From positions 3,552,001 through 3,616,000 of the forward strand of contig CBDIID010000003.1 of assembly GCA_965279515.1 (NCBI GenBank): a stretch of 64,000 nucleotides of DNA. The letters are read 5' to 3'. Under the pieces are notes generated by a model. It had not been told where the DNA came from. It ran no database searches and saw nothing but the letters and a program-made list of their open reading frames with translations. Within the stretch, counting starts at the first letter, position 1. The number at the start of each line of letters is the position of its first letter. The translations under genes were made by a program, and so were the position numbers. This DNA is from Turneriella sp. (GTDB taxonomy: Bacteria; Spirochaetota; Leptospiria; Turneriellales; Turneriellaceae). Shown here one piece after another: positions 1 to 64,000 of this stretch.

Positions 1-1
1 T

Positions 2-754
2 CCCGACCTTATCGATTTTGCTAAACGCCAGGGTTGGATTAAAAAAGGCGGGGATTTCAGTTTCCGTAAGGCCTATTCCGACCGTTTTTATACATATTTC
101 TCCGCGTGTAAATTCAGGCAGGCGCTCTCGACAACATTAGGTGGCGCGCTGAATAAAACTCTCACGGCGGAATCGGCGATGCAAATACTGCGCTCGCATG
201 GCGGGACGGATCATACGAATTTCGATCCCGCGCGGTCGGGTATGAAAGCTCTCTGCGTTCACGCGGCGGGTATCCGCACACCGAGCCAGACCACGGGCAG
301 CCTCGTTGCCGAGTTGCGCCGCGGTAAGCCGTCGACCTATTGGTTCACCGGCACCGCCGCTCCGTGTCTTTCGCTCTTTAAACCGTTTTTTATTCCGGGT
401 AAGAATTTCACGGCAGGCGATGTAGAAGAGCCGGGCGCCCAGGCGGATGGTTCGCTGTGGTGGCGCCACGAGCACCTGCATCGGCGGGTTTTGCCCGCGT
501 ATGCAGGGCTCACTGCGGGCTTTTTGAGTGAGCGCGATCGCCTGCAGCAGGATTTTCTAAGCGAAGAGCAGGCATTGATGCGCAAGGGCTCGGCGGCGCT
601 GGATAAATTTTCACAGGCCTGTGTGGCGCGCGGCGATCATCACCTCGCCGAGTCGGCGCAGAAACTTTTGCAGCTTAAGCCAAATAAGAAATTTCATCCG
701 CTCTATGCGCATTATTGGCGGCAGGCCAACAAGAAAGTGAATATAGTGGTCTGA
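2..754 (+). CDS. C69-family peptidase / secernin-like protein, 5' end outside window
   Basis: Frame is open from position 2 (PDLIDFAKRQGW...FSFRKAYSD). Motifs ILRSH, LCVHA, SQTTGSLV and WFTGTAAPCLSLFKPFF are typical of secernin/C69 C-termini. Confidence 0.8.
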   Translation, partial: PDLIDFAKRQGWIKKGGDFSFRKAYSDRFYTYFSACKFRQALSTTLGGALNKTLTAESAMQILRSHGGTDHTNFDPARSGMKALCVHAAGIRTPSQTTGSLVAELRRGKPSTYWFTGTAAPCLSLFKPFFIPGKNFTAGDVEEPGAQADGSLWWRHEHLHRRVLPAYAGLTAGFLSERDRLQQDFLSEEQALMRKGSAALDKFSQACVARGDHHLAESAQKLLQLKPNKKFHPLYAHYWRQANKKVNIVV

Positions 755-772
755 GGCATTCCCGCCGGGGCC

Positions 773-3148
773 TTACCCCCGCTTTTTTTTCGCTGCCTTG
801 CGTTCCGACTTCGCCATGTGGGAAAGACGTGCGGCGATACGAAAATTCAGCGTATCTTTGGGGAAATCCCCGCTCTCGGCATCCTCGACAGTCGGCAGGC
901 CGGTTAAGATCGTCGCTGCCTCATCTACCGTCGTGACCGGAAAAATACGGAATTTACCCGCTGCGCATGCAGCGACGATATCGGGCCGCAACATCAGGTG
1001 CTTAACATTGGCCTCGGGAATCAGCACTCCCTGATTTCCCGTTAAGCCCCTGAGGTTGCACAGATCGAAGAAACCTTCGATTTTTTCATTCACGCCGCCG
1101 ATGGCCTGAACACGCCCATGCTGGTTTACCGATCCGGTGACCGCGAGTTCCTGCGAAATCGCTGCTTCGGCGAGCGCCGAAAGTAACGCGCAGAGTTCGG
1201 CGAGTGAAGCCGAATCGCCCTCTACCGGTCCATAAGACTGCTCGAAGACGAGGCTTGCACCGAAGGTCAGCGGATGCAGCTGCGCATAACGCCAGGCAAG
1301 GTAAGAAGAAAGTATCATGACGCCTTTGGAGTGGATTTTGCCCCCGAGTTCGGATTCACGTTCGATGTCTATCACATTGCCCTTACCATACCAGACATTG
1401 GCGGTGATTCTCATCGGGTATGCGAAGGCATAATCGGGCAGCTGCACGACGGCCAGGCCGTTGATTTGACCGATCTCCGCTCCCGTTGTTGCGATCATCA
1501 TCGTCTCGCGTTCGATTTCCCGGTCCATGATCCGTCGCACACGGCCAGCGCGGCGTATCTGTGCATCGGCTGCAGCATCGATATGCCGTGCTTCTACAAT
1601 TTTACCATCTGCGCGGTGGTCAGCCTCGTTCATGAGGCCTGCGATCAGATGCGTATTGGCGGTGAGTTTTTCCGCGTCGCCGCTGGCACGCGAGGCGAAT
1701 TCGACGAGGCGGGCCACGGCATCACGCGAGAATGCCTTGAGTTTTCCGGTTTCTGCCAGGTGAGCAATGACGCCAGCGTACTTTTTTTCCGCGTCAGTGG
1801 TGCGTATGATGTCGCTTTCAAAATCGGCGGAGATTTTAAACAACTCGTCAAACTCGGGATCCAGTTCTTTCAGCAGGTAATAGATACGCCGCTCACCCAT
1901 CAAGACAACTTTGACGTCGAGTGGCATCGCCTCGGGCTCGAGTGAAACCGTACTCATCAGCCCACCGAGTTGCAGCGGCGATTCGATCTGCAGTTTCCCG
2001 GATTTCAGGGCCCGCTTGAGCCCGTCATAGGAAAAAGGTTGCGCCAGCAATTTCGCGGCTTCGAGCATCAGGTAGCCACCGTTTGCCCGGTGCAGAGAGC
2101 CGCTTTTGATCAGCGTAAAATTCGTCAGTAGCGAGCCGAAATGCGCGATCTGATCGAACCGGCCCAGCAGATTCTGGTAATTCGGGCTGTCTTCGTAGAC
2201 GACCGGCGCCTGGCTGATTTTACTGCGGTCGACGATGACATTGATTTTGTAACGCTGCGTCGCCAGGCCGCCGCGCATTTCATTCGCATCGTCATCGGCA
2301 CCCCTGTTTTCCCGTAAGCCTTCACCGGCTTTGACGATGTCGGCAAGCACCGCGTCCAGAAAGGCGGCAACGTGCGGCAGATCCTGGTATTGCTCTTTAA
2401 TTTCTTCGATCATGTGGCCGACGGCAAGGCTGATAGTTTCCCGTGTCAGTGCGCGTATACGCGTCTGCATCTCGCGGCGCCATTTGGGAAACTGGTGGCT
2501 CAGCTTCTGCAGCTTTCCCAGGAATTCCTGGATTTTTTCCTCAAAGGTTTTCTGTTCTTCGGCTGGCAGTTTCGCGAAATCTTCGGGAGAAAGAACTTCG
2601 TTGTTTTTGGTGGGGACGAAGGCAAATCCCTGCTCATTGCGAATCAGCGCCACGCCCTGGGCGACAGCTTCATCGCCCAGGTTCTGCAATGCCGTTTCGT
2701 GACGGGTTTTGAATTCACCCTGGATCTTCTCGCTCGCCGAACGGTACTCATCAGCTTCCAGAGAGCTCGAAATTGTGCCTGGTAGTTCAGAAATAAATTC
2801 GTCCAGATGGGCTTTGAGTTTTGCGGCGCGACCGGCGGGCAATGTCAGTAACAGCGGATTATTCGGGTTCTCAAAATTATTTACGTAACACCAGTCAGCA
2901 GGAGCAACCTCTGCGCCGGCTTTCGCATTCAGGATTCTTTCGACTGTGGCGTGCCGGTCATTGCCCGATTCGCTCAGCGCGAAAATATTATAGCCCGGTT
3001 TTCTGATGTCGAGACCGAAACCCAGGGCTTCTTCAGCCTGCTCTTGCCCGATGGTCTCGGTTTTTAGTGAGATTTCCGCAGTGGAATCAAAATCGAATTG
3101 TTGCGGATCGCACGCTTTGCGTAACTTTTCGGGGTTGAGGGGGTTCAT
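773..3148 (-). CDS. Lon-like protease (LonC/AAA_32 + Lon_C, peptidase S16)
   Basis: Catalytic Ser motif GDSASLAELCALLSAL and Lys motif GGVNEKIEGFF; GSLHRANGGYL; long coiled-coil insert. Confidence 0.9.
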   Translation of the reverse strand: MNPLNPEKLRKACDPQQFDFDSTAEISLKTETIGQEQAEEALGFGLDIRKPGYNIFALSESGNDRHATVERILNAKAGAEVAPADWCYVNNFENPNNPLLLTLPAGRAAKLKAHLDEFISELPGTISSSLEADEYRSASEKIQGEFKTRHETALQNLGDEAVAQGVALIRNEQGFAFVPTKNNEVLSPEDFAKLPAEEQKTFEEKIQEFLGKLQKLSHQFPKWRREMQTRIRALTRETISLAVGHMIEEIKEQYQDLPHVAAFLDAVLADIVKAGEGLRENRGADDDANEMRGGLATQRYKINVIVDRSKISQAPVVYEDSPNYQNLLGRFDQIAHFGSLLTNFTLIKSGSLHRANGGYLMLEAAKLLAQPFSYDGLKRALKSGKLQIESPLQLGGLMSTVSLEPEAMPLDVKVVLMGERRIYYLLKELDPEFDELFKISADFESDIIRTTDAEKKYAGVIAHLAETGKLKAFSRDAVARLVEFASRASGDAEKLTANTHLIAGLMNEADHRADGKIVEARHIDAAADAQIRRAGRVRRIMDREIERETMMIATTGAEIGQINGLAVVQLPDYAFAYPMRITANVWYGKGNVIDIERESELGGKIHSKGVMILSSYLAWRYAQLHPLTFGASLVFEQSYGPVEGDSASLAELCALLSALAEAAISQELAVTGSVNQHGRVQAIGGVNEKIEGFFDLCNLRGLTGNQGVLIPEANVKHLMLRPDIVAACAAGKFRIFPVTTVDEAATILTGLPTVEDAESGDFPKDTLNFRIAARLSHMAKSERKAAKKKRG

Positions 3149-3194
3149 GATTTTGGAATTCTGCTGGGCTGCATTCCCGTATTGACTTCCCCAC

Positions 3195-3776
3195 TCAAGC
3201 TGGATATCCGGATTGTATTACACTCGCGCCGATATGAAACTCAATCGTCTTTGCGGGATAACCGGCTGAGAATTGCAGGTACTCAAACGAAAAGGATTCG
3301 GGCAGCACAAATGCCAGGTAACCGCGCAGTTTCATGCCTGGGTTGAGGTGGCGTGTCATGCCGAGGTAGATTTTGTCGCCAGCATATAAGTGCCGGTAGT
3401 CATAATCTTTTGCCGGTTCGAAGGTATAACCGTTCTTATCGAAGATTACCCACTGGTCATGCCGGTATTTGAGCGGGCCATCGGTTTTGTTTTCATAGGC
3501 AATCTCGGCATAGAAGATTCTTTCTTTCTCTGTCGTGTGAAACCCGGTATAATTGAGCATGACATCGACGTCGGCAACGCGGAACCAGTGCCGCATCTTC
3601 TCGGTATAAGTCATGATGGGTACGATATGATGGCGATCTGTTTCACTGATGTCTTCAACGTTGCGGTCGAGAAGATAGTGATTACCGCAGTGACCGCATT
3701 CGAATTTTTTCAGGCTACCGCCTACCTCGAGGCGTGCTCCACAGCTCGGGCAAATCAGAGGAAAGAGTGTCAGCAT
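3195..3776 (-). CDS. Zn-ribbon plus DUF4352-like Ig-fold protein
   Basis: N-terminal CPSCG...CGHCG; C-terminal WVIFDKNGYTF...LNPGMKLRGYLAFVLP resembles DUF4352. Confidence 0.6.
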   Translation of the reverse strand: MLTLFPLICPSCGARLEVGGSLKKFECGHCGNHYLLDRNVEDISETDRHHIVPIMTYTEKMRHWFRVADVDVMLNYTGFHTTEKERIFYAEIAYENKTDGPLKYRHDQWVIFDKNGYTFEPAKDYDYRHLYAGDKIYLGMTRHLNPGMKLRGYLAFVLPESFSFEYLQFSAGYPAKTIEFHIGASVIQSGYPA

Positions 3777-4450
3777 TTCTCTCCGTCGACCTCGCAGCTC
3801 GCCCCGCCCAGTGCCGTCTGCGCCTCGTGCAATGCTGAGCTAATCTGCTCAAAGGGCTGCCAGCTACGCGATACAACCATGAACTTATCGCCCTGTTCGA
3901 CAACCAACGACGGAAAGCCGCGGATGCCGAGACTGGCGCTGAACGTGAACTGCCCCCAGGTCTCTTTGTAGCTTTTTTCACTCTCAAAGCTGGCCGCAAA
4001 ATCTGCCGCCGCGATACCATATTTCTCCGAAAACGCGGCGAGTACATCGGGCGAGGTGACATCGGCATTTTCGGCATAGAACCCGCGCTGGATATCGTGG
4101 TAGTAGGCATAGGCGTCGGCAGGAGCCAGCTGCTCCATCACGATAACGGCTTTCGCCGCAGGTTCGGTGTCATAGACAAAGCCTTCGCGTTCAAAGAAAG
4201 TTTCGTTAAAAACCTGGCCCGTCATCTTGGCGACCTCGCGCCAGTGGTGCCGCATGACGCGCGCCACCGCGGGGGTCATAGTTTGCGCGAGCTTGCCCGG
4301 GCGTAATCCCCCCATGACCAGCCGGATGTCGAAACGGTTGCCGTAGGTTTCATGGATTTGCGCCATGACTGGCACGAAACCATAACACCACGAGCACATC
4401 GGGTCGGCGAAATAATAGAGCCGGGGGAGTGTGCTCACCGGAGGTGCCAC
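3770..4450 (-). CDS. DsbA-family (DSBA-like thioredoxin) protein
   Basis: YYFADPMCSWCYGF active site, GGLRPG, cis-Pro motif GIRGFPSL. Confidence 0.9.
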   Translation of the reverse strand: MAPPVSTLPRLYYFADPMCSWCYGFVPVMAQIHETYGNRFDIRLVMGGLRPGKLAQTMTPAVARVMRHHWREVAKMTGQVFNETFFEREGFVYDTEPAAKAVIVMEQLAPADAYAYYHDIQRGFYAENADVTSPDVLAAFSEKYGIAAADFAASFESEKSYKETWGQFTFSASLGIRGFPSLVVEQGDKFMVVSRSWQPFEQISSALHEAQTALGGASCEVDGEKC

Positions 4451-4770
4451 TCACACATTTTATTGGCGAAGGCCGTCGCGCCGCTGCGCTCGACGGGAAA
4501 GGTTTTTTCGCTGCGCGCCTTAATCTTTTCTACACCGTCGATGCTGCAGATACACTTCCAGTTACTCCAGTGGCCGGTCGTGCAACGCAGCGTGCGCGTT
4601 TTGCCATCCGAACACCCCGACCATGCCGCCGTGTCATTCGGGTGTCTGAAGCTCGAGTAACCGGGGCGCTCACCTTCAGTAATGGTAAATTTTTCACAGC
4701 TGGGCTGCCGCGAACAATGGGCAAAAAGCAGCGTCATGGCGATTGGCAGCAAACGGTAAGTTCGGCGCAT
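4435..4770 (-). CDS. Small Cys-rich putative lipoprotein
   Basis: Signal peptide ending LLFAHC, several Cys, and overlap with the start of the downstream gene in the same-strand run. Confidence 0.6.
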   Translation of the reverse strand: MRRTYRLLPIAMTLLFAHCSRQPSCEKFTITEGERPGYSSFRHPNDTAAWSGCSDGKTRTLRCTTGHWSNWKCICSIDGVEKIKARSEKTFPVERSGATAFANKMCEWHLR

Positions 4771-4855
4771 GGGGCAGATTTTTTTATTTGGGGAGCCTGA
4801 AAACGCTGTTCCACAATTGGCGTGACGCAGCAGAGTTAGGATGGATCCCGGTATT

Positions 4856-5542
4856 ATGTCTCATCGTGAGGTCGAGGCGGATCTCTACCCGGTGGCCGAA
4901 AAATTTTTCGCTGCGCAGGGTTATACCGTGAAGGGCGAGGTTTGTGGTTGTGACCTCGTGGCCCTGAAGGGTGACGACATCATCGTCGCCGAGCTCAAGA
5001 TCACCTTCAACATCAAGCTACTCTACCAGGCGGTGCGGCGGCTGATGATCACAGACAAGGTCTATGCAGTTATCTTCAAACCCAGGACGCGGCAGAAAAT
5101 GTCTTACTGGCAGATGATGAAGAGTCTTGCCCGCCGCCTCAACATTGGCCTGCTGGTCGTCGACGGCGATAAAATTCTCACGATTGCAGAGCCCGGTAAG
5201 TTTGCCGGCAAAATTTTGCCGCGGCATAAGAATAAAATTCTGCGCGAATTCAACGGCCGTAAAATTTCCAAAAACACAGGCGGAGTGACGGGTAAAAAGC
5301 TACAAACGGCCTATCTGGAATCGGCAATCCACATCAGCGTGCTGCTCAAAAAACACAAAGAGCTCAAAACCACCGAGCTTGTCGAGATGGGGGCCTCAGA
5401 GAAAGCGTCAAAAATTCTCTACCACAACCACTATGGCTGGTTCCAGAAAACAGGCAGGGGGCAATACCGCCTCAAGGCCGGCGCGTCGCGCACGATTGCG
5501 GCGGAGAACCCTGAGATCTGGGGGTACTATGAAAAACTTTAG
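4856..5542 (+). CDS. DUF2161-family putative PD-(D/E)XK protein
   Basis: EADLYP...GYTVKGEV.GCDLVA...IVAELK...LLYQA..R, and C-terminal NHYGWF...RG.Y.L. Confidence 0.85.
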   Translation: MSHREVEADLYPVAEKFFAAQGYTVKGEVCGCDLVALKGDDIIVAELKITFNIKLLYQAVRRLMITDKVYAVIFKPRTRQKMSYWQMMKSLARRLNIGLLVVDGDKILTIAEPGKFAGKILPRHKNKILREFNGRKISKNTGGVTGKKLQTAYLESAIHISVLLKKHKELKTTELVEMGASEKASKILYHNHYGWFQKTGRGQYRLKAGASRTIAAENPEIWGYYEKL

Positions 5543-6264
5543 TTGGGTTGCGGCCGCACCTTTTCTGATCTGAAGAACAGGTAGACGAACAGCGTCGCCG
5601 TTGCTGAAAGCAGATGCCAGGCCGCATGACCCTGTAACAGGCTTTGGGGCATGCAGAGTTTCAATTCTTTGTCGAGTATCCAGAAAGTGGAGCCGCCGTA
5701 ATAGGCGATAAAACCCAGGATAATGTACAGGTGTTTGACTTTGGTCTTCAACCGGAGCTGCACAAAAATCACGAAAACAACGAAAGCCAGAATGAGTACA
5801 CCGAACAGGATATCATTGACCTGCGGAAGAAAATACATCAGCGCCGAGAAAAATCCGACAAAAGAAAAATACAGTAATATCAACGTCCGTGTCGCCAGCG
5901 GCCTCAGGCGCGAATAGTTGTAGAGGTAGAGAACCGTGGCCAGAAAGTACATACCAATCAGGTCAACCCATTGCCCGATATGCGTGAGCGAAGCGTGAAA
6001 AAACATCGAGCCGAGCCCCGTGAGCGTCAGGCCCAGGGCATAGAGGCGCGAGTAATTAGGGTTGCGTGTGAGCAGGTTCTGATCAGAACGTTTGCGCGAG
6101 AGCCACAGCACAATCGCGGCCACCGCAAACATCGAGAAGTTTGACCAGACATTGGCCGGCTGGCGAATCATGGATTCCCACCGCACCGCTTCGCACCAGC
6201 AGTTGGGCATGCAGTGCGCCGGCTGAAGTGTATTCCAAAACATGGCGTCAGAATCAGCGGTCAA
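5539..6264 (-). CDS. Ceramidase-like (CREST superfamily) membrane hydrolase
   Basis: WCE...N.WSN, GSMFFHASL (SxxxH), D, and GHAAWH (HxxxH) motifs; about 7 hydrophobic segments. Confidence 0.85.
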   Translation of the reverse strand: MTADSDAMFWNTLQPAHCMPNCWCEAVRWESMIRQPANVWSNFSMFAVAAIVLWLSRKRSDQNLLTRNPNYSRLYALGLTLTGLGSMFFHASLTHIGQWVDLIGMYFLATVLYLYNYSRLRPLATRTLILLYFSFVGFFSALMYFLPQVNDILFGVLILAFVVFVIFVQLRLKTKVKHLYIILGFIAYYGGSTFWILDKELKLCMPQSLLQGHAAWHLLSATATLFVYLFFRSEKVRPQPN

Positions 6265-6305
6265 CTTTACGCGTAATGCAGTATTATGAAACCTGATTTA
6301 ACGGC

Positions 6306-7151
6306 ATGAAATCCTTACTGTATTACATGCAGGTGCTAAGCCTCGATATCTGTATCGGGGTGATCGGTTCAGGCGCGTTTGCCAAGACCCTTTTACGAGC
6401 ATCGATGAAACCCGTCTGGTGGTTTCTTTTGCCTGCGAGCGTCTGGGTTATCTACACCGCCGACCATCTCATGGATGCGCGCAAGGTCGGCGAAAGATCG
6501 GTCAATGTGCGGCACAAGTTCCATTTCGATCATTTCAGTTTACTGGCCGTCACGGCTGCGGTAACTGCAGTCACTTGCGTTCTCCTCGCATTTTTGTATC
6601 TGCGCGAAATGGTTTTTGTGGGTGGTTTTGTCATGGGTGGGCTCGCCGTGATGCACATTCTCATCGCCTACTGGGGCAAGGTTCGTTTCGGCAAAGAAAT
6701 CTCCGTTGCAGTGATCTATGCCTGCGGGGTGTGGTTCGCGCCGTTTCTCAATAGCGGTGTCGTGATTTCACCGGTATATGTTATTGCCTTTCTCATTTTT
6801 ATCCTGGGGGCGATCCTCAATCTGTTTATGAATTCGGTGATCGAATTTATCATAGACCATCAGGAAGACCAGGTCTTCGGCATGGGCATTTCAACGCGTA
6901 AGGCGATCCGGCGCGCCGTCATCGGTATTTCGTTCGCAGCCGTAATGGGGATTGTCCTTTTCACGATCTATGGCTTCGTCCGGGGTTTTGATCCCATCGT
7001 ACTTGCCGGCTATGCTTACCTACTCGTTGTCTGTGCAGTGCCGGGGATAATTCTTTTCTATGAAGATTTTTTTGCGAAAGACCAGCGCTACCGGTTACCG
7101 GCCGAACTGGTCTTTGCTGTGGGCGCGGTATTGCTGGTCTTCCGTGCGTGA
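6306..7151 (+). CDS. UbiA-like multi-pass membrane protein
   Basis: VWVIYTADHLMDA Asp-rich motif, KEISVAVIY, many TM segments. Confidence 0.6.
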   Translation: MKSLLYYMQVLSLDICIGVIGSGAFAKTLLRASMKPVWWFLLPASVWVIYTADHLMDARKVGERSVNVRHKFHFDHFSLLAVTAAVTAVTCVLLAFLYLREMVFVGGFVMGGLAVMHILIAYWGKVRFGKEISVAVIYACGVWFAPFLNSGVVISPVYVIAFLIFILGAILNLFMNSVIEFIIDHQEDQVFGMGISTRKAIRRAVIGISFAAVMGIVLFTIYGFVRGFDPIVLAGYAYLLVVCAVPGIILFYEDFFAKDQRYRLPAELVFAVGAVLLVFRA

Positions 7152-7845
7152 AGCGAATCCTGTAGCCAAGCTTACGGGCGCAGGCAGGCGCGCGTCGCGT
7201 ATCCGCTCGGGTTTTAATTTTCTCTCCCCCTGGTATGATCTTGCGGCGACGGTGTTTCTCGGTGGAGCGATTATGCGGACGCAACGGCACTTTCTGCCGC
7301 GGCTCGCTGCGCATGACAGGGTTTTGATTCTCGGCGGGGGAACGGGCCGCATTCTTACCGAGATGCTGAAGCGGGGTATTGGGCGGCAATATGTCTATAT
7401 CGATATCTCTGCGAAAATGGTGGTGGCGGCACGAAAGCGGGTAACGCGGTTGGCAGCGGTCGCCCGGCCGATCGAATTCATCTGCGGTTCCGTCGAGAGT
7501 ATTGCGGGGCGAAAATTCGATCTCATCGTGACTCCCTTCGTGTTGGATTGTTTTCAGGAAGCCGAGCTCGGCTTGGCGATGCGGCAATTGAATGCGGCGC
7601 TGATACCGGGAGGTAAGTGGCTCTTCGCGGACTTCAACGTGCCTGCAGGCCTCATGGGTTTTATTTCGCGCTCCGTGGTGCGGACGCTCTATTTCGCTTT
7701 TAACGTGCTTTGTGGCCTGGGCATAAAGAAGCTTGCTGCATTTGACGGCTATTTTCAGGAAATGGGTCTCTCGCATGCTGCGGAGCGGTTGTTTCTGCGT
7801 GGCCTGCTCGTCGCGCGCATTTATGACAAAATGCCATCAAAATGA
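7144..7845 (+). CDS. Class I SAM-dependent methyltransferase
   Basis: VLILGGGTG motif I, YIDISAKM, FDLIVTPFVLDCF, GGKWLFADF. Start is uncertain (GTG 7144 overlaps the upstream stop). Confidence 0.85.
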   Translation: MREANPVAKLTGAGRRASRIRSGFNFLSPWYDLAATVFLGGAIMRTQRHFLPRLAAHDRVLILGGGTGRILTEMLKRGIGRQYVYIDISAKMVVAARKRVTRLAAVARPIEFICGSVESIAGRKFDLIVTPFVLDCFQEAELGLAMRQLNAALIPGGKWLFADFNVPAGLMGFISRSVVRTLYFAFNVLCGLGIKKLAAFDGYFQEMGLSHAAERLFLRGLLVARIYDKMPSK

Positions 7846-7858
7846 CATTTTTGTCATT
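7841..7858. promoter_or_regulatory. Palindromic operator candidate AATGACA-N4-TGTCATT upstream of the fatty acid desaturase
   Basis: Perfect 7-bp inverted repeat in the short gap before ATG 7896; the same core recurs at 49468-49481. Confidence 0.6.
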
Positions 7859-7895
7859 ATTTGCAACCCAGGTCTGCTAAAAGCATCTAACGGGC

Positions 7896-8945
7896 ATGAC
7901 AACAACCCACGCCGGCGAAAGCGGCTTCCATAGTGGCCTGCGCACTGCGGTTTTCAATTTCCTGAAAAACAATTCCCTGAACCCTGTGGATCAATCCGGC
8001 CTTCTGAAGAAGGCGATCATTAACTATGCCATGTGGTTCACCTGCTATGCAGCGTACCTCTATGTCGGCGCGCACTATGGCTGGTATGCATTGCTCCTGG
8101 TACTGCCGCTCGCATTCTCGATGCAGTGCATTGTGCTCTCGGTCATGCATGACGGCAGCCACGGCGCGTTCAGTAATTCAAAATTTCTCAATAGTGTGGC
8201 AGCCTACAGCCTCGGTTTTGCCGGCGGCAGTAATATGCTCTGGCACCAGCTGCATGTCCGCGCGCACCACGACAATACCAATGTCATTGGGCACGACCAG
8301 GATTTCGAATCGGGCGGTCTGATTCGCCTGCACCCCGCGCAAGACAAGCACGGTGCGCACCGCTTTCAGCATCTCTATGCCTGGTTTCTTTATATGGGCC
8401 ACAGCATCCGCTGGATCTGGTTCGACGATATCAAGGACTATATAACCAAACGCTGGCCGATGACCCCGCAGCAGAGAAAAACTCTTTTGAAAGAATTAAT
8501 TTTCGCAAAGTCCTGGCACATTGTCAGCTACCTTGTGGTGCCGGCGCTCGTGACGGGCAGCTGGCAACTTGCGCTGGTATTTTATCTTATCCATTGGATG
8601 CTCCTCAGCGTGACGCTCATTCTCGTGTTTGCGATGGCGCACCTCACGCATGTGCAAAATATGCCGGCGACGCGCGGCGAGAGCGAACCCGATTGGGCGC
8701 TCCACCAGCTGGCGACGACGGTCGACTTTGCGACGAAGAACCGCGTGCTGTCATGGATTGTGGGGGGGCTCAATTTCCAGATCGAACACCATATTTTTCC
8801 AAAGATCTCGCACACGCGTTACCATCTCATTCAGCCGATCATTAAGGATTTCTGCGAGAAGCACGGTGTGCGTTATTTCGAGTATCCGACCTTCCGCTCT
8901 GTGCTTGCGGGCCATTATCTTCATCTGAAAACGATGGGTGCTTGA
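7896..8945 (+). CDS. Acyl-CoA / membrane fatty acid desaturase
   Basis: His boxes HDGSH, HVRAHH and QIEHH. Confidence 0.92.
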   Translation: MTTTHAGESGFHSGLRTAVFNFLKNNSLNPVDQSGLLKKAIINYAMWFTCYAAYLYVGAHYGWYALLLVLPLAFSMQCIVLSVMHDGSHGAFSNSKFLNSVAAYSLGFAGGSNMLWHQLHVRAHHDNTNVIGHDQDFESGGLIRLHPAQDKHGAHRFQHLYAWFLYMGHSIRWIWFDDIKDYITKRWPMTPQQRKTLLKELIFAKSWHIVSYLVVPALVTGSWQLALVFYLIHWMLLSVTLILVFAMAHLTHVQNMPATRGESEPDWALHQLATTVDFATKNRVLSWIVGGLNFQIEHHIFPKISHTRYHLIQPIIKDFCEKHGVRYFEYPTFRSVLAGHYLHLKTMGA

Positions 8946-10052
8946 TCAAAAAAGCCAAAGCTGCTCACCGGCTTTGGCTAGATACAGGTGCGAGAGTTGA
9001 ATTCCCAGCAGACGGATTTTCTCCGTCTTCACTTTTTCCACCGGCACATTGCGCTGAAAGATTGCCCATGCATGTTCCCAAAGATTCTCGGCCGAACGTA
9101 CCGGCACCGGCAAGGTCTGTGACCGCGTGATGGTATGAAAATCTGAGAACCGGATTTTTACCGTCAGTGTTCGCCCCGAAATATTTTTCCGCGTCATGCG
9201 CCCCGCGAGATCGTCGGCAATCTCACGCAGCGCCGCTTCGACCTGGGCCATTGATTCCAGATCTGTTTCATACGTGCGCTCTTCGCCAAAAGACTTTCTC
9301 TCATGCGTCGAGACAACATCGTCGTTGTCGATGCCCCGGGCGAGATCATAGATGCGTGCGCCCCACTTGCCCAACGCCTGCGCCAGAACTTCGGGCTCTG
9401 TGTTTTGCAGATCCATAATCTTGCGGATGCCCAGCCGGTGAAGACTCTCTTTTGCGCGGGGGCCGATCCCCGGTATCGTTTCTACCGCGAGCGGCGCCAG
9501 AAACTCAGCCTCTTTTCCCGGGTGTATCAGGGTCAGGCCGTCTGGTTTTTTGAGCTCTGAGCCCATCTTAGCCAGCGTCATGCCCGTCGCGATGCCGATA
9601 GTACAGGTAAGTCCCGTTTTATCGCGCACGGCCTTTTTGATCGCAAGGCCCAGCTTTTTCCACGTTTCATATTTTTCACCGCTGTCAGAGCAGTCGAGTA
9701 CAGCTTCGTCGATACTCATGCGCAGGTGCTTTTCGCTGAAACCACCCAGTACTTCCATGACTTCGTCCGAGACTTCGCGGTAGCGGTCGATGCGGTGGGG
9801 CATGAAGATCGCTTCGGGGCAGAGTTTGTACGCGGTGCTGACGGGCTGCGCCGAACGCACGCCGAACTTGCGCGCCTCGTAGCTCGCGGCGCTGATGACA
9901 CCTCTGCCATGCCCGCCCTTGGGGTCAGCGCCAACGACGACGGGTTTACCCTTGAGGTCGGGGCGGTCCCTGACCTCGACGCTGGTAAAAAACGCGTCCA
10001 TGTCGACATGGACAATGGTGCGGAAGTTAGCCGCCACGGTTGGCAAAGACAA
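8946..10052 (-). CDS. dinB: DNA polymerase IV (Y-family)
   Basis: HVDMDAFF, SAASYEAR.FGVRSA, SIDEA, little-finger domain RKSFGEERT...IRLLGI. Confidence 0.95.
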   Translation of the reverse strand: MSLPTVAANFRTIVHVDMDAFFTSVEVRDRPDLKGKPVVVGADPKGGHGRGVISAASYEARKFGVRSAQPVSTAYKLCPEAIFMPHRIDRYREVSDEVMEVLGGFSEKHLRMSIDEAVLDCSDSGEKYETWKKLGLAIKKAVRDKTGLTCTIGIATGMTLAKMGSELKKPDGLTLIHPGKEAEFLAPLAVETIPGIGPRAKESLHRLGIRKIMDLQNTEPEVLAQALGKWGARIYDLARGIDNDDVVSTHERKSFGEERTYETDLESMAQVEAALREIADDLAGRMTRKNISGRTLTVKIRFSDFHTITRSQTLPVPVRSAENLWEHAWAIFQRNVPVEKVKTEKIRLLGIQLSHLYLAKAGEQLWLF

Positions 10053-12072
10053 AGGTGAATCTTGTGAATTTTTGCGGCGCCGTCTCGACCTGAAGTTCCG
10101 CCCCTAGCTTACGGGCATTCTCTTCGACGATGTTCATCCCCATGCCGCGGCCGGCAAATTCGGAGACGCTGTTGAGTGTCGAGGCTCCGGCACGAAAGAT
10201 GAGGCGCAATTTTTGTTGGATGTCCATTTGCGAGAGTTCTGCGGCCGTAATTTGATTCTCTGCCAAAAGCTTCTGCGCAATGCCCTCGCCGTCGATACCG
10301 CGCCCGTCGTCTTCGAGAACGATCGTGAGCGCGCCATTATGGATTTCTGCGCGCAAGGCGACGCGCCCTTGAGGTGCCTTGCCGAGATCCTGACGATCTG
10401 CGGCGGGTTCGATGCCGTGGATCGCCGCATTGCGCACGAGGTGCATCAGTATCTCTTTCACCGGTTTGCGCATTGCTGCGGGGATTTTTTCCGTGGAAAA
10501 ATTTTCCGTGTCGAAATGAATCTGCTTGTTCTGCGATTCGGCTGCTTTCGCGAGGGCGGTTTGTAGTGTCCTGAGTAGAAAATCTGTCTTCTTCTCGCTG
10601 GTCAAGGCCGTTTGAAAAGTCGCGATCTTTGAGAGCCAAGAGCGCAATTCTTCGGAAAGGCGGCTGAGTTCCGTAAGCTGTGGCGCGATTTCGACGATGC
10701 GCTCGGCTTTAATCTCTTCGCCTGTGAGCAGGTCGTCGATCGCATTTTCAATGCTATGTGCGAGAGTCGTCAGCGATTGAAAATTTAAGAGCGATGAATT
10801 CCCCTTCACGGAATGGGTGACGCGGAACGCTTCGGTGAGCAGATTCCGCCGCCCGGGGACATCCGCCTTTTGCGCCTCTTCGAGCAGCTTATGCGATTCG
10901 ATGAGGTCCTGATCGAGGTCATCGAGAAATTCGGCGAGCGTCGCGGGCTCTGATTGCAGAATCGCGAGCAAAAGTTCCATGTGCCGGCGATTTTCTTCTT
11001 CTGTGCGTTTGAGTTTTTCCTGCAGCGCAATTTCGTGGGAAATATCGCTGACCGTAACCATGAGGTGATCGACCCTGGCGCCGTCAGCGACACGGTTGAA
11101 GCTGAAGCGCAGGTACTTCTGCTTGCCCGATTCCGCGTAGCTGGCTTTCACCATGGCCAGCGGATTCAGTTTCAAGAGTACGGCTTGTTTTTTGGTACCG
11201 TCGAACATCAGTTCGATAAAGAGTTTTGTCTTGTCGACGACGGCCTGATCCACGAAAGCCGAGATCGCCGTGATGAAATTTTTACTGCGCAGTTCCGGTT
11301 GCTCAAAGATGTTATTCAAAGCGCCCGAGTGGCTTGCCCCGATGATGAATTTTTCGCCACTCTGGAAGAGTAAAAAAAGCCCTTCTTCGACTGCCTGCAG
11401 AATCTGATCGGTTTCGGCTTTTGCCATCGCGAGTTCGACGGTGCGCTCGGCGACCTTGTCTTCGAGCGAATCTTTTTCGGCCGCGAGTTCTTCGTAGGCG
11501 CGGGCATTCTCGAGGCAGACGCCGACCATCGCGGTAAAGGCGGTCAGCATCTCTTCGTCCTCGTGGGTGAAAAAATCGCCGTCGATTTTATTCAGCAGCT
11601 GAATGGCACCTGTGATATGGTTGTGCTGGTTACGTATCGCCATGCAGAGAATGGCGCGCGTGCGGTAATTGATCTTGATGTCATTGTCGCGGCTAAAGCG
11701 CGGGTCTTCGTAGGCGTCGGGAATGTTCACCGTTTCACCCGAGTCGGCGACAAAGCCGATAATCCCCGTGCCGCGCGGCAGCCGTATTTCAGAACCGTCG
11801 AGCGTCACGGAGGCGAAAATTTCGCCGCGCGCCTCGTCGATCATGAAGATCGATGCCTTATCGGCGTTCATGACGATGCGCGCCTTGCTCAAGACTTCGG
11901 ACAAGAGTTTTTTGACGTCAACCGAACCCATCAGCGAGCGCGACGCCTGCATGATGAGTGCGAGTTTATTGAGACGGGCGATGAGGCGTTTTAAATCGCC
12001 TGATTTGACCACGCGTTTATCGGGAAGCTCCCGCACGAGATCTGAAAACTGAAGTTCGCTTTGCTCTGACAT
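10027..12072 (-). CDS. GAF-domain CheA-like histidine kinase (GAF-PAS-like-Hpt-HATPase, no CheW domain)
   Basis: GAF motifs (NIPDAYEDPRF, QLLNKIDG..FT..DE); Hpt FRVTHSVKG; HATPase HLVRNAAIHGIE, DDGRG, GRGMGM. Confidence 0.88.
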   Translation of the reverse strand: MSEQSELQFSDLVRELPDKRVVKSGDLKRLIARLNKLALIMQASRSLMGSVDVKKLLSEVLSKARIVMNADKASIFMIDEARGEIFASVTLDGSEIRLPRGTGIIGFVADSGETVNIPDAYEDPRFSRDNDIKINYRTRAILCMAIRNQHNHITGAIQLLNKIDGDFFTHEDEEMLTAFTAMVGVCLENARAYEELAAEKDSLEDKVAERTVELAMAKAETDQILQAVEEGLFLLFQSGEKFIIGASHSGALNNIFEQPELRSKNFITAISAFVDQAVVDKTKLFIELMFDGTKKQAVLLKLNPLAMVKASYAESGKQKYLRFSFNRVADGARVDHLMVTVSDISHEIALQEKLKRTEEENRRHMELLLAILQSEPATLAEFLDDLDQDLIESHKLLEEAQKADVPGRRNLLTEAFRVTHSVKGNSSLLNFQSLTTLAHSIENAIDDLLTGEEIKAERIVEIAPQLTELSRLSEELRSWLSKIATFQTALTSEKKTDFLLRTLQTALAKAAESQNKQIHFDTENFSTEKIPAAMRKPVKEILMHLVRNAAIHGIEPAADRQDLGKAPQGRVALRAEIHNGALTIVLEDDGRGIDGEGIAQKLLAENQITAAELSQMDIQQKLRLIFRAGASTLNSVSEFAGRGMGMNIVEENARKLGAELQVETAPQKFTRFTFVFANRGG

Positions 12073-12125
12073 CGTAGCTGTAGCTAAATGCTGACACGAC
12101 GATTTTTTCCCTCTGCGCGGCTACT

Positions 12126-13067
12126 TTATATCTTGGCGAGATGGAAATTCGGGCGCTCGGGCTGGCCGCGGCGGCGCACTTCGAAGTGCAGGTGGGGGCC
12201 GGTCGAGCGACCGGTCATGCCTGAGAGCGCGATCGCACGCCCCTGCGTCACCTTATCGCCGTTTTTCACGTTGATTTTGCTTAAGTGGCCATAGAGCGTG
12301 CGGTAGCCGTTGCGGTGCTCGACAATCACGGTTTTACCATAACCCTTTTTGGTACCGGCAAAAACCACATTGCCCTCAGCCGAGGCGACGACCTTGGTGC
12401 CGATGGCGCAGGCGATATCGATGCCTTTATGGAACTTATGCTTTTCGGTGAACGGATCGACCCGCACACCGAAGCCCGAAGTGATGCGCCCGGCCACAGG
12501 ATGGATAAACGCCTTGAGATTGAAAAATTCCGTTTCGGTTTCGTCGAAATGCAGCCCGGTAATGAAGTAATAATTCTCACGCTCGGGTATCGGTATCAGT
12601 GCGTCTGGGGACGTGCCGAATTTTTTCGCAATCAGCTTTTTCTCGCCGTGCACGGCAATACCCCGCACATTCGGCAACAGCCATTCGTCTCCCTGCGAGA
12701 CATCCCACAGCGAAGCGAGCCGGTTCACACTCGAAATCGTATCGTGGTTGAGCATCGTGCGCGCCATCACCTTGAAAAAGGTATCGGTCTTTTTGATTTT
12801 GTAGCGGCGCCACTTGATTTCGACCTCGCGGTTGTCGGCGACGAGGCGCAGGTTGTCAGAGACCTCGCTGCGCATGAGTTTGATCTCGGGGTCGTTGTGC
12901 GACAGCGATTTGATGTAGGTCTGGCCACGCGTAGCAAAGGCCGGTAGAATTGCAAAAATCAGAGGCACTAAACGCAGAGGACGCAGAGTTTCGCGGAGGT
13001 GGAGAGGGCTGGCAAATTTTAACTTTGCGCTCCTTGGCGGCCTTTGCGGTTCCATGTAGCCGGCCAT
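12126..13067 (-). CDS. M23 family peptidase with LysM-like domain
   Basis: HKGIDIA (HxxxD), LYGHLS, STGPHLHFEV. Start codon uncertain. Confidence 0.9.
   Translation of the reverse strand: MAGYMEPQRPPRSAKLKFASPLHLRETLRPLRLVPLIFAILPAFATRGQTYIKSLSHNDPEIKLMRSEVSDNLRLVADNREVEIKWRRYKIKKTDTFFKVMARTMLNHDTISSVNRLASLWDVSQGDEWLLPNVRGIAVHGEKKLIAKKFGTSPDALIPIPERENYYFITGLHFDETETEFFNLKAFIHPVAGRITSGFGVRVDPFTEKHKFHKGIDIACAIGTKVVASAEGNVVFAGTKKGYGKTVIVEHRNGYRTLYGHLSKINVKNGDKVTQGRAIALSGMTGRSTGPHLHFEVRRRGQPERPNFHLAKI
12970..13051. repeat. Imperfect palindromic (REP/MITE-like) element
   Basis: Arms AAACGCAGAGGACGCAGAGTTTCGCGGAG and CTTTGCGCTCCTTGGCGGCCTTTGCGGTT pair with G:U wobbles and have an internal 9-10 nt periodicity. 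Confidence 0.65.
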
Positions 13068-13120
13068 ATTCTCTACCTGTTGTTATAATCGGCATTTACC
13101 TGTTAACCATGAAGGAAATT

Positions 13121-13982
13121 ATGTCTCATCGGCCCGACACTCATCGAGACCCTCAGAAAGGCCGAAGTCTTCTTCACCGAAAAGGGCGTCACTTCACCCC
13201 GCCTCGAGGCACAGCTTATTTTTGCGCACTTCTTAAAGCTCAGGCGGATTGACCTCTTCACGCAAACGGACCGGCCAATGGTGGCTTCTGAACTCGAAAC
13301 TTTGCGCCAGGCGATGCGCGACAAGATTGCCGGCAAGCCGACCGCATACATTCTGGGCGAAAAAGAATTCTATGGCCGATCATTCGCGGTCGACGCGGCC
13401 GTTCTTATCCCGCGCCCCGAAACGGAAGAGTTGGTCGAGCATGTGGTTAAAGAAGGTGTAACACCAAATCACGTGGTCGACTTGGGTGCGGGCTCGGGCG
13501 CGATCGGTGTCACGCTCGCGGCCGAACTCAAGGCCAAGGCACTGACGCTCATTGACATTTCTGGCGCGGCGCTGGCCGTCGCGCGTGGCAATGCCGAGCG
13601 GCTGCTTGCCGAGTCGGCCGTTCAGTTACAATGCAGCGAGGCGGATTTCACGCGGGAAAATTTCTCGCTCTCTGAAAAAGCCGACATCATCGTGAGCAAT
13701 CCCCCCTATGTCTTGCCTGAGGAGTATGCTGTTCTCGACAGCGATGTGCGCGATTTCGAACCGAGGTTGGCGCTGGTCGCGGAAAATTTCGAGAACCTGC
13801 ACCGTGGCCTCATCGCGAATGCGTTTGCAAATCTTGTGGCGGGTGGGCTGTTCGCTCTCGAGACACACCCACAGAAAACGGCCGAGGTCGCTGCCTGGGC
13901 CACGGGTCAGGGCTTTGTCAGGGTCGAAATCCGGAATGACTTTGCGGGGCGTCCGCACTTCGTTTTTGGCCGCAAGGCATAA
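13121..13982 (+). CDS. prmC: Release factor glutamine methyltransferase; SD-preceded ATG is out of frame with the conserved body
   Basis: GKPTAYILGEKEFYG, VLIPRPETE, DLGAGSG, SNPPY. PrmC N-domain (TLIETLRKAE..F..KGV.SPRLEAQL) is in frame from about 13134 but is preceded by TGA at 13110. Confidence 0.9.
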
Positions 13983-14009
13983 CCCTCACCCCAGAGGGGA
14001 GGAACATTT

Positions 14010-14915
14010 ATGAAATCTAAATACATTATTCTCGGACTTGCCGTACTGACGGTCTCTGTCTTCGGCTTCATTTTCGAAAATGTTTTTTCGATCTGGGAGC
14101 AGGCATCGTATGCGCGTTTTCGCCCGGTGACCACCGGTTTGCCGTCTGCGCAGATTGCGCGCGATGTGAAAGTAGGGCAAGTAACTGCCGACTTCTTCAT
14201 TGTACCTCCCGTTACGGGCCAACCGAAACGACCATTGCTCGTTGTTGTGCACGGCGGCTTTTTGCAGGGCGGCAATAAGAAGAACTATGCTTACCTCGGT
14301 GGTCTCGGCGTGCGCCACGGCTATGTTGTCGCCATTGTACAGCTGCCGCATTTTCCGGGAATTTTTACCCGGCCATTTTATTCTGCCGACGGCCTGAAGG
14401 CGCGCGCCTTGCCGGCGCAGGCGAAAATGCTCGCCGAATTTCTCGCTGAAGTGAAAGCATTGGCAGAACCCTATGCATTCGACGCCGAGCGTATTCACAT
14501 TCTTGCCCACGGTTCGGGGGCACTGCTCTTGGGCGAAGCGGATGTCTCAAAATTTAAGAGTGTGGCTTTGATCTCGCCGATTTTTTCCCTGGTGAAAAAC
14601 GTGGTACAGATTGCACCGATGCAGCTACGTGCCATCGACGGCTTTATCAAAGACGCCGACGCGCTGAAGTTATCGCCCGCCCTATGGCTCACGAAGACCA
14701 CGAGCCCGGTGCTTTTGATTTGCACGGAACGCGACCTGCCTTATATCAAGGACGCCTGCAAGACCGCGGCGCTGGAAAGAGCCGGCGCGAAACCCATGCA
14801 GCGCGTGATCGTACAGCGGCCGTCGCATTTTGAACTCATGTTCCATCTGGGCAGCAAGGTCGAGAATGCGACCGAGCCGTTTAAAAAGTTCTTATTCGAT
14901 AATGTGAAACTTTAA
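14010..14915 (+). CDS. Alpha/beta-hydrolase fold protein (HSL/esterase-like) with atypical nucleophile elbow
   Basis: VVHGGFLQGG oxyanion motif; AHGSG in place of GHSAG; N-terminal TM/signal; GGAGG SD. Confidence 0.7.
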   Translation: MKSKYIILGLAVLTVSVFGFIFENVFSIWEQASYARFRPVTTGLPSAQIARDVKVGQVTADFFIVPPVTGQPKRPLLVVVHGGFLQGGNKKNYAYLGGLGVRHGYVVAIVQLPHFPGIFTRPFYSADGLKARALPAQAKMLAEFLAEVKALAEPYAFDAERIHILAHGSGALLLGEADVSKFKSVALISPIFSLVKNVVQIAPMQLRAIDGFIKDADALKLSPALWLTKTTSPVLLICTERDLPYIKDACKTAALERAGAKPMQRVIVQRPSHFELMFHLGSKVENATEPFKKFLFDNVKL

Positions 14916-15012
14916 TTACCACGATGGTCCTGGAGCTTTCCGCGCACTCCATGGCTGGCTGATCCTTGAAAACTCATTGACGGCGACCCAGTAGGTTCGA
15001 TGCTAAACGCCG

Positions 15013-16065
15013 ATGCGCTCCGTGTACGTTCTTGTTTTTTTCCTGGGCGTAACGGCGATCCACGGAACACAATTGCAGAAAGTGCTGATTTTGCCCATCG
15101 TCAACATCGAGAAAGATCCGAACCTGAGTTATCTGGAAAATTCGATTTCTTCGGCGTTGCTTGAAAAGCTTCGAGAAAAACTTGCCTTCGACGAATTGAG
15201 CGAAGAAACCTGGCAGCGCGTCGCCGAACAAAACTATATTCTGCGCGACGAATTATACACGAGAAGCGCGGCCATGAATCTCGGCGTGCTTGCGAACCAG
15301 GATATTGTGATTCACGGTGGTTTTAAAGCGGAGTATAAAAAGAAAGCGCTCATTCGCGCTACGGCATACGTTCTCGACACGAAACGCAAGAAATCTCTTT
15401 CTAAAATTGAAATGGAGTTTCCCGTGGATAGCGAACTCTTCAACGCGGTTAACACGATTGCGGACCGCATTGAAAAAGAAGCGCGTAAGGTGATTCCCAG
15501 TAAAGAAGACGCCTCGCGTATCGGTTTGACCAGCGGTGCCCCCTTTTTCTCCGATTGGACTCTCGGCCTCAAAGCCGGCGCGGGTTTTTACGCCGACGGT
15601 TACAGTAAATATTTTACGGCCCGGCCTCCGGCGATCACGGCAACTTTACGCACCCGCCTGCCAAAGTTGCATCCCAGGCTCACCGCTGGAACGGGCGTTA
15701 CGTTCATGGCACACACCTTGAGGGAAGGTACCGATTCTCCTTTGCAGATGTTGGGTGTTTCGGCGACGACGTTGAATTTCATGCTTCCGGTATCTTTCGG
15801 TTATGAGTTCCCGCTTACGAAAGGCACATTTCTCGAACCGAATGTCGGGGGTGGCTACGTATTCCAGTCCACTTCGGTTACGGGAAACGGCGTCGACACG
15901 ACGCTCACGAACGGATTTCCTTTTGCCAGGCTTGGCTTCACCTGGGGTTACCAGGCGGCCGCGCAGTTGGATATTCTGCTTTCGCTGGACTGCATCGCCT
16001 ACATAGAGCGTGGCGTTGTTACGTACTTACCGATGGCGACGGGGGGAGTTCAGTATAAAATCTGA
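15013..16065 (+). CDS. Secreted protein: TolB-N/CsgG-like alpha/beta domain plus C-terminal outer-membrane beta-barrel
   Basis: Signal peptide; KVLILPIVNIEKDPNLSYLE; alternating beta-strands ending GGVQYKI; paralogous to 43038..44165. Confidence 0.6.
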   Translation: MRSVYVLVFFLGVTAIHGTQLQKVLILPIVNIEKDPNLSYLENSISSALLEKLREKLAFDELSEETWQRVAEQNYILRDELYTRSAAMNLGVLANQDIVIHGGFKAEYKKKALIRATAYVLDTKRKKSLSKIEMEFPVDSELFNAVNTIADRIEKEARKVIPSKEDASRIGLTSGAPFFSDWTLGLKAGAGFYADGYSKYFTARPPAITATLRTRLPKLHPRLTAGTGVTFMAHTLREGTDSPLQMLGVSATTLNFMLPVSFGYEFPLTKGTFLEPNVGGGYVFQSTSVTGNGVDTTLTNGFPFARLGFTWGYQAAAQLDILLSLDCIAYIERGVVTYLPMATGGVQYKI

Positions 16066-16184
16066 TTCAGGGTGCCCCACAATACGCCAAAACTGCCTGC
16101 ATCATCAGGTATTTTCAACGAAAAGCCCGCTGCGCTGAAAATACGGTTTACATCTGCGGAGTTCTGGATTCTGAAGATTGCATA

Positions 16185-17225
16185 GTGCGTAATTTACGAT
16201 ATGGCAAAAGAAGCTGGATGTTCATCTGTGTCTGCGCATTTCTTTCCTGCAAGAATTTGACCTCTACAGAAGACTTGCTGAATACCCGCTTTCCCTTCGC
16301 ATTACAAGTTTTGCCCAGGGAATTTAAGGTACTGGCGGGCGACGCTGTGCATCTGCGCGCGAGCGGAGGTACGCCTCCCTATGAATACAAAATTTTTTCC
16401 GGCGTCGGTTCTGTGAGTCGCGACGGCGCTTTTTCGTCGGGTGTACCGGGCTTGACTGTAATCCAGGTAAATGACAAGGCTGGTGCCAGCCGGGTTGTTC
16501 AGGGGGTCGTCCAAATCGTGTCGCGCGATCCCGCAGATCTTACGGCCGTGCAATCGAATTTGAAGTTATGGCTGAAAGCGGATAGCCTCTCTCTGAACGA
16601 CGGTAATCCCGTCGCAACTTGGGTAAATAGCGCCGTTCCAGGAGTGAACAATGCCGTTTCGACTCCCGGTAATGAGCCTATACTCAAGACAAAAATTTAT
16701 AACGGAAAACCAACGCTGCGATTTAGTTCCCCGCGAAGCCTCAGTCTGGGATCGCTGGCAATAGGCGGCGCTTTCACCGTATTTATCGTTGCGACTCCCT
16801 CAAGTGCCGTGAACGCGTTTATTCTGCGCGGTTCGAATGTTCACGGGGTGCCTGCATTCGGCAGCAATTATAATCAGCGGCCATACGAGTACGCATTTAC
16901 CGACGGCGGACCGTTTGATCGTTTCCTCATTCAAGCACACACCAGCGGACTCAACTTGTTCACTTATTCGCAGGCGAGCGATCTGAAAGTGCGAACATTT
17001 TTTAACGGGGATTTACAGCAAGATACTTATGCCAGCATCAGCGTCGCGGCGTATAATTTCATTTCCATTGGTGGGCCTCCGGCATATCCCCCCAGCGAGA
17101 ACTATTTTGACGGAGATATAGCCGAGATAATCTTCTACAGCATCGTACTGACAACTCTTGACCGTTACGCGATCGACTGCCATCTGATGCAAAAATACGG
17201 CATCGAAAACGACGTCTGTTTATAA
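16185..17225 (+). CDS. Lipoprotein with Ig-like and LamG/concanavalin-A-like domains
   Basis: Lipobox AFLSC; ASGGTPPY; LKLWLKADSL...V.TW; FDGDIAEIIFY...L..KYGI. Confidence 0.7.
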   Translation: MRNLRYGKRSWMFICVCAFLSCKNLTSTEDLLNTRFPFALQVLPREFKVLAGDAVHLRASGGTPPYEYKIFSGVGSVSRDGAFSSGVPGLTVIQVNDKAGASRVVQGVVQIVSRDPADLTAVQSNLKLWLKADSLSLNDGNPVATWVNSAVPGVNNAVSTPGNEPILKTKIYNGKPTLRFSSPRSLSLGSLAIGGAFTVFIVATPSSAVNAFILRGSNVHGVPAFGSNYNQRPYEYAFTDGGPFDRFLIQAHTSGLNLFTYSQASDLKVRTFFNGDLQQDTYASISVAAYNFISIGGPPAYPPSENYFDGDIAEIIFYSIVLTTLDRYAIDCHLMQKYGIENDVCL

Positions 17226-17275
17226 TACCGAAGAGATCTGCGCTATGCCCGCGCCCAGGGGTGAAAAATCCTGTT

Positions 17276-17680
17276 CTAAAGGTGAAACGCTTCGGGCAGC
17301 AGAGCGCTGATCTTGAGTTTTTTCACACCCTTTGTCGCGGGAAAAAAAACAACGCCGCCTTTGCCGAATTCAAAAATCACCTGGCGGCAGGCGCCGCAGG
17401 GCGGCGTGGCGCCCGGTTTGTCGCTGACGACATAGATGGCTTTGATGAGTGACGCGCGGTTATCAGTGATCTTCAGCATCGCCGCTGAGATGGCATTGCG
17501 TTCGGCGCACATCGTGAGACCATACGATGCGTTCTCGACATTGCAGCCGGTGTAGATGTAGCCATCATTACCTAAAATTGCCGAACCGACGTGGATGTTC
17601 GAGTACGGTGCGTAGGCCCGTTTCGCCGCCTTCAGCGCTTCTTCGCGCAATTCGGCGATCATGTTTTTATCTATTTTCAT
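17276..17680 (-). CDS. cdd: Cytidine deaminase
   Basis: AYAPYS..VG, GCNVENASYGLTMCAER, PCGACRQ. Confidence 0.95.
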   Translation of the reverse strand: MKIDKNMIAELREEALKAAKRAYAPYSNIHVGSAILGNDGYIYTGCNVENASYGLTMCAERNAISAAMLKITDNRASLIKAIYVVSDKPGATPPCGACRQVIFEFGKGGVVFFPATKGVKKLKISALLPEAFHL

Positions 17681-17689
17681 AATTCCTTT

Positions 17690-18691
17690 CTACAGTAATG
17701 CAGCGATCTGCACTGCGTTCAATGCGGCGCCCTTGAGTAACTGATCGCCGGCGATAAAAATATTCAGCGCCTTGTCGGGCATGCTGATGTCTTTGCGCAC
17801 GCGGCCGACGAGACAATCCCATTCGCCCGAAGCCTCGAGCGGCATGGGAAAATGATTCTTCGCACGGTCGTCGACGACTTTGACACCGGGGAAATCCGCC
17901 AGGAGTTTGCGCGCTTCATCTTCAGACGGCGCCGCGCCTTCAAATTCGATGTTGATCGACTCGGCATGAGCGCGCAGAATCGGCACGCGGATGCATGTCG
18001 GGCTGATCGAGATTTTGTCGTTGTGGAGAATCTTTTTGGTCTCTTTGACCATTTTCATTTCTTCTTCATTATAACCCTCGGCGCCGATGGTTGTGTTGTG
18101 TGAGAACAGGTTGAAGCCGTAGGGGTACGGCATCTTCTGCGGCGTGAACGCTGTACCATCGAGCACCGCGCGGGTCGAATCTTTGAGCTCTTCCATCGCC
18201 GCCCAGCCTGCGCCCGAAGCTGCCTGGTAGGTCGAAACCACAAGGCGACGCACGGGATATTTTTTCAGTAATGGATAAACTCCCATCAGCATGATAATGG
18301 TCGAGCAGTTGGGGTTGGCGATCGTACCTTTGTGTGCTTTCGCATCCTGCGGATTGATTTCAGGAATCACCAGCGGCGTGCCTTCACGCATGCGGAACGC
18401 CGAGCTGTTGTCGACCATGACGCAGCCGGCTTCGAGCGTGTATTTTTCAAACTCTTTGCTGACAGAACTGCCCGCTGAAAACAGCGCAATATCCATGCCT
18501 TTGAAAGACTCAGGCGTCATCTCTTCGACAGTGATCTCTTCACCGCGGAATTTGAGCTTTTTGCCGGCGCTGCGTTTCGTGGCGAGCAGTTTCAGCGTAT
18601 TTACGGGAAAATCCATCTTTTCGAGCACACTCATGAACTCGATGCCGACTGCGCCCGAGGCGCCGGCGATTGCCACATTTTTGCCTGCCAT
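17690..18691 (-). CDS. asd: Aspartate-semialdehyde dehydrogenase
   Basis: GASGAVG, DNSSAFRM, ANPNCST, YQAASGAG, LKGAALNAVQIA. Confidence 0.95.
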   Translation of the reverse strand: MAGKNVAIAGASGAVGIEFMSVLEKMDFPVNTLKLLATKRSAGKKLKFRGEEITVEEMTPESFKGMDIALFSAGSSVSKEFEKYTLEAGCVMVDNSSAFRMREGTPLVIPEINPQDAKAHKGTIANPNCSTIIMLMGVYPLLKKYPVRRLVVSTYQAASGAGWAAMEELKDSTRAVLDGTAFTPQKMPYPYGFNLFSHNTTIGAEGYNEEEMKMVKETKKILHNDKISISPTCIRVPILRAHAESINIEFEGAAPSEDEARKLLADFPGVKVVDDRAKNHFPMPLEASGEWDCLVGRVRKDISMPDKALNIFIAGDQLLKGAALNAVQIAALL

Positions 18692-18747
18692 AGACGCGGT
18701 TATTTTTTGCGAGACAGGCTGAAAATCGAAACCGGGGATGTCCTCGG

Positions 18748-19458
18748 GTGCAGACAAGTTATACCGAAGGACAATGCGGCTATTACGGCGAACGGATCAG
18801 CCGTAACCATTGTATCAGCGACGACCGCCACGAACTTACCCGGTCGCAGATCACCCGCCTCTTAAACAAGGGCTACCGCCGTTACGGCGTCGACTACTAC
18901 AAGCCCTACTGCCGTACCTGCCACGAATGCACACCCTACCGCGTGCGGGCTGCCGATTTTACCCCCAACCGCAGCTTCAAACGCACGCTGAAACGCAATG
19001 CGGCGGCGCAGGTGGTATGGGCCGAACCCAAGCCGACACAGGAAAAGTTCGAACTCTATGTACGTTACCAGCTCGACCGCCATAAAGATTTCGGGGAGAA
19101 GTCGCTGCTGACGGTGCGCAAGCAGCTCGCGACGGCGATGATCCAACAGATGTATATGAACCCCAAGGATACGCTCGAGCTGACCGTGAGTGAAAACGAC
19201 GTGGTCATTGCCTTTGCGATTTTCGACGTCACCGACGATGCGATGTCGGCGGTCTATTCTGTCTTTGAACCCGGTTTGGCGGATCGCTCTCTGGGCACAT
19301 TCAATATTCTCTGCGGGATGGAAAAAGTACGGCAACTGAATTTGCCGTGGTTAAATCTCGGGCTCTACCTCGCCGAGCATGAGAAGATGGCGTATAAATC
19401 GAATTTCGGCCCTGCGGAAGTTTACCGCCGCTTTTCGTGGACTCAGTTCTCGAGATAA
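18748..19458 (+). CDS. ate: Arginyl/leucyl-tRNA-protein transferase (ATE/Bpt family)
   Basis: CGY, GYRRYG...Y.P.C..C..C, SAVYS.F.P...RSLGT, LG.Y....KMAYK. Confidence 0.88.
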   Translation: MQTSYTEGQCGYYGERISRNHCISDDRHELTRSQITRLLNKGYRRYGVDYYKPYCRTCHECTPYRVRAADFTPNRSFKRTLKRNAAAQVVWAEPKPTQEKFELYVRYQLDRHKDFGEKSLLTVRKQLATAMIQQMYMNPKDTLELTVSENDVVIAFAIFDVTDDAMSAVYSVFEPGLADRSLGTFNILCGMEKVRQLNLPWLNLGLYLAEHEKMAYKSNFGPAEVYRRFSWTQFSR

Positions 19459-20015
19459 TCTTTATCGAATGTGGTGCGCTCTTTCAGGCGCTGCAAGAGA
19501 TTTGCCGCCATACGTTTCATCGTACGCTGCGGAATATGCAGGATCTTTTCGAGATCGTTGTACTTGACCTGTTCGATTTTTTGCAGGATGAAAAGATTGC
19601 GTTCCTGGTCATTCAGCGACTGAAGGAAATGATCGATATGTTTTTCAAGTTCTTTCTGGTAAATTTTCCCGACCTGGTCGTCCTTCTCCCAGGTGTCGCT
19701 CTCTTGCGTGTTCTGCAGGTCACGCGTCAGGCGGCGGTGTGTGTCGCGCACATAGGTTAAGATGACGTTGCGTGCCGTCTTGACGAGCCATGACTCGATG
19801 CGGTCGGTCGAGATATCGAGTTCGGGAAGTTTGTCGTAGAAGGTGATGAAGACTTCTTGTAAGAGATCGAGCGCTTCGTCGCGGTCGCGCACCGAGCGCG
19901 AAATGTAATTTAAGACGCGCGTTTTGCTTTTGTTGTAGATGCGCTGAAAATCAGCTTCGCGCGACCCGGAACTCGGTATGGGTGGTGTACTTTCTTCCGG
20001 AGGAACCCCCGACAT
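19443..20015 (-). CDS. ECF RNA polymerase sigma factor
   Basis: Region 2 DLLQEVFI...SWLVKTARN; region 4 LNDQERNLFIL...Y.DL...L.IP.RT. Confidence 0.88.
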   Translation of the reverse strand: MSGVPPEESTPPIPSSGSREADFQRIYNKSKTRVLNYISRSVRDRDEALDLLQEVFITFYDKLPELDISTDRIESWLVKTARNVILTYVRDTHRRLTRDLQNTQESDTWEKDDQVGKIYQKELEKHIDHFLQSLNDQERNLFILQKIEQVKYNDLEKILHIPQRTMKRMAANLLQRLKERTTFDKDYLEN

Positions 20016-20021
20016 AAGCCA

Positions 20022-22715
20022 TTATTTTTTCGGCAAGACGAAGGTAAACTCAGTAAAGGCCCCGCCGGACCACTGGATGCGGATTTTACCGCCGATCTGC
20101 TCGACCTTTTTGGCGATGACATCCATACCCGCCCCCCGGCCCGAGATCTCACCCCCGGGTTCTGCAGTACTGAATCCGGGCGCAAAGATGAAGTTGATGA
20201 CGTCTTTATCGGCCATGGCTGCAATCTCGGCCGCGGTTTTGACCTTGCGTTCCGTGGCGCGCTGCCTGATCGCGGCGACGTCGAAACTCTTGCCGTCGTC
20301 ACGCACCGAGATGTCGAGCGTATCGCCGTCGGTACCCGCGGTGATGGTAATCTGACCTGTCTCGGCCTTTCCTTTGCCGCGCCGCTCGTCGGGCGTTTCA
20401 ATACTATGCGCCAGGGAATTGCGCACGCACTGCACAAGGCTGTCTCTCAGTGCGGCAAAATATTTGCGGGGGATGTTTTCCGGCGAAAAATTCACGAACC
20501 GGATCTCAGCCTTTTTGCCAAGTTTTGTGCAGATCTCGGCGACCATTTTGGGTAACGATTCCTTGATCAGGTCGATCGCATTGACGTGCATGCTGCTCGC
20601 TTCTTTCTGGAATTTTAAAATCTTTAGGATCATGCCCTCAAATTCGTCGAGAGCCTTTTGCATTTCGGCATAGTCGATATTCACCGAAATCATATCGAGA
20701 TTTTCGATCTTCTCGCGTTTCAGAAGTTCCTGCATTTTGGCCTCAAAGGTGTGGACTTCTTCTGCGACGAAATTCACCTTAAAGAGCTGTGCGCTGCCTT
20801 TAATCGTATGCGCCGCTCGGTAAACCTGCTCGATGCGTTCCCTGACATCGCCCTTGCCCTCGGGGCTCAGCGCCATATCGATGTCTTCGATTTCATTTTC
20901 GATGCTGCCGTAAAACGCCTGTAGCGCTTCGGGGTTTACGCTGAAAAGCGTGCGCACAATCTCGAGCTGGCGGCGCGACCGGCTTTCGCGCTCTTCGATC
21001 TCCAGCCGCAGTGTTTCATCGGCGGTGATGTCGCGCACCGAGACAAAGACGGCCATAATTTGTTTATTGCGGCGCTGCCTTGTGAAATTGAAATGAATAA
21101 TCTTCTCTTTTTTTGACTTAAGGCCGCGCAGCGTAATCTGGTGGAGCGGGTTCAGTTGTTCCACCGTCTCGTCGTCCATATTGGGATTAAAAAGCACGTT
21201 GAGAAACAGCCGCGCATCTTCTGAAAGATCTTCGCCGGTAATGCCGCGGATAACCTCGGCGAAGGGTTTTTGCGCGAGATCGGTCGCTTCAATTTCAAGG
21301 ATTTCAAAAATCTTAAAAGAAAATTTGTTGCCCACAATTTTATCACGGTTGATAAGAAAGACACCTTCGGTCAGCGAATTGAGCACTGCATCGCCTTCGG
21401 CGCTGAGTTCGGCGATGGTCGAAGTACGCTCGAGAATTTTCATCTCCATCGATTCGATGAGGCTCTTGTTCTCCGTCGCCAGTATTTCCAGGTCGCGGTG
21501 CGCATCTTCTTGCCGCATACTGATGAGCAGCGATTGCGAGAGAATAAAACCAATGAGACCAAAGGGAGCAACTTCAGGCAGGTTCAGAATGTTTGCGACC
21601 GTCAGAATGTCGATCGTCGCCGCGATAAAGAGGCCCAGGATGCCGAAGGCAAGTGTTTTTGCACCCCGCGCTTTGGCGAAAACCCCCTGGAATACGGTGA
21701 AAACGCTGTAAAGAATCAGGAACAGGGAAAAAATCTGCATCGGCGTCAGCGTTTCGGTGTAGATCCGCGGCGGCAGAACAATCACCGCAAGGCAGACAGG
21801 CAGCGAGAGCCACAGAATAATGCGGAAGACCAGTTTCTTAAACTGATCGGGAAACATGATGCGCAGAAACCAGGCGCTCGGAGCGAGTGAGCCGTAAAAG
21901 GTCAGGTAAGCAAGTTTCGAGTTCAGTACCCAGGGGAATTCGGGGAAAAGCGCCATGATGTAGCGGTTGCCTTCGACGAGCGAGCGCACCGCCAAAAGTA
22001 CGCAGAGAATTGCAAAGGCGAGATTTGATTTTTCCTGCGGGCGGCGTACGAAAAGCAAAAGGTGGTGCAGCGCGATCATAAAGATCGCGCCAAAAAGGAA
22101 AGTGGCGAGCGTATGATTCTCGCGGAAGGCATGCTGGATAAATCCCGAAGTACCGAGGCGAATCGTCTGCCAGATGCCGCCATGCCGGTCGTCGAAGTTC
22201 GAGACATGCATTACGAGCAGAACCCTGCCACCCGCGTCTGCTTCGGGCAGGTGTGCTACGACCGGTACGGTGCGGGAGACTGAGGCCGCCGCAGTTTCGC
22301 CGGGATTTCCCTGCTGCGCGATGAGTATGCCATTGGCGAACAGTTTATACGCGGTGCCGATGTTGGCGATCTTGAGCGAGAGCCGCCCGGCATTTTTCGG
22401 CGGCAGCAACAGTAATTCGTAACTACCCCAGCCATCGGCGGGTAATGGTTTGCCTTCGTAGAGGGCATGTTTCCAGGTGCCGCGCACCCTCAGGTTGATG
22501 GGGGCTGTGCGCGGCGCCGTGCCCGCGGGCGGAATAAACTCATTCCAGAAGAATTTCCAGTCGCCGTCGAGGGCAAGTGTGTCTTCGCCTGAGAACTGAA
22601 CTGTTGAAAAATCAATAACGCCGTGCCGTGCTTCAATCTCGCTGCGGTCGCGGGCACTTAAGGAGTAGCTGAGAAATAATGCAGCCAAAAACGCTGCGCG
22701 CAGGCAGTACTTCAC
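20022..22715 (-). CDS. 7TM-DISM sensor fused to CheA-like Hpt/HATPase kinase
   Basis: LDGDWKFFW carbohydrate-binding-like ectodomain; 7 TM segments; Hpt YRAAHTIKG; VRNSLAHSIE; GFSTA...SGRGAGMDV; no CheW domain. Confidence 0.88.
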   Translation of the reverse strand: MKYCLRAAFLAALFLSYSLSARDRSEIEARHGVIDFSTVQFSGEDTLALDGDWKFFWNEFIPPAGTAPRTAPINLRVRGTWKHALYEGKPLPADGWGSYELLLLPPKNAGRLSLKIANIGTAYKLFANGILIAQQGNPGETAAASVSRTVPVVAHLPEADAGGRVLLVMHVSNFDDRHGGIWQTIRLGTSGFIQHAFRENHTLATFLFGAIFMIALHHLLLFVRRPQEKSNLAFAILCVLLAVRSLVEGNRYIMALFPEFPWVLNSKLAYLTFYGSLAPSAWFLRIMFPDQFKKLVFRIILWLSLPVCLAVIVLPPRIYTETLTPMQIFSLFLILYSVFTVFQGVFAKARGAKTLAFGILGLFIAATIDILTVANILNLPEVAPFGLIGFILSQSLLISMRQEDAHRDLEILATENKSLIESMEMKILERTSTIAELSAEGDAVLNSLTEGVFLINRDKIVGNKFSFKIFEILEIEATDLAQKPFAEVIRGITGEDLSEDARLFLNVLFNPNMDDETVEQLNPLHQITLRGLKSKKEKIIHFNFTRQRRNKQIMAVFVSVRDITADETLRLEIEERESRSRRQLEIVRTLFSVNPEALQAFYGSIENEIEDIDMALSPEGKGDVRERIEQVYRAAHTIKGSAQLFKVNFVAEEVHTFEAKMQELLKREKIENLDMISVNIDYAEMQKALDEFEGMILKILKFQKEASSMHVNAIDLIKESLPKMVAEICTKLGKKAEIRFVNFSPENIPRKYFAALRDSLVQCVRNSLAHSIETPDERRGKGKAETGQITITAGTDGDTLDISVRDDGKSFDVAAIRQRATERKVKTAAEIAAMADKDVINFIFAPGFSTAEPGGEISGRGAGMDVIAKKVEQIGGKIRIQWSGGAFTEFTFVLPKK

Positions 22716-23086
22716 GGCGCTTCGGGGCCGAGCACTTTCTCAATGGCACTGCGCACGGCAGCTTCAGAAACCGGTTTGTTGATGAATAGCGAGGCACCGG
22801 CATCGAGCGCCTTTAAAACGATGCTCTTGTCGTTGATCGCCGAAACGATGATCACCTGCGCATCAGACCGGATTTTTTTCATTTCTTTGAGTGCGGCCAG
22901 CCCGTCGATTTTCGGCATGGTTATGTCGAGCGTAACGAGGTCGGGCTTGAGGTCGCGGAACATTGTGACCGCTTCTTCACCGTCGCGTGCCGTACCGACA
23001 ATTTCGAGATTATAGTTTGTCAGAAATTTTGACATTACATCCCGCATGATCTGCGAGTCGTCCACAATCAACACCTTGCGCGACAT
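22712..23086 (-). CDS. Single-domain response regulator (CheY-like)
   Basis: VLIVDDS, LDITMP, VSA, INKP. Confidence 0.92.
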   Translation of the reverse strand: MSRKVLIVDDSQIMRDVMSKFLTNYNLEIVGTARDGEEAVTMFRDLKPDLVTLDITMPKIDGLAALKEMKKIRSDAQVIIVSAINDKSIVLKALDAGASLFINKPVSEAAVRSAIEKVLGPEAP

Positions 23087-23303
23087 TAAGCTAATTTTCA
23101 AAGCTTAGACAGGCTGAAAATATTTATTGCAAATTATGGGCCGAAATGGCTGGGCTAGTGAATCCTGCAAATAGGATGTAATTCCCATAAGAAAATGCCG
23201 GGCCTTGGCAGAAAAACTCATTTCCCGATTGACGGAGTTATCTTCCCCGATAAGCTGGTCCGTCCATCTTTCTCGTCTACCTAAAAACTTCAGGAGGAAA
23301 ACA

Positions 23304-23579
23304 ATGAAATCATCTGTTGTATCACGCCTTCTTTTTGCTGTTTTCCTGCTGAGCTGCGCTGGCCTGCTCTATGCCGCCGCGCCGGTCGCAGAGGTGCATG
23401 AAAAGTGCCTGCAAAACTCGCGCGAAGTTTACCAGGCGCGCCTGATGGATTGCAAGCTACATAGCCGCAATTCGGCGCGCTGCCGCGCCGAAGCCGCGAA
23501 AGAAAAGCGCGAATTGCTCGATTATTGTGCGGCAGGCCTCAAAAAGCAGCCCGCCACAATTATCGTTAACAGCCATTGA
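23304..23579 (+). CDS. Small secreted four-Cys helical protein
   Basis: AGGAGG SD before ATG 23304; signal peptide; C-x14-C-x9-C-x14-C. Confidence 0.7.
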   Translation: MKSSVVSRLLFAVFLLSCAGLLYAAAPVAEVHEKCLQNSREVYQARLMDCKLHSRNSARCRAEAAKEKRELLDYCAAGLKKQPATIIVNSH

Positions 23580-23646
23580 CTGGGCGCGGGCTGATAAGCC
23601 CGCAAATGATTGACCACTCCCTTCCCGAATAGACTCTTCCCGGCCG

Positions 23647-24495
23647 ATGCGCACGCAAGAAGTCAAGGCCGGGCGTTTTCGTTTTTCCTACGAAACCCAC
23701 GGTGCCGGAAAAGAAATTTTCATACTGATACACGGCTGGTGCTCCGTGCGCAACTTCTGGGGGCCTGTACTCAAAGATTTTGCCGAGCTCGGCACAACCT
23801 ATAACATGGACCTCGTCGGCCACCACCCGGCCTCGCAGGCAGACGATATACAGGATGCTGATCTTATCAAGATCACTGGTGCGCAGGCCGCCGCGATCAA
23901 AGAGATTGTCGGTAAAAAAAAGGTAACCGTCGTCGGCCACTCCACGGGTGGCCTTGTTGCCCTGGCGCTGGCAGTGCAGCACCCTGAACTCGTGAGCCGC
24001 GTGATAGCGATCGGTCCCGTGATCCATGGGCCTGTCAAGGGACCGCTGGGTTTTGCGAAGGATCTATACCGCCTGAAACTTTCTGCCGCACTGCATCTGC
24101 CCTTTGTTTTCATCCGTTCATTACCCGATGCCTTCAAGAATATCTTCGAAACCGGAGTGCATGACTCCAAAGCCTTCTTCCGACGCAGCGACGCCGAAGG
24201 CTATGTCAAAGCTTACCGCGAACAGATGCTGAATATTTCGCCCGAAGTCATGGGTGCATGGCTGGGTATCATCGACAGGGCCGACCTCAGGCCTGTACTC
24301 ACGGGGCATCCCGCGCATACCCTCTTTATTACGGGTTCCCATGACCGCGTGGTTGACCATGTGCAGGCGCGCGAGATTGCACGTAAAATGCCCAACGGTG
24401 CCTACCATGAATATTCCAATTCGGGGCATATACCCATTCTTGAAGAAGAGCTTGAGTGTTTTGGTAACATGAAAACCTGGCTCGACGCCCATTAA
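23647..24495 (+). CDS. Alpha/beta hydrolase
   Basis: IHGW, GHSTGG nucleophile, G..D.VV, SGH. Confidence 0.9.
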   Translation: MRTQEVKAGRFRFSYETHGAGKEIFILIHGWCSVRNFWGPVLKDFAELGTTYNMDLVGHHPASQADDIQDADLIKITGAQAAAIKEIVGKKKVTVVGHSTGGLVALALAVQHPELVSRVIAIGPVIHGPVKGPLGFAKDLYRLKLSAALHLPFVFIRSLPDAFKNIFETGVHDSKAFFRRSDAEGYVKAYREQMLNISPEVMGAWLGIIDRADLRPVLTGHPAHTLFITGSHDRVVDHVQAREIARKMPNGAYHEYSNSGHIPILEEELECFGNMKTWLDAH

Positions 24496-24499
24496 ACAA

Positions 24500-25711
24500 T
24501 TGAGAAAACGCCCCGTGGCGGAAATCAACGGCGAATGGCATAACCGGTTTAAACCGCTGATCGATGCGTTCCAGAAAAATTTTGCCGACAAGCAAGAGGC
24601 CGGCGCGGCGATCTGCGTCTATCACAAGGGCGAAAAACTTGTCGATGCCTGGGCCGGAATCAAGGACACAAAAACCCGCGAACCGTGGAATGAAAATACG
24701 CTCACGACTATCTTTTCCGTCACCAAGGCCTTAACCGCACTCTGCTTTCTGATTCTCGCCTCGCGCAAAAAATTCGACTACGATAAACCCGTTTCATTCT
24801 ACTGGCCCGATTTTGCCTTGGGCGGCAAAAAAGATATCAGCTGCCGGCTCTTGCTCGAACACCGCGCCGGCCTCTATGCGGTAGAGACACCTCTCAACCT
24901 CACCGACTTTGCAAATAATCAATCCAAAATTTATAATGCGCTCTCGATGCAAAAGCCGCTCTTTGTTCCCGGCAGCATGCAGGCTTATGGTGCGCAGGTC
25001 TGGGGCGCCTATGCTGCCGAGCTGTTCCGCAATGTCGCCGGCGAGAGTGTCGGTACATTTTTTGCGCGCGAGGTCGCCAAAAAACTCCATGCGGATTGTT
25101 TCATTGGTTTGCCGGCAGAATATGAAAATGATGTGGCGACGCTTTACCCGGTCTCGGTCTTTGACCGTCTCAGCTCTCTCATTCCCGATATTATCAGGGG
25201 CGAAACCACCGAGGGCCGCATCGGCCGCGCTTTTATGTCGGGCAATAAATCGATCGAACAGGCTTATATGAACCCGTCAGCGGGAATCAAAAGCCTCGAA
25301 GTCTTCAATGACCCCTGGGTGCACCGTCTCGAACTGCCATGGGTGAACGGTGTCGCGCATGCGCGCTCGCTCGCGCAGGTGATGAATGTGCTTGCGCTCG
25401 GCGGCAAGGCCGGCAAGCTTCAGTTTGCAACCCCCGCGCTCATGGCCGAACTCATGCGCGAAAATCCGCTGCGTTACGATCTTGTGCTGCAGAAACCGCT
25501 CGGCTGGAATCTCGGTTTCCTTAAAGAAGAGCGCTGGCTCTATTCGCCGAATGTCGAAGCCTTCGGTCATTCAGGTATGGGCGGCCCGATTGCACTCGCC
25601 GACCCCAAGACAAAGCTGGCTTTTGGTTATGTCTGTAATAAGATGGATTATAAAGTGAGGCCCGACAAAACGCTGGCGCTTTGCCGGGCACTCTACGAAT
25701 CGATGGCGTAG
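24500..25711 (+). CDS. Serine hydrolase, beta-lactamase/esterase family
   Basis: FSVTK (SxxK), LLEHRAGL, FGHSGMGG...ADP. Confidence 0.9.
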   Translation: MRKRPVAEINGEWHNRFKPLIDAFQKNFADKQEAGAAICVYHKGEKLVDAWAGIKDTKTREPWNENTLTTIFSVTKALTALCFLILASRKKFDYDKPVSFYWPDFALGGKKDISCRLLLEHRAGLYAVETPLNLTDFANNQSKIYNALSMQKPLFVPGSMQAYGAQVWGAYAAELFRNVAGESVGTFFAREVAKKLHADCFIGLPAEYENDVATLYPVSVFDRLSSLIPDIIRGETTEGRIGRAFMSGNKSIEQAYMNPSAGIKSLEVFNDPWVHRLELPWVNGVAHARSLAQVMNVLALGGKAGKLQFATPALMAELMRENPLRYDLVLQKPLGWNLGFLKEERWLYSPNVEAFGHSGMGGPIALADPKTKLAFGYVCNKMDYKVRPDKTLALCRALYESMA

Positions 25712-25736
25712 CGCCGCTACGCCATTTCCGGCGAAA

Positions 25737-26024
25737 TTATTTTTTGGCTGCTGCGGGTGCTGAGGATTTGCAACCTTTGAGGGCCGCGTCACGGCTTGCC
25801 GCTGCTTCCTTGAGTGCCTTTACCACAGCAGTGCTGCACTGTGCCTTCTCCATGGAAGATTTTCCGGTCTTGCAGCCGGCCTGAGCTTTCTTTTGTGACT
25901 CGACCGTGGCTTTATATGTATCCGTGGCCTTCTTGCGGCACTCCGCTTCGGCGGGGCTGATCTTCGCCGCAATGCCTGTTGCTGTGAAAGCAACGGCGAT
26001 AAGAATAAGGGAAATTTTTTTCAT
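25737..26024 (-). CDS. Small secreted four-Cys helical protein
   Basis: AGGAG SD; MKK signal peptide; C-x21-C-x11-C-x21-C. Confidence 0.75.
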   Translation of the reverse strand: MKKISLILIAVAFTATGIAAKISPAEAECRKKATDTYKATVESQKKAQAGCKTGKSSMEKAQCSTAVVKALKEAAASRDAALKGCKSSAPAAAKK

Positions 26025-26137
26025 TGGTTGTCTCCTGTGGATTGCCTCATGGCACCCCTGAGATTACGCATGAGATCGCTCCCGCGGACATAAATGTCGC
26101 GCCTGTTATGGCATGAATGTCCCATAAACGGAAGGGA

Positions 26138-26440
26138 TCAGATTTCGAGAGTTACCTGTACTGACTTTCCCGGGATAATTTTTTCTTTTTTACGGACTTC
26201 GGCTTTCAGGGGTAAGGCATACGAGTTGGATTTCGTGTCGCGGAAAACAGATGTCTTCCAGGTTGTTTTTCCGACCGTCGCGTTGACACGTATGGTGCCG
26301 AAATTCTTTTGCAGGCCGCCGTGGAATGCCCGCACCTCTGCCGCGAGTTTTTGCGGCAACGTGACAAAATACCAGGGCGTGGGTCCGTTAAAGATCCAGA
26401 CCTTTGCCTTGAATCGGTAGACGCTGGTTTCAGGAGCCAT
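26138..26440 (-). CDS. DUF1905-family protein
   Basis: WYFVTLP...FGTIRV.ATVG.T.W.TSVF...Y.LPLK..VR. Confidence 0.85.
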   Translation of the reverse strand: MAPETSVYRFKAKVWIFNGPTPWYFVTLPQKLAAEVRAFHGGLQKNFGTIRVNATVGKTTWKTSVFRDTKSNSYALPLKAEVRKKEKIIPGKSVQVTLEI

Positions 26441-26448
26441 TTTCAGCG

Positions 26449-27864
26449 CTATTTAATAACCATCAACCGCACCTCGGTCATGTCTTCGATCGCAGAGCGT
26501 ATGCCTTCGCGTCCCAGGCCAGAATCCTTAACACCGCCATACGGCATGTTGTCGACGCGAAAGCTCGGCACATCGCCGATCACGACGCCGCCGACTTCGA
26601 GGGTATCCCATGCCAGCATCGCCTTCGCAATATCTTTTGTGAAAATGCCGGCCTGCAGTCCGTAACGCCCCGCGTTGACACGCTCCAAAGCCTCGCCGAA
26701 ATCGGAAAATTTTTCGAGCACCGCCGCGGGGCCGAATGCTTCTTCGGCGTAAAGGGCGTCGGTGTTTTTTGCCCCTTCAACCAGCGTGGGTTCGAGCATC
26801 GTGCCCTGGCGTTTACCCCCGCAAAGTACCTTCGCCCCGCCGGCCGCTGCGGCTTCTATCCAGCCGGCGAGCCGCGCGGCTTCGGCCTCTGAAATCATTG
26901 GGCCGATAAAAATATTTTCATCATGCGGATTGCCCGCCTTGAGTGCAGCCGTGGCCTGAACCAGACGGGCTTTGCACTCATCGTAGAGCGATTCATGGAT
27001 CAGAATACGCTGCACACTGATGCAGCTTTGCCCCGACTGGTAAAATGCGCCGAAAATAATGCGCGGAATCACTGCATCGAGATCGCTTTCACTGTCGACG
27101 ATGCAGGCGGCATTGCCGCCGAGCTCGAGTGTTACCTTTTTTTTACCGGCACGCGCCTTCATCTTCCAGCCGACTTCGGCCGAGCCCGTGAAGCTGAGCA
27201 GCTTCAGCCTTTCGTCTGTGACAAAAAGATCGGCGCCGTCGCGCGAGCAGGGTAAAATGGAAAACGCACCAGCAGGCAGCGCCGTTTCGGCTAAAATCTC
27301 TCCCAACACCAGGGCGCCCAACGGCGTCAGGCTCGCCGGCTTGAGCACAAAGGGACATCCCACTGCTATTGCCGGCGCAATTTTGTGCGCAGCCAGGTTC
27401 AACGGAAAATTAAACGGACTGATGAACGAGCAGGCGCCGATGGGTACGCGCCTGGTGAAGCCGCGGTAGCCCTTGGTGCGTGGCGTGATGTCGAGCGGCA
27501 TGACTTCGCCGCCGATGCGCGTCGCTTCTTCCATGGCGATGCGAAATGTGTCCATGAGCCGCGTGACTTCGCCACGCGCATCTTTAATCGGCTTACCCGC
27601 TTCGATGCAGAGCAGCTCGGCGAGTTCGGCCTGCCGTTCACCGACGCGCGTCAAAACGTGCTCGAGCACCGCGCGGCGTTCGAATGCCGCCATTTGTGCC
27701 ATGGGTCTTTCCGCCGCGACCGCAAATGCTATTGCCTCATCGATAATCTTCTCATCTGCCAAAGCAACTTCAGCATAGATGTTTCCTGTGTACTTATCTT
27801 TAACCTGGAGCGTCTGCGCAGCCATCCGCGGCTGGTTTGCCAGGTAATACGGATATTTCTTCAA
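26449..27864 (-). CDS. Aldehyde dehydrogenase
   Basis: PFNFP, FTGS, LELGGN, GQSCIS, EEAFGP, PYGGVK.SG.GREG. Confidence 0.95.
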   Translation of the reverse strand: MKKYPYYLANQPRMAAQTLQVKDKYTGNIYAEVALADEKIIDEAIAFAVAAERPMAQMAAFERRAVLEHVLTRVGERQAELAELLCIEAGKPIKDARGEVTRLMDTFRIAMEEATRIGGEVMPLDITPRTKGYRGFTRRVPIGACSFISPFNFPLNLAAHKIAPAIAVGCPFVLKPASLTPLGALVLGEILAETALPAGAFSILPCSRDGADLFVTDERLKLLSFTGSAEVGWKMKARAGKKKVTLELGGNAACIVDSESDLDAVIPRIIFGAFYQSGQSCISVQRILIHESLYDECKARLVQATAALKAGNPHDENIFIGPMISEAEAARLAGWIEAAAAGGAKVLCGGKRQGTMLEPTLVEGAKNTDALYAEEAFGPAAVLEKFSDFGEALERVNAGRYGLQAGIFTKDIAKAMLAWDTLEVGGVVIGDVPSFRVDNMPYGGVKDSGLGREGIRSAIEDMTEVRLMVIK

Positions 27865-28322
27865 TGCGGTTCTCCTGAAATGTTTGGGGTGACAGCGATT
27901 TTTTCCAGGCTGATCCTGATCTGTTCCGGAATACGCGTGGGCTTACTGGCTGCGCGATCGACAAAGACATGGGTAAAAAATCCGTCAGCCACCGCAATCT
28001 CTTCGCCTGCGCGAAAAATGGCGACGCCGTATTCGACAGACGACCCCGTGAGCCGGTTCACGCGCAATCCGCCTTCGAGTTTATCGGGGTAAGCGACGGG
28101 TGCGTGGTAGTTGCAACCTGAGGCGACGACGAAACCGGCGATCGTGTCGGAGTGAATTTTGAGCCCGGCCTGCTGTATCAGGTAAAGGTTCGCGACGCTG
28201 TCGAAGTAAGAATAATAGATCACATTGTTGACGTGCCCATAGATATCGTTGTCTGACCAGCGCGTGGTAACCGGCGCGAAGAAACGGTAATCGCCGCGTT
28301 GCGTGCGGCTTGGTTTTGCCAT
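27861..28322 (-). CDS. Acyl-CoA thioesterase (hot-dog, 4HBT family)
   Basis: RWSDNDIYGHVNNVIYYSYFD. Confidence 0.9.
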   Translation of the reverse strand: MAKPSRTQRGDYRFFAPVTTRWSDNDIYGHVNNVIYYSYFDSVANLYLIQQAGLKIHSDTIAGFVVASGCNYHAPVAYPDKLEGGLRVNRLTGSSVEYGVAIFRAGEEIAVADGFFTHVFVDRAASKPTRIPEQIRISLEKIAVTPNISGEPH

Positions 28323-28413
28323 GGGGGTAGGTGAGCGGGATGTTTATCCCGTCAAACGAAAAGGCTGCGTATGCGGATTGACCCGTGAAACGTTGCCGCG
28401 TGTCTGGCACGAT

Positions 28414-30576
28414 ATGTTGAACCTGATGTTCAACGCGCGCGGGCCACGCCCCCGACCCGCGCGGTTCCTTATTTTTTGCATACTGATCGCACTGGGCGCG
28501 CTATTTTCCTGTAAATCGTGGGGCAAATTCTGGCATATTTACACGCCGGGCGAAGCAAAACCTCTTTACAGCGGTTCCGCGCTGTGGAACGATTATATTG
28601 TCGCCGACGGTTCCGCGCTGACGGTGCGCGGTGTTTCAGCAAATGCTCCCAGCGGTATATCGACCCGGCTCAATGCATCGGGTACTGCATGCAACGCCGC
28701 GGCGACGGGTGGGTATGGTGTTTGCATCCATGCGGGCATGATGCGGCAATCCGTGATCAACGACAAAGAGGACTGCACGGGAATTTCCGCCGCCGACGCG
28801 CTGGGTGTTTTTATCTGGGTCTGCGACGCATCGGTGAAGCCGGTGCGGCTGGTATCTGTCGGCTTTAACGAAGGCAAGTATATGACAGACTTGATCGATT
28901 TTGATGCGGTGGCTTTCCGGCAAAATTCCGTTATCCTCAGTGCGGATGGAACGACTTATCAGGGACCATCGTCAGTGTGGTGGTCGAATCCCGTGAATAA
29001 TTTCGGCGCCACCCTCTATGGTTCCACTTCGGCTGTTGTTCTTGTCCAGTCGAATCCGAATAGCGCAGCTATTATTACTAACAACGCTGACAAAACTGCG
29101 CTCCTGGTGCGGCCTGGCGTCAAGATCACCACTACCTCGGGTTCGGGTGCGATCAACAACGCAGGTAGAAATTTCTCATGGTTTGAGGGTACTGTTGATT
29201 TGAACGGCATCGCCGGCAGCGTCATAGGGTTCGCGATCTCCAGCGGCAGGTTTGTTGTGGTTCAGAATTTTGCCGTCGTGAACTCTTCGGCAACCGGCAA
29301 CACAGGCTTTCAGGTAAACGGAGATAATTTGTATTACCGTGATGTAAAATATGCCAATGCGAACGCCATAAATATGAAATCCTTTGATCTTCTTGCTGGA
29401 AATTCGGGTAACCTGCTGCACGGTGTTATGGCCGCCAATGATGAGTATTCGGCTCAGATCAAGTCGACGAACAGCGTTATACTGAATCTGACCAGCGCTA
29501 ATAGCGGTTCCAGCGTTCAGGTGAACGTCGATTTTCAGGTGGGTAATGGTAACAATGTCATGTTCAATATGACCGCGGCAAACGGCAATGTGATAAATTC
29601 TATCGGACCGTTGCGCGTGTCTTCGGGAGCCAATAACACGCTTATGAATATCGGCGTGGCAAATTCTACGGATCGCGGTGTCGTTATGGCAGGCGGCACA
29701 GGAACCCAGATCATCAACGTCGCCGCTCACCGCGACCAGGCGGGCGGAGTCGATATGCTTTCTTCCGCCAGCACCTTCTCGTATTTTAGCGGCATTGTTA
29801 AAACAACGAATGGCGTGAGCTGCACAGGGGGCACTCCTGACGCCGGGCTTCCGAACGGAGGCGGCATTGCCTGCACACTGGTCAATAACTCTGATTTTAA
29901 TCTCACCAGTACGTCGGTGAATCCGGCAAATTCTTTCGTCGGCAAAGTTACCGCCGACGATTTGCAAAACACCTCGGACAGTAACGGCATCAGCACCTAT
30001 ACGATGGGTATGGATTGGATCCGTTTTAATAACCCTTTTCGGGCATACGGGAACGACGGCGGCACTTTTCCGATAGCGGCTAATCAGGGACGCTGCACAA
30101 CGGGAAGTTGCCGCATCTGGGATTGGTCGCTGCGGGCAGGCGATACTCAATACCGCAATGTCTTGCCTGTTCCGACAGGCAGTATGATCGCTGCGCATAA
30201 ATGGTCGGCCGCAACACAGATCAATTGTACGCAGCCCGGAGCGGTATGGATTGGTACGGGTACCTGCAACTATCCCCCTTTTCCAGGTAATGCGAGCACT
30301 TGCGCCACGTGGACTGGAGGAACAACCGCTACGGCTGCATGCCTAACAACATTTCTTCGCAACGCCTACGAAATCATCGGCGACGGCATCGGCAATGAGA
30401 ACGGCCTCTGCGAATCGAATGAAGCGTGTATCTATACGCCGAACATTGCCTCTTACCAGGGCCACGGTAACCTGACTTGTATTCGCGGGCCGGTTGAGTA
30501 CGGCTGTACATCCGCCTTTGTGGATGGCACAATCAGCGGTGTCGTACTTTACCAGTACGTGAACAACGGTTATTGA
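28414..30576 (+). CDS. Large surface lipoprotein with probable beta-helix core (paralog 1)
   Basis: Lipobox LFSC followed by KSWGKFW; Asn/Gly/Ser-rich repetitive core; Cys-rich termini; tandem paralog of 30579..32693. Confidence 0.75.
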   Translation: MLNLMFNARGPRPRPARFLIFCILIALGALFSCKSWGKFWHIYTPGEAKPLYSGSALWNDYIVADGSALTVRGVSANAPSGISTRLNASGTACNAAATGGYGVCIHAGMMRQSVINDKEDCTGISAADALGVFIWVCDASVKPVRLVSVGFNEGKYMTDLIDFDAVAFRQNSVILSADGTTYQGPSSVWWSNPVNNFGATLYGSTSAVVLVQSNPNSAAIITNNADKTALLVRPGVKITTTSGSGAINNAGRNFSWFEGTVDLNGIAGSVIGFAISSGRFVVVQNFAVVNSSATGNTGFQVNGDNLYYRDVKYANANAINMKSFDLLAGNSGNLLHGVMAANDEYSAQIKSTNSVILNLTSANSGSSVQVNVDFQVGNGNNVMFNMTAANGNVINSIGPLRVSSGANNTLMNIGVANSTDRGVVMAGGTGTQIINVAAHRDQAGGVDMLSSASTFSYFSGIVKTTNGVSCTGGTPDAGLPNGGGIACTLVNNSDFNLTSTSVNPANSFVGKVTADDLQNTSDSNGISTYTMGMDWIRFNNPFRAYGNDGGTFPIAANQGRCTTGSCRIWDWSLRAGDTQYRNVLPVPTGSMIAAHKWSAATQINCTQPGAVWIGTGTCNYPPFPGNASTCATWTGGTTATAACLTTFLRNAYEIIGDGIGNENGLCESNEACIYTPNIASYQGHGNLTCIRGPVEYGCTSAFVDGTISGVVLYQYVNNGY
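30337..30576 (+). repeat. Direct repeat copy 1 (copy 2 at 32454-32693): conserved 3' ends of the tandem lipoprotein genes
   Basis: Near-identical nucleotide blocks differing mostly at third codon positions. Confidence 0.85.
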
Positions 30577-30578
30577 GT

Positions 30579-32693
30579 ATGGCAGGAAAAAGCACGCGTA
30601 TCTTTTTGTGTACATTCCTTCTGGGGGCAGTCGTTTCATGCAAATCGTGGGGGAAGTTCTGGTACAACTACACGCCTGGTCAGGCTACAGCGCTCTATGC
30701 GGGGGCCGGTCTCTGGAATGATTACATTACCGCAGACGGTTCGGCGCTCACGGTGCGCGGGGTATCGCCGAATGCACCGAGCGGCACCTCGAATCGCCTC
30801 AATGCTTCGGGCACGACCTGCAATACCGCGGCGACCGGCGGATACGGGGTCTGTATCCATGCCGGTATGATGCGGCAGGCGGTCGTGAACGATAAGGAAG
30901 ATTGTTCGGGCATGACGGTGACCGACGCGTTGGGGGCTTTCATCTGGGTCTGCGATGCCAGCGTTAAGCCGGTGCGCGTTATTTCTGTCGGATTCAACGA
31001 GGGTAAGTATATGACCGACCTCGTCGATTTCGACGCGGTTGTTTTTCGTCCGAATTCGTTAAAGGTTAGCGTCGACGGAAGCGAATATGCGGGACCGTCA
31101 TCCGTTTGGTGGGCGAATCCCGTTACCAATCTTTCCACAACAACCTACGGGGCGGCTTCTGCGGTCGTGCTTGTGCAGACGAATCCCAACAGCGGTGCTA
31201 CGCTGACGCCTTCTGCCGATAAGATCGCCTTGCTCGTGAGGCCGGGTGTGAAAATTACTTATGCCGGCTCCGGCGCCGTGGTGAACAATTCGGCCAGGAA
31301 TTTTTCATGGTATGAGGGAACCATCGATAAGAACGGCTCCCTTGCCAGCGCGCTGGGTTTGGCGCTGACAAACGGCAGTTTTGTTGTGGTACAGAATTTT
31401 GGTATTGTGAATGCGTCGGCAACCGGCAATTCGGCATTCCAGTTTAATGCGAGAAATTCTTTTTTCCGCGACATCCGCTACGCCAACGGAGGCATCGCGG
31501 CGGAAAAATCTCTCGACTTTGCCGCGGGCGGGGACGCGAATCTGATCAGCGGGGTTTTTACTTCAAACGATACCACTCCCCTGTATTTGAATTCCTCGAA
31601 CAATGTCGTTCTGCAATTGACCATTGCGAACACGGGCGGCGTGTTCGACATCCAGGGGAGCGCGATCAGTAATTTCTTTTTGAACATGACGATGGCGAAT
31701 AATTCTTCCGGCGGTATCGGCGCGCTGCGATTCAATATAAACGGCGCCGTCCATAATACCTGGATGAACCTGGGCGCCGGTAGCTCTCCTTCGCCCGCCA
31801 TGCATTTGGGTACCGGCGTGCCGGTGAATATGCACTCGCAATTTATCAACCTCGCGGCATATGTCAACAGCGCGACGCTCATCAACTCGTCCGCGAGCAG
31901 CTACACTTATATTGGCGGAATAGTCTCCTTCGGCAACTCATCTTCTCCGTTATGCGGTTCGGCCTCGAATGTCGGGTTCTCGGGAACATGCACGGCTCAG
32001 AATTCTTCGGATTTTACCCTGGTTTCCTCGGCGCTGGACCCGACGAATTCTTATGTCGGAAAAATTCTCACCGACGATTCCGCGAATGCTTCCGATGCGG
32101 GCGCGGCCGCGACCAATATCGCGGCGATTAGCGACTGGCTGAAATTCGCCAACGGCCTCAGGGGTTATGGTCTCGACGCGGCAGTCTTTCCTGCGGCGGG
32201 CAATCAAGGCCGGTGCACCGCCGCCAATTGCCGCATCTGGGATTGGTCGCTGAAGGCAACGGACTCACAGTATCGCAATTTATTGCCCGTGCCGACAGGC
32301 AACATGACTGCCGGGCATAAATGGAATGCCGCTACCCAACCGCAGTGCACGCAGCCCGGCGCTCAATGGATTGCCGCGAGTACCTGCGACAAGCCGCCGT
32401 TTCCCGGCAACTCGACAACCTGCAGCGCCGCCGGCGGGACTTTAACCGCTTCCGCATGCCTAACGACCTTTTTGCGTAACGCCTATGAAATCATCGGCGA
32501 CGGTATCGGTAATGAAAACGGCCTCTGCGAATCGAATGAGGCGTGTATTTATACTCCGAACATTGCTTCATACCAGGGCCACGGCAATCTGACCTGTATT
32601 CGCGGGCCGGCCGAGTACGGCTGTGCATCCGCCTTTGTGGATGGCACGGTTAGCGGTGTCGTACTTTATCAGTACACGACGAACGGTTACTGA
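30579..32693 (+). CDS. Large surface lipoprotein with probable beta-helix core (paralog 2)
   Basis: Lipobox VVSC followed by KSWGKFW; same architecture; C-terminal FLRNAYEIIGDGIGNENGLCESNEACIYTPNIASYQGHG is identical to paralog 1. Confidence 0.75.
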   Translation: MAGKSTRIFLCTFLLGAVVSCKSWGKFWYNYTPGQATALYAGAGLWNDYITADGSALTVRGVSPNAPSGTSNRLNASGTTCNTAATGGYGVCIHAGMMRQAVVNDKEDCSGMTVTDALGAFIWVCDASVKPVRVISVGFNEGKYMTDLVDFDAVVFRPNSLKVSVDGSEYAGPSSVWWANPVTNLSTTTYGAASAVVLVQTNPNSGATLTPSADKIALLVRPGVKITYAGSGAVVNNSARNFSWYEGTIDKNGSLASALGLALTNGSFVVVQNFGIVNASATGNSAFQFNARNSFFRDIRYANGGIAAEKSLDFAAGGDANLISGVFTSNDTTPLYLNSSNNVVLQLTIANTGGVFDIQGSAISNFFLNMTMANNSSGGIGALRFNINGAVHNTWMNLGAGSSPSPAMHLGTGVPVNMHSQFINLAAYVNSATLINSSASSYTYIGGIVSFGNSSSPLCGSASNVGFSGTCTAQNSSDFTLVSSALDPTNSYVGKILTDDSANASDAGAAATNIAAISDWLKFANGLRGYGLDAAVFPAAGNQGRCTAANCRIWDWSLKATDSQYRNLLPVPTGNMTAGHKWNAATQPQCTQPGAQWIAASTCDKPPFPGNSTTCSAAGGTLTASACLTTFLRNAYEIIGDGIGNENGLCESNEACIYTPNIASYQGHGNLTCIRGPAEYGCASAFVDGTVSGVVLYQYTTNGY

Positions 32694-32700
32694 TTTCCCG

Positions 32701-33264
32701 TTAAAAAGCAAACCGTACTGTCGACCCGAGCCCCAGCCAGACTGAGACATTGAAGCCGCTGGTTTCAGAAAGATAATAACCGCCGAACTGTACCTGCGAG
32801 ATCAGCTTCAGCGCAAACCAATCGTAATGGATGCGCAACGCGGTAGATAAGGTAAAATAAGGAGAATAAAAAGAACCTCTGAACTGGTAATGGACACTGT
32901 CGTCTTTATCGATAATCGCGAGTGCGATGACAAGTGCCGTGAAAAAATCCATACCGAGTGTCGCTTCGGCCGAGATGTGCTCCAGAAACGGAAAGATCAC
33001 ACCGATGTGAAAATCGGGACGGTACTCCGAAACACTCTTCCAGGTGAGCGAACTTTGGCTGGTGCCGAAATAGACGTATTGCGAAGGGTAATAGTTGATC
33101 AGTAATCCGGTGGAAAGCGCCGGCTCCCAGGGCACAGTGGCCCACATGCGCTCGAAGCCGACTTCCAGCGAGGTTTCAGGAGGATGACCCTTTGAAAAAA
33201 TGACCTGCGGTATGCAAAACATTAGCGCAAAGACGCAGGCGGCGCGGCATGTTGGCAAATTCAC
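32701..33264 (-). CDS. Small outer-membrane beta-barrel-like protein (paralog A)
   Basis: Signal peptide; SLEVGFER, GLLINYYPS, RPDFHIGV; ends GLGSTVRFAF. Confidence 0.65.
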   Translation of the reverse strand: MNLPTCRAACVFALMFCIPQVIFSKGHPPETSLEVGFERMWATVPWEPALSTGLLINYYPSQYVYFGTSQSSLTWKSVSEYRPDFHIGVIFPFLEHISAEATLGMDFFTALVIALAIIDKDDSVHYQFRGSFYSPYFTLSTALRIHYDWFALKLISQVQFGGYYLSETSGFNVSVWLGLGSTVRFAF

Positions 33265-33836
33265 AATTTGAACCGGTACGTTGCTCCAACACCGAGCCAG
33301 GCCGAAGACCCAAGGCTGTCTCTGATGGCAACCGGGTAGCCGCCGTATTGCATCTGGGCAATGAGTTTCAGTGCGAGGGCATCCCAGTGCCAGCGCAGCG
33401 CTGTAGCAAAGTTCAGGTAACCGTCGTATTTGGCCGAACTGCTGCTGTAACTGCTACTGCTATTGTTTTGTACGCAATTTTTGTTACAAATGACGGCGAG
33501 AGCGAGAATTCCTGTCGTGACGAGGTCAATACCCATGGTAAATTCGGCAAAGAGTTGTTCGAGCAGGGGGATCGTCACGCCGATATGCACGTCGGGCCGG
33601 TAAGCAAAATCAGATCTGTTGTAACCGGGGCCGGTCGAGACGATATTCTGATTCGTGCCGATGTGGAATGCCCGTGAGGGATAATAGTTGAGGAGTAAGC
33701 CAGTGCCCGCAGTATCGGGCCTTGGGCTTGTCGGCGTGTAACGCTCGTAGCCGACCTCGAGCGATTTGCGGGGATAATATTCGTCGGCAAAGATGGTGCT
33801 TGTGAGAACGAGAGCCGCTATGACGCCGGGTTTCAT
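33261..33836 (-). CDS. Small outer-membrane beta-barrel-like protein (paralog B)
   Basis: MKPGVIAALV signal; SLEVGYER, GLLLNYYPS, RPDVHIGV; ends GVGATYRFKL. Confidence 0.65.
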   Translation of the reverse strand: MKPGVIAALVLTSTIFADEYYPRKSLEVGYERYTPTSPRPDTAGTGLLLNYYPSRAFHIGTNQNIVSTGPGYNRSDFAYRPDVHIGVTIPLLEQLFAEFTMGIDLVTTGILALAVICNKNCVQNNSSSSYSSSSAKYDGYLNFATALRWHWDALALKLIAQMQYGGYPVAIRDSLGSSAWLGVGATYRFKL

Positions 33837-33837
33837 G

Positions 33838-34923
33838 CTAATCCTCCAGTAATATTTTCTCTTTCGGCTTAGTCCAGGGCCGCACCGCGTAGGTTCGCTT
33901 GTCAATCTGAAATGCCCCGGCAGCACTGTTTTCATAACGCAGCAACAAGCGGTTTTCACCTTTCTCTTCGACGATTTCGCCGGAATATTTTGCCGCGTCG
34001 GTGCCGAAGCCCTGTGTGTGGATTTCCCCGTCGAAGACAGTCGTGCGGGCAAGGTAGATGATCGTATCAAGCCTTTCGGGAATATTCACCGTCATTGTCG
34101 CAGTGAGGTGGGCCATGCCGCGCTCATCCATTTCGCGCGTCAGCGCTTCGGCGGTATTGAGCATACCGCGCACCGCTACGATGGCAGCGGCCACCGCGGC
34201 GGTGATGTCGACACCTTTCGCTGTTTTTACCGGGTTTTTCACGAGATAAGCATAACCTTCTTCGCTGAGATCTGAGCGGATGCGGCGGTGGACGGCGTTC
34301 TTTTCGTTGTAATGTGCGAGGCAGCCGACGATCGCGCCACAAGCCGCGCGCGGGTCACGCCACTTGCTCTCACGCGTCTTGCCGATCGCCACACCGCCTT
34401 CTTCAAGGCGACCGACATGCGTCTTCAGGTCGAAATTGCAGAGCGCGTACGAAGCCGGATTTCCCAGGTAAATGCGTTCGCGCAAAAAATCGTCGATGTG
34501 GTGTGCCCAGGTAACATGCGCGAACGTCGCGCCGTCGTCGGTGCCGCCGCCCGTGGGGGCGAAGTCTTCGACTTTATATTCGCCGATTTCAGAGAGCGTA
34601 GCGAAGCGCGCCGCTACGGTCTGAATGTATGCAGTCGCAGCCTCGCCCTGGTGAATGCGGTCGCCGCAGTTGGTGTGCGCGAGCGTGGTGATGACGGTGG
34701 GCAGGCTGAAGTCGGCGCCGCATGCGGCGATGTCTGAAGTCGTGTCGATGCCGGCCAGCTGCAACTCGTCGCGCACCAGCTGCATACCCTTAACAAGGCT
34801 GTAGCGATCGCTGACGATTTCTTCAAAATAAATTTCGAAGGCCGGTTTCTCGAGGCCGAATTCGGCGCCGAGTTTCCAGAACGCTTCGATGCGTTTTTTT
34901 CCGGGCGCGGCTTCGAATTTCAT
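33838..34923 (-). CDS. Hypothetical protein, LCIB-like (beta/theta carbonic anhydrase-like) candidate
   Basis: Cys/His/Cys pattern NCGDR...THVG...G...R...AACGAI. Confidence 0.55.
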   Translation of the reverse strand: MKFEAAPGKKRIEAFWKLGAEFGLEKPAFEIYFEEIVSDRYSLVKGMQLVRDELQLAGIDTTSDIAACGADFSLPTVITTLAHTNCGDRIHQGEAATAYIQTVAARFATLSEIGEYKVEDFAPTGGGTDDGATFAHVTWAHHIDDFLRERIYLGNPASYALCNFDLKTHVGRLEEGGVAIGKTRESKWRDPRAACGAIVGCLAHYNEKNAVHRRIRSDLSEEGYAYLVKNPVKTAKGVDITAAVAAAIVAVRGMLNTAEALTREMDERGMAHLTATMTVNIPERLDTIIYLARTTVFDGEIHTQGFGTDAAKYSGEIVEEKGENRLLLRYENSAAGAFQIDKRTYAVRPWTKPKEKILLED

Positions 34924-34958
34924 GCCGTACCACCACGGCCGGCAGATTAGGCGTCAAC

Positions 34959-36107
34959 CTATCCCCACGCTTTGCGGTACAGGGAAAGCGCGTCGCTTTC
35001 GTTTACGGGCCGCGGGTTGTTGACGAGTAACCGCTGCTGCAGCATGGCATCGCGCGCCAGCATCGGCAGATCGTCTTCCGGGATTTTCAACTCACGTAAC
35101 GTTCTCGGTAAATTGACCGCATCAATCAGCGCGCTAATTTTGCGCAAGAATCCATCCGCCGAACTGTCGTCGCCTGTATGCGGATGCACTGCCGTGGAAA
35201 GTTCGGCATAGAGCGGCGCGGCGGCCTGCATGTTGAAGGCCAATACATGCGGCAGCATCAGCGAGTTCGAAAGCCCGTGCGAAATATGGTAGTGCCCACC
35301 GAGCGGATAAGCGAGCGCATGTACCGCCGCGACGGGTGCATTCGCAAATGCCTGGCCGGCAAGCATTGCACCGTATAGCATGTTGGAACGGGCCGCGAGA
35401 TTTTTTCCATCAGTCACGGCCGTGACGATATTTGCAGATAACAGCCGCAGTGCCTCGGCAGCCAAAAGATCCGAATAAGGATTTTTTTTGATCTTGCTGG
35501 TATAGGCCTCGATTGCATGCACCATCGCGTCGATGCCCGTAGCGGCTGTGACATGCGGCGGCAGGGCGAGAGTGAGCTCGGCGTCGAGCAGTGCGACATC
35601 GGGCAAGAGCTGTGGCGAAACAATACCGGTTTTTGTGGTTTCTCCGGTGGTGATAATGGCAATCGGCGTGACTTCAGAACCCGTCCCTGCAGTCGTCGGT
35701 ATTTGAATGAGCGGCAGGCGGTTCGTGCGCACATTGCCGATGCCATAGATTTCTGAAATGTTCTGCGGCGAATGCGCCAGCACCGCGATGACTTTCGCGA
35801 CATCCATCGAACTGCCGCCACCGAAGCCGATGACACCGTCGATGTTGACGTCACGCGCACGCGCAACAGCTTCAAGCACAATGTTTTCGGGCGGGTCGGC
35901 GACGACATCGCTGTAAATGGAATAGCGGATATCCCCCGCGGCAAGCGCTGCCATACAGGGTGCATGCAGGCCCGAGGCGAAGATGCCCGCGTCGGTGACG
36001 ACCAATGCGTGCCTGATGCCGAGCTCGCGGGCCAGGGCAGCGACCTGACGGACTGACCCCGGCGATGAGATAATCCGCCGTGTCGTCTGGAAGTCAAGAT
36101 GCGCCAC
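34959..36107 (-). CDS. Iron-containing alcohol dehydrogenase
   Basis: GGGSSMDVAK, PTTAGTGSEVT, DAMVHAIE, HALAYPLGG.Y.ISHG. Likely GTG start at 36107. Confidence 0.93.
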   Translation of the reverse strand: MAHLDFQTTRRIISSPGSVRQVAALARELGIRHALVVTDAGIFASGLHAPCMAALAAGDIRYSIYSDVVADPPENIVLEAVARARDVNIDGVIGFGGGSSMDVAKVIAVLAHSPQNISEIYGIGNVRTNRLPLIQIPTTAGTGSEVTPIAIITTGETTKTGIVSPQLLPDVALLDAELTLALPPHVTAATGIDAMVHAIEAYTSKIKKNPYSDLLAAEALRLLSANIVTAVTDGKNLAARSNMLYGAMLAGQAFANAPVAAVHALAYPLGGHYHISHGLSNSLMLPHVLAFNMQAAAPLYAELSTAVHPHTGDDSSADGFLRKISALIDAVNLPRTLRELKIPEDDLPMLARDAMLQQRLLVNNPRPVNESDALSLYRKAWG

Positions 36108-36187
36108 GGCTTTGCCTTGGTTGTTTTTCGGGGGCGTCAAGTATCTATGCGGTTGACGCGCTGTGGAGCGGCGCCGGGGCTGTGTGT

Positions 36188-36625
36188 ATGAAATTTTGGG
36201 CTCTCGGGGCGGCACTTTTTTATGCCAGTGTTGTCGCCGCGGCAGACATCACTGCTTACCATCAGGAACATTTCGGTGAAATCACCTACAATAAATCCGG
36301 CGTCGCGCATATCGTAACGAAAGATGGCTGGGTTGCAATCAATAAGAAGAAACAGGTATTATACAAACCCTTCATTTACGATAACGGCCCCGACTATGTT
36401 CAGGAAGGCCTGCTGCGTTATGTCGAAAACGGAAAAATCGGCTTTGTCGACGAGGCCGGAAAAAAAGTGATCACTGCAGAGTATGATTTTGTCTCTCCCT
36501 TTGAAGGTGGTGTAGCACGGTTCTGTAACGGCTGTCGTGCCGTTGCAGTCGGCGAGCATCACCAGATGGACGAAAAAACCGGAACATGGGGACGAATCAA
36601 CAAACTAGGCAAAAAGCTGCCCTGA
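36188..36625 (+). CDS. WG (KWG) repeat-containing secreted protein
   Basis: Signal peptide; DNGPDY..EGL.R...NGKIGFVD..G..VI...YDF..PF..G.A. Confidence 0.85.
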   Translation: MKFWALGAALFYASVVAAADITAYHQEHFGEITYNKSGVAHIVTKDGWVAINKKKQVLYKPFIYDNGPDYVQEGLLRYVENGKIGFVDEAGKKVITAEYDFVSPFEGGVARFCNGCRAVAVGEHHQMDEKTGTWGRINKLGKKLP

Positions 36626-36633
36626 TATCTGTC

Positions 36634-37113
36634 GTGCTTTCCGACACGCAATTTAATGAGGCCTATCAGAAATACAGCCGTTCGACCTATGTCCGCGTCT
36701 ACCGCATCGTCAATAACGAGGCGGTAGCCGAAGAGATTCTGCAGGAGACATTCCTGCGATTTCTGGAAAAAGCCGATTCCGGGCGCCCTGGCGATTTCCG
36801 CACGTTCTTAATCCATATCAGCCATAACCTTGCGGTTGACTATATAAAGAAGAATGCGCGGGTGAAAAATGTCGAGGATTTCCCCGCAGAGGCTGACCGG
36901 CGCGATTTTGCCGGCGAGGCTGAGGCCCGGGTCATGCGTGAAGATATTCTTGCCCGCCTCGCCGCCGTCGATGAGAGATATCTCAGTATTTTTCTTTTGC
37001 GCGTGGACTATGAGATGACTTATGACGAGATTTCAACAACCCTGGGGATACCCAAACGGACGATGATGCGGCATGTCGAGAACCTCAAGAAGCTGATCCA
37101 GGACTTTTTATAA
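36634..37113 (+). CDS. ECF RNA polymerase sigma factor
   Basis: AEEILQETFLRF, FLIHISHNLAVDY, MTYDEIS..LGIPKRT. Start uncertain. Confidence 0.9.
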   Translation: MLSDTQFNEAYQKYSRSTYVRVYRIVNNEAVAEEILQETFLRFLEKADSGRPGDFRTFLIHISHNLAVDYIKKNARVKNVEDFPAEADRRDFAGEAEARVMREDILARLAAVDERYLSIFLLRVDYEMTYDEISTTLGIPKRTMMRHVENLKKLIQDFL

Positions 37114-37120
37114 GGAAAAA

Positions 37121-37147
37121 TGGCACCATAAATGCACACTTTGCGTA
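37121..37147 (+). promoter_or_regulatory. ECF-type promoter candidate TGGCAC-N17-CGTA
   Basis: Between the sigma stop and the FecR start; one of four copies with identical spacing. Confidence 0.65.
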
Positions 37148-37162
37148 TATTACTCCGATCGG

Positions 37163-38104
37163 ATGGATGAACGCGATCTAAAAGCAGCCGCTGTCGAAAA
37201 CCTTCTGGGTGAGAAGGCCGGCCCCCCTACGGCCAATCCCTTCGCCGCAAAGCTGGGCGCCGCGTTTGCTAAAAAAGAACCCGGGCGCCTGCCTGACTTT
37301 GAAAAGATCCGTAGAAACGTACTCGCCCGCCGTGATGCGGCGGAGGCCGATCGTCGCCGTTTCCGCCGTATCTGGGTGCCTGCCGCGGCGGCCGCAACCG
37401 TACTGATCATCGCCGGCTCGTTCCTGATACGCCCATATCTGAGTCAGCCCACCCCCGCGGTAACCGCGCAGGCGATAGAGATACCCAAGGGCAAGGCAGA
37501 AAAACTTCGCCTGGAAGACAGCCTCGCCATGCATGTACGCTCTGCGGGCGGTCTGACCCGTACCCTCAATGGCAACGCATTGACGCTTAAGGCTGCGACG
37601 ATGTCGGCACTTTTTGATTTTGAACCGAACGACCGCCTGCGTGCGGTAAAAATTGAAACGCCCCGCGCCACGTTTTCGGTAATTGGCACACGTTTTATTA
37701 TCCAGGCAGACGGCGACACGGCTTTTCTCGCCGTTGAATCGGGTGCGGTGCGTGTGAACGCCGCGGGTAAGGAATATGTGGTGCGTGGCGGCGAGTTCTG
37801 GTCAGAAACGAAAGCTGTACAAAAGACGGGCAAGACCGGGGAAAATGGGCGCAAGCTGTTTCCGGCATTTATTACGGAACGCGATCCTGCCGGGCTTGTG
37901 CGGGCCATCGCCGCAAAAACAGAAACCGCACCGGCGCCGCGCGGTGGTAAACGTGTTGTGGTTACGCTGAAATCGGGCACGGTAGTGAGTGGCATTCTGA
38001 TCTCGGAATCAGCAGAGGGTGTCGAAATGCGCGCCGCTGCTGCCGGTAACCAGGTTCTGCGTTTTACCAAGGACGAGATCGCGGGAATACAATACCCCAA
38101 ATAA
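37163..38104 (+). CDS. FecR-domain anti-sigma factor
   Basis: Single TM after RRRFRR; FecR motif VKIETPRATFSVIGTRF...LAVESGAVRV; small C-terminal beta domain. Confidence 0.85.
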   Translation: MDERDLKAAAVENLLGEKAGPPTANPFAAKLGAAFAKKEPGRLPDFEKIRRNVLARRDAAEADRRRFRRIWVPAAAAATVLIIAGSFLIRPYLSQPTPAVTAQAIEIPKGKAEKLRLEDSLAMHVRSAGGLTRTLNGNALTLKAATMSALFDFEPNDRLRAVKIETPRATFSVIGTRFIIQADGDTAFLAVESGAVRVNAAGKEYVVRGGEFWSETKAVQKTGKTGENGRKLFPAFITERDPAGLVRAIAAKTETAPAPRGGKRVVVTLKSGTVVSGILISESAEGVEMRAAAAGNQVLRFTKDEIAGIQYPK

Positions 38105-38155
38105 AGGGTTATTGACGAGGCCTTCCGGGTGTCTTAACGTCCGCTTAGGCGGCCT

Positions 38156-38863
38156 GTGCGATCGATCATAGCTGTAGTGATATTTTCTCTGGGTTCGGCT
38201 TATGCGCTGGAAACCGGCGGCCGGTATGATTTTTTTTGCGACCATGGGCAAGATATCATGAATGCGGAGCTCGTCGGCGAAGATGAGACGCGTTATTTTG
38301 TTAAACTTTCCGCATCAGTAAACCGCCTGGCGATTGAAAAGAAAAATGTTTTGCGGACAGACCTCAAGGCGCGCCCGCCTGCGGCTGCGGAACCTGTGAA
38401 GGCCCGCGCCTTTTCCGTGGCGCTCATCGGTGGCATGGGTTTTGCGACGGGGCGGCTCGCCGAGTTCTCTTCGGTAACTCCCGCAGTCACACTTTACGGT
38501 GCCTACCGGCTAAAAGAGCGCTGGGATATCATCGCGCGCGGGGATTTCATGCGGTTTGCGAATGGCGATGCATCGCTGCGGCCGGTGCTTTTTTCCGCGG
38601 GAATGAGTTTTCATCTGCCCTGGCGTTTCAGGGAAATCCGTTTTTCTTCAGGGCTCAGCGCGGGTGCGGCCTGGCTTTATGCAGTGGCGGATGGACTTAA
38701 AGAGCAAAGCCTGACACCCGCAGCGATTATCTGGTTTGCCGCCGAGCGTAGCTTTACGGATCGTATCTCGGCCACGACCTTCATCGATGTTTCTTACATC
38801 TACGACCGGCAAACTTTCGTGCTTATTCCAGCAATCCGCCTGGGTGTCAGTTACCAGCTATGA
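38156..38863 (+). CDS. Outer-membrane beta-barrel protein with small N-terminal periplasmic domain
   Basis: Signal peptide; Pro/Ala linker; about 8 amphipathic strands ending RLGVSYQL. Confidence 0.65.
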   Translation: MRSIIAVVIFSLGSAYALETGGRYDFFCDHGQDIMNAELVGEDETRYFVKLSASVNRLAIEKKNVLRTDLKARPPAAAEPVKARAFSVALIGGMGFATGRLAEFSSVTPAVTLYGAYRLKERWDIIARGDFMRFANGDASLRPVLFSAGMSFHLPWRFREIRFSSGLSAGAAWLYAVADGLKEQSLTPAAIIWFAAERSFTDRISATTFIDVSYIYDRQTFVLIPAIRLGVSYQL

Positions 38864-40233
38864 AGACCGGCCTGCGTTTGTTTTCGCTTTCGCTGGCGGT
38901 ATTTTCCTGGAGCTGCGACGGCCTCGCCGTCACGCGTTTTCTCGATAGTGCGGCGAGTGTCCGTATTTCCGTGACGGTGTCGGGCCTATTGGGTTCGGGC
39001 CTCGTACTCTCATCAGGATCAGAGTCACTCGCGGTAGCGGCCGACAATACCTATACGTTTGCGGTTCGTTTCCGCAAGAAACACTCCTACGCCATTCAGG
39101 TGGTATCGCACCCCGTGAACCCGAACCAGTATTGCTCGGTGGCCGGGGGCCGCGGTGTTGCTGGTGACGGTGATCTGACGCTGAGTGTGAGCTGTGTACC
39201 TGGTTCGGCAGCCGGTCCGATGGTGGCGGGAACGATCATTCGTCCCTTGAATATTTCAGGGAATGCCGATCTGGTTCTTGGCGAGGTTTTTGCGGGCAGC
39301 ACTGGCGCGAGCGCGTCTGTCGACGGCGTGGGTTCAGCTGCACGTTTCTCTTTGCCGACGCATATGGTCACCGACGGTATCTATATTTACCTGCAGGAGT
39401 CGAACCCTGCTGGCACGCTGCGCCGTATTGCGATTGCCACGCGCGAGGTGACGACCCTCGGCGACAGCGGCGGCAGCGATGGGATAACCACCGATGGCCT
39501 CTACCTCTACTTTGCAAACTACAACAATTGCACGGTGCGCAAAACAAGCATTGCCAATTTTAATATCACTGTGCTTGCGGGCGCCGATAATGTCTGTGCT
39601 TTTAACGACTCGCCGACGGGATCTGCTGCCCGCTTCAATAATCCGCTGGCGATTACGCATGACGGCACCTGGCTCTATGTCGCCGATTATTCCAACAGGC
39701 GCATCCGCCGCGTTGATCCGGTGACGGGTGCAACCACAACCTTCGCGGGTACCGGCGCGGCGACGAGCACCAATGGGCCGGCGGCGACTGCGACTTTTCT
39801 GCTGCCGCACGGTTTGACGTATCATGCGGGTAAACTTTATGTCACCGAAAGCGATCCCACGGCGCAGTGGGTGCGCACGATCGATCTGAGTGCAGCACCT
39901 TACAATGTCACAACCTTTTCGGGTACCGGAACCTGGGGTTGCGTCGCCGGGGCAGCCGGTGTGGCCCAGTTTAAGAAACTGCGCAACCTCATCAGTGACG
40001 GCACGTATCTCTACGCTACGGACAAAGAGTGTTATAATATCTGGCGGATGGATCTCAGTAACGGTTCGGCCACCGCGCTTTCAGGCTGGGAGACCAGAAC
40101 GACGACGGCCATCGGCACGGGCGGGGGTCTGGCAGGTACGGCAGCGTTCCGTGAGCCGATGGGCATCACCGCAGACGGCACCTACCTCTATGTGACAGAC
40201 GCTTCAGATTATATTCTGCGCCGTATCGAATAA
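38860..40233 (+). CDS. Lipoprotein with Ig-like domain and NHL-like beta-propeller
   Basis: Lipobox FSWSC; VSGLLGSGLVL...C.V..G.G; repeated ARF..P..IT.DG..LYV.D units. Confidence 0.8.
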   Translation: MKTGLRLFSLSLAVFSWSCDGLAVTRFLDSAASVRISVTVSGLLGSGLVLSSGSESLAVAADNTYTFAVRFRKKHSYAIQVVSHPVNPNQYCSVAGGRGVAGDGDLTLSVSCVPGSAAGPMVAGTIIRPLNISGNADLVLGEVFAGSTGASASVDGVGSAARFSLPTHMVTDGIYIYLQESNPAGTLRRIAIATREVTTLGDSGGSDGITTDGLYLYFANYNNCTVRKTSIANFNITVLAGADNVCAFNDSPTGSAARFNNPLAITHDGTWLYVADYSNRRIRRVDPVTGATTTFAGTGAATSTNGPAATATFLLPHGLTYHAGKLYVTESDPTAQWVRTIDLSAAPYNVTTFSGTGTWGCVAGAAGVAQFKKLRNLISDGTYLYATDKECYNIWRMDLSNGSATALSGWETRTTTAIGTGGGLAGTAAFREPMGITADGTYLYVTDASDYILRRIE

Positions 40234-40234
40234 T

Positions 40235-40261
40235 TGGCATCGCTGCGCACCTGTTTTCGTA
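40235..40261 (+). promoter_or_regulatory. ECF-type promoter candidate TGGCAT-N17-CGTA
   Basis: 13 nt upstream of ATG 40275. Confidence 0.65.
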
Positions 40262-40274
40262 CAGACCTGTAGCG

Positions 40275-42725
40275 ATGAAATTGTTTGTCTTTGTCCCCCT
40301 GGTTTCCCTCATTGTTTCTCTTGCAATATCCTGCAAAAGTAATGTGGATATTCATATCGGAGAAAAAGCGGCTGCGCCGGTAAGTAACGGGCCAGGCCCG
40401 GCAACGACACCTCAGGCCCAGGGTTCTACCCCGGTGAATCTGGTCAGCGACCCCGGTTTTGAGGCTGGCGTCTCAGGTTTTGAAGCGGGTTCCAATGCGG
40501 TTACGGTGACAAGGGCTGCGGCCGCGCTGAGTGGCAGCCATAGCCTTCGGGGAACTATCGGAAATTACGGCGACAGCATCTGGTGGAGCCGTGACATGCG
40601 GGGCCGCGCCACTGCGTATGCAGTCTCGGGCACTTTGCGATCCGATCTGGCCTCAGCCTCATATATCCGGTACTGCGCGTTCGTCGTCTATGACGACGAT
40701 AGCAGCACCAGCAGTTGCGCGCGCGTTTCGGCGTTCGTGGGTGATAAAGGTATTCTCAATGCCTCGCTGCCGCTCGAAGATAAGGTCTTACGCAGCGTAC
40801 GCATCCGCATTGAGCTTGAAGGTGGCCAGCCCGTCGAATTCCGCGTCGACGACGTCTCTGCGGTACTCACCGGTTTTGTACCCGCGCCGCCCGCACCCGG
40901 TGGCGGCAATGGGGGCGGGGGTAACAACGGTGGTCCCGGAAATAATGCAGACCCAAACGATGTGCCGCCGCCCGCAGGCACGCCGTATCCTGGGTACACC
41001 TACACACCGCCGACGGTGCGCCCTTATATTCACATGAATGATTTTAATACGGCGGGAAATACATCCCCGGCATTTATCCGCCTTAAAGACCAGGTCGACA
41101 GTGCTTCGGCGATCACCGCGGCGCAGCCTGCCGGCGTGACGTACGACCAGCTCGTCACGGCGCTCAATGGGCAACACTATGGCTACTCGTGCACAGATTC
41201 TGTGGTCATGTACCGCCTCACGAACAATGCGGCTTATATTCAGCAGGCTATCCGCATGGTTGATCTTTTTGTACAGAGTGAGATGGCGCTCATCCATGCT
41301 GGTGAGCGGCCGCATATTGCCGGTGATTCATATCTCGAAGTCGGCTACTACATGGAGCAATTGGCGCTTGCCTACGATTACGGTTATGATTTGTTAACTC
41401 CGGCGCAGCGCACCGCATGGGAGACCTATGCGAACCAAACGCTGCAGAATCTCTGGTACCCCGCGGCGGCCACTTGGGGCGGGGTTTCTTATCCCTGGAG
41501 CGGTTGGTCGATGAACGATCCTGGTAATAATTATTTTTATAGTTTTCTGAAAGCGACGCAACTCTGGGGCTGGGCGTCGCAGAACAACGCATGGATTACA
41601 TTTTTGCAACAGCGCAAGTATCCCTTGCTTGTTCCCTTCTTCAGTGTGTTGACGGGTGGCGGCACACGCGAAGGCACGGGTTACGGCACCGCGATCGGCA
41701 GTATGTTCGAAAACTACCGCTACTGGCGCTCGTCGACGGGCGAAGACCTCTCGGCGATTTCATCTCACTCCCGTGACACGATAGATTACTGGATCCACGC
41801 CACGGTACCGACGCTCGACTACTATGCGGCGATTGGCGATCAGGCGCGCTCTGCCGACCCACGCATGTTTGACTACCAACGGCGGTTGATGCTTGAAGCA
41901 GTGGCGCTGAACCCGGGTACGGCACAATCGGCGCGTGGGGCGTGGTGGCTCGCCCGTGCGCGCCTGAGCGACGGCGGTTCAGGCTCGGTGATCAATCGCA
42001 TGCGTTATAACTATAATTTCCGTTTTGATCTTCTCGCGCCGGCGACACCCGAGGCCCAACCGACAGCACTTGCCTATGATGCCTCGGGTGCCGGCGCCTT
42101 TTTCGCCCGCAGCGACTGGACGACGTCGGCCAGTTGGCTTGCCGCCGTTGTAGGTCCCCTCGACCAATCACATGCGCACCAGGAACAGGGTGGGTTTACT
42201 TTCTATAAGGGCGGATGGCTCACCGTGACGTCGAACATCCACTCACGCAGCGGCATCAACCAGGACGTGCCGGTGCATAATGTCATACGCTTCGCCGCTG
42301 GCGGCTCGACCATTCCGCAAAATTATTCTACTTCGACAAAGACCATTAGCGATGCGGGAAATACCGTCACGCTCCAGGAAAATCTTTCACCCGCGTATGC
42401 CAACCGCGCGGCCGATGTCTCGCTGTGGACGCGCCAGTTGGTTTATAACCGGGGAGCACACTCCCTCGCCGTGCACGATGTTTGCACCGTCGCTGCTGGT
42501 GTGTCAGCGACCTGGCAGCTGCATACACCGACGCAACCGATTGTGCAGGGCGATGGCTCGATCATTGCGGGCAATTTGCGGATTACTCCTGTCTTGCCTG
42601 CGGCACCGGTAGTGACCATCGTCAATATGAACGCGCTCAATAACCAGTTTAATAGCGGTTACCGCATTGAATTTTCTGCCGGGCAGACCTGCGAGTTTCG
42701 GGTGAATCTCAATGCCTTAAACTAA
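40275..42725 (+). CDS. Lipoprotein with CBM-like domain and heparinase II/III-like (polysaccharide lyase-like) module
   Basis: Lipobox LAISC; NLVSDPGFEAG CBM4/9-like start; Pro/Gly linker; PGNNY, EGTGYG, RSDW...SHAHQEQGGF. Confidence 0.65.
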   Translation: MKLFVFVPLVSLIVSLAISCKSNVDIHIGEKAAAPVSNGPGPATTPQAQGSTPVNLVSDPGFEAGVSGFEAGSNAVTVTRAAAALSGSHSLRGTIGNYGDSIWWSRDMRGRATAYAVSGTLRSDLASASYIRYCAFVVYDDDSSTSSCARVSAFVGDKGILNASLPLEDKVLRSVRIRIELEGGQPVEFRVDDVSAVLTGFVPAPPAPGGGNGGGGNNGGPGNNADPNDVPPPAGTPYPGYTYTPPTVRPYIHMNDFNTAGNTSPAFIRLKDQVDSASAITAAQPAGVTYDQLVTALNGQHYGYSCTDSVVMYRLTNNAAYIQQAIRMVDLFVQSEMALIHAGERPHIAGDSYLEVGYYMEQLALAYDYGYDLLTPAQRTAWETYANQTLQNLWYPAAATWGGVSYPWSGWSMNDPGNNYFYSFLKATQLWGWASQNNAWITFLQQRKYPLLVPFFSVLTGGGTREGTGYGTAIGSMFENYRYWRSSTGEDLSAISSHSRDTIDYWIHATVPTLDYYAAIGDQARSADPRMFDYQRRLMLEAVALNPGTAQSARGAWWLARARLSDGGSGSVINRMRYNYNFRFDLLAPATPEAQPTALAYDASGAGAFFARSDWTTSASWLAAVVGPLDQSHAHQEQGGFTFYKGGWLTVTSNIHSRSGINQDVPVHNVIRFAAGGSTIPQNYSTSTKTISDAGNTVTLQENLSPAYANRAADVSLWTRQLVYNRGAHSLAVHDVCTVAAGVSATWQLHTPTQPIVQGDGSIIAGNLRITPVLPAAPVVTIVNMNALNNQFNSGYRIEFSAGQTCEFRVNLNALN

Positions 42726-43002
42726 AAAAGATGGCACCAGTTGCGGCGATGAGTATGGCAATCGCTACAATGGGGCATCGGAAATATCCACCGCCTGATC
42801 AATGAGCAGGCATTTTGCACCTATCACGTTCGGCTGCCCAGTGGCTACGCACGATGACGACTTCGATTCAGGCTGTATCGAAAATGCAGGTTCATGGGCG
42901 GTGAATAATGCCATGGTGACTATCACACTCACGAACGAAAAGATCGTACTCGATTTACGCAAATGCTGCAACTCCGTGGCGTGCAATGAGTTTTAGTTTT
43001 TC

Positions 43003-43029
43003 TGGCACTGCATTGCAGCGAATTTCGTA
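43003..43029 (+). promoter_or_regulatory. ECF-type promoter candidate TGGCAC-N17-CGTA
   Basis: 8 nt upstream of GTG 43038. Confidence 0.65.
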
Positions 43030-43037
43030 CAGGAATT

Positions 43038-44165
43038 GTGCGCAGGGGTCTCTATGCGTTGACGGGGCTGATTCTGGCTGCTGCGGGGCCGGTATCGGCA
43101 GCCAAAAAAATGCTCATTTTGGATTTTCGCAGTATTGACCATGATCCGAATTTTCAGTATCTGGAAATATCATTAACCGAAAGTGTCCGCAAATACCTGC
43201 ATGAAAAGTATGAAATCGTAGAGCCAGACGGTCAAGACATGGTGCGTCAAATGAACGATGGCGCCTTCCTGTTTACCGAAGATTTTCACAATAAAAACGT
43301 CGCCTTGCAGCTAGGGCTGCTTACGGGGCAGGATATCGTCCTAAGCGGCGGTTTCCGGCAGAGAATGTCGGTGCATGGCAGTACGGTTATTTCCCTTGAG
43401 GTCTTCATCATGGATGTAGAAAAGCGTACGCTTGTGAAAAGGATCATTGGTGAGGTTAAGGTCGACAGCGGTCTCTTTGCCTCAATCGACAAATTCTCTG
43501 AACGGATCGTGCAGGAAGCGAAAGGTGTTCTGCCAAACAAGGGTGAATACGACTTCGACGCTTTTACGCCGGTGCGGATGACCCAATTCACTGTCCTCGG
43601 CGGATATAACCTGAATGCGCTGAGTTCTGCCCTGCGTAAAAACCCTGTGCTCGGAACACGGTCGTCAGTCGTCCCCGCCGATCTCGGTGGCTTTATGGCT
43701 TCGCTGGAAATCAGGCGCGATCGTTTTTTGAAGATAAACCGTCTCATCGGTTACGGTCGCGCCGATGCGCAGATTATCAATGCAGAATTCAGTGCTGCAA
43801 ACGAGAGTACCGGTCCATTAGCACGGGGCTTCGGCGCTACCGCAGAGCTGGGTATCGGTTATCAGGTTTTTCGTTTTAAAAGATTTTTTATCCAGGCTCT
43901 CGCGGGTGGCGGTTTTAACTATACCAACTTTAAGCTGGATTATTCGCAGATGAAAAATCCGCCGATTCAGTCTGAAAGCCGGGAAATAACGATTCAGTCT
44001 TCAGGATATTTTTTCGGACCGGTAGCGTCGACCGGACTTCGCCTGGGGTTTCAGATTAACCGGTCCGTCAGCTGGGAACTCGGCGCCTCGTACCAAATGA
44101 CGTTTCTGAGCGGTTCTGTTTCGGGGAATGTTTTTACTACAATGGGGATAGGTTTAAGATTATGA
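43038..44165 (+). CDS. TolB-N/CsgG-like domain plus outer-membrane beta-barrel (paralog of 15013..16065)
   Basis: KMLILDF.SI..DPNFQYLE.S, A..LG.L..QDIV..GGF, VDS.LF; ends GIGLRL. Confidence 0.6.
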   Translation: MRRGLYALTGLILAAAGPVSAAKKMLILDFRSIDHDPNFQYLEISLTESVRKYLHEKYEIVEPDGQDMVRQMNDGAFLFTEDFHNKNVALQLGLLTGQDIVLSGGFRQRMSVHGSTVISLEVFIMDVEKRTLVKRIIGEVKVDSGLFASIDKFSERIVQEAKGVLPNKGEYDFDAFTPVRMTQFTVLGGYNLNALSSALRKNPVLGTRSSVVPADLGGFMASLEIRRDRFLKINRLIGYGRADAQIINAEFSAANESTGPLARGFGATAELGIGYQVFRFKRFFIQALAGGGFNYTNFKLDYSQMKNPPIQSESREITIQSSGYFFGPVASTGLRLGFQINRSVSWELGASYQMTFLSGSVSGNVFTTMGIGLRL

Positions 44166-45913
44166 TGCAAAATAGAATATTTTTATGGCTTTTAGTTTTT
44201 CATTTTTTTATGTGCAGCAAGCCATTCGAACTGGATTCGGAATTTGGTGTCGTCATTGAAGGCCCGGGTGTTGTGGTGAGCCCGGCAACGGGTCTCACGA
44301 CGACAGAATCGGGTGGCATTGCCAATTTTCGCCTGAAACTCAAAACTCAGCCGTCTGCCTCGGTAACACTGACATTGCAGAGCAGTAACGTAGCCGAAGG
44401 ACGGCTTCTCGCGACGGCAGGTGTCTGCGACCCGGTAAACGGCATCGCAGTTACCACCAATTGCACCGTCTCTTTTACCATCTCGAATTGGAATGAGTTT
44501 CAGGATATCGCCGTGGTTGGCCAGGATGATTTGAGCACAGACGGGAATGCACTTTATACGGTTTTTTTCCCGACGGCCATCGCCAGCGGTGACGCGAAAT
44601 ATAATGGCCTGACGCCGCCAGTGATTCAGATTACCAATACCGATAACGACCTGCCAGCGGTCAGTGTTTCGCCTACGACGGGTACAACCGCAGAGGCATC
44701 CGGTGATTTTACTTTTGCGGTCGTCTTGCAGGCTCAACCTTCGGCAAACGTCGTGGTTTCCCTTTCGAGCTCGAATGAAGGCGAAGGAAAAATCCGCAGG
44801 ACGGCCGGCGTATGCAATACCGGCGGCGCCGTCGCTACGGGTAGTTGTTCCCTGACCTTTACGCCCGCCAACTGGAATATCACCCAGTCAGTAACTGCGA
44901 CAGGGCAGGATGATTTAATAGCCGACGGTAATCAGATATATACAATCGTGCTTGCGCCGGTGGTCAGCGCCGATGCCGCTTACAATGGTTTTAATCCCGC
45001 GGATATTACCATCACGAGTACCGATAACGGCGCCCCGGGATTTACCTTGAATACGGTATCGGGGCTGGTTACGACTGAGGGGGGAGGAACAGCGAGCTTT
45101 ACTGTGCGATTGAACACAGCCCCCACTGCCAATGTTAGCATCGCTCTTTCTTCCAGTAATGCTGCTGAAGGAACCGTTTCGCCGACGAACCTTACATTTA
45201 CGACTGCAAATTGGAATGCGAACCGCACGGTTACAATAACAGGGGTTGCCGATAACCGTATCGACGGTAATATCGGTTATACTATTTTAACAGCCGCCGC
45301 AACAAGTGCGGATTCCGCCTATAACGGATTGAATCCCCCCGATGTTTCGGTGACGAATAATAATATGGATGCGGGAAAGTATCTTTTTGTCTCGAACGCT
45401 ACGACGAGAGGCAATTTTGGCGGATCTTTGGATGCAGATGCCCTTTGCAATGCTGATACTGCTAAACCGCGACCCGGCACGTATCGTGCTGTTATTGGCC
45501 ATGCATCCGATCCGGTACTATCAGATCCAGGACCACCCGCAGCTTATGATCAAATCATTGAACGTGATCTGTTTACGGACTGGGTATTATTCGGCGGTAC
45601 GAACTACTATCGTGGGGCCGATGGCAGGCTCGCGGGTACAACAAGTACTCTTGGGGCGTTGCCAGCGAGTCTCACAAACTCGATCCATAATTCAGCAGTT
45701 GCATATTGGACTGGGCTCAGTGCCGGTGCCTCCGTCTCTAGTGGCTGTATTGCTTCTGGCGTATTTCCGAGTTCGCTCGGCCCGATGTGGGCTTCAGCTT
45801 CATCGAGTCGCTCGGGTAGGGTTGGTGATGGGGCATCGATCACGACTACTTCCATCAGCGCGGGAACACAAACCTGTAATCAGTTCTTACCTTTGCTCTG
45901 TGCCGAACAGTGA
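44162..45913 (+). CDS. Endostatin-like (DUF1554) lipoprotein with three Calx-beta/Ig-like repeats
   Basis: Lipobox-like FFMC; three T.E..G...F...L...P.A.V..S.SS..EG...FT..NW repeats; C-terminal GNFGG...ADALCNAD..KP...YWTGL...LLCAEQ. Confidence 0.8.
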   Translation: MMQNRIFLWLLVFHFFMCSKPFELDSEFGVVIEGPGVVVSPATGLTTTESGGIANFRLKLKTQPSASVTLTLQSSNVAEGRLLATAGVCDPVNGIAVTTNCTVSFTISNWNEFQDIAVVGQDDLSTDGNALYTVFFPTAIASGDAKYNGLTPPVIQITNTDNDLPAVSVSPTTGTTAEASGDFTFAVVLQAQPSANVVVSLSSSNEGEGKIRRTAGVCNTGGAVATGSCSLTFTPANWNITQSVTATGQDDLIADGNQIYTIVLAPVVSADAAYNGFNPADITITSTDNGAPGFTLNTVSGLVTTEGGGTASFTVRLNTAPTANVSIALSSSNAAEGTVSPTNLTFTTANWNANRTVTITGVADNRIDGNIGYTILTAAATSADSAYNGLNPPDVSVTNNNMDAGKYLFVSNATTRGNFGGSLDADALCNADTAKPRPGTYRAVIGHASDPVLSDPGPPAAYDQIIERDLFTDWVLFGGTNYYRGADGRLAGTTSTLGALPASLTNSIHNSAVAYWTGLSAGASVSSGCIASGVFPSSLGPMWASASSSRSGRVGDGASITTTSISAGTQTCNQFLPLLCAEQ

Positions 45914-46166
45914 TGCGTTCAACGGTTATGCCGCAAATTTTCTGAGGAGAAACGGAAGCCGGCTAAGTCTGCCATAGGTTGTACCGCTGCGGCTGAGGTT
46001 GGCGGGTTGAATTTCAGGGATGGGTTTCTCTGCCACCCGTTTCGATAATCTTACCGGTCTCATACTTCTCCCCGCGGTTGTGACAATAAATATCAGCAGG
46101 GAAGCGGCGTCCATAAAAACCGATTGCGATTGACCCGGGGGCTTTTCCGGATGGCATAGCCGCTCG

Positions 46167-46613
46167 ATGCAAATGCGCCGCAATGTGTTGAATCTGATGA
46201 GCAAGATCCGCGCGCGGGCCTTTCTTCTGCTGGAGCGCGAACTTGCCGAGGCTGGCGTGCAAGATCTGTCACCCGCGCACGGCGATGTGTTGTTCGCGGT
46301 TTCCCAAAACAGCGGCGTCGAAATGCGCCAGCTAGCTGTACTGACAGGCCGCGATAAATCGACGCTGACGCCGCTGGTCGAGCGACTCATCCGTGCAGGC
46401 TATCTTGACCGCAAGGTTTCGGCCGCAGATCGCCGCCGCGCCGAGATCTACCTGACCGCGAAGGCGGAAAAACTGCGGCCGCGACTGATGAAGATCGGTT
46501 TTAAGCTGGAAAAGGTCATGCACCGCGGCATCGCCGACGCCGACCTTAAAAATCTGACAGATACCCTGAACCGCATTCATGAAAATCTCTCTGCTAATCC
46601 GCAAAAGGATTGA
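46167..46613 (+). CDS. MarR-family transcriptional regulator
   Basis: DKSTLTPLVERL...GYLDR.....DRR...IYLT.KA. Confidence 0.9.
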   Translation: MQMRRNVLNLMSKIRARAFLLLERELAEAGVQDLSPAHGDVLFAVSQNSGVEMRQLAVLTGRDKSTLTPLVERLIRAGYLDRKVSAADRRRAEIYLTAKAEKLRPRLMKIGFKLEKVMHRGIADADLKNLTDTLNRIHENLSANPQKD

Positions 46614-46626
46614 CAGGCTGAATTAT

Positions 46627-46664
46627 TGGTTTTGATCAAAACTAATTAGTTTGTAGTAAAACTA
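46627..46664. promoter_or_regulatory. Two tandem imperfect palindromes (probable MarR operators) next to a TTGACA -35 box at 46610
   Basis: TGGTTTTGATCAAAACTA and TAGTTTGTAGTAAAACTA, 20 bp apart, just upstream of a GGAGG SD. Confidence 0.6.
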
Positions 46665-46677
46665 ATTGGAGGTTGCC

Positions 46678-47073
46678 ATGGACACGGCTTTGACGCCCGA
46701 AGCGGGCGGAGTCTATCGTTATGCGCGCAAATTCACGCGCGCGGACATTCTCGAATTTGCCCGCATTACGGGGGATGCCGGCAAGCACCATGTGAATCCG
46801 CATGGGCCTGTCGTGGCGCAGGGACTTTTGGTCGCCAGCATCGTGACCAAGCTCGGCGGTGACATGAATTATATCGCGCGCACCATGGATTTTGAGATGC
46901 TCAAGCCCGTCCACGAGGGTGAAGAGATTACCGGCGAGATAAAAGTTCTCTCCCTGGTGCGTGCCGCAAAACGTCTCAAGCTGCAGATGCAGTGTACTTG
47001 TCTGAATGCGGCCGGTGAAACCGTGATTTCCGGAAAATCGCGCGGTTTAATTTGGCTGGAAAATGCCGGTTGA
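46678..47073 (+). CDS. MaoC-like hot-dog dehydratase
   Basis: FARITGD...HH...VAQGLL...F..LKPV..G. Confidence 0.8.
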   Translation: MDTALTPEAGGVYRYARKFTRADILEFARITGDAGKHHVNPHGPVVAQGLLVASIVTKLGGDMNYIARTMDFEMLKPVHEGEEITGEIKVLSLVRAAKRLKLQMQCTCLNAAGETVISGKSRGLIWLENAG

Positions 47074-47094
47074 TCGTATATTTGTCGGACAACC

Positions 47095-47616
47095 ATGAAA
47101 AAGATTCTTTGTATTTCGGGCAGCGTGCGCTCGAACTCGACTTGTATGACGATTCTGAAAACCATAGCCGAAAGAAGCGCAGCGACGGCGGATTTTGTCT
47201 TTTACGAAGGCCTGACTGCATTACCGCATTTTGACCCCGATGCAGAAGATTCGTTTCTCCCCAACCCCGTGCTTGAGCTGCGCGAACAGGTCGCGGCCGT
47301 GGACGCTGTCATCTTTTGCACTCCCGAATACGTGTTCAGCGTACCGGCTATCCTGAAGAATGCGCTTGAATGGTGTGTTGCATCGACGGTTTTTTCCGAT
47401 AAGCCGACGGCGATGATTGTCGCCTCGGGCGGGGGAGAAAAAACTTTTGAATCGCTGGGCCTGATTCTGAAAACCATTCAGACGAAGATTACCGCGGAAA
47501 CGATGCTGCTGTTCAGCGGTGCGCGTGGCAGAATGCGGGGGCTGAATCACGTCAGCGATGCCGGCGATCTGGCGAGATTAGATACACTCATCGCAGCCTT
47601 GCTCAAGGAAAACTAA
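47095..47616 (+). CDS. NADPH-dependent FMN reductase
   Basis: ISGSVR..S, LPHFDPD, TPEY..SVP..LKNALEW. Confidence 0.9.
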   Translation: MKKILCISGSVRSNSTCMTILKTIAERSAATADFVFYEGLTALPHFDPDAEDSFLPNPVLELREQVAAVDAVIFCTPEYVFSVPAILKNALEWCVASTVFSDKPTAMIVASGGGEKTFESLGLILKTIQTKITAETMLLFSGARGRMRGLNHVSDAGDLARLDTLIAALLKEN

Positions 47617-47991
47617 ATGCCCACGACAGAAACCCTCGAACGCTTCATCGCCGTGATTGAATCGAACAAACACGACGAAGCGATTGAAAACTTTTACAGC
47701 GACGATGCCACAATGCAGGAAAACCAGATGGCGCCGCGGAAAGGGAAAAGGCTGCTTGTCGCGAACGAGCGTAAAGTGCTGGCGCGTGCCCATTCTGTAC
47801 ATTCGGAATGCATCCGCCCTGTTTTTGTAAACAGCGATCATGTGGTGTTGCGCTACAAATTCCGCTTCGACTGGAAAGACGGCACCTTCACCGAAATGGA
47901 AGAGCTGGCGCTGCAGCGCTGGGAGGGCGAGCTCATCGCCGAAGAAAAGTTTTTCTACGACCCGGCGCAGCGCGTCGCAAAACCCATGTAA
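47617..47991 (+). CDS. SnoaL/NTF2-like protein
   Basis: FYSDDA.MQEN...MEELALQRW.G..I..EKFFYD. Confidence 0.85.
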   Translation: MPTTETLERFIAVIESNKHDEAIENFYSDDATMQENQMAPRKGKRLLVANERKVLARAHSVHSECIRPVFVNSDHVVLRYKFRFDWKDGTFTEMEELALQRWEGELIAEEKFFYDPAQRVAKPM

Positions 47992-48084
47992 AAAATCTGT
48001 TAATTTTTTTTTGCTGCCGGGGTAAATCCGGAGCTCGCTCGTCAATACGCTCGTGATCAGACGGCAAACTTTTCACATTTTTTT

Positions 48085-48111
48085 TGGCATCCGGCATCGT
48101 CGCATTTCGTA
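48085..48111 (+). promoter_or_regulatory. ECF-type promoter candidate TGGCAT-N17-CGTA
   Basis: 12 nt upstream of ATG 48124. Confidence 0.65.
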
Positions 48112-48123
48112 TGAGACGTACGC

Positions 48124-48468
48124 ATGGATGAGAAAAAATATGACCTATCGTTTACCCTGGGGTATCATGCCGATGTCGCCAACCTGCAATTGATGGGGGC
48201 GCTTTCGGTGCATACCGGTTACCTGCTCAAAAACACGGCTTCGGGTTTGCTGGCCGAAAAGATTAGCGGCCTGGTGCTCCACGTGTCCGATGTCACGCAC
48301 ATGGACACCGGCGGCTTAATCGCCCTGATGACGGTTTTCAGGAATTGCGGCAAAAAGAACGTGTTCTTTGCAATCCATGGGGAGAACCCCATCGTGGAAA
48401 AAATACTGGAGAACAGCGGATTATCAAAGCTGTTTACCCGACAGCCCGCTTCTTTGCAGACAAGCTAG
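48124..48468 (+). CDS. STAS domain protein (anti-sigma antagonist-like)
   Basis: L.G.L...V.HMDTGGL..L...V..ILE.SGL..LF. Confidence 0.75.
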   Translation: MDEKKYDLSFTLGYHADVANLQLMGALSVHTGYLLKNTASGLLAEKISGLVLHVSDVTHMDTGGLIALMTVFRNCGKKNVFFAIHGENPIVEKILENSGLSKLFTRQPASLQTS

Positions 48469-49326
48469 GTTCAGATTCTTCGTCGTGAGCCCTTTGCCAT
48501 CTGGCCGCCAGCCGGGTCGCGCAAAGAGAAATCCCACAACGTGATAGATTTTTCTGACGGTGGCGAGATCCTGGAACAGCTTGATCCATTCGTGGAAGGC
48601 GATCTTGAACGGGTTGTTCGATTGTACCTGCGTGATGAGACCGTAGCGGCAGGGATCTTCTTCGTCCTCAGAGACGAACGTACCGAACAAACGGTCGAAG
48701 ATGATCACGACACCGCCATAGTTGCGGTCGAGATACTGCGGGTTGGTTGCGTGGTGTGCGCGGTGGTGCGACGGTGTGTTGAAAAAATATTCAAACCAGC
48801 CGAGTTTCGGAATCAGTTCCGTGTGCAGCCAGAACTGGTATAAAAGATTCATGCCGAGCATGGCGAAGACAACCTTGGCCTCGAAGCCGATGAGAATGAG
48901 CGGTACAAAGAAGAAGTAGTTTCCGGTAATGGGCCCGGTCCAGCCGAGGCGATAAGCAGCGGAGAAGTTCAAATGCTCAGGCGAGTGGTGTACCGCATGC
49001 GTGGCCCAGAACCAGCGCACCTCGTGGCTGGCACGGTGAAACCAGTAGTAGCAGAACTCGAGCCCCCAGAAGAGGCCAAACCAATGGTACCATCTATCCA
49101 TGGTGATCTGCCAGGGGCGGATGCTTTCGAACCACAAGAACAGCCCGCCCGTGGCGAGGGCCGAAAACATGACGCTCGTGCGGTAGCCGATGGCGACGCC
49201 CATCGACGCCGCGCTCTCTTTCCAGGCGAACTGCCTTTGCGTCATCCGGCGGTAGACCAGAGCCTCGATGAGTGCGAGTACCAGAAGCACCGGGAATGCA
49301 TAGAGAAGGAATCTTTGTTTTTCCAT
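48424..49326 (-). CDS. Sterol desaturase / fatty acid hydroxylase family protein (alkylglycerol monooxygenase-like)
   Basis: YYWFHRASH, HAVHHS, QFWLHTE, HHRAHH, NYGG. Confidence 0.9.
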   Translation of the reverse strand: MEKQRFLLYAFPVLLVLALIEALVYRRMTQRQFAWKESAASMGVAIGYRTSVMFSALATGGLFLWFESIRPWQITMDRWYHWFGLFWGLEFCYYWFHRASHEVRWFWATHAVHHSPEHLNFSAAYRLGWTGPITGNYFFFVPLILIGFEAKVVFAMLGMNLLYQFWLHTELIPKLGWFEYFFNTPSHHRAHHATNPQYLDRNYGGVVIIFDRLFGTFVSEDEEDPCRYGLITQVQSNNPFKIAFHEWIKLFQDLATVRKIYHVVGFLFARPGWRPDGKGLTTKNLNLACLQRSGLSGKQL

Positions 49327-49465
49327 ATGCTGGATCTACAGGGTTTTTTGACGCATTTCTACACGATTCGTGCGAAGACCTTGACGATTCCGGAATTGCA
49401 AAGGTTTTTCCCAGGATTTGTGCCTATTTTAGGCTATTTTGCTAGGCTGTAGCGGTTGTTAAGTT

Positions 49466-49483
49466 ATTGACACTACTGTCATT
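49466..49483. promoter_or_regulatory. Palindromic operator candidate ATTGACA-CTAC-TGTCATT overlapping a TTGACA -35 box
   Basis: Same TGACA-N4-TGTCA core as 7841-7858; lies in a divergent intergenic region. Confidence 0.6.
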
Positions 49484-49537
49484 AGTTTGATTTTTACCTC
49501 AACGTCGATCAAAACTTCTGACCGTTAAGGGGATATT

Positions 49538-50389
49538 ATGAAAATCTTAGTTATGGGCGGCTCCAGCGTCGCCGGGCAGGCGACCATCCAGGCAATCCGC
49601 CAATTTGACCCTAAGGCGCTCATTGTGTCTACGACATCGCGCGATGAGGCGGTTTTAGGTGCGGATGAAACCATCATGGGCATCAGCTCCACCGATGCAG
49701 CGATGCACACGCTGCTTGCGAAAAAAATCGCCCCGCATGGCAGCATGGATTTTATGTTCTATATGCCGGCTTATGGCAAGGTCGGTTTTCCCGTCATGCA
49801 GAGCACGCGCGAAGACGCCGAGGTGGGGATGGACTTCTCTTACCGGCCGATTGTCCGTGTTATGGAGACCATCGAAATTGGTACAGCCGTCGGCTATACG
49901 GGTTTCTATTGGCTGCCGTCTCTGGTGATGACCTACGGCGCCCTGGCCTTCGCAAAAATCGCGATGGAAGAACTCGCACTGAAGATGCCCGACCGCTTCA
50001 AGGTTATACGCGCCGGTATGTTCATGAGTAAGTCGATCCGCGGTATCAGCATTCTGCTGCAGCGCGTGATGCAAAAAGATCTCGTCGACCACCCCGATTT
50101 CCATGCTTACAAGAAAAACTGGAAGGCTTCGGGCCAAAAGTTCATGGAGTTCTTTGCCGACTATGCCTACGATAAGGAAAACGCGGAGTTCGGCAGTAAA
50201 TTTTCCACGCCATTCCGTGCCACCGAGCCCGAAGACATCATGCCGAGCGTCGCGCGGGTTTTACGCAAGGAACAGGGGCCGTTCTTCAACGTGATCGGTG
50301 ACTGGCAGTGGGTCGAAGACAAGATGCCCGAGTTGCCACCGCTCTTCGGCGAAATGAAAAAACAACTCTACCCCGAAGGCTTGAAGTAA
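49538..50389 (+). CDS. Divergent SDR, enoyl-ACP/CoA reductase-like
   Basis: Rossmann start ILVMGGSS.AG; Y-x6-K motif YGALAFAKIAME; VIRAG. Confidence 0.55.
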   Translation: MKILVMGGSSVAGQATIQAIRQFDPKALIVSTTSRDEAVLGADETIMGISSTDAAMHTLLAKKIAPHGSMDFMFYMPAYGKVGFPVMQSTREDAEVGMDFSYRPIVRVMETIEIGTAVGYTGFYWLPSLVMTYGALAFAKIAMEELALKMPDRFKVIRAGMFMSKSIRGISILLQRVMQKDLVDHPDFHAYKKNWKASGQKFMEFFADYAYDKENAEFGSKFSTPFRATEPEDIMPSVARVLRKEQGPFFNVIGDWQWVEDKMPELPPLFGEMKKQLYPEGLK

Positions 50390-50391
50390 AT

Positions 50392-50937
50392 TTAAGACTT
50401 CTTAGCCAGCATTTCGGCGAGCGTCACCATCGTTAGCCAGTTACGCGCGGTACCGGTGACGCCGAGTTTTTTCTCGATGACACTCAGCACGAACTTGCTC
50501 TTGCCGGCGCCGGCGGGATAGACCGCGTAGAACTCGCTGCCCTTCAGCTCGAATTTTTCTCCCGCCTGGCAATAGGTTTTGAGTTCCGTCAGTTTCGGGT
50601 TCTCCGGAGTAGCTGAGAGTAAAAACACATGGAGAAATTTGGGTATCTTTTTCGCCTCGCCGGCATAGGGGTTGGATTTCAGAATTTTGGGCCAGTCTTT
50701 TTCCGTGCGTATAACCACCGGAACTTCGAAGCCAAATTTTTTTTGAATAGCTTTCTCTACTGCCGAGATCATAGGTTTGGTTTCCCATTCATGATATTCA
50801 AACACCACGTTGCCACTTTGGATATAGGTTTCGACGTTCTTGAACTTCAGGCTTTCAAAGAGCTTATTCAGCTCGGCCATCGGTACACGTTTCTGGCCGG
50901 CGACATTGATGCCGCGTAACAGCGCCACGTATTTCAT
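50392..50937 (-). CDS. DUF1697-family protein
   Basis: YVALLRGINV.G...V.TYIQSGNVVF...T.RNW.T. Confidence 0.9.
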   Translation of the reverse strand: MKYVALLRGINVAGQKRVPMAELNKLFESLKFKNVETYIQSGNVVFEYHEWETKPMISAVEKAIQKKFGFEVPVVIRTEKDWPKILKSNPYAGEAKKIPKFLHVFLLSATPENPKLTELKTYCQAGEKFELKGSEFYAVYPAGAGKSKFVLSVIEKKLGVTGTARNWLTMVTLAEMLAKKS

Positions 50938-50939
50938 GG

Positions 50940-51338
50940 TTAGGGGAAATAGATCTGCCGGATTTCGATGACACGCTTTTGCGTCGGGTCGAAGCGGAAT
51001 TCGAACGGTGTGTCGCGGCTGAACGGCCAGCCAAAATTTTTGCCGTCGCGCGCCGCGGCGAGGTCTGTGACCGTGGCGTCGACATATTCGCCGGCATTTT
51101 TCAGCAGCTGGATTTTTACATTCTTATCGAGAGTAAAGGTTCGGAGTTTCTTGTTGGCATTGATTATCTCGAAGCCGGCATCACAATTACAGTCCCTGAT
51201 GTCGACAAAATCGAGCACGATGTTCCACGGGCCCACAATCTGCGTCAGTTCATGGATGATGGCGGCCTGCGGTTTTTTCGGTGCAGACCCAAGCGAAAAA
51301 AGTGCCAGCGAAAAAAACGCTAATAGTCGCATTCTCAT
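50940..51338 (-). CDS. Hypothetical secreted protein
   Basis: Signal peptide; tightly packed in the minus-strand run; ends IRQIYFP. Confidence 0.65.
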   Translation of the reverse strand: MRMRLLAFFSLALFSLGSAPKKPQAAIIHELTQIVGPWNIVLDFVDIRDCNCDAGFEIINANKKLRTFTLDKNVKIQLLKNAGEYVDATVTDLAAARDGKNFGWPFSRDTPFEFRFDPTQKRVIEIRQIYFP

Positions 51339-51348
51339 AGGCTGTATT

Positions 51349-51945
51349 TCAGTATTTCACCGAGCAGCCATAGGCCTTGGTCTCTTTTGTCGAGACGGCT
51401 TTGCCTGCTGCCAGTTCATCCAATGCGGATGACACATAGTTCTGCGAAGTTTTGATGTCAGAGGCATCTTTGCTCGGCGTGCTGTCGATGGCACCCTGGT
51501 ATTGCAGCACACCTGCCGCGTCGATGATGTACATGTGCGGTGTTGTCTTGGCACCGTATGCCTTACCCACAGCACCATCCGGGTCTAAGAGAATTGCATT
51601 TGCGGCGACCTTGCGCTCGGCCGATTTCTTTTTCCAGTCGGCGATGCTGTAACTGCCCTCTTTGCCGGGAGCGGAAGAATTCACGGAAAGCCAGACAATG
51701 CCCTTCGCAGTATACTTGCGCTGCAGATCTTGCATGTTACCCGAGCCATAGTGTTTTTTCACAAACGGGCAGTCATAGTTGACCCATTCGAGCACGACAG
51801 TCTTGCCCTTGTAATCGGCGAGGCTGTGCGTTTTGCCGTTGATATCCCTGAGACCCGCGAAGGCCGGCGCCGGAGCTCCCGTGTCGACCGCAGCAAGCTG
51901 AAAGGCAGCGATAAAAAGAGCCGTGAATACAAAATTCTTTTTCAT
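51349..51945 (-). CDS. Redoxin / AhpC-TSA family thioredoxin-like protein
   Basis: VVLEW.N.DCPFV.KHY, YGAKTTPHMY, GAID, YGCSVKY. Confidence 0.9.
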   Translation of the reverse strand: MKKNFVFTALFIAAFQLAAVDTGAPAPAFAGLRDINGKTHSLADYKGKTVVLEWVNYDCPFVKKHYGSGNMQDLQRKYTAKGIVWLSVNSSAPGKEGSYSIADWKKKSAERKVAANAILLDPDGAVGKAYGAKTTPHMYIIDAAGVLQYQGAIDSTPSKDASDIKTSQNYVSSALDELAAGKAVSTKETKAYGCSVKY

Positions 51946-51960
51946 TTTTTCTCCTTAAAA

Positions 51961-53943
51961 TTAGTTCGTCAGATTCTGGATATTTTCGAGCATCATGCCT
52001 TCTGTTAAGACCTGCGGCAAAAGCCGGAGGTTCCCTTGTTTGTCGTAAAAGGCATAGACCGGCACACCTGCACGGCCAAGGCGGGTGAGCTCGGCGGCGA
52101 TTATGTCATCGAGGTTGGTAAAATCTGCCTTGAAGAGTGACACGCCGCGCCCGGCAAAAGCCTTCATGACCTTTTCAGTAAAGGCGACCTGTTCATTGAC
52201 TTTGCAGCTCAGGCACCATTCGGCTGTAAAATCGATGAATACGGGCCTCTTTAAGGCCAGTTCGGCATCACGCGCCGCCGGGGAAAAATTGCGCCAGATA
52301 CCGGCTTCGGCATTCGTTTTTTCCGCCGGGGTTAATCCCACTATCGTAAAGCGGATGGCAAAACCCAATGCCAAAACCATAACAATGTACCGAAAGATTT
52401 TGACGGGTAGCCGCGCCGGGGCCACCTGGTGTTTGCCATAGATATAAAGAAAGAACGCAAAGATGAGGATGGCCGTCAGGAGCGAAAACGCGGCGTTTGT
52501 GAGCGCGGCGAAAACCCAGATGAGCCAGAGCGCCGAGCCCGCCATCATGAAGCCGAGCACACCTTTAAAGGTGATCAGCCACGCGCCGGGGCGCGGCAAC
52601 ATTTTACCCGCGCGCGGAAAAACCGCGATGAGCAAAAACGGCAGCGCCATACCGAGGCCGAGCAGCGGAAACATCAGAAAGCCGGCGGCGGCAGGCAGTG
52701 TGAGTGCGGCGCCGAGTGCGCTCGCCATAAAGGGCGCAGTGCAGGGCGTTGCGGCAATGACGGCAATGACCCCGGTCATCGCTTCGCCGATCGCGGGGCG
52801 GGTATTGAGCGCCGGCACGCGGATTTCGAAAACACCAAAAAGATTCAGCGCCATTGCAGCAAAGAGGAATGCCATTGCGGCGATGAACATCGGGTTCTGC
52901 ATTTGAAAACCCCAGCCGACCATCTGGCCGCTGGCGCGCAGAATCAGGAACAGTGCGCCGACCGCGCTGAAGGCGCCGATGACGCCGAGGGTGTAAGGCA
53001 GTGCATGACCCCACCCCGCCTTCGGCACCCCTCCCCTATTAGGGGAGGGGTTGGGGTGGGGTTTTGCATTCGCCAGCGACATAGCCTTGAGTGATAAAAC
53101 CGGCAGTACACAGGGCATAAAATTCAGCAGCAGCCCACCTAAGACAGCGAAGAGAAAAAATAATGCCACGGGCGTTTCATCGCCCGCTTGCGGCAAGGCT
53201 ACCGTATAGTGTGACCACGTATCTTTATCACGGATAGAGAGCAGTAAGCCGTCGCTGCGTTTCTTGCCTGTGGGAAATTCCAGCTGAAGTGCCTTACCAT
53301 CGATCACGGCTTTCGGTGCCGCAATGTCGACTTGTCCCAATGGATCGGCTATGGCGAGGACTTCGAGTGGCGCAACGGGGAGACACATGACAAAACGGTC
53401 AGCGGAGAGTTTTTCAATTTCAAAGGGCGATGGCCGGGGCAAGGCAGCACGCGTCTTGCTGAAAAAAATAACCTCATCGCTATCGCCGGTGCTTTTATCG
53501 GCGCTCTTTACGGGCAGCGAAAATGCCCCACCCGCTGGAATGCAGGACTCGCGGCATTCGAGGTAGTCAAGCTTGCCGGCAATTTTTCCCGCCGTCAGCG
53601 TGACGGGCACGAGCAAGACAACACGGTCGTGATACCCGTAAGATGTCAGCGGCGGCGCGACAATTTTTTCGGGCGGCGGGTAAACGATGTTGCCAAAGAC
53701 AATATCGGCGCCTGCGGGCTTGAGTGTCGCCGCGACGCCGCTGTCGCCGGGGTTCTTGTAATACGTGTGCCAGCCTTTGTCGAGGTCGATCTCCACAGCG
53801 ATGAAAAATTCTTCACCGGGTTTTGTCTCTAACCGCTCACTGCGCAGCTGGACTTTGCTGTGCAGGCCGCCGGGCCCCCGGAATGTTTTTGCGGTGAGCG
53901 CCGTCGCGAGAGACAGGAAAAACAAAACAAAGCACAAGCGCAT
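51961..53943 (-). CDS. dsbD: Protein-disulfide reductase, DsbD family
   Basis: GWHTYYKNPGDSG, C.E.CIP, NFMPCVLPV, ATPCTAPFM, FTAEWCLSCKVNE. Confidence 0.9.
   Translation of the reverse strand: MRLCFVLFFLSLATALTAKTFRGPGGLHSKVQLRSERLETKPGEEFFIAVEIDLDKGWHTYYKNPGDSGVAATLKPAGADIVFGNIVYPPPEKIVAPPLTSYGYHDRVVLLVPVTLTAGKIAGKLDYLECRESCIPAGGAFSLPVKSADKSTGDSDEVIFFSKTRAALPRPSPFEIEKLSADRFVMCLPVAPLEVLAIADPLGQVDIAAPKAVIDGKALQLEFPTGKKRSDGLLLSIRDKDTWSHYTVALPQAGDETPVALFFLFAVLGGLLLNFMPCVLPVLSLKAMSLANAKPHPNPSPNRGGVPKAGWGHALPYTLGVIGAFSAVGALFLILRASGQMVGWGFQMQNPMFIAAMAFLFAAMALNLFGVFEIRVPALNTRPAIGEAMTGVIAVIAATPCTAPFMASALGAALTLPAAAGFLMFPLLGLGMALPFLLIAVFPRAGKMLPRPGAWLITFKGVLGFMMAGSALWLIWVFAALTNAAFSLLTAILIFAFFLYIYGKHQVAPARLPVKIFRYIVMVLALGFAIRFTIVGLTPAEKTNAEAGIWRNFSPAARDAELALKRPVFIDFTAEWCLSCKVNEQVAFTEKVMKAFAGRGVSLFKADFTNLDDIIAAELTRLGRAGVPVYAFYDKQGNLRLLPQVLTEGMMLENIQNLTN
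53008..53062. repeat. Nested palindromic element lying in frame within dsbD
   Basis: ACCCCACCCC-GCCTTCGGC-ACCCCTCCCCT-ATT-AGGGGAGGGGT-T-GGGGTGGGGT. Confidence 0.75.
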
Positions 53944-53986
53944 CGTGAATAATATACGTCGCCGTTGTACAGGAGACAAGTTTTCG

Positions 53987-54982
53987 CTATCCCTGCTTTC
54001 GGATCCAATCGCGGAGATAAGTCCTGAAGTCCCGGAAGCGGATGCCCAGCTCGCGCTGCGCCTTCGCGTTGCTGTAAAAGGAAAACCGGCTGGAGGCGCG
54101 TACCATTTCCGCGGTAAAGGGTGGTTCTTTTTGTAAAAATTCAAAACCCCGCTCGGCGAGCCTGGCGAGAAATTCTGTCGGCCCTGCGATGAGCGGAACC
54201 AGGGGCGCTGTGACACCCAGTTCCCCGGCGATGAAAGCAAACAGGGCGTGGTAGGTCATATTCTCCGCGCCGAGCACGTAGCGCTCGCCGATGCGGCCCT
54301 TTGTCATCGCCGCGATGTGGCCATCCACCACATCTTCGAGCGCGACGCAGTTCGTACCGCCCACCGGGTAGGTCGGCATCTGACCGTTACGGATGAGCTC
54401 GATGTAACGGTTGGCATTCATGGGCGGCACAGGCGACGCTGACGTCTGGCCGAAGGCTATTGTGGAATACCCGTTGCCGCCAAAGATTGTTCCGGGATTT
54501 ACAATTGTGGCGGGCAGCTTCTGTTCACGCACCATGCGCAGTACCAGCTGTTCGGCCTCGTACTTCGTTTCCATGTAACTGATGTCAAGCGGCGCCCAGT
54601 TATAAGGCGTGTCTTCATCGCCTGTCTCATTCTCTGTTGCAACGAAGCCGAGGGTATTGATCGTGCTGGTGTAGACAACCTTGGGGATGCCCTGCGTGAG
54701 TGCCGCGGCCATGACATTGCGGGTGCCTTCGACATTGATACGCCGCTGCGCCGGGCGTTTGTTTTTCGAGAAGCCGACCACGGCGGCGACATGGAAAATG
54801 CCTTCGACACCGTTCACGGCGGTATTTACCGTGGCCGCGGAAAGAATATCGCCCCTCAGGTACTCGCAGTCGAGATCGCCGCGGCGGGTATCGAGTATGC
54901 GCACGCGGTGGCCAGAGGCAATAAGCGCGCGGCAGAGCGCGGCCCCCAGATATCCGTTGCCGCCCGTGACGAGGTAGCGCAT
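53987..54982 (-). CDS. NAD-dependent epimerase/dehydratase (dihydroflavonol reductase-like extended SDR)
   Basis: VTGGNGYLG, FHVAA, NVEGT.NV, YMETK. Confidence 0.9.
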   Translation of the reverse strand: MRYLVTGGNGYLGAALCRALIASGHRVRILDTRRGDLDCEYLRGDILSAATVNTAVNGVEGIFHVAAVVGFSKNKRPAQRRINVEGTRNVMAAALTQGIPKVVYTSTINTLGFVATENETGDEDTPYNWAPLDISYMETKYEAEQLVLRMVREQKLPATIVNPGTIFGGNGYSTIAFGQTSASPVPPMNANRYIELIRNGQMPTYPVGGTNCVALEDVVDGHIAAMTKGRIGERYVLGAENMTYHALFAFIAGELGVTAPLVPLIAGPTEFLARLAERGFEFLQKEPPFTAEMVRASSRFSFYSNAKAQRELGIRFRDFRTYLRDWIRKQG

Positions 54983-55077
54983 GGCCGTCGTTGACGGGCC
55001 ATAACCCGCCGCATAGATAAATCCGGCGGAATCATACCACTTGACTTACTATGTCGTTTTGCGGCAGGGACAAGTCA

Positions 55078-55440
55078 ATGCTCGATAAGATCAAGGGGCT
55101 GAGTTATACCATAACCGACGAGACAGGGCTCAGCGTTGTGCATTTGGTGGGCGACCTCAATATGTTTTCGGCGCCCGACCTGAGAACGAGTCTCGTGAAG
55201 AAACTCGAAGGCGGGGTGAAACGTTTTATTTTTGACCTGACGCAGCTGGCTTTTGTCGATTCTTCAGGTATAGGTATTCTCGTGAGTTTTGTCAGCATGA
55301 CTAAGAAAACCGAAGGCGGCAAGGTCATTCTCTGCGGCCTCAACCCCCAGATACGCAATATCTTTGAAGTCACCCGCCTGCTGTCGGTTTTCACGGTGGT
55401 CGAAGACATCACAGTGGCACGCGAGGCGATGGCGGCGTAG
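55078..55440 (+). CDS. STAS anti-sigma factor antagonist (RsbV/SpoIIAA-like)
   Basis: GDLN..SAP.L, FVDSSGIG.L, IFEVTRL. Confidence 0.9.
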   Translation: MLDKIKGLSYTITDETGLSVVHLVGDLNMFSAPDLRTSLVKKLEGGVKRFIFDLTQLAFVDSSGIGILVSFVSMTKKTEGGKVILCGLNPQIRNIFEVTRLLSVFTVVEDITVAREAMAA

Positions 55441-55443
55441 GCG

Positions 55444-55821
55444 ATGGAGATCACGATTTTTGCCGTTATGGAAGAAACTCTTAAAAAAGCGCTGAAAACG
55501 GGCATTGAGACCTTGATCTCGGTGACCGAAGAAGTGCGCCACGGCCTGACCGTGCTCGATAAAGATATTCAGGAACTCAGCCGCCGCGTGAAAGATTCGA
55601 ACACTGCTGAGAAAGCCAACGAAAAGCTCGACGAACTCATCGATAAATCTGTCTCTGCGATACGCGACTATGAGCGCCGCGCAACCGAGATCAGCCAAAA
55701 GGTGCAGCAGCATCTCTCTGAGGTAGACCCTATGGCGCGCCAAAGCGTCGAAGAACTTTCGGAGAAACTGAACGCCCTGGCCAAAAGCCTCTCCGGACGC
55801 GAGCCCTCCCAAAAAGCCTAA
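55444..55821 (+). CDS. Hypothetical coiled-coil (phasin-like) protein
   Basis: LKKALKTGI start; all-helical amphipathic sequence. Confidence 0.55.
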   Translation: MEITIFAVMEETLKKALKTGIETLISVTEEVRHGLTVLDKDIQELSRRVKDSNTAEKANEKLDELIDKSVSAIRDYERRATEISQKVQQHLSEVDPMARQSVEELSEKLNALAKSLSGREPSQKA

Positions 55822-55874
55822 AAAAGCGGCCCTAAACCGTCGATACTCTCCCAGATAGGGGCGTCTAATACACC

Positions 55875-57416
55875 ATGCAATTCCGACAAATCCTTCCTTA
55901 CGTATGTGCTTTTACCCTGCTTTCAGGGCTTTCGGCGCAGAACCAGAAGGTGAGCAGCAAAGACATCGCGGCCGAGGTCGATAAGCTCAACTGGGAGGGC
56001 ATCGATCTCTCGAATGATGCGCGTTACCGTGACGCCGCTGACCGTTTCCAGAAGGCCATCACCCTCGATGACACGCGCGCCGCGCGTTCGTACCACAATG
56101 TCGCCTATACCTATGAGCTGACCGGGGACAAAAACAAGGCGCTCGAGAGTTACCAGAAGGCGGTGCAGCGTAACCCCCGGCAAACCATCTCGTGGCAGAG
56201 CCTGGGTAAGATGCAGTATTCGATGGGCCTCTATAAAGATGCCGTAATTTCGGGTGAGACAACGCTGAAACTCGACCCACGCAACGTGCCGGTACAGAAA
56301 TGGCTGCCCGACGCCTATGCAAAACTCGCCGAGCAGAAGATGTATGACGCGCGCAACGATTATACCGGCGATGCGGCGACGAACCCCAACTGCGAGGCGC
56401 GCCCCGAAGTCATCGCCGAGGTCGGCACGCACTTCACGGCCATCGGCGCTATCGACAAACAATCGACGGCATTTAACTATTACCAGCCGCAGGGTTTATT
56501 AAAATCTGTCGCCGGCGTCTACGCGGAGTTCCATCCGCTGCGCGAGCTGACATTCCGCCTGAACGGCAAAACGCCCTATTTTGGTATTCTGCAGCCGAAT
56601 TTTTATGCCGGCCAGCAAAATATCGAGATGCAATATAACTTCAAGTACCTGTTTGTGGGCGGCGGCATTCTCTTCAGCCAGATCAATGTCGGTAGCAGCA
56701 CGATTCCGCCGCAGACAACTTCGTACATCCAGAACACCGACTACACTTCGCTTTCCGATACAAAGTTTGGCCTCTTCATCGGCGGGCGCGACGAGCTCAA
56801 CTATTTCATTTTGAAGATCTATCCACGTTACCTGTTCCGCGACGATACTTCAGGGCCGAAGAGCAGCAGCTTCGACGTCGTGAAGATTGATCTCGAATAC
56901 CGCCGCAACCTGCGCCTGAGTATCGGTACGGTCGTCGACGAGAAACAGCCGATCAGCAAGGGGCCGTTCACCGACATCATTGTCAAGGTCGGCATCGACG
57001 AAGTTTACATCACCGAATTTAAGCCCGTGACCGGCACTGACGCGGTCGGCCACTACTTCGGTACCTACGACTTTTCGATCGGTATGGAGTTCGGTAAGCT
57101 GCAGCGCGAATTCGACAAGATCGGTTTTACCTACGGCTTCTTGCTGACCGAGCGCCTTTACTTCCAGGATACCAACAACACCAACCTGACAGGCTTCGGC
57201 AACGGCCAGGGTTACTTCGGCCTCAACACCAGCGGCGCGGCAACCGGTAATGCCTTCTCCTCATTCCGCAACACATCGTTCATTGTGACAGCCTTTTCAG
57301 CGCAGATGTTTAAAAACCGCTACATACTGCGTGAAAAACTGTTCTTCGAATCCACACCGGGTTCCGAGCGTAACCATGCGATTGGTTTGCAGGTCGCTTT
57401 TGGCGTAAGGTTTTAG
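55875..57416 (+). CDS. Secreted TPR protein with probable C-terminal outer-membrane beta-barrel
   Basis: Signal peptide; TPRs (A...FQKAI.LD, SYQKAVQRNP); beta-rich tail ending FGVRF. Confidence 0.7.
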   Translation: MQFRQILPYVCAFTLLSGLSAQNQKVSSKDIAAEVDKLNWEGIDLSNDARYRDAADRFQKAITLDDTRAARSYHNVAYTYELTGDKNKALESYQKAVQRNPRQTISWQSLGKMQYSMGLYKDAVISGETTLKLDPRNVPVQKWLPDAYAKLAEQKMYDARNDYTGDAATNPNCEARPEVIAEVGTHFTAIGAIDKQSTAFNYYQPQGLLKSVAGVYAEFHPLRELTFRLNGKTPYFGILQPNFYAGQQNIEMQYNFKYLFVGGGILFSQINVGSSTIPPQTTSYIQNTDYTSLSDTKFGLFIGGRDELNYFILKIYPRYLFRDDTSGPKSSSFDVVKIDLEYRRNLRLSIGTVVDEKQPISKGPFTDIIVKVGIDEVYITEFKPVTGTDAVGHYFGTYDFSIGMEFGKLQREFDKIGFTYGFLLTERLYFQDTNNTNLTGFGNGQGYFGLNTSGAATGNAFSSFRNTSFIVTAFSAQMFKNRYILREKLFFESTPGSERNHAIGLQVAFGVRF

Positions 57417-57419
57417 TTC

Positions 57420-58430
57420 ATGAGGGGGATGTCCTGCGTCCCCCGTTTAGCGTTTCTGCTTGCGGTATCGTTTTTATTTCTTGGGGTTTTCGCTCCTTCC
57501 GTTTTCAGCCAGCCCGTCACCGACGGGTCGCAAGAAGGGCCATCCATGGCCGCGACACCGCCAGACGCCTCCATGCGCACTGCAGAAGATTTTCTCGAGC
57601 GGGCGCGCGAACATTTTGAGCGCCGCCGGTTTTTGAACACACTCGATTCGCTGCGTGTCGTGCTCGATATGACGAAGAACGACGATGCCCGGCAAAACCG
57701 CACAAAATACGAAGCCGAGATTCTTGCGGGGGAATCGCTCAAAGCGCTTGGCCGCATAGAGGAAGCAGCGAATATGTTTGAGCGCGCCCTGGTGCATGGT
57801 TACAACGAAAAGACCGTCTATGCATTCTTAGCGAATTATTTCGATAAACATAAGCGGTTCGATGTCGCAAGGGATTATTACGAAAAATACTACCAGATCG
57901 ATAAGACCGATGTCGCCATGCACATCAGGTATGCCGCGCTGTTAGGCCGCCTGAAACGCCGCGACGAAGCAAAACAGGTGCTCGAGGGTATTCAGCCCCG
58001 GGCTGTACCGCAGAAAAGCGAAGAGTGCGAAAAGTTAGAACAGCAGCGGAAGATACGCCAGGCCGCCCAATGTTTCAAAATCGTCCGCGAAGCACAGCCC
58101 GACCGCGAGCGCAATTATCTCGGCGTCTACCGCACGGCGCTGGCGCTCAAAGACAAGGTGCTGTTGCAGGAAAGTACGGAGTGGCTGTATTTTATCTTCG
58201 GCAGCGATCCGCGTTATATCTGGCCGCTCATCGAACTCAAACTCACGCAGAAAAAATTCTATGATGCCCGGCTGTTGCTCGAAGAGATCATCCGCATCCG
58301 CGGCAAAGATTCAGACGCCGAACGCCTGCTGGCAAATCTGCAGGTCCAGGCAGGCCCCGCGATGGAAAAGCCGTTCCGCGCGACCCGCAAAGAGATGCAG
58401 ATGTTGAATCTGGAATCGATGCCCAAGTAA
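57420..58430 (+). CDS. Secreted TPR protein
   Basis: Signal peptide; LGRIEEA...FERAL and related helical repeats. Confidence 0.7.
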   Translation: MRGMSCVPRLAFLLAVSFLFLGVFAPSVFSQPVTDGSQEGPSMAATPPDASMRTAEDFLERAREHFERRRFLNTLDSLRVVLDMTKNDDARQNRTKYEAEILAGESLKALGRIEEAANMFERALVHGYNEKTVYAFLANYFDKHKRFDVARDYYEKYYQIDKTDVAMHIRYAALLGRLKRRDEAKQVLEGIQPRAVPQKSEECEKLEQQRKIRQAAQCFKIVREAQPDRERNYLGVYRTALALKDKVLLQESTEWLYFIFGSDPRYIWPLIELKLTQKKFYDARLLLEEIIRIRGKDSDAERLLANLQVQAGPAMEKPFRATRKEMQMLNLESMPK

Positions 58431-58519
58431 GCGTAATCTATTTCGCGGTAGGCGATATCTATTTCAGTTTGCGTCCTGTCGGGAAGGCGGGTGCTGCCCA
58501 AAACCAGATGAGGTCTATC

Positions 58520-59092
58520 ATGAAAAAATCGATACTATCCGTCATTTTATTTTCCGCCATGCCGCTATGGGCCGAAACGACCGAAGATTTCGCAAAAGTT
58601 CAGGGCGGTAAGGTCGGTATGGATATCCATATCGGTCTCAACCAGGCATCTACCGGAGCGATCATCCATATTACACCAGGCCTTGCCATCAATCCGTATT
58701 TTCTCTATTACAACTTTGAGGGAACGAATACGGGGAGCGCCTACACCACGAGTAAAAACCAATACTTTGGTGGTGGTGCATTCGTGCCTTTCTATCTGGT
58801 CCGCGTAGAAAATCTGCACATTAAGTTCATGCCTGGGTTTAGCTACGCGAAAGGCACCCAAGTCGACCCGAGCAGCAGTTCGCCATACAGTAACGAAACC
58901 GCAACGACGCGGGTAAATTTTCAGGTGTTTCTCGGTTTGCAGTACGCATTAAGCAAACACCTGCATGTGATTGGCGAAACAGGGTTAAATTATACGCAGT
59001 ACAGGGCGTCGGATCCGACGTCGGGCGCATATACTACGAAATTGTGGAATCTCTACAGCGGCAACATCGGCCTGATTTTCTACTTTAACTAA
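58520..59092 (+). CDS. Small outer-membrane beta-barrel protein
   Basis: MKK signal; amphipathic strands; ends GLIFYFN. Confidence 0.7.
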   Translation: MKKSILSVILFSAMPLWAETTEDFAKVQGGKVGMDIHIGLNQASTGAIIHITPGLAINPYFLYYNFEGTNTGSAYTTSKNQYFGGGAFVPFYLVRVENLHIKFMPGFSYAKGTQVDPSSSSPYSNETATTRVNFQVFLGLQYALSKHLHVIGETGLNYTQYRASDPTSGAYTTKLWNLYSGNIGLIFYFN

Positions 59093-59230
59093 TTAGTGGG
59101 TAGGATTATCAAAACTACTAAGATCACGGCTGCCGTGGACTACCGCGTAGCTTGGGGAATCATAAGCGATGTGCTTCTTTATGTTTTCGAGATCGTGGGC
59201 TGCTTCGCGCGACCAGACAATTTCTTTCAT
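59093..59230 (-). pseudogene. ParE/RelE-family toxin remnant with internal in-frame deletion (45 aa)
   Basis: Manual translation MKEIVWSREAAHDLENIKKHIAYDSPSYAVVHGSRDLSSFDNPTH; ATG overlaps the antitoxin stop (ATGA). Confidence 0.8.
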
Positions 59231-59403
59231 GAATGGAGAATTTTTCTTTTTAAATCCTCATGAGAAACAACATTACCGTCATCAAAATCCTTAATACCTT
59301 TTTGAACTTTCTGCCTAACGGAAAGAGAGTACATGATGTCTTCCCACTGCGCATCCTCGGCCAGAGATTGGATGGCTTCGATGGCTGTCGCCTTGTTCGT
59401 CAT
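59227..59403 (-). CDS. Putative antitoxin (addiction module component)
   Basis: MTNKATAIEAIQSL.EDAQWEDIMY.L.VRQKV.KG..D.D.G.VVSHED; translationally coupled to the toxin remnant. Confidence 0.75.
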   Translation of the reverse strand: MTNKATAIEAIQSLAEDAQWEDIMYSLSVRQKVQKGIKDFDDGNVVSHEDLKRKILHS

Positions 59404-59407
59404 ACGA

Positions 59408-59764
59408 TTATTTCGCCGGGAAAAGATTCTGCCGGCCGCGCTCGGCGAACAGCAGGTAGAAACGCGCGCCGCCGTCCTGCGGAAACGCGGCAAGGTGAAT
59501 TGCGAACGGCTGGATGGTGACGATCTGCCCGGGATAAACGTCGATAATATCTTCTTCGATAATGAGGCGCATCATGCCCTCGAGCACCAGAATCGTTTCG
59601 GTAAATGCATGCGCGTGGTAGGGCACCATCGTGCCCTGCTCATTGTGCATTTCGTAGATTTTGTAGTCTTTAATCAGCAGCGACTTGAGAAACTTCATCA
59701 GCTCCACTTCGCTGCCGAAGATGCGCCGGGAGTCCTGAATGTCGTAGTACTGCGTTGCCATCAC
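59408..59764 (-). CDS. Cupin domain protein
   Basis: PYHAH...E...VLEG...PG....I.P...H. Confidence 0.8.
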
Positions 59765-60360
59765 TCTACCACTATAGGACGATTCTTCTCCTCAATTATG
59801 GCCAATTTTTCGCGGACTTCTGCACGCCGCTCTTCAACCGTCTGCGAGCGCAGTTTTTTCTGAAGCTGCATAATGGCTTCGAGAATTGCTTCGGGGCGCG
59901 GCGGGCAGCCCGGCACATAGACGTCGACCGGCATGATACGGTCGATACCCTGCAACACCGCATAGGTGTGAAACATGCCGCCCGATGAGGCGCAGGCGCC
60001 GACCGAAACGACATAACGCGGGTCGGCGAGCTGTTCGTAAATATTGCGCAATACCGGTGCCATCTTGTAGGTGATTGTGCCGAGCACGAGAATCATGTCG
60101 GCCTGGCGGGGTGAAAAAGACGGGCGTTCGGCGCCAAAACGCGCAATGTCGAAATCCGACGAGCTGGCGGCCATGTATTCAATACCGCAGCAGGCTGTCG
60201 CGAAGGGGAAAGGCCAAAGCGAGTAGGATTGCCCCCAGCTGATAAAATCGTCGAGTGCGCCGACAATAAAGCTCTGGTCAAACTGGCCTTTTTCAGGCGT
60301 AGCAGATTTTGCGGTAAAGCGATTCGGTACAGTTTCGGTGATCAACTCGGATCCTCCCAA
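59761..60360 (-). CDS. nuoB: NADH-quinone oxidoreductase subunit B
   Basis: [32 protein letters not shown]. Confidence 0.95.
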
Positions 60361-60758
60361 TTTAAGGCTCCCTTACGGAGAATGTAATAATATCCGACGA
60401 ACAGAACCAGCAAAAACACGACCAGTTCTCCGAGCATCATGAGCCCCATGCCGGCTTCATGGAATGAGCGGAATGAGACCGCCCAGGGCATGAGGAAGAT
60501 TGCCTCGACGTCAAAGACAATGAAGACCACGGCGACCAAATAGAATTTTACGTTGAAGAGCCCGCGCGCATCTTCTGTGTAGGGGATGCCGCACTCAAAG
60601 GTATCGGGGCTTGCATCGGCGGGCTTAGCGATGCGCGGCTTAATTTTGTGTGCCAGAAGCAGAATCAGACCTGCAAAACCGACACCGAATGCCAGTTGAA
60701 TGATAGCGGGCCAGATTGAGGCGGGTACGGCCGAAGAGGGCATACAGCAGATTGCCAT
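60342..60758 (-). CDS. nuoA: NADH-quinone oxidoreductase subunit A
   Basis: [31 protein letters not shown]. Confidence 0.95.
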
Positions 60759-60861
60759 TCCGGCATCCGGTGAGAAGTAAAAAATGGATTCCGCGGGGTG
60801 TTTAGGCTCTAAACAGCCTGTTTACAATCTTTCCTTTACATTTTAATCCGCCGACCCAGAG

Positions 60862-63800
60862 TTGAGAATGCCCGGCATTTACCCAAACTATTTTTTCCTC
60901 GGCTCGCTGCTGACCTTTTTATTCTGCCTTTACATTGGCATTTTTCTCTTTCGCATACGTGAGCGTTCGGCCGCTACCTTCCATTTTGGCGTGCTTATGG
61001 TATTTATGGGTTTATTTAATCTCAGTTACGTGGTGGCTCAGGGGTTCTATCCTTTGCCCGTTTTTTTTCCGCGTTGGGTGAATATTTACATGGCCTTGGG
61101 TGGCGCTTTCCAGGGGGCGCTTTTCTTCTGGCATTTTCCGACCTCGCTGTCGCTCAAATTCACGCGCCGCTATGCAATTATCGGTCACTCCGTTCTTTTT
61201 CTCACGTCGCTCTATCTCGCTTATGGCATGTACAAAGCGCCGGTTTACTTTCTTTCCAACAGCGATTTCTGGGATTCGGACACGCTGCCGCTGCAAAAAT
61301 ATTTTGGCTTTCTGATCATGGTGGCATTCATGAATTTCATCGGCATGGGGGTCTGGCGCGGTTTCAAAGAACGCGGAGCTGAGCGTATTATCGTCTGGTT
61401 ACTCACGTTTGCTTTCGCTATCGTAACCGTCGTCCCCGGCCTTCTGAATATCCTGAGCCGCGATAACCTGATTCCGCGTTCGATGTACCAGACGGCTATT
61501 ACCGTATTTAGTCTCATCGGATTCTTCACCTCCGTAGTGCTCTATATCAATGTTACGAAAGACCGCACCTCTACTTTAGCGCGCATCGTCAGCATCAGCC
61601 TTGTAACGGTTTTGCTGATACTTCAGGCAGTTTCATATTTTTGGCTTCGGGATGCTGAAAGGAATTTCGACGCCGTTACCTACGGGCGTGCCCGCGAAGG
61701 TTATGTACTTGGAAAGCTTCCCGAAAAAGCATCAGCAGTCTATATCTACGATTACGGCAAACAGAAACTCCATACTCCAGTCCCCGAAGATTATGCTCCC
61801 GCAAGCGATTTTGCGCTCGATGCCCAGGCGACGCAGCTGATTTCTGAGATTATGGTCACCCAGGGTAAGGGTGCCGAGCTGGCGCAGTCAGCGCAAAAAA
61901 TTATTTCCGGCATCGGAATCTATTCACCCCTACAGGCGGCCTATCTTACGGAATTCGCGGTAGCCAGAAATTTTTCCTCCGGATACGAGCTAGCGCAGGC
62001 GATTATGTCGCTGCGCAATCAACAATTGTACCAGATTTCAAAGCTCAGACAGATGAGTGATTCTGAAGTTCGTAAGAAGCTGCCTGATATGATCGCGGCG
62101 ATTGACAAAAAATTTCCCGGAGTCCAGAAATTCATGAATACGCTGCCCGGGGCTATGTCAAATGCCGAGAAACGCGGCGTACTGATGGCTGGTCTCACAC
62201 CCTGGCACGGGCAAGGCGCACGGCTTTTTCGTGGTAGTATTTATTTCGAAGATAAACTCCCGGCTCACTATATTGCCTACCAGTTCGTCGATCCCGGGCA
62301 AAAACGTGTGATCGAAGTCGCCTTCCCTTATATCAATTATCGGGAGGCCATCGCCGCATCCGGATGGCCGCTAGCGGTGGTCATTCTCGTGGCGTATATG
62401 CTCATTATCATTGGGTTTAATATTTTCTTCCGTGGCGCATTGATGAAACCCATCGAAGGTATTGTTGTCGGCCTCAAAGAAATCAATAACGACAATTTCG
62501 ACGCACGCGTGAAGGTCCATGTCGAAGACGAGATCGGCTTCATGGCGAAATCTTTCAACAAAATGGCGCGCTCGATCAAGGCGGGCCGCATGCGCCTGCA
62601 GCAATATGCAGCGCAACTCGAACAAAAAGTGCAGGAACGCACGCAAGAGCTGCAGACGACGCTAAAGGATGTGCAGACACTCAAATCGCAGCAGGACGGG
62701 GATTATTTCCTGACGACCCTGCTCCTGAAGCCTTTGGGCGTCAATGAGGTCAATAGCACGCTCATCGGTATTGAATCGTTTGTCCGGCAGAAAAAGAAAT
62801 TTGAGTTCCGCCACTGGAGCAAAGATATTGGCGGGGATATCAACATCTCGCACATTATTGAGCTGGAAGGCAAGCGCCACATCGCCTTCATCAACGGCGA
62901 CGCGATGGGCAAGTCGATCCAGGGCGCGGGCGGCGCCCTGGTCTTAGGTTCGGTCTTCCACACCATTATCGAGCGCACGCAGGCAACGCATGCGATGCAA
63001 CAGCTGTCGCCGGAACGCTGGCTCAAAAATGTCTTCATCGAGTTGCACCGCGTTTTCGAAAGTTTCGACGGTTCTATGCTCATGTCAGGCTTTTTCGCCC
63101 TCATCGACGAACACACGGGCCTCATGTACCATATTCTCGCCGAGCATCCGCGCGCGGTCATTTACCGCAACGGCAAGGCTGAGTTTATTGAGAACGACAG
63201 AATGCTGCGCAAGCTCGGTACCTCCGGGGTTGAAGGCACGTTATCGATCGCCACAACGCAACTCGAACCGGGCGATGTGCTCATCGTCGGCTCAGACGGA
63301 CGCGACGATATTATTCTTGGTTATGACCAGAGTGGTGGGCGCATTATCAACGAAGATGAAAATCTCTTTCTGCGCACAGTCGAAGAGACGAACGGCGACA
63401 TTAACGCCATGGTCAGTAAAATCGAGTCGCTGGGTGAAATCATGGACGACCTTTCGCTGATGCGTATCGAACGCTACCGCGAGGCGCATTCTCCGGGATT
63501 TGCCTACGATTACAGCGGCGTGCTCGAAGGTGTGAAACGCGATCTCAAATCGGGTAAAACCGACGCTGCGATCAGCCGTATCGAAGCGTATCTTAAACAG
63601 GACGCGTTTTATCCCGAAGCGGTGAAGAATTTAGCGCAAATCTACTACCAGGCAAAAGACTATGAAAAGGCTGCGCGTTACGCGCAGGATTACCTTTGGC
63701 TGAAGCCTGCCGATGCGCACTTCGTTTATTTTGCCAGCCTCTGCTTCCGCCGCATCAAGGACTACCGTAAGTCGATCGATCTCTCAGAGCGGCTGCGGCT

Positions 63801-63981
63801 CAGGGAGTTCCCGCTGGCGAAAAATCTCGCCCTGCTCACCGACCTGCACATACGTATGGGTAACTCCAAGCGCGCAGAATCCATGCTCAGCGAACTCATA
63901 GCACTCGAACCAGATTTCGGCAGTATTGATATACTGAAAAAGAAACTCGGGGAAATGAAGGTCGATCCGACGCCGGCGTAA
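60862..63981 (+). CDS. Membrane sensor SpoIIE/PP2C phosphatase (7TM, HAMP, SpoIIE, TPR)
   Basis: Multiple TMs; HAMP EDEIGFMAKSFNKM; QQDGDYFLT, GGD, GDAMGKS.QGAGG, GSDG.DD, DDLSL; C-terminal TPR-like helices. Confidence 0.9.
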   Translation: MRMPGIYPNYFFLGSLLTFLFCLYIGIFLFRIRERSAATFHFGVLMVFMGLFNLSYVVAQGFYPLPVFFPRWVNIYMALGGAFQGALFFWHFPTSLSLKFTRRYAIIGHSVLFLTSLYLAYGMYKAPVYFLSNSDFWDSDTLPLQKYFGFLIMVAFMNFIGMGVWRGFKERGAERIIVWLLTFAFAIVTVVPGLLNILSRDNLIPRSMYQTAITVFSLIGFFTSVVLYINVTKDRTSTLARIVSISLVTVLLILQAVSYFWLRDAERNFDAVTYGRAREGYVLGKLPEKASAVYIYDYGKQKLHTPVPEDYAPASDFALDAQATQLISEIMVTQGKGAELAQSAQKIISGIGIYSPLQAAYLTEFAVARNFSSGYELAQAIMSLRNQQLYQISKLRQMSDSEVRKKLPDMIAAIDKKFPGVQKFMNTLPGAMSNAEKRGVLMAGLTPWHGQGARLFRGSIYFEDKLPAHYIAYQFVDPGQKRVIEVAFPYINYREAIAASGWPLAVVILVAYMLIIIGFNIFFRGALMKPIEGIVVGLKEINNDNFDARVKVHVEDEIGFMAKSFNKMARSIKAGRMRLQQYAAQLEQKVQERTQELQTTLKDVQTLKSQQDGDYFLTTLLLKPLGVNEVNSTLIGIESFVRQKKKFEFRHWSKDIGGDINISHIIELEGKRHIAFINGDAMGKSIQGAGGALVLGSVFHTIIERTQATHAMQQLSPERWLKNVFIELHRVFESFDGSMLMSGFFALIDEHTGLMYHILAEHPRAVIYRNGKAEFIENDRMLRKLGTSGVEGTLSIATTQLEPGDVLIVGSDGRDDIILGYDQSGGRIINEDENLFLRTVEETNGDINAMVSKIESLGEIMDDLSLMRIERYREAHSPGFAYDYSGVLEGVKRDLKSGKTDAAISRIEAYLKQDAFYPEAVKNLAQIYYQAKDYEKAARYAQDYLWLKPADAHFVYFASLCFRRIKDYRKSIDLSERLRLREFPLAKNLALLTDLHIRMGNSKRAESMLSELIALEPDFGSIDILKKKLGEMKVDPTPA

Positions 63982-64000
63982 AAACGCTTCAGTCGCTAAC

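Follow-up and report, generated by a model that had tools for sequence, protein, structure and literature searches.

What tells an anti-sigma factor of the FecR type to release its sigma factor when the gene that follows encodes a small outer-membrane barrel and not a TonB-dependent transducer? Three papers, in their available text, describe Leptospira FecR-like anti-sigma factors without a TonB receptor able to signal (PMC12155086, PMC13118517, PMC12655853), and a preliminary description of the window analyzed here, 64,000 nucleotides from Turneriella sp., proposed a TonB-independent system of ECF sigma factor with anti-sigma factor, barrel and lipoprotein. All four open reading frames are indeed present on the plus strand (Table 1). 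We moderately favor a TonB-independent trans-envelope cassette in which contact between Sm-like domains of the anti-sigma factor and the barrel would control sigma release and the transcription of surface-protein and STAS genes.

The locus and its promoter motif

Table 1. Features of the locus and copies of the promoter motif, in positions of the window
Feature	Position	Strand	Basis or context
ECF sigma factor, 159 aa, GTG start	36634..37113	+	Pfam Sigma70_r2 and r4_2 over cut-off; TIGR02937; orthologues
Predicted ECF-type promoter TGGCAC-N17-CGTATA, upstream of fecR-barrel-lipoprotein	37121..37149	+	Conserved motif
FecR-like anti-sigma factor, 313 aa	37163..38104	+	FecR domain and membrane segment
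Anti-sigma C-terminal Sm/Hfq-like domain, residues 259-313	37937..38101	+	Model, Hfq superposition, weak NF047433 match
Outer-membrane protein (barrel), 235 aa	38156..38863	+	Model and structure matches
Barrel N-terminal Sm/Hfq-like domain, residues 18-72	38207..38371	+	Z 7.9 to Hfq-like 2qtx; predicted interface
Lipoprotein, 457 aa, Cys19, N-terminal beta module, NHL-like propeller repeats	38860..40233	+	
Second promoter-motif copy	40235..40261	+	14 nt upstream of 816-aa lipoprotein gene (40275-42725)
Third motif copy	43003..43029	+	9 nt upstream of 375-aa outer-membrane protein gene (43038-44165)
Fourth motif copy	48085..48111	+	13 nt upstream of 114-aa STAS-like gene (48124-48468)

The sigma factor (67 bits for TIGR02937) has orthologues in four other genomes at 51-80% identity, in alignments spanning residues 2-159, and adjoins a single-pass FecR-domain anti-sigma factor, as in FecIRA-type systems. 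The latter has a cytoplasmic N-terminus, one membrane segment (hydrophobic from about residue 70) and a FecR domain at residues 108-197 (24.1 bits, cut-off 24) with an invariant G175-T176. A linker follows, and then a C-terminal Sm-like domain replaces the STN/FecR_C end of FecIRA-type anti-sigma factors; FecR_C matched 0 of 11 aligned family members. A metagenome scan with the FecR alignment returned one locus.

The preliminary description overlooked the putative promoter between the sigma and fecR genes. Its motif lies 42-46 nt upstream of fecR in 7/7 close cassettes, and the site at 37121 ranked first genome-wide with a matrix from which the window site had been left out. Counting TGGCA(C/T) sites alone, five genomes with a sigma orthologue (~19 Mb) hold 23 non-training sites, as against one in nine same-genus genomes without the orthologue (~33 Mb). 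The fecR-type motif also precedes other barrel and lipoprotein genes, among them the equivalent of the 375-aa outer-membrane protein gene in genome G023; the 114-aa product is STAS-like by eye, and related motif-preceded genes match Pfam STAS. We conclude that a new, conserved ECF-type promoter is predicted upstream of fecR, surface-protein and STAS genes, mainly in sigma-carrying genomes. In the window, the 375-aa gene is followed by a DUF1554 lipoprotein gene. Sigma autoregulation was considered and rejected, as the motif scan gave no match 5' of the sigma gene; scans for sigma-70 promoters and terminators found nothing of use.

The lipoprotein gene overlaps the barrel stop codon by 4 nt, and its product carries Cys19 after a hydrophobic leader and five visible ITxDGxYLY-type repeats. 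The protein had been called an NHL-propeller lipoprotein; lipoprotein and repeats hold, but the NHL match falls below the Pfam cut-off (E 0.021, 15.3 bits versus 20), so that, read from sequence alone, it is NHL-like at most. Its suggested role as upstream sensor found no support, since the gene 3' of the barrel varies among cassettes or is absent and two close paralogues lie apart from any sigma-FecR-barrel cassette. Judged by gene neighborhood, the lipoprotein is variable cargo.

Two Sm/Hfq-like domains and their predicted contact

The 235-aa protein runs from a signal peptide through an Sm-like domain and a short linker to an 8-stranded OmpA-like barrel. Its model (pLDDT 91.8) comprises a five-stranded N-terminal domain (23-72) and eight antiparallel strands (86-234), and the best structure matches are OmpA, NspA and Legionella porin III (Z 19.8-17.4), in line with the small barrel first described. 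Barrel topology suggests that the N-terminal domain is periplasmic. Neither Pfam nor NCBIfam has a family for the window barrel, and the ESM Atlas, compared by features only, yielded one OMP_b-brl cluster among clusters that were mostly unnamed. Profile NF047433 matches a paralogous barrel (E 4e-7) and misses the window barrel because its N-terminal domain is too diverged.

It had been proposed that the anti-sigma C-terminal domain and the barrel N-terminal domain share a sequence pattern and one small Sm/SH3-like fold, and both proposals stood up. HHalign related the two domains at 62% probability (E 7.5e-5) with a score of 24.6, above chance as judged by 100 column shuffles (highest 14.8). 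Modeled separately, both form a five-stranded bent antiparallel sheet superposable on Hfq at Z 7-8: chain 2qtx aligned with the barrel domain at Z 7.9 (rmsd 1.7 Å, 56 residues) and with the FecR domain at Z 7.0 (1.6 Å, 48 residues). A Z below 8 may mean a common arrangement, and BirA C-terminal and SH3-like domains tie with Hfq within 1 Z unit; here Sm/LSm/Hfq entries make up most of the top 50 rows. The FecR C-terminal domain (pLDDT 83, five strands) superposed on Hfq with TM 0.72-0.77 and Z 7.0-7.3; its model has no N-terminal helix of Hfq/LSm type, and the domain is probably exported. Foldseek gave it no match at E 0.001 or better, so the fold assignment rests on TM-scores and VIA-align; the first Foldseek row was 2k57, a small Pseudomonas lipoprotein that we take to be a DUF903 protein. 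NF047433 matched the domain weakly (E 0.003, 17 bits, cut-off 43). FecR-type and Leptospira partner domains show a profile link of 95%, and the TPR-type domain described below matches the barrel domain weakly (1.6%). The 97.6% HHalign value between FecR-type and Leptospira anti-sigma domains was set aside as evidence because both sets share rows. From these models, both small domains are Sm/Hfq-like.

The two small domains, modeled alone, gave a complex score of 0.63, compared with 0.02 for the best of three controls, all unrelated proteins, in a test that close cousins of true partners pass too (10/12 colicin pairs). The complex thereby passed a mark that 116/157 solved pairs and 2/215 mismatched ones also attain, a rough guide here because of custom alignments. 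Runs agreed in at least 92% of contacts, with partner pLDDT of at least 82. The result is a roughly two-fold-symmetric heterodimer formed through the beta1-beta2 hairpins, involving barrel residues 26, 28-38, 50-55, 58-61 and 64-65; conserved interface residues are F26, G31, Q32 and A37 of the barrel and L269, G272, S276 and G277 of FecR. Hfq rings assemble through the beta4-beta5 edge, from which the predicted face differs. The anti-sigma and barrel domains are thus predicted to bind each other, as the preliminary description had supposed. In PupR, by the available account, both subdomains are needed for binding (PMC7186176).

Distribution of the domain pair and rival readings

Among relatives, a protein that ends in the domain lies at most two genes upstream, on the same strand, for 29 of 31 proteins carrying the N-terminal domain; among 12 barrels that lack it, one follows such a protein, and that barrel had a weak domain match. 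This count covers 43 non-independent rows in the order, about 13 of them one orthologous uvrB-linked locus, and used profiles built partly from the same rows. We do not count the Fisher p-value of the pairing or a mirror-tree r of 0.77 as evidence, because kinship and operon co-inheritance inflate both. Most upstream partners are not anti-sigma factors but TPR membrane proteins with a long proline-rich stalk, encoded beside PP2C (HAMP-PP2C) phosphatases, a second use of the domain pair that the preliminary description had missed. The Sm domain also stands at the start of Ig-repeat proteins, whether or not they have a barrel. Gene neighborhoods therefore indicate that the domain tracks the partner rather than the anchor. 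In the Leptospirales, 21/24 sigma-adjacent anti-sigma factors have an N-terminal-domain protein within three genes (one adjacency assigned by hand), mostly DUF5683-like and usually without a barrel; for most of these partners a barrel was considered and rejected (probability 0.13 against the barrel profile; DUF5683 lead at 0.88). The gene order expected from the preliminary description holds there for most anti-sigma factors and domain partners and mostly fails for the barrel, whose place as an essential part is not supported. NF047433 matches 16/20 candidate Leptospirales partners, 4 over cut-off, and 3-23 proteins per genome across 23 Leptospirales genomes, generally outnumbering anti-sigma matches, so many copies have no adjacent regulator. 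Signal-peptide-bearing FecR proteins without an adjacent sigma gene end in the domain as well, and 10/14 sigma-less FecR proteins that do so have no partner within three genes. By these comparisons the domain pair is a reusable module.

Such binding might instead hold outer-envelope proteins in place, as a static tether or an aid to assembly, with no signal passed and the anti-sigma factor controlled otherwise. The abundance of the domain on Leptospira envelope proteins, its place at the head of Ig-repeat spacers and at the end of sigma-less exported FecR proteins, and the stalk of the TPR partners would all suit a tether. We nevertheless hold this to be unlikely, as the adjacent partners are regulators, either an anti-sigma factor or a membrane protein with a coupled HAMP-PP2C phosphatase, and the domain sits where the STN signaling subdomain would be.

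It also seems improbable to us that barrel and lipoprotein are mere sigma outputs, their adjacency reflecting co-regulation, with the Sm-like domains acting alone, as homo-oligomers or with another partner or ligand. One predicted promoter does serve fecR, barrel and lipoprotein and recurs at other barrels and lipoproteins, the symmetric interface is compatible with homodimers, several domain-ending anti-sigma factors have no recognized partner next door, and periplasmic DUF903 lipoproteins of related fold form rings (10.64898/2026.05.26.727983, available text). Yet a domain-bearing regulator hardly ever precedes a barrel that lacks the domain, the heterodimer model passed, and a proline in the last strand of the barrel domain tracks partner type (20/22 TPR-type versus 1/7 FecR-type), a pattern that co-inheritance also explains.

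It is very improbable that the anti-sigma factor answers to a TonB-dependent receptor from another locus, in the manner of canonical cell-surface signaling: the genome has 10 plug-domain matches, and at 1/40 Leptospirales loci (L097) a TonB receptor lies two genes away from the anti-sigma factor, but L097 also has an Sm-like partner, none of the 10 receptors scored with small-domain profiles, Leptospira receptors are reported without an extension in the available text of PMC12155086 and PMC13118517, the whole genome has no FecR_C match, and an STN search of this 99.99% complete genome gave a single match, below cut-off, in a 50-aa frame. The search thus returned no cognate TonB-dependent transducer with an N-terminal STN of the FecIRA kind, and the preliminary description was right on this point. 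Its interpretation as a whole stands for the fold, the predicted binding, the missing STN and the gene pairing, and falls for the lipoprotein sensor and the essential barrel.

Under the favored reading, signaling by Sm-like contact, the anti-sigma C-terminal domain would bind the barrel N-terminal domain in the periplasm, and this contact would decide anti-sigma cleavage and sigma release. By analogy with PupR/PupB, binding may stabilize the periplasmic part of the anti-sigma factor, and a lost or changed contact may expose it to Prc and RseP, both encoded in the genome. Freed sigma would likely transcribe fecR and the barrel and lipoprotein genes, along with further genes for surface proteins and STAS proteins. 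As the motif follows the sigma gene and stands ahead of fecR and the barrel, active sigma would raise its own brake and the docking partner of that brake, in a negative feedback loop. Because the barrel model has no plug domain, we favor the state or amount of the barrel and its surface cargo as the cue over a transported nutrient. Outer-envelope proteins are likely coupled to the PP2C-linked TPR membrane proteins through this domain pair as well.

More tentatively, and with rather less confidence than in the cassette itself, we suggest a generic plug-and-socket code of the Leptospira lineage, in which Sm/Hfq-like pairs across the periplasm, with one domain at the end of an inner-membrane regulator and its counterpart on an outer-envelope protein, would link anchors that can replace one another (small barrels, Ig-repeat proteins, DUF5683-like proteins) to outputs that can do likewise (ECF anti-sigma factors, PP2C/STAS partner switches) without TonB. 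If so, the input missing from SigX-type systems would be LIC12758-type proteins, and FecR-Sm lipoproteins without a sigma gene alongside would compete as plugs. The favored reading, too, would mean that an RNA-chaperone fold has been reused as a periplasmic protein coupler common to sigma/anti-sigma and phosphatase systems.

Comparison with known systems

FecI/FecR/FecA and PupI/PupR/PupB likewise combine an ECF sigma factor with a single-pass anti-sigma factor bearing a GT motif (PMC7186176, PMC11658791), and the available accounts likewise give the last anti-sigma subdomain and the first partner domain one fold and adjacent genes; in PupR, the STN subdomain and the PupB signaling domain that it binds are homologous (PMC7186176). 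There the paired fold is STN and the partner a TonB-dependent transducer, whereas the window pair is Sm/Hfq-like, its partner is an 8-stranded barrel without a plug and, unlike Fec/Pup, it also serves PP2C-linked TPR proteins.

As described in the available text, Leptospira SigX/Rsx (LIMLP_03680/03685; PMC7708080) and LIC12757/LIC12756 (ECF229; PMC12155086, PMC13118517) likewise have an anti-sigma factor resembling FecR, without a known transducer. Leptospira anti-sigma factors of NF047528 end in the same small domain and adjoin NF047433 proteins; against this profile (cut-off 200 bits) the window FecR gave no match at E 0.05 and a paralogue 30 bits (E 3e-7). The partner in SigX/LIC12757-type systems is usually DUF5683-like and often divergently transcribed, whereas the window partner is a co-oriented barrel. 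The SigX consensus TG(A/G)CAC-N15/16-TCGTT resembles the window motif, and SigX targets are lipoproteins; SigX is autoregulated (PMC7708080), whereas the window motif lies downstream of the sigma gene. LIC12758, with a Lepto_7 N-terminal domain, is flagged as STRING-linked in PMC13118517, so a Leptospira neighbor had been noted in one 2026 paper, without a mechanism. The available text of the SigX and LIC12757 papers has no mention of an Sm fold, a matching anti-sigma domain or direct contact, that on the ECF242 group proposes no partner (PMC7826278), and our literature search, which took in few subscription papers and main texts in place of supplements, found no description of the domain pair. 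Since SigX overproduction abolishes hamster virulence (PMC7708080), the Leptospira anti-sigma question has weight, and a candidate input, a residue-level predicted contact surface and a promoter motif as readout make it testable with two 55-residue domains.

The N-terminal domain of NF047433 (LA_0442/LA_0875), described without a function, and DUF903/YgdR are likewise small exported beta domains, but DUF903 proteins are stand-alone lipoproteins. In RcsF-OmpA-IgaA and NlpE-OmpA-CpxA, a small barrel and a lipoprotein signal to an inner-membrane regulator independently of TonB; there it is the lipoprotein that contacts the regulator, with a phosphorelay as output, whereas at the window locus the contact is predicted to run through the barrel's own domain.

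The cassette and its paired small domains

All four open reading frames of the cassette (ECF sigma, FecR-like anti-sigma, barrel and lipoprotein) were found in the window as the preliminary description had them, in a genome of 4.9 Mb that is 99.99% complete. The sigma factor most likely starts at GTG 36634, giving 159 aa, because this start agrees with the orthologues. In the FecR-like protein, the membrane segment begins at about residue 70, the FecR domain scores at the Pfam cut-off, and a C-terminal domain of 55 residues follows a linker; G175-T176 is invariant, and FecR_C is matched by none of the 11 rows of the family alignment. FoxR self-cleavage occurs at a GT motif, according to the available text of PMC7186176. 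The 235-aa protein gave a confident model with a five-strand domain followed by an eight-strand OmpA-like barrel, and in the 457-aa protein Cys19 is of the lipoprotein type and propeller-like repeats score under the NHL cut-off.

A common small fold had been proposed for the C-terminal domain of the anti-sigma (residues 259-313) and the N-terminal domain of the barrel (residues 18-72), and both profiles and models agree with it. HHalign aligned the FecR-type and barrel domain profiles over 49 columns (probability 62%, score 24.6; maximum 14.8 in 100 column shuffles), and the two domains, modelled separately, both matched Hfq/Sm, sharing chain 2qtx (Z 7.9 for the barrel domain, 7.0 for the FecR domain); Foldseek gave TM 0.72-0.77 between the FecR domain and Hfq chains. 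Because the Z values to Hfq/Sm are middling and SH3-like small barrels score level, the label Sm/Hfq-like describes the shape of these models, not RNA binding. Complex prediction, a check also proposed earlier, scored 0.63 versus 0.02 for the best control, with contact agreement of at least 92% and partner pLDDT of at least 82; 116/157 solved and 2/215 mismatched pairs reach this mark, counts that are rough with self-made alignments. The prediction supports binding between the two domains, at a roughly symmetric interface centred on FecR 269-278 and barrel 28-38 that holds conserved residues from both families. Since this interface avoids the edge that forms Hfq rings, a model that recalls a ring is less likely; homodimers and non-cognate pairs may form as well.

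Recurrence of the domain pair

The barrel's three full-length paralogues in the same genome each lie behind a membrane protein ending in an Sm-like domain, namely a TPR protein that has a membrane anchor and a proline-rich stalk and whose gene is coupled to one for a HAMP-PP2C phosphatase; the uvrB-linked copy of this operon is present in most genus genomes examined. Two further sigma-FecR pairs precede outer-membrane proteins with two or three domain copies, counted by eye, and a profile from the genome's C-terminal domains alone matched one such N-terminal domain (E 1e-4). Searching the order with the barrel alignment gave 55 matches in 20/34 genomes. Wide flanks were taken for 44 of them (the window itself was omitted, as were 10 matches that were weak or at contig edges), and one metagenome locus was added; pairing was counted on 43 rows, which are not independent events because about 13 represent a single orthologous locus. 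A same-strand upstream protein ending in the domain accompanies 29 of the 31 proteins with the N-terminal domain (domain matches are only weak in the two exceptions) and 1 of the 12 without it; script labels class these 29 partners as 6 FecR-type and 23 TPR-type. Three loci encode proteins in which the N-terminal domain is followed by Ig repeats, which may be periplasmic spacers; one of these proteins ends in a barrel and two do not, and all still follow a TPR protein carrying the C-terminal domain. Mixed cassettes (L036, L037) hold PP2C, TPR protein, sigma, FecR, STAS and barrel together. Judged by gene order, the Sm-like domain pair is a module.

For Leptospirales, 40 loci were picked for diversity among 150 listed matches to NF047528 (the NCBIfam model of LIMLP_03685-family anti-sigmas, which has 137 further matches); two were set aside, as a contig end truncated one and no domain was detected in the other. 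Sigma-adjacent anti-sigmas ending in the domain number 24, and 21/24 have a protein with the N-terminal domain at most three genes away, downstream or divergent (adjacency at L111 was judged by hand; 20 of these anti-sigmas went into the C-terminal profile). As an independent test, NF047433 (the NCBIfam model of the Lepto_7 or LA_0442/LA_0875 N-terminal domain) matched 16/20 candidate partners. The partners in these loci are mainly DUF5683-like proteins rather than eight-strand barrels. SrpB/C-family 'SigX-regulated' lipoproteins are present in two loci. At 14/40 loci the protein ending in the domain is a FecR protein without a neighbouring sigma, usually bearing a signal peptide; a partner is nearby in 4/14. 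Such proteins could compete with anti-sigmas for partners; the sole hint of a LipL45 link is that one anti-sigma gave a partial match in NCBIfam. NF047433 matches 91/201 genomes sampled from the phylum, and each of the 23 Leptospirales genomes has 3-23 matches; by this profile the small domain is therefore common, with many copies lacking an adjacent regulator.

Coordinates of features in the window, in its own genome (G000:C3, contig coordinates) and in numbered loci fetched with flanks (L)
Feature	Location	Remarks
Cassette: sigma, anti-sigma, barrel, lipoprotein	window 36634-37113, 37163-38104, 38156-38863, 38860-40233	+ strand
WG-repeat secreted protein gene	window 36188-36625	ends 8 nt 5' of sigma start; also in two close relatives (L041, L076), not in others
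Tandem pair of paralogous lipoproteins (757 aa, 706 aa)	window 28303-32693	cysteine-rich C-termini near-identical; no Pfam match
Two small tandem outer-membrane-like proteins	window 32701-33860	- strand; Phe/Leu C-terminal; no informative family match
STAS or STAS-like genes behind motif	window 48124-48468; G000:C3 3719144; L147, L148	three genomes
Conserved secreted protein behind motif, 87-92 aa	G000:C3 2188785-2189093; L142:407-667; L040:4080-4355	three genomes
Conserved secreted protein behind motif or weaker copy, 476-480 aa	L138:2436-3863; L041:440-1879; G000:C3 4010728	three genomes
Ig-repeat proteins headed by Sm-like domain, 560-1208 aa	L057:2041-3723; L058:502-4071; L059:6010-9636	with or without C-terminal barrel
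HAMP-PP2C phosphatase, TPR protein, Sm-domain barrel operon	G000:C3 1717473-1721223, 2158475-2163788, 3410844-3415333, 3479033-3484488	L002-L005
Paralogous barrel, three apparent small domains	G000:C3 1319990-1320976 (L001:3991-4977)	loss of C-terminal barrel character versus L071:5303-6313 suggests frameshift or truncation
Five more sigma-adjacent proteins	G000:C3 1453178, 1671449, 1820273, 3258684, 3519432	C-termini resemble diverged small domain (by eye); neighbours include barrels without detected domain
Signal-peptide FecR proteins ending in Sm-like domain	G000:C3 750745, 3537529; L117-L136	no adjoining sigma

Promoter motif and candidate regulon

The motif TGGCA(C/T)-N17-(C/A)GTA lies between sigma and fecR in 7/7 close cassettes, 42-46 nt before the start, and was not seen in three more distant ones. 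A matrix built without the window site ranked that site first in its own genome, where 8 sites score at least 20, versus 0-3 with six wrong spacer sets. The window holds 4 matches (chance mean 0.88; 4 reached in 2/100 shuffles), all on the + strand and 9-16 nt 5' of fecR, lipoprotein, outer-membrane protein and STAS-like genes. A looser pattern gave 39 sites in five genomes with a sigma orthologue (backward control 22) and 13 in nine congeners without one (backward control 23); for TGGCA(C/T) only, the counts were 28 (23 outside the training set) versus 1. Because motif and sigma co-occur, we infer that the motif belongs to the window's sigma, and the motif genes are likely its regulon. Among the 23 non-training sites, 14 precede exported-looking proteins (by eye), 3 STAS genes and 1 another ORF; the remaining 5 lie at contig ends or lack a convincing gene. 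One STAS gene, one 90-aa and one 476-aa secreted protein recur behind the motif across genomes, and neither secreted protein had a Pfam match in the copy examined (L142 and L138, respectively). The STAS genes would tie the sigma factor to partner-switching circuits.

In the window, as in 5/7 FecR-type loci of relatives, the barrel gene is followed by an NHL-like gene; elsewhere other lipoproteins or none take that place. The two close paralogues of the window's lipoprotein, one with the promoter motif, lie outside such cassettes. The lipoprotein looks like cargo and output; its proposed role as upstream sensor, though possible, is unsupported.

Proposed switch and known systems

On balance we favour a binding-controlled proteolytic switch, in which contact between the anti-sigma and barrel domains would control proteolysis and negative feedback would accompany it; RseP and Prc are encoded in the genome. 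That the domains are a tether with no signalling is unlikely, and slightly more so is co-regulation without specific contact, with which the same motif before other lipoprotein and outer-membrane genes would agree. Control by a TonB receptor encoded elsewhere is highly improbable: the genome has 10 plug-domain matches, but neither STN over cut-off nor FecR_C was found in it, and the small-domain profiles gave no score for any of the 10 receptors. At one Leptospirales locus a TonB receptor is encoded two genes away from the anti-sigma, with an Sm-like partner also present.

Leptospira sigma/anti-sigma pairs have been published and the missing receptor remarked upon (available parts of PMC12155086, PMC13118517, PMC12655853); the available text of PMC13118517 (2026) proposes LIC12758, with its Lepto_7 domain, as linked through STRING, and describes no fold, no matching domain and no contact. 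Our search of the open-access literature turned up no account of the domain pair, its PP2C-linked form or the HAMP-PP2C/TPR/Sm-barrel operon. The motif resembles the SigX consensus in the accessible part of PMC7708080. The cassette would work similarly to canonical cell-surface signalling, with its STN/FecR_C anti-sigma subdomain and TonB-dependent transducer, but fails two of its defining features. In PupR/PupB, as far as the available text of PMC7186176 describes it, the last anti-sigma subdomain shares the fold of the transducer domain to which it binds, and the anti-sigma is made more stable by this contact; the cassette retains this paired-fold logic, but with another fold and another outer-membrane partner.
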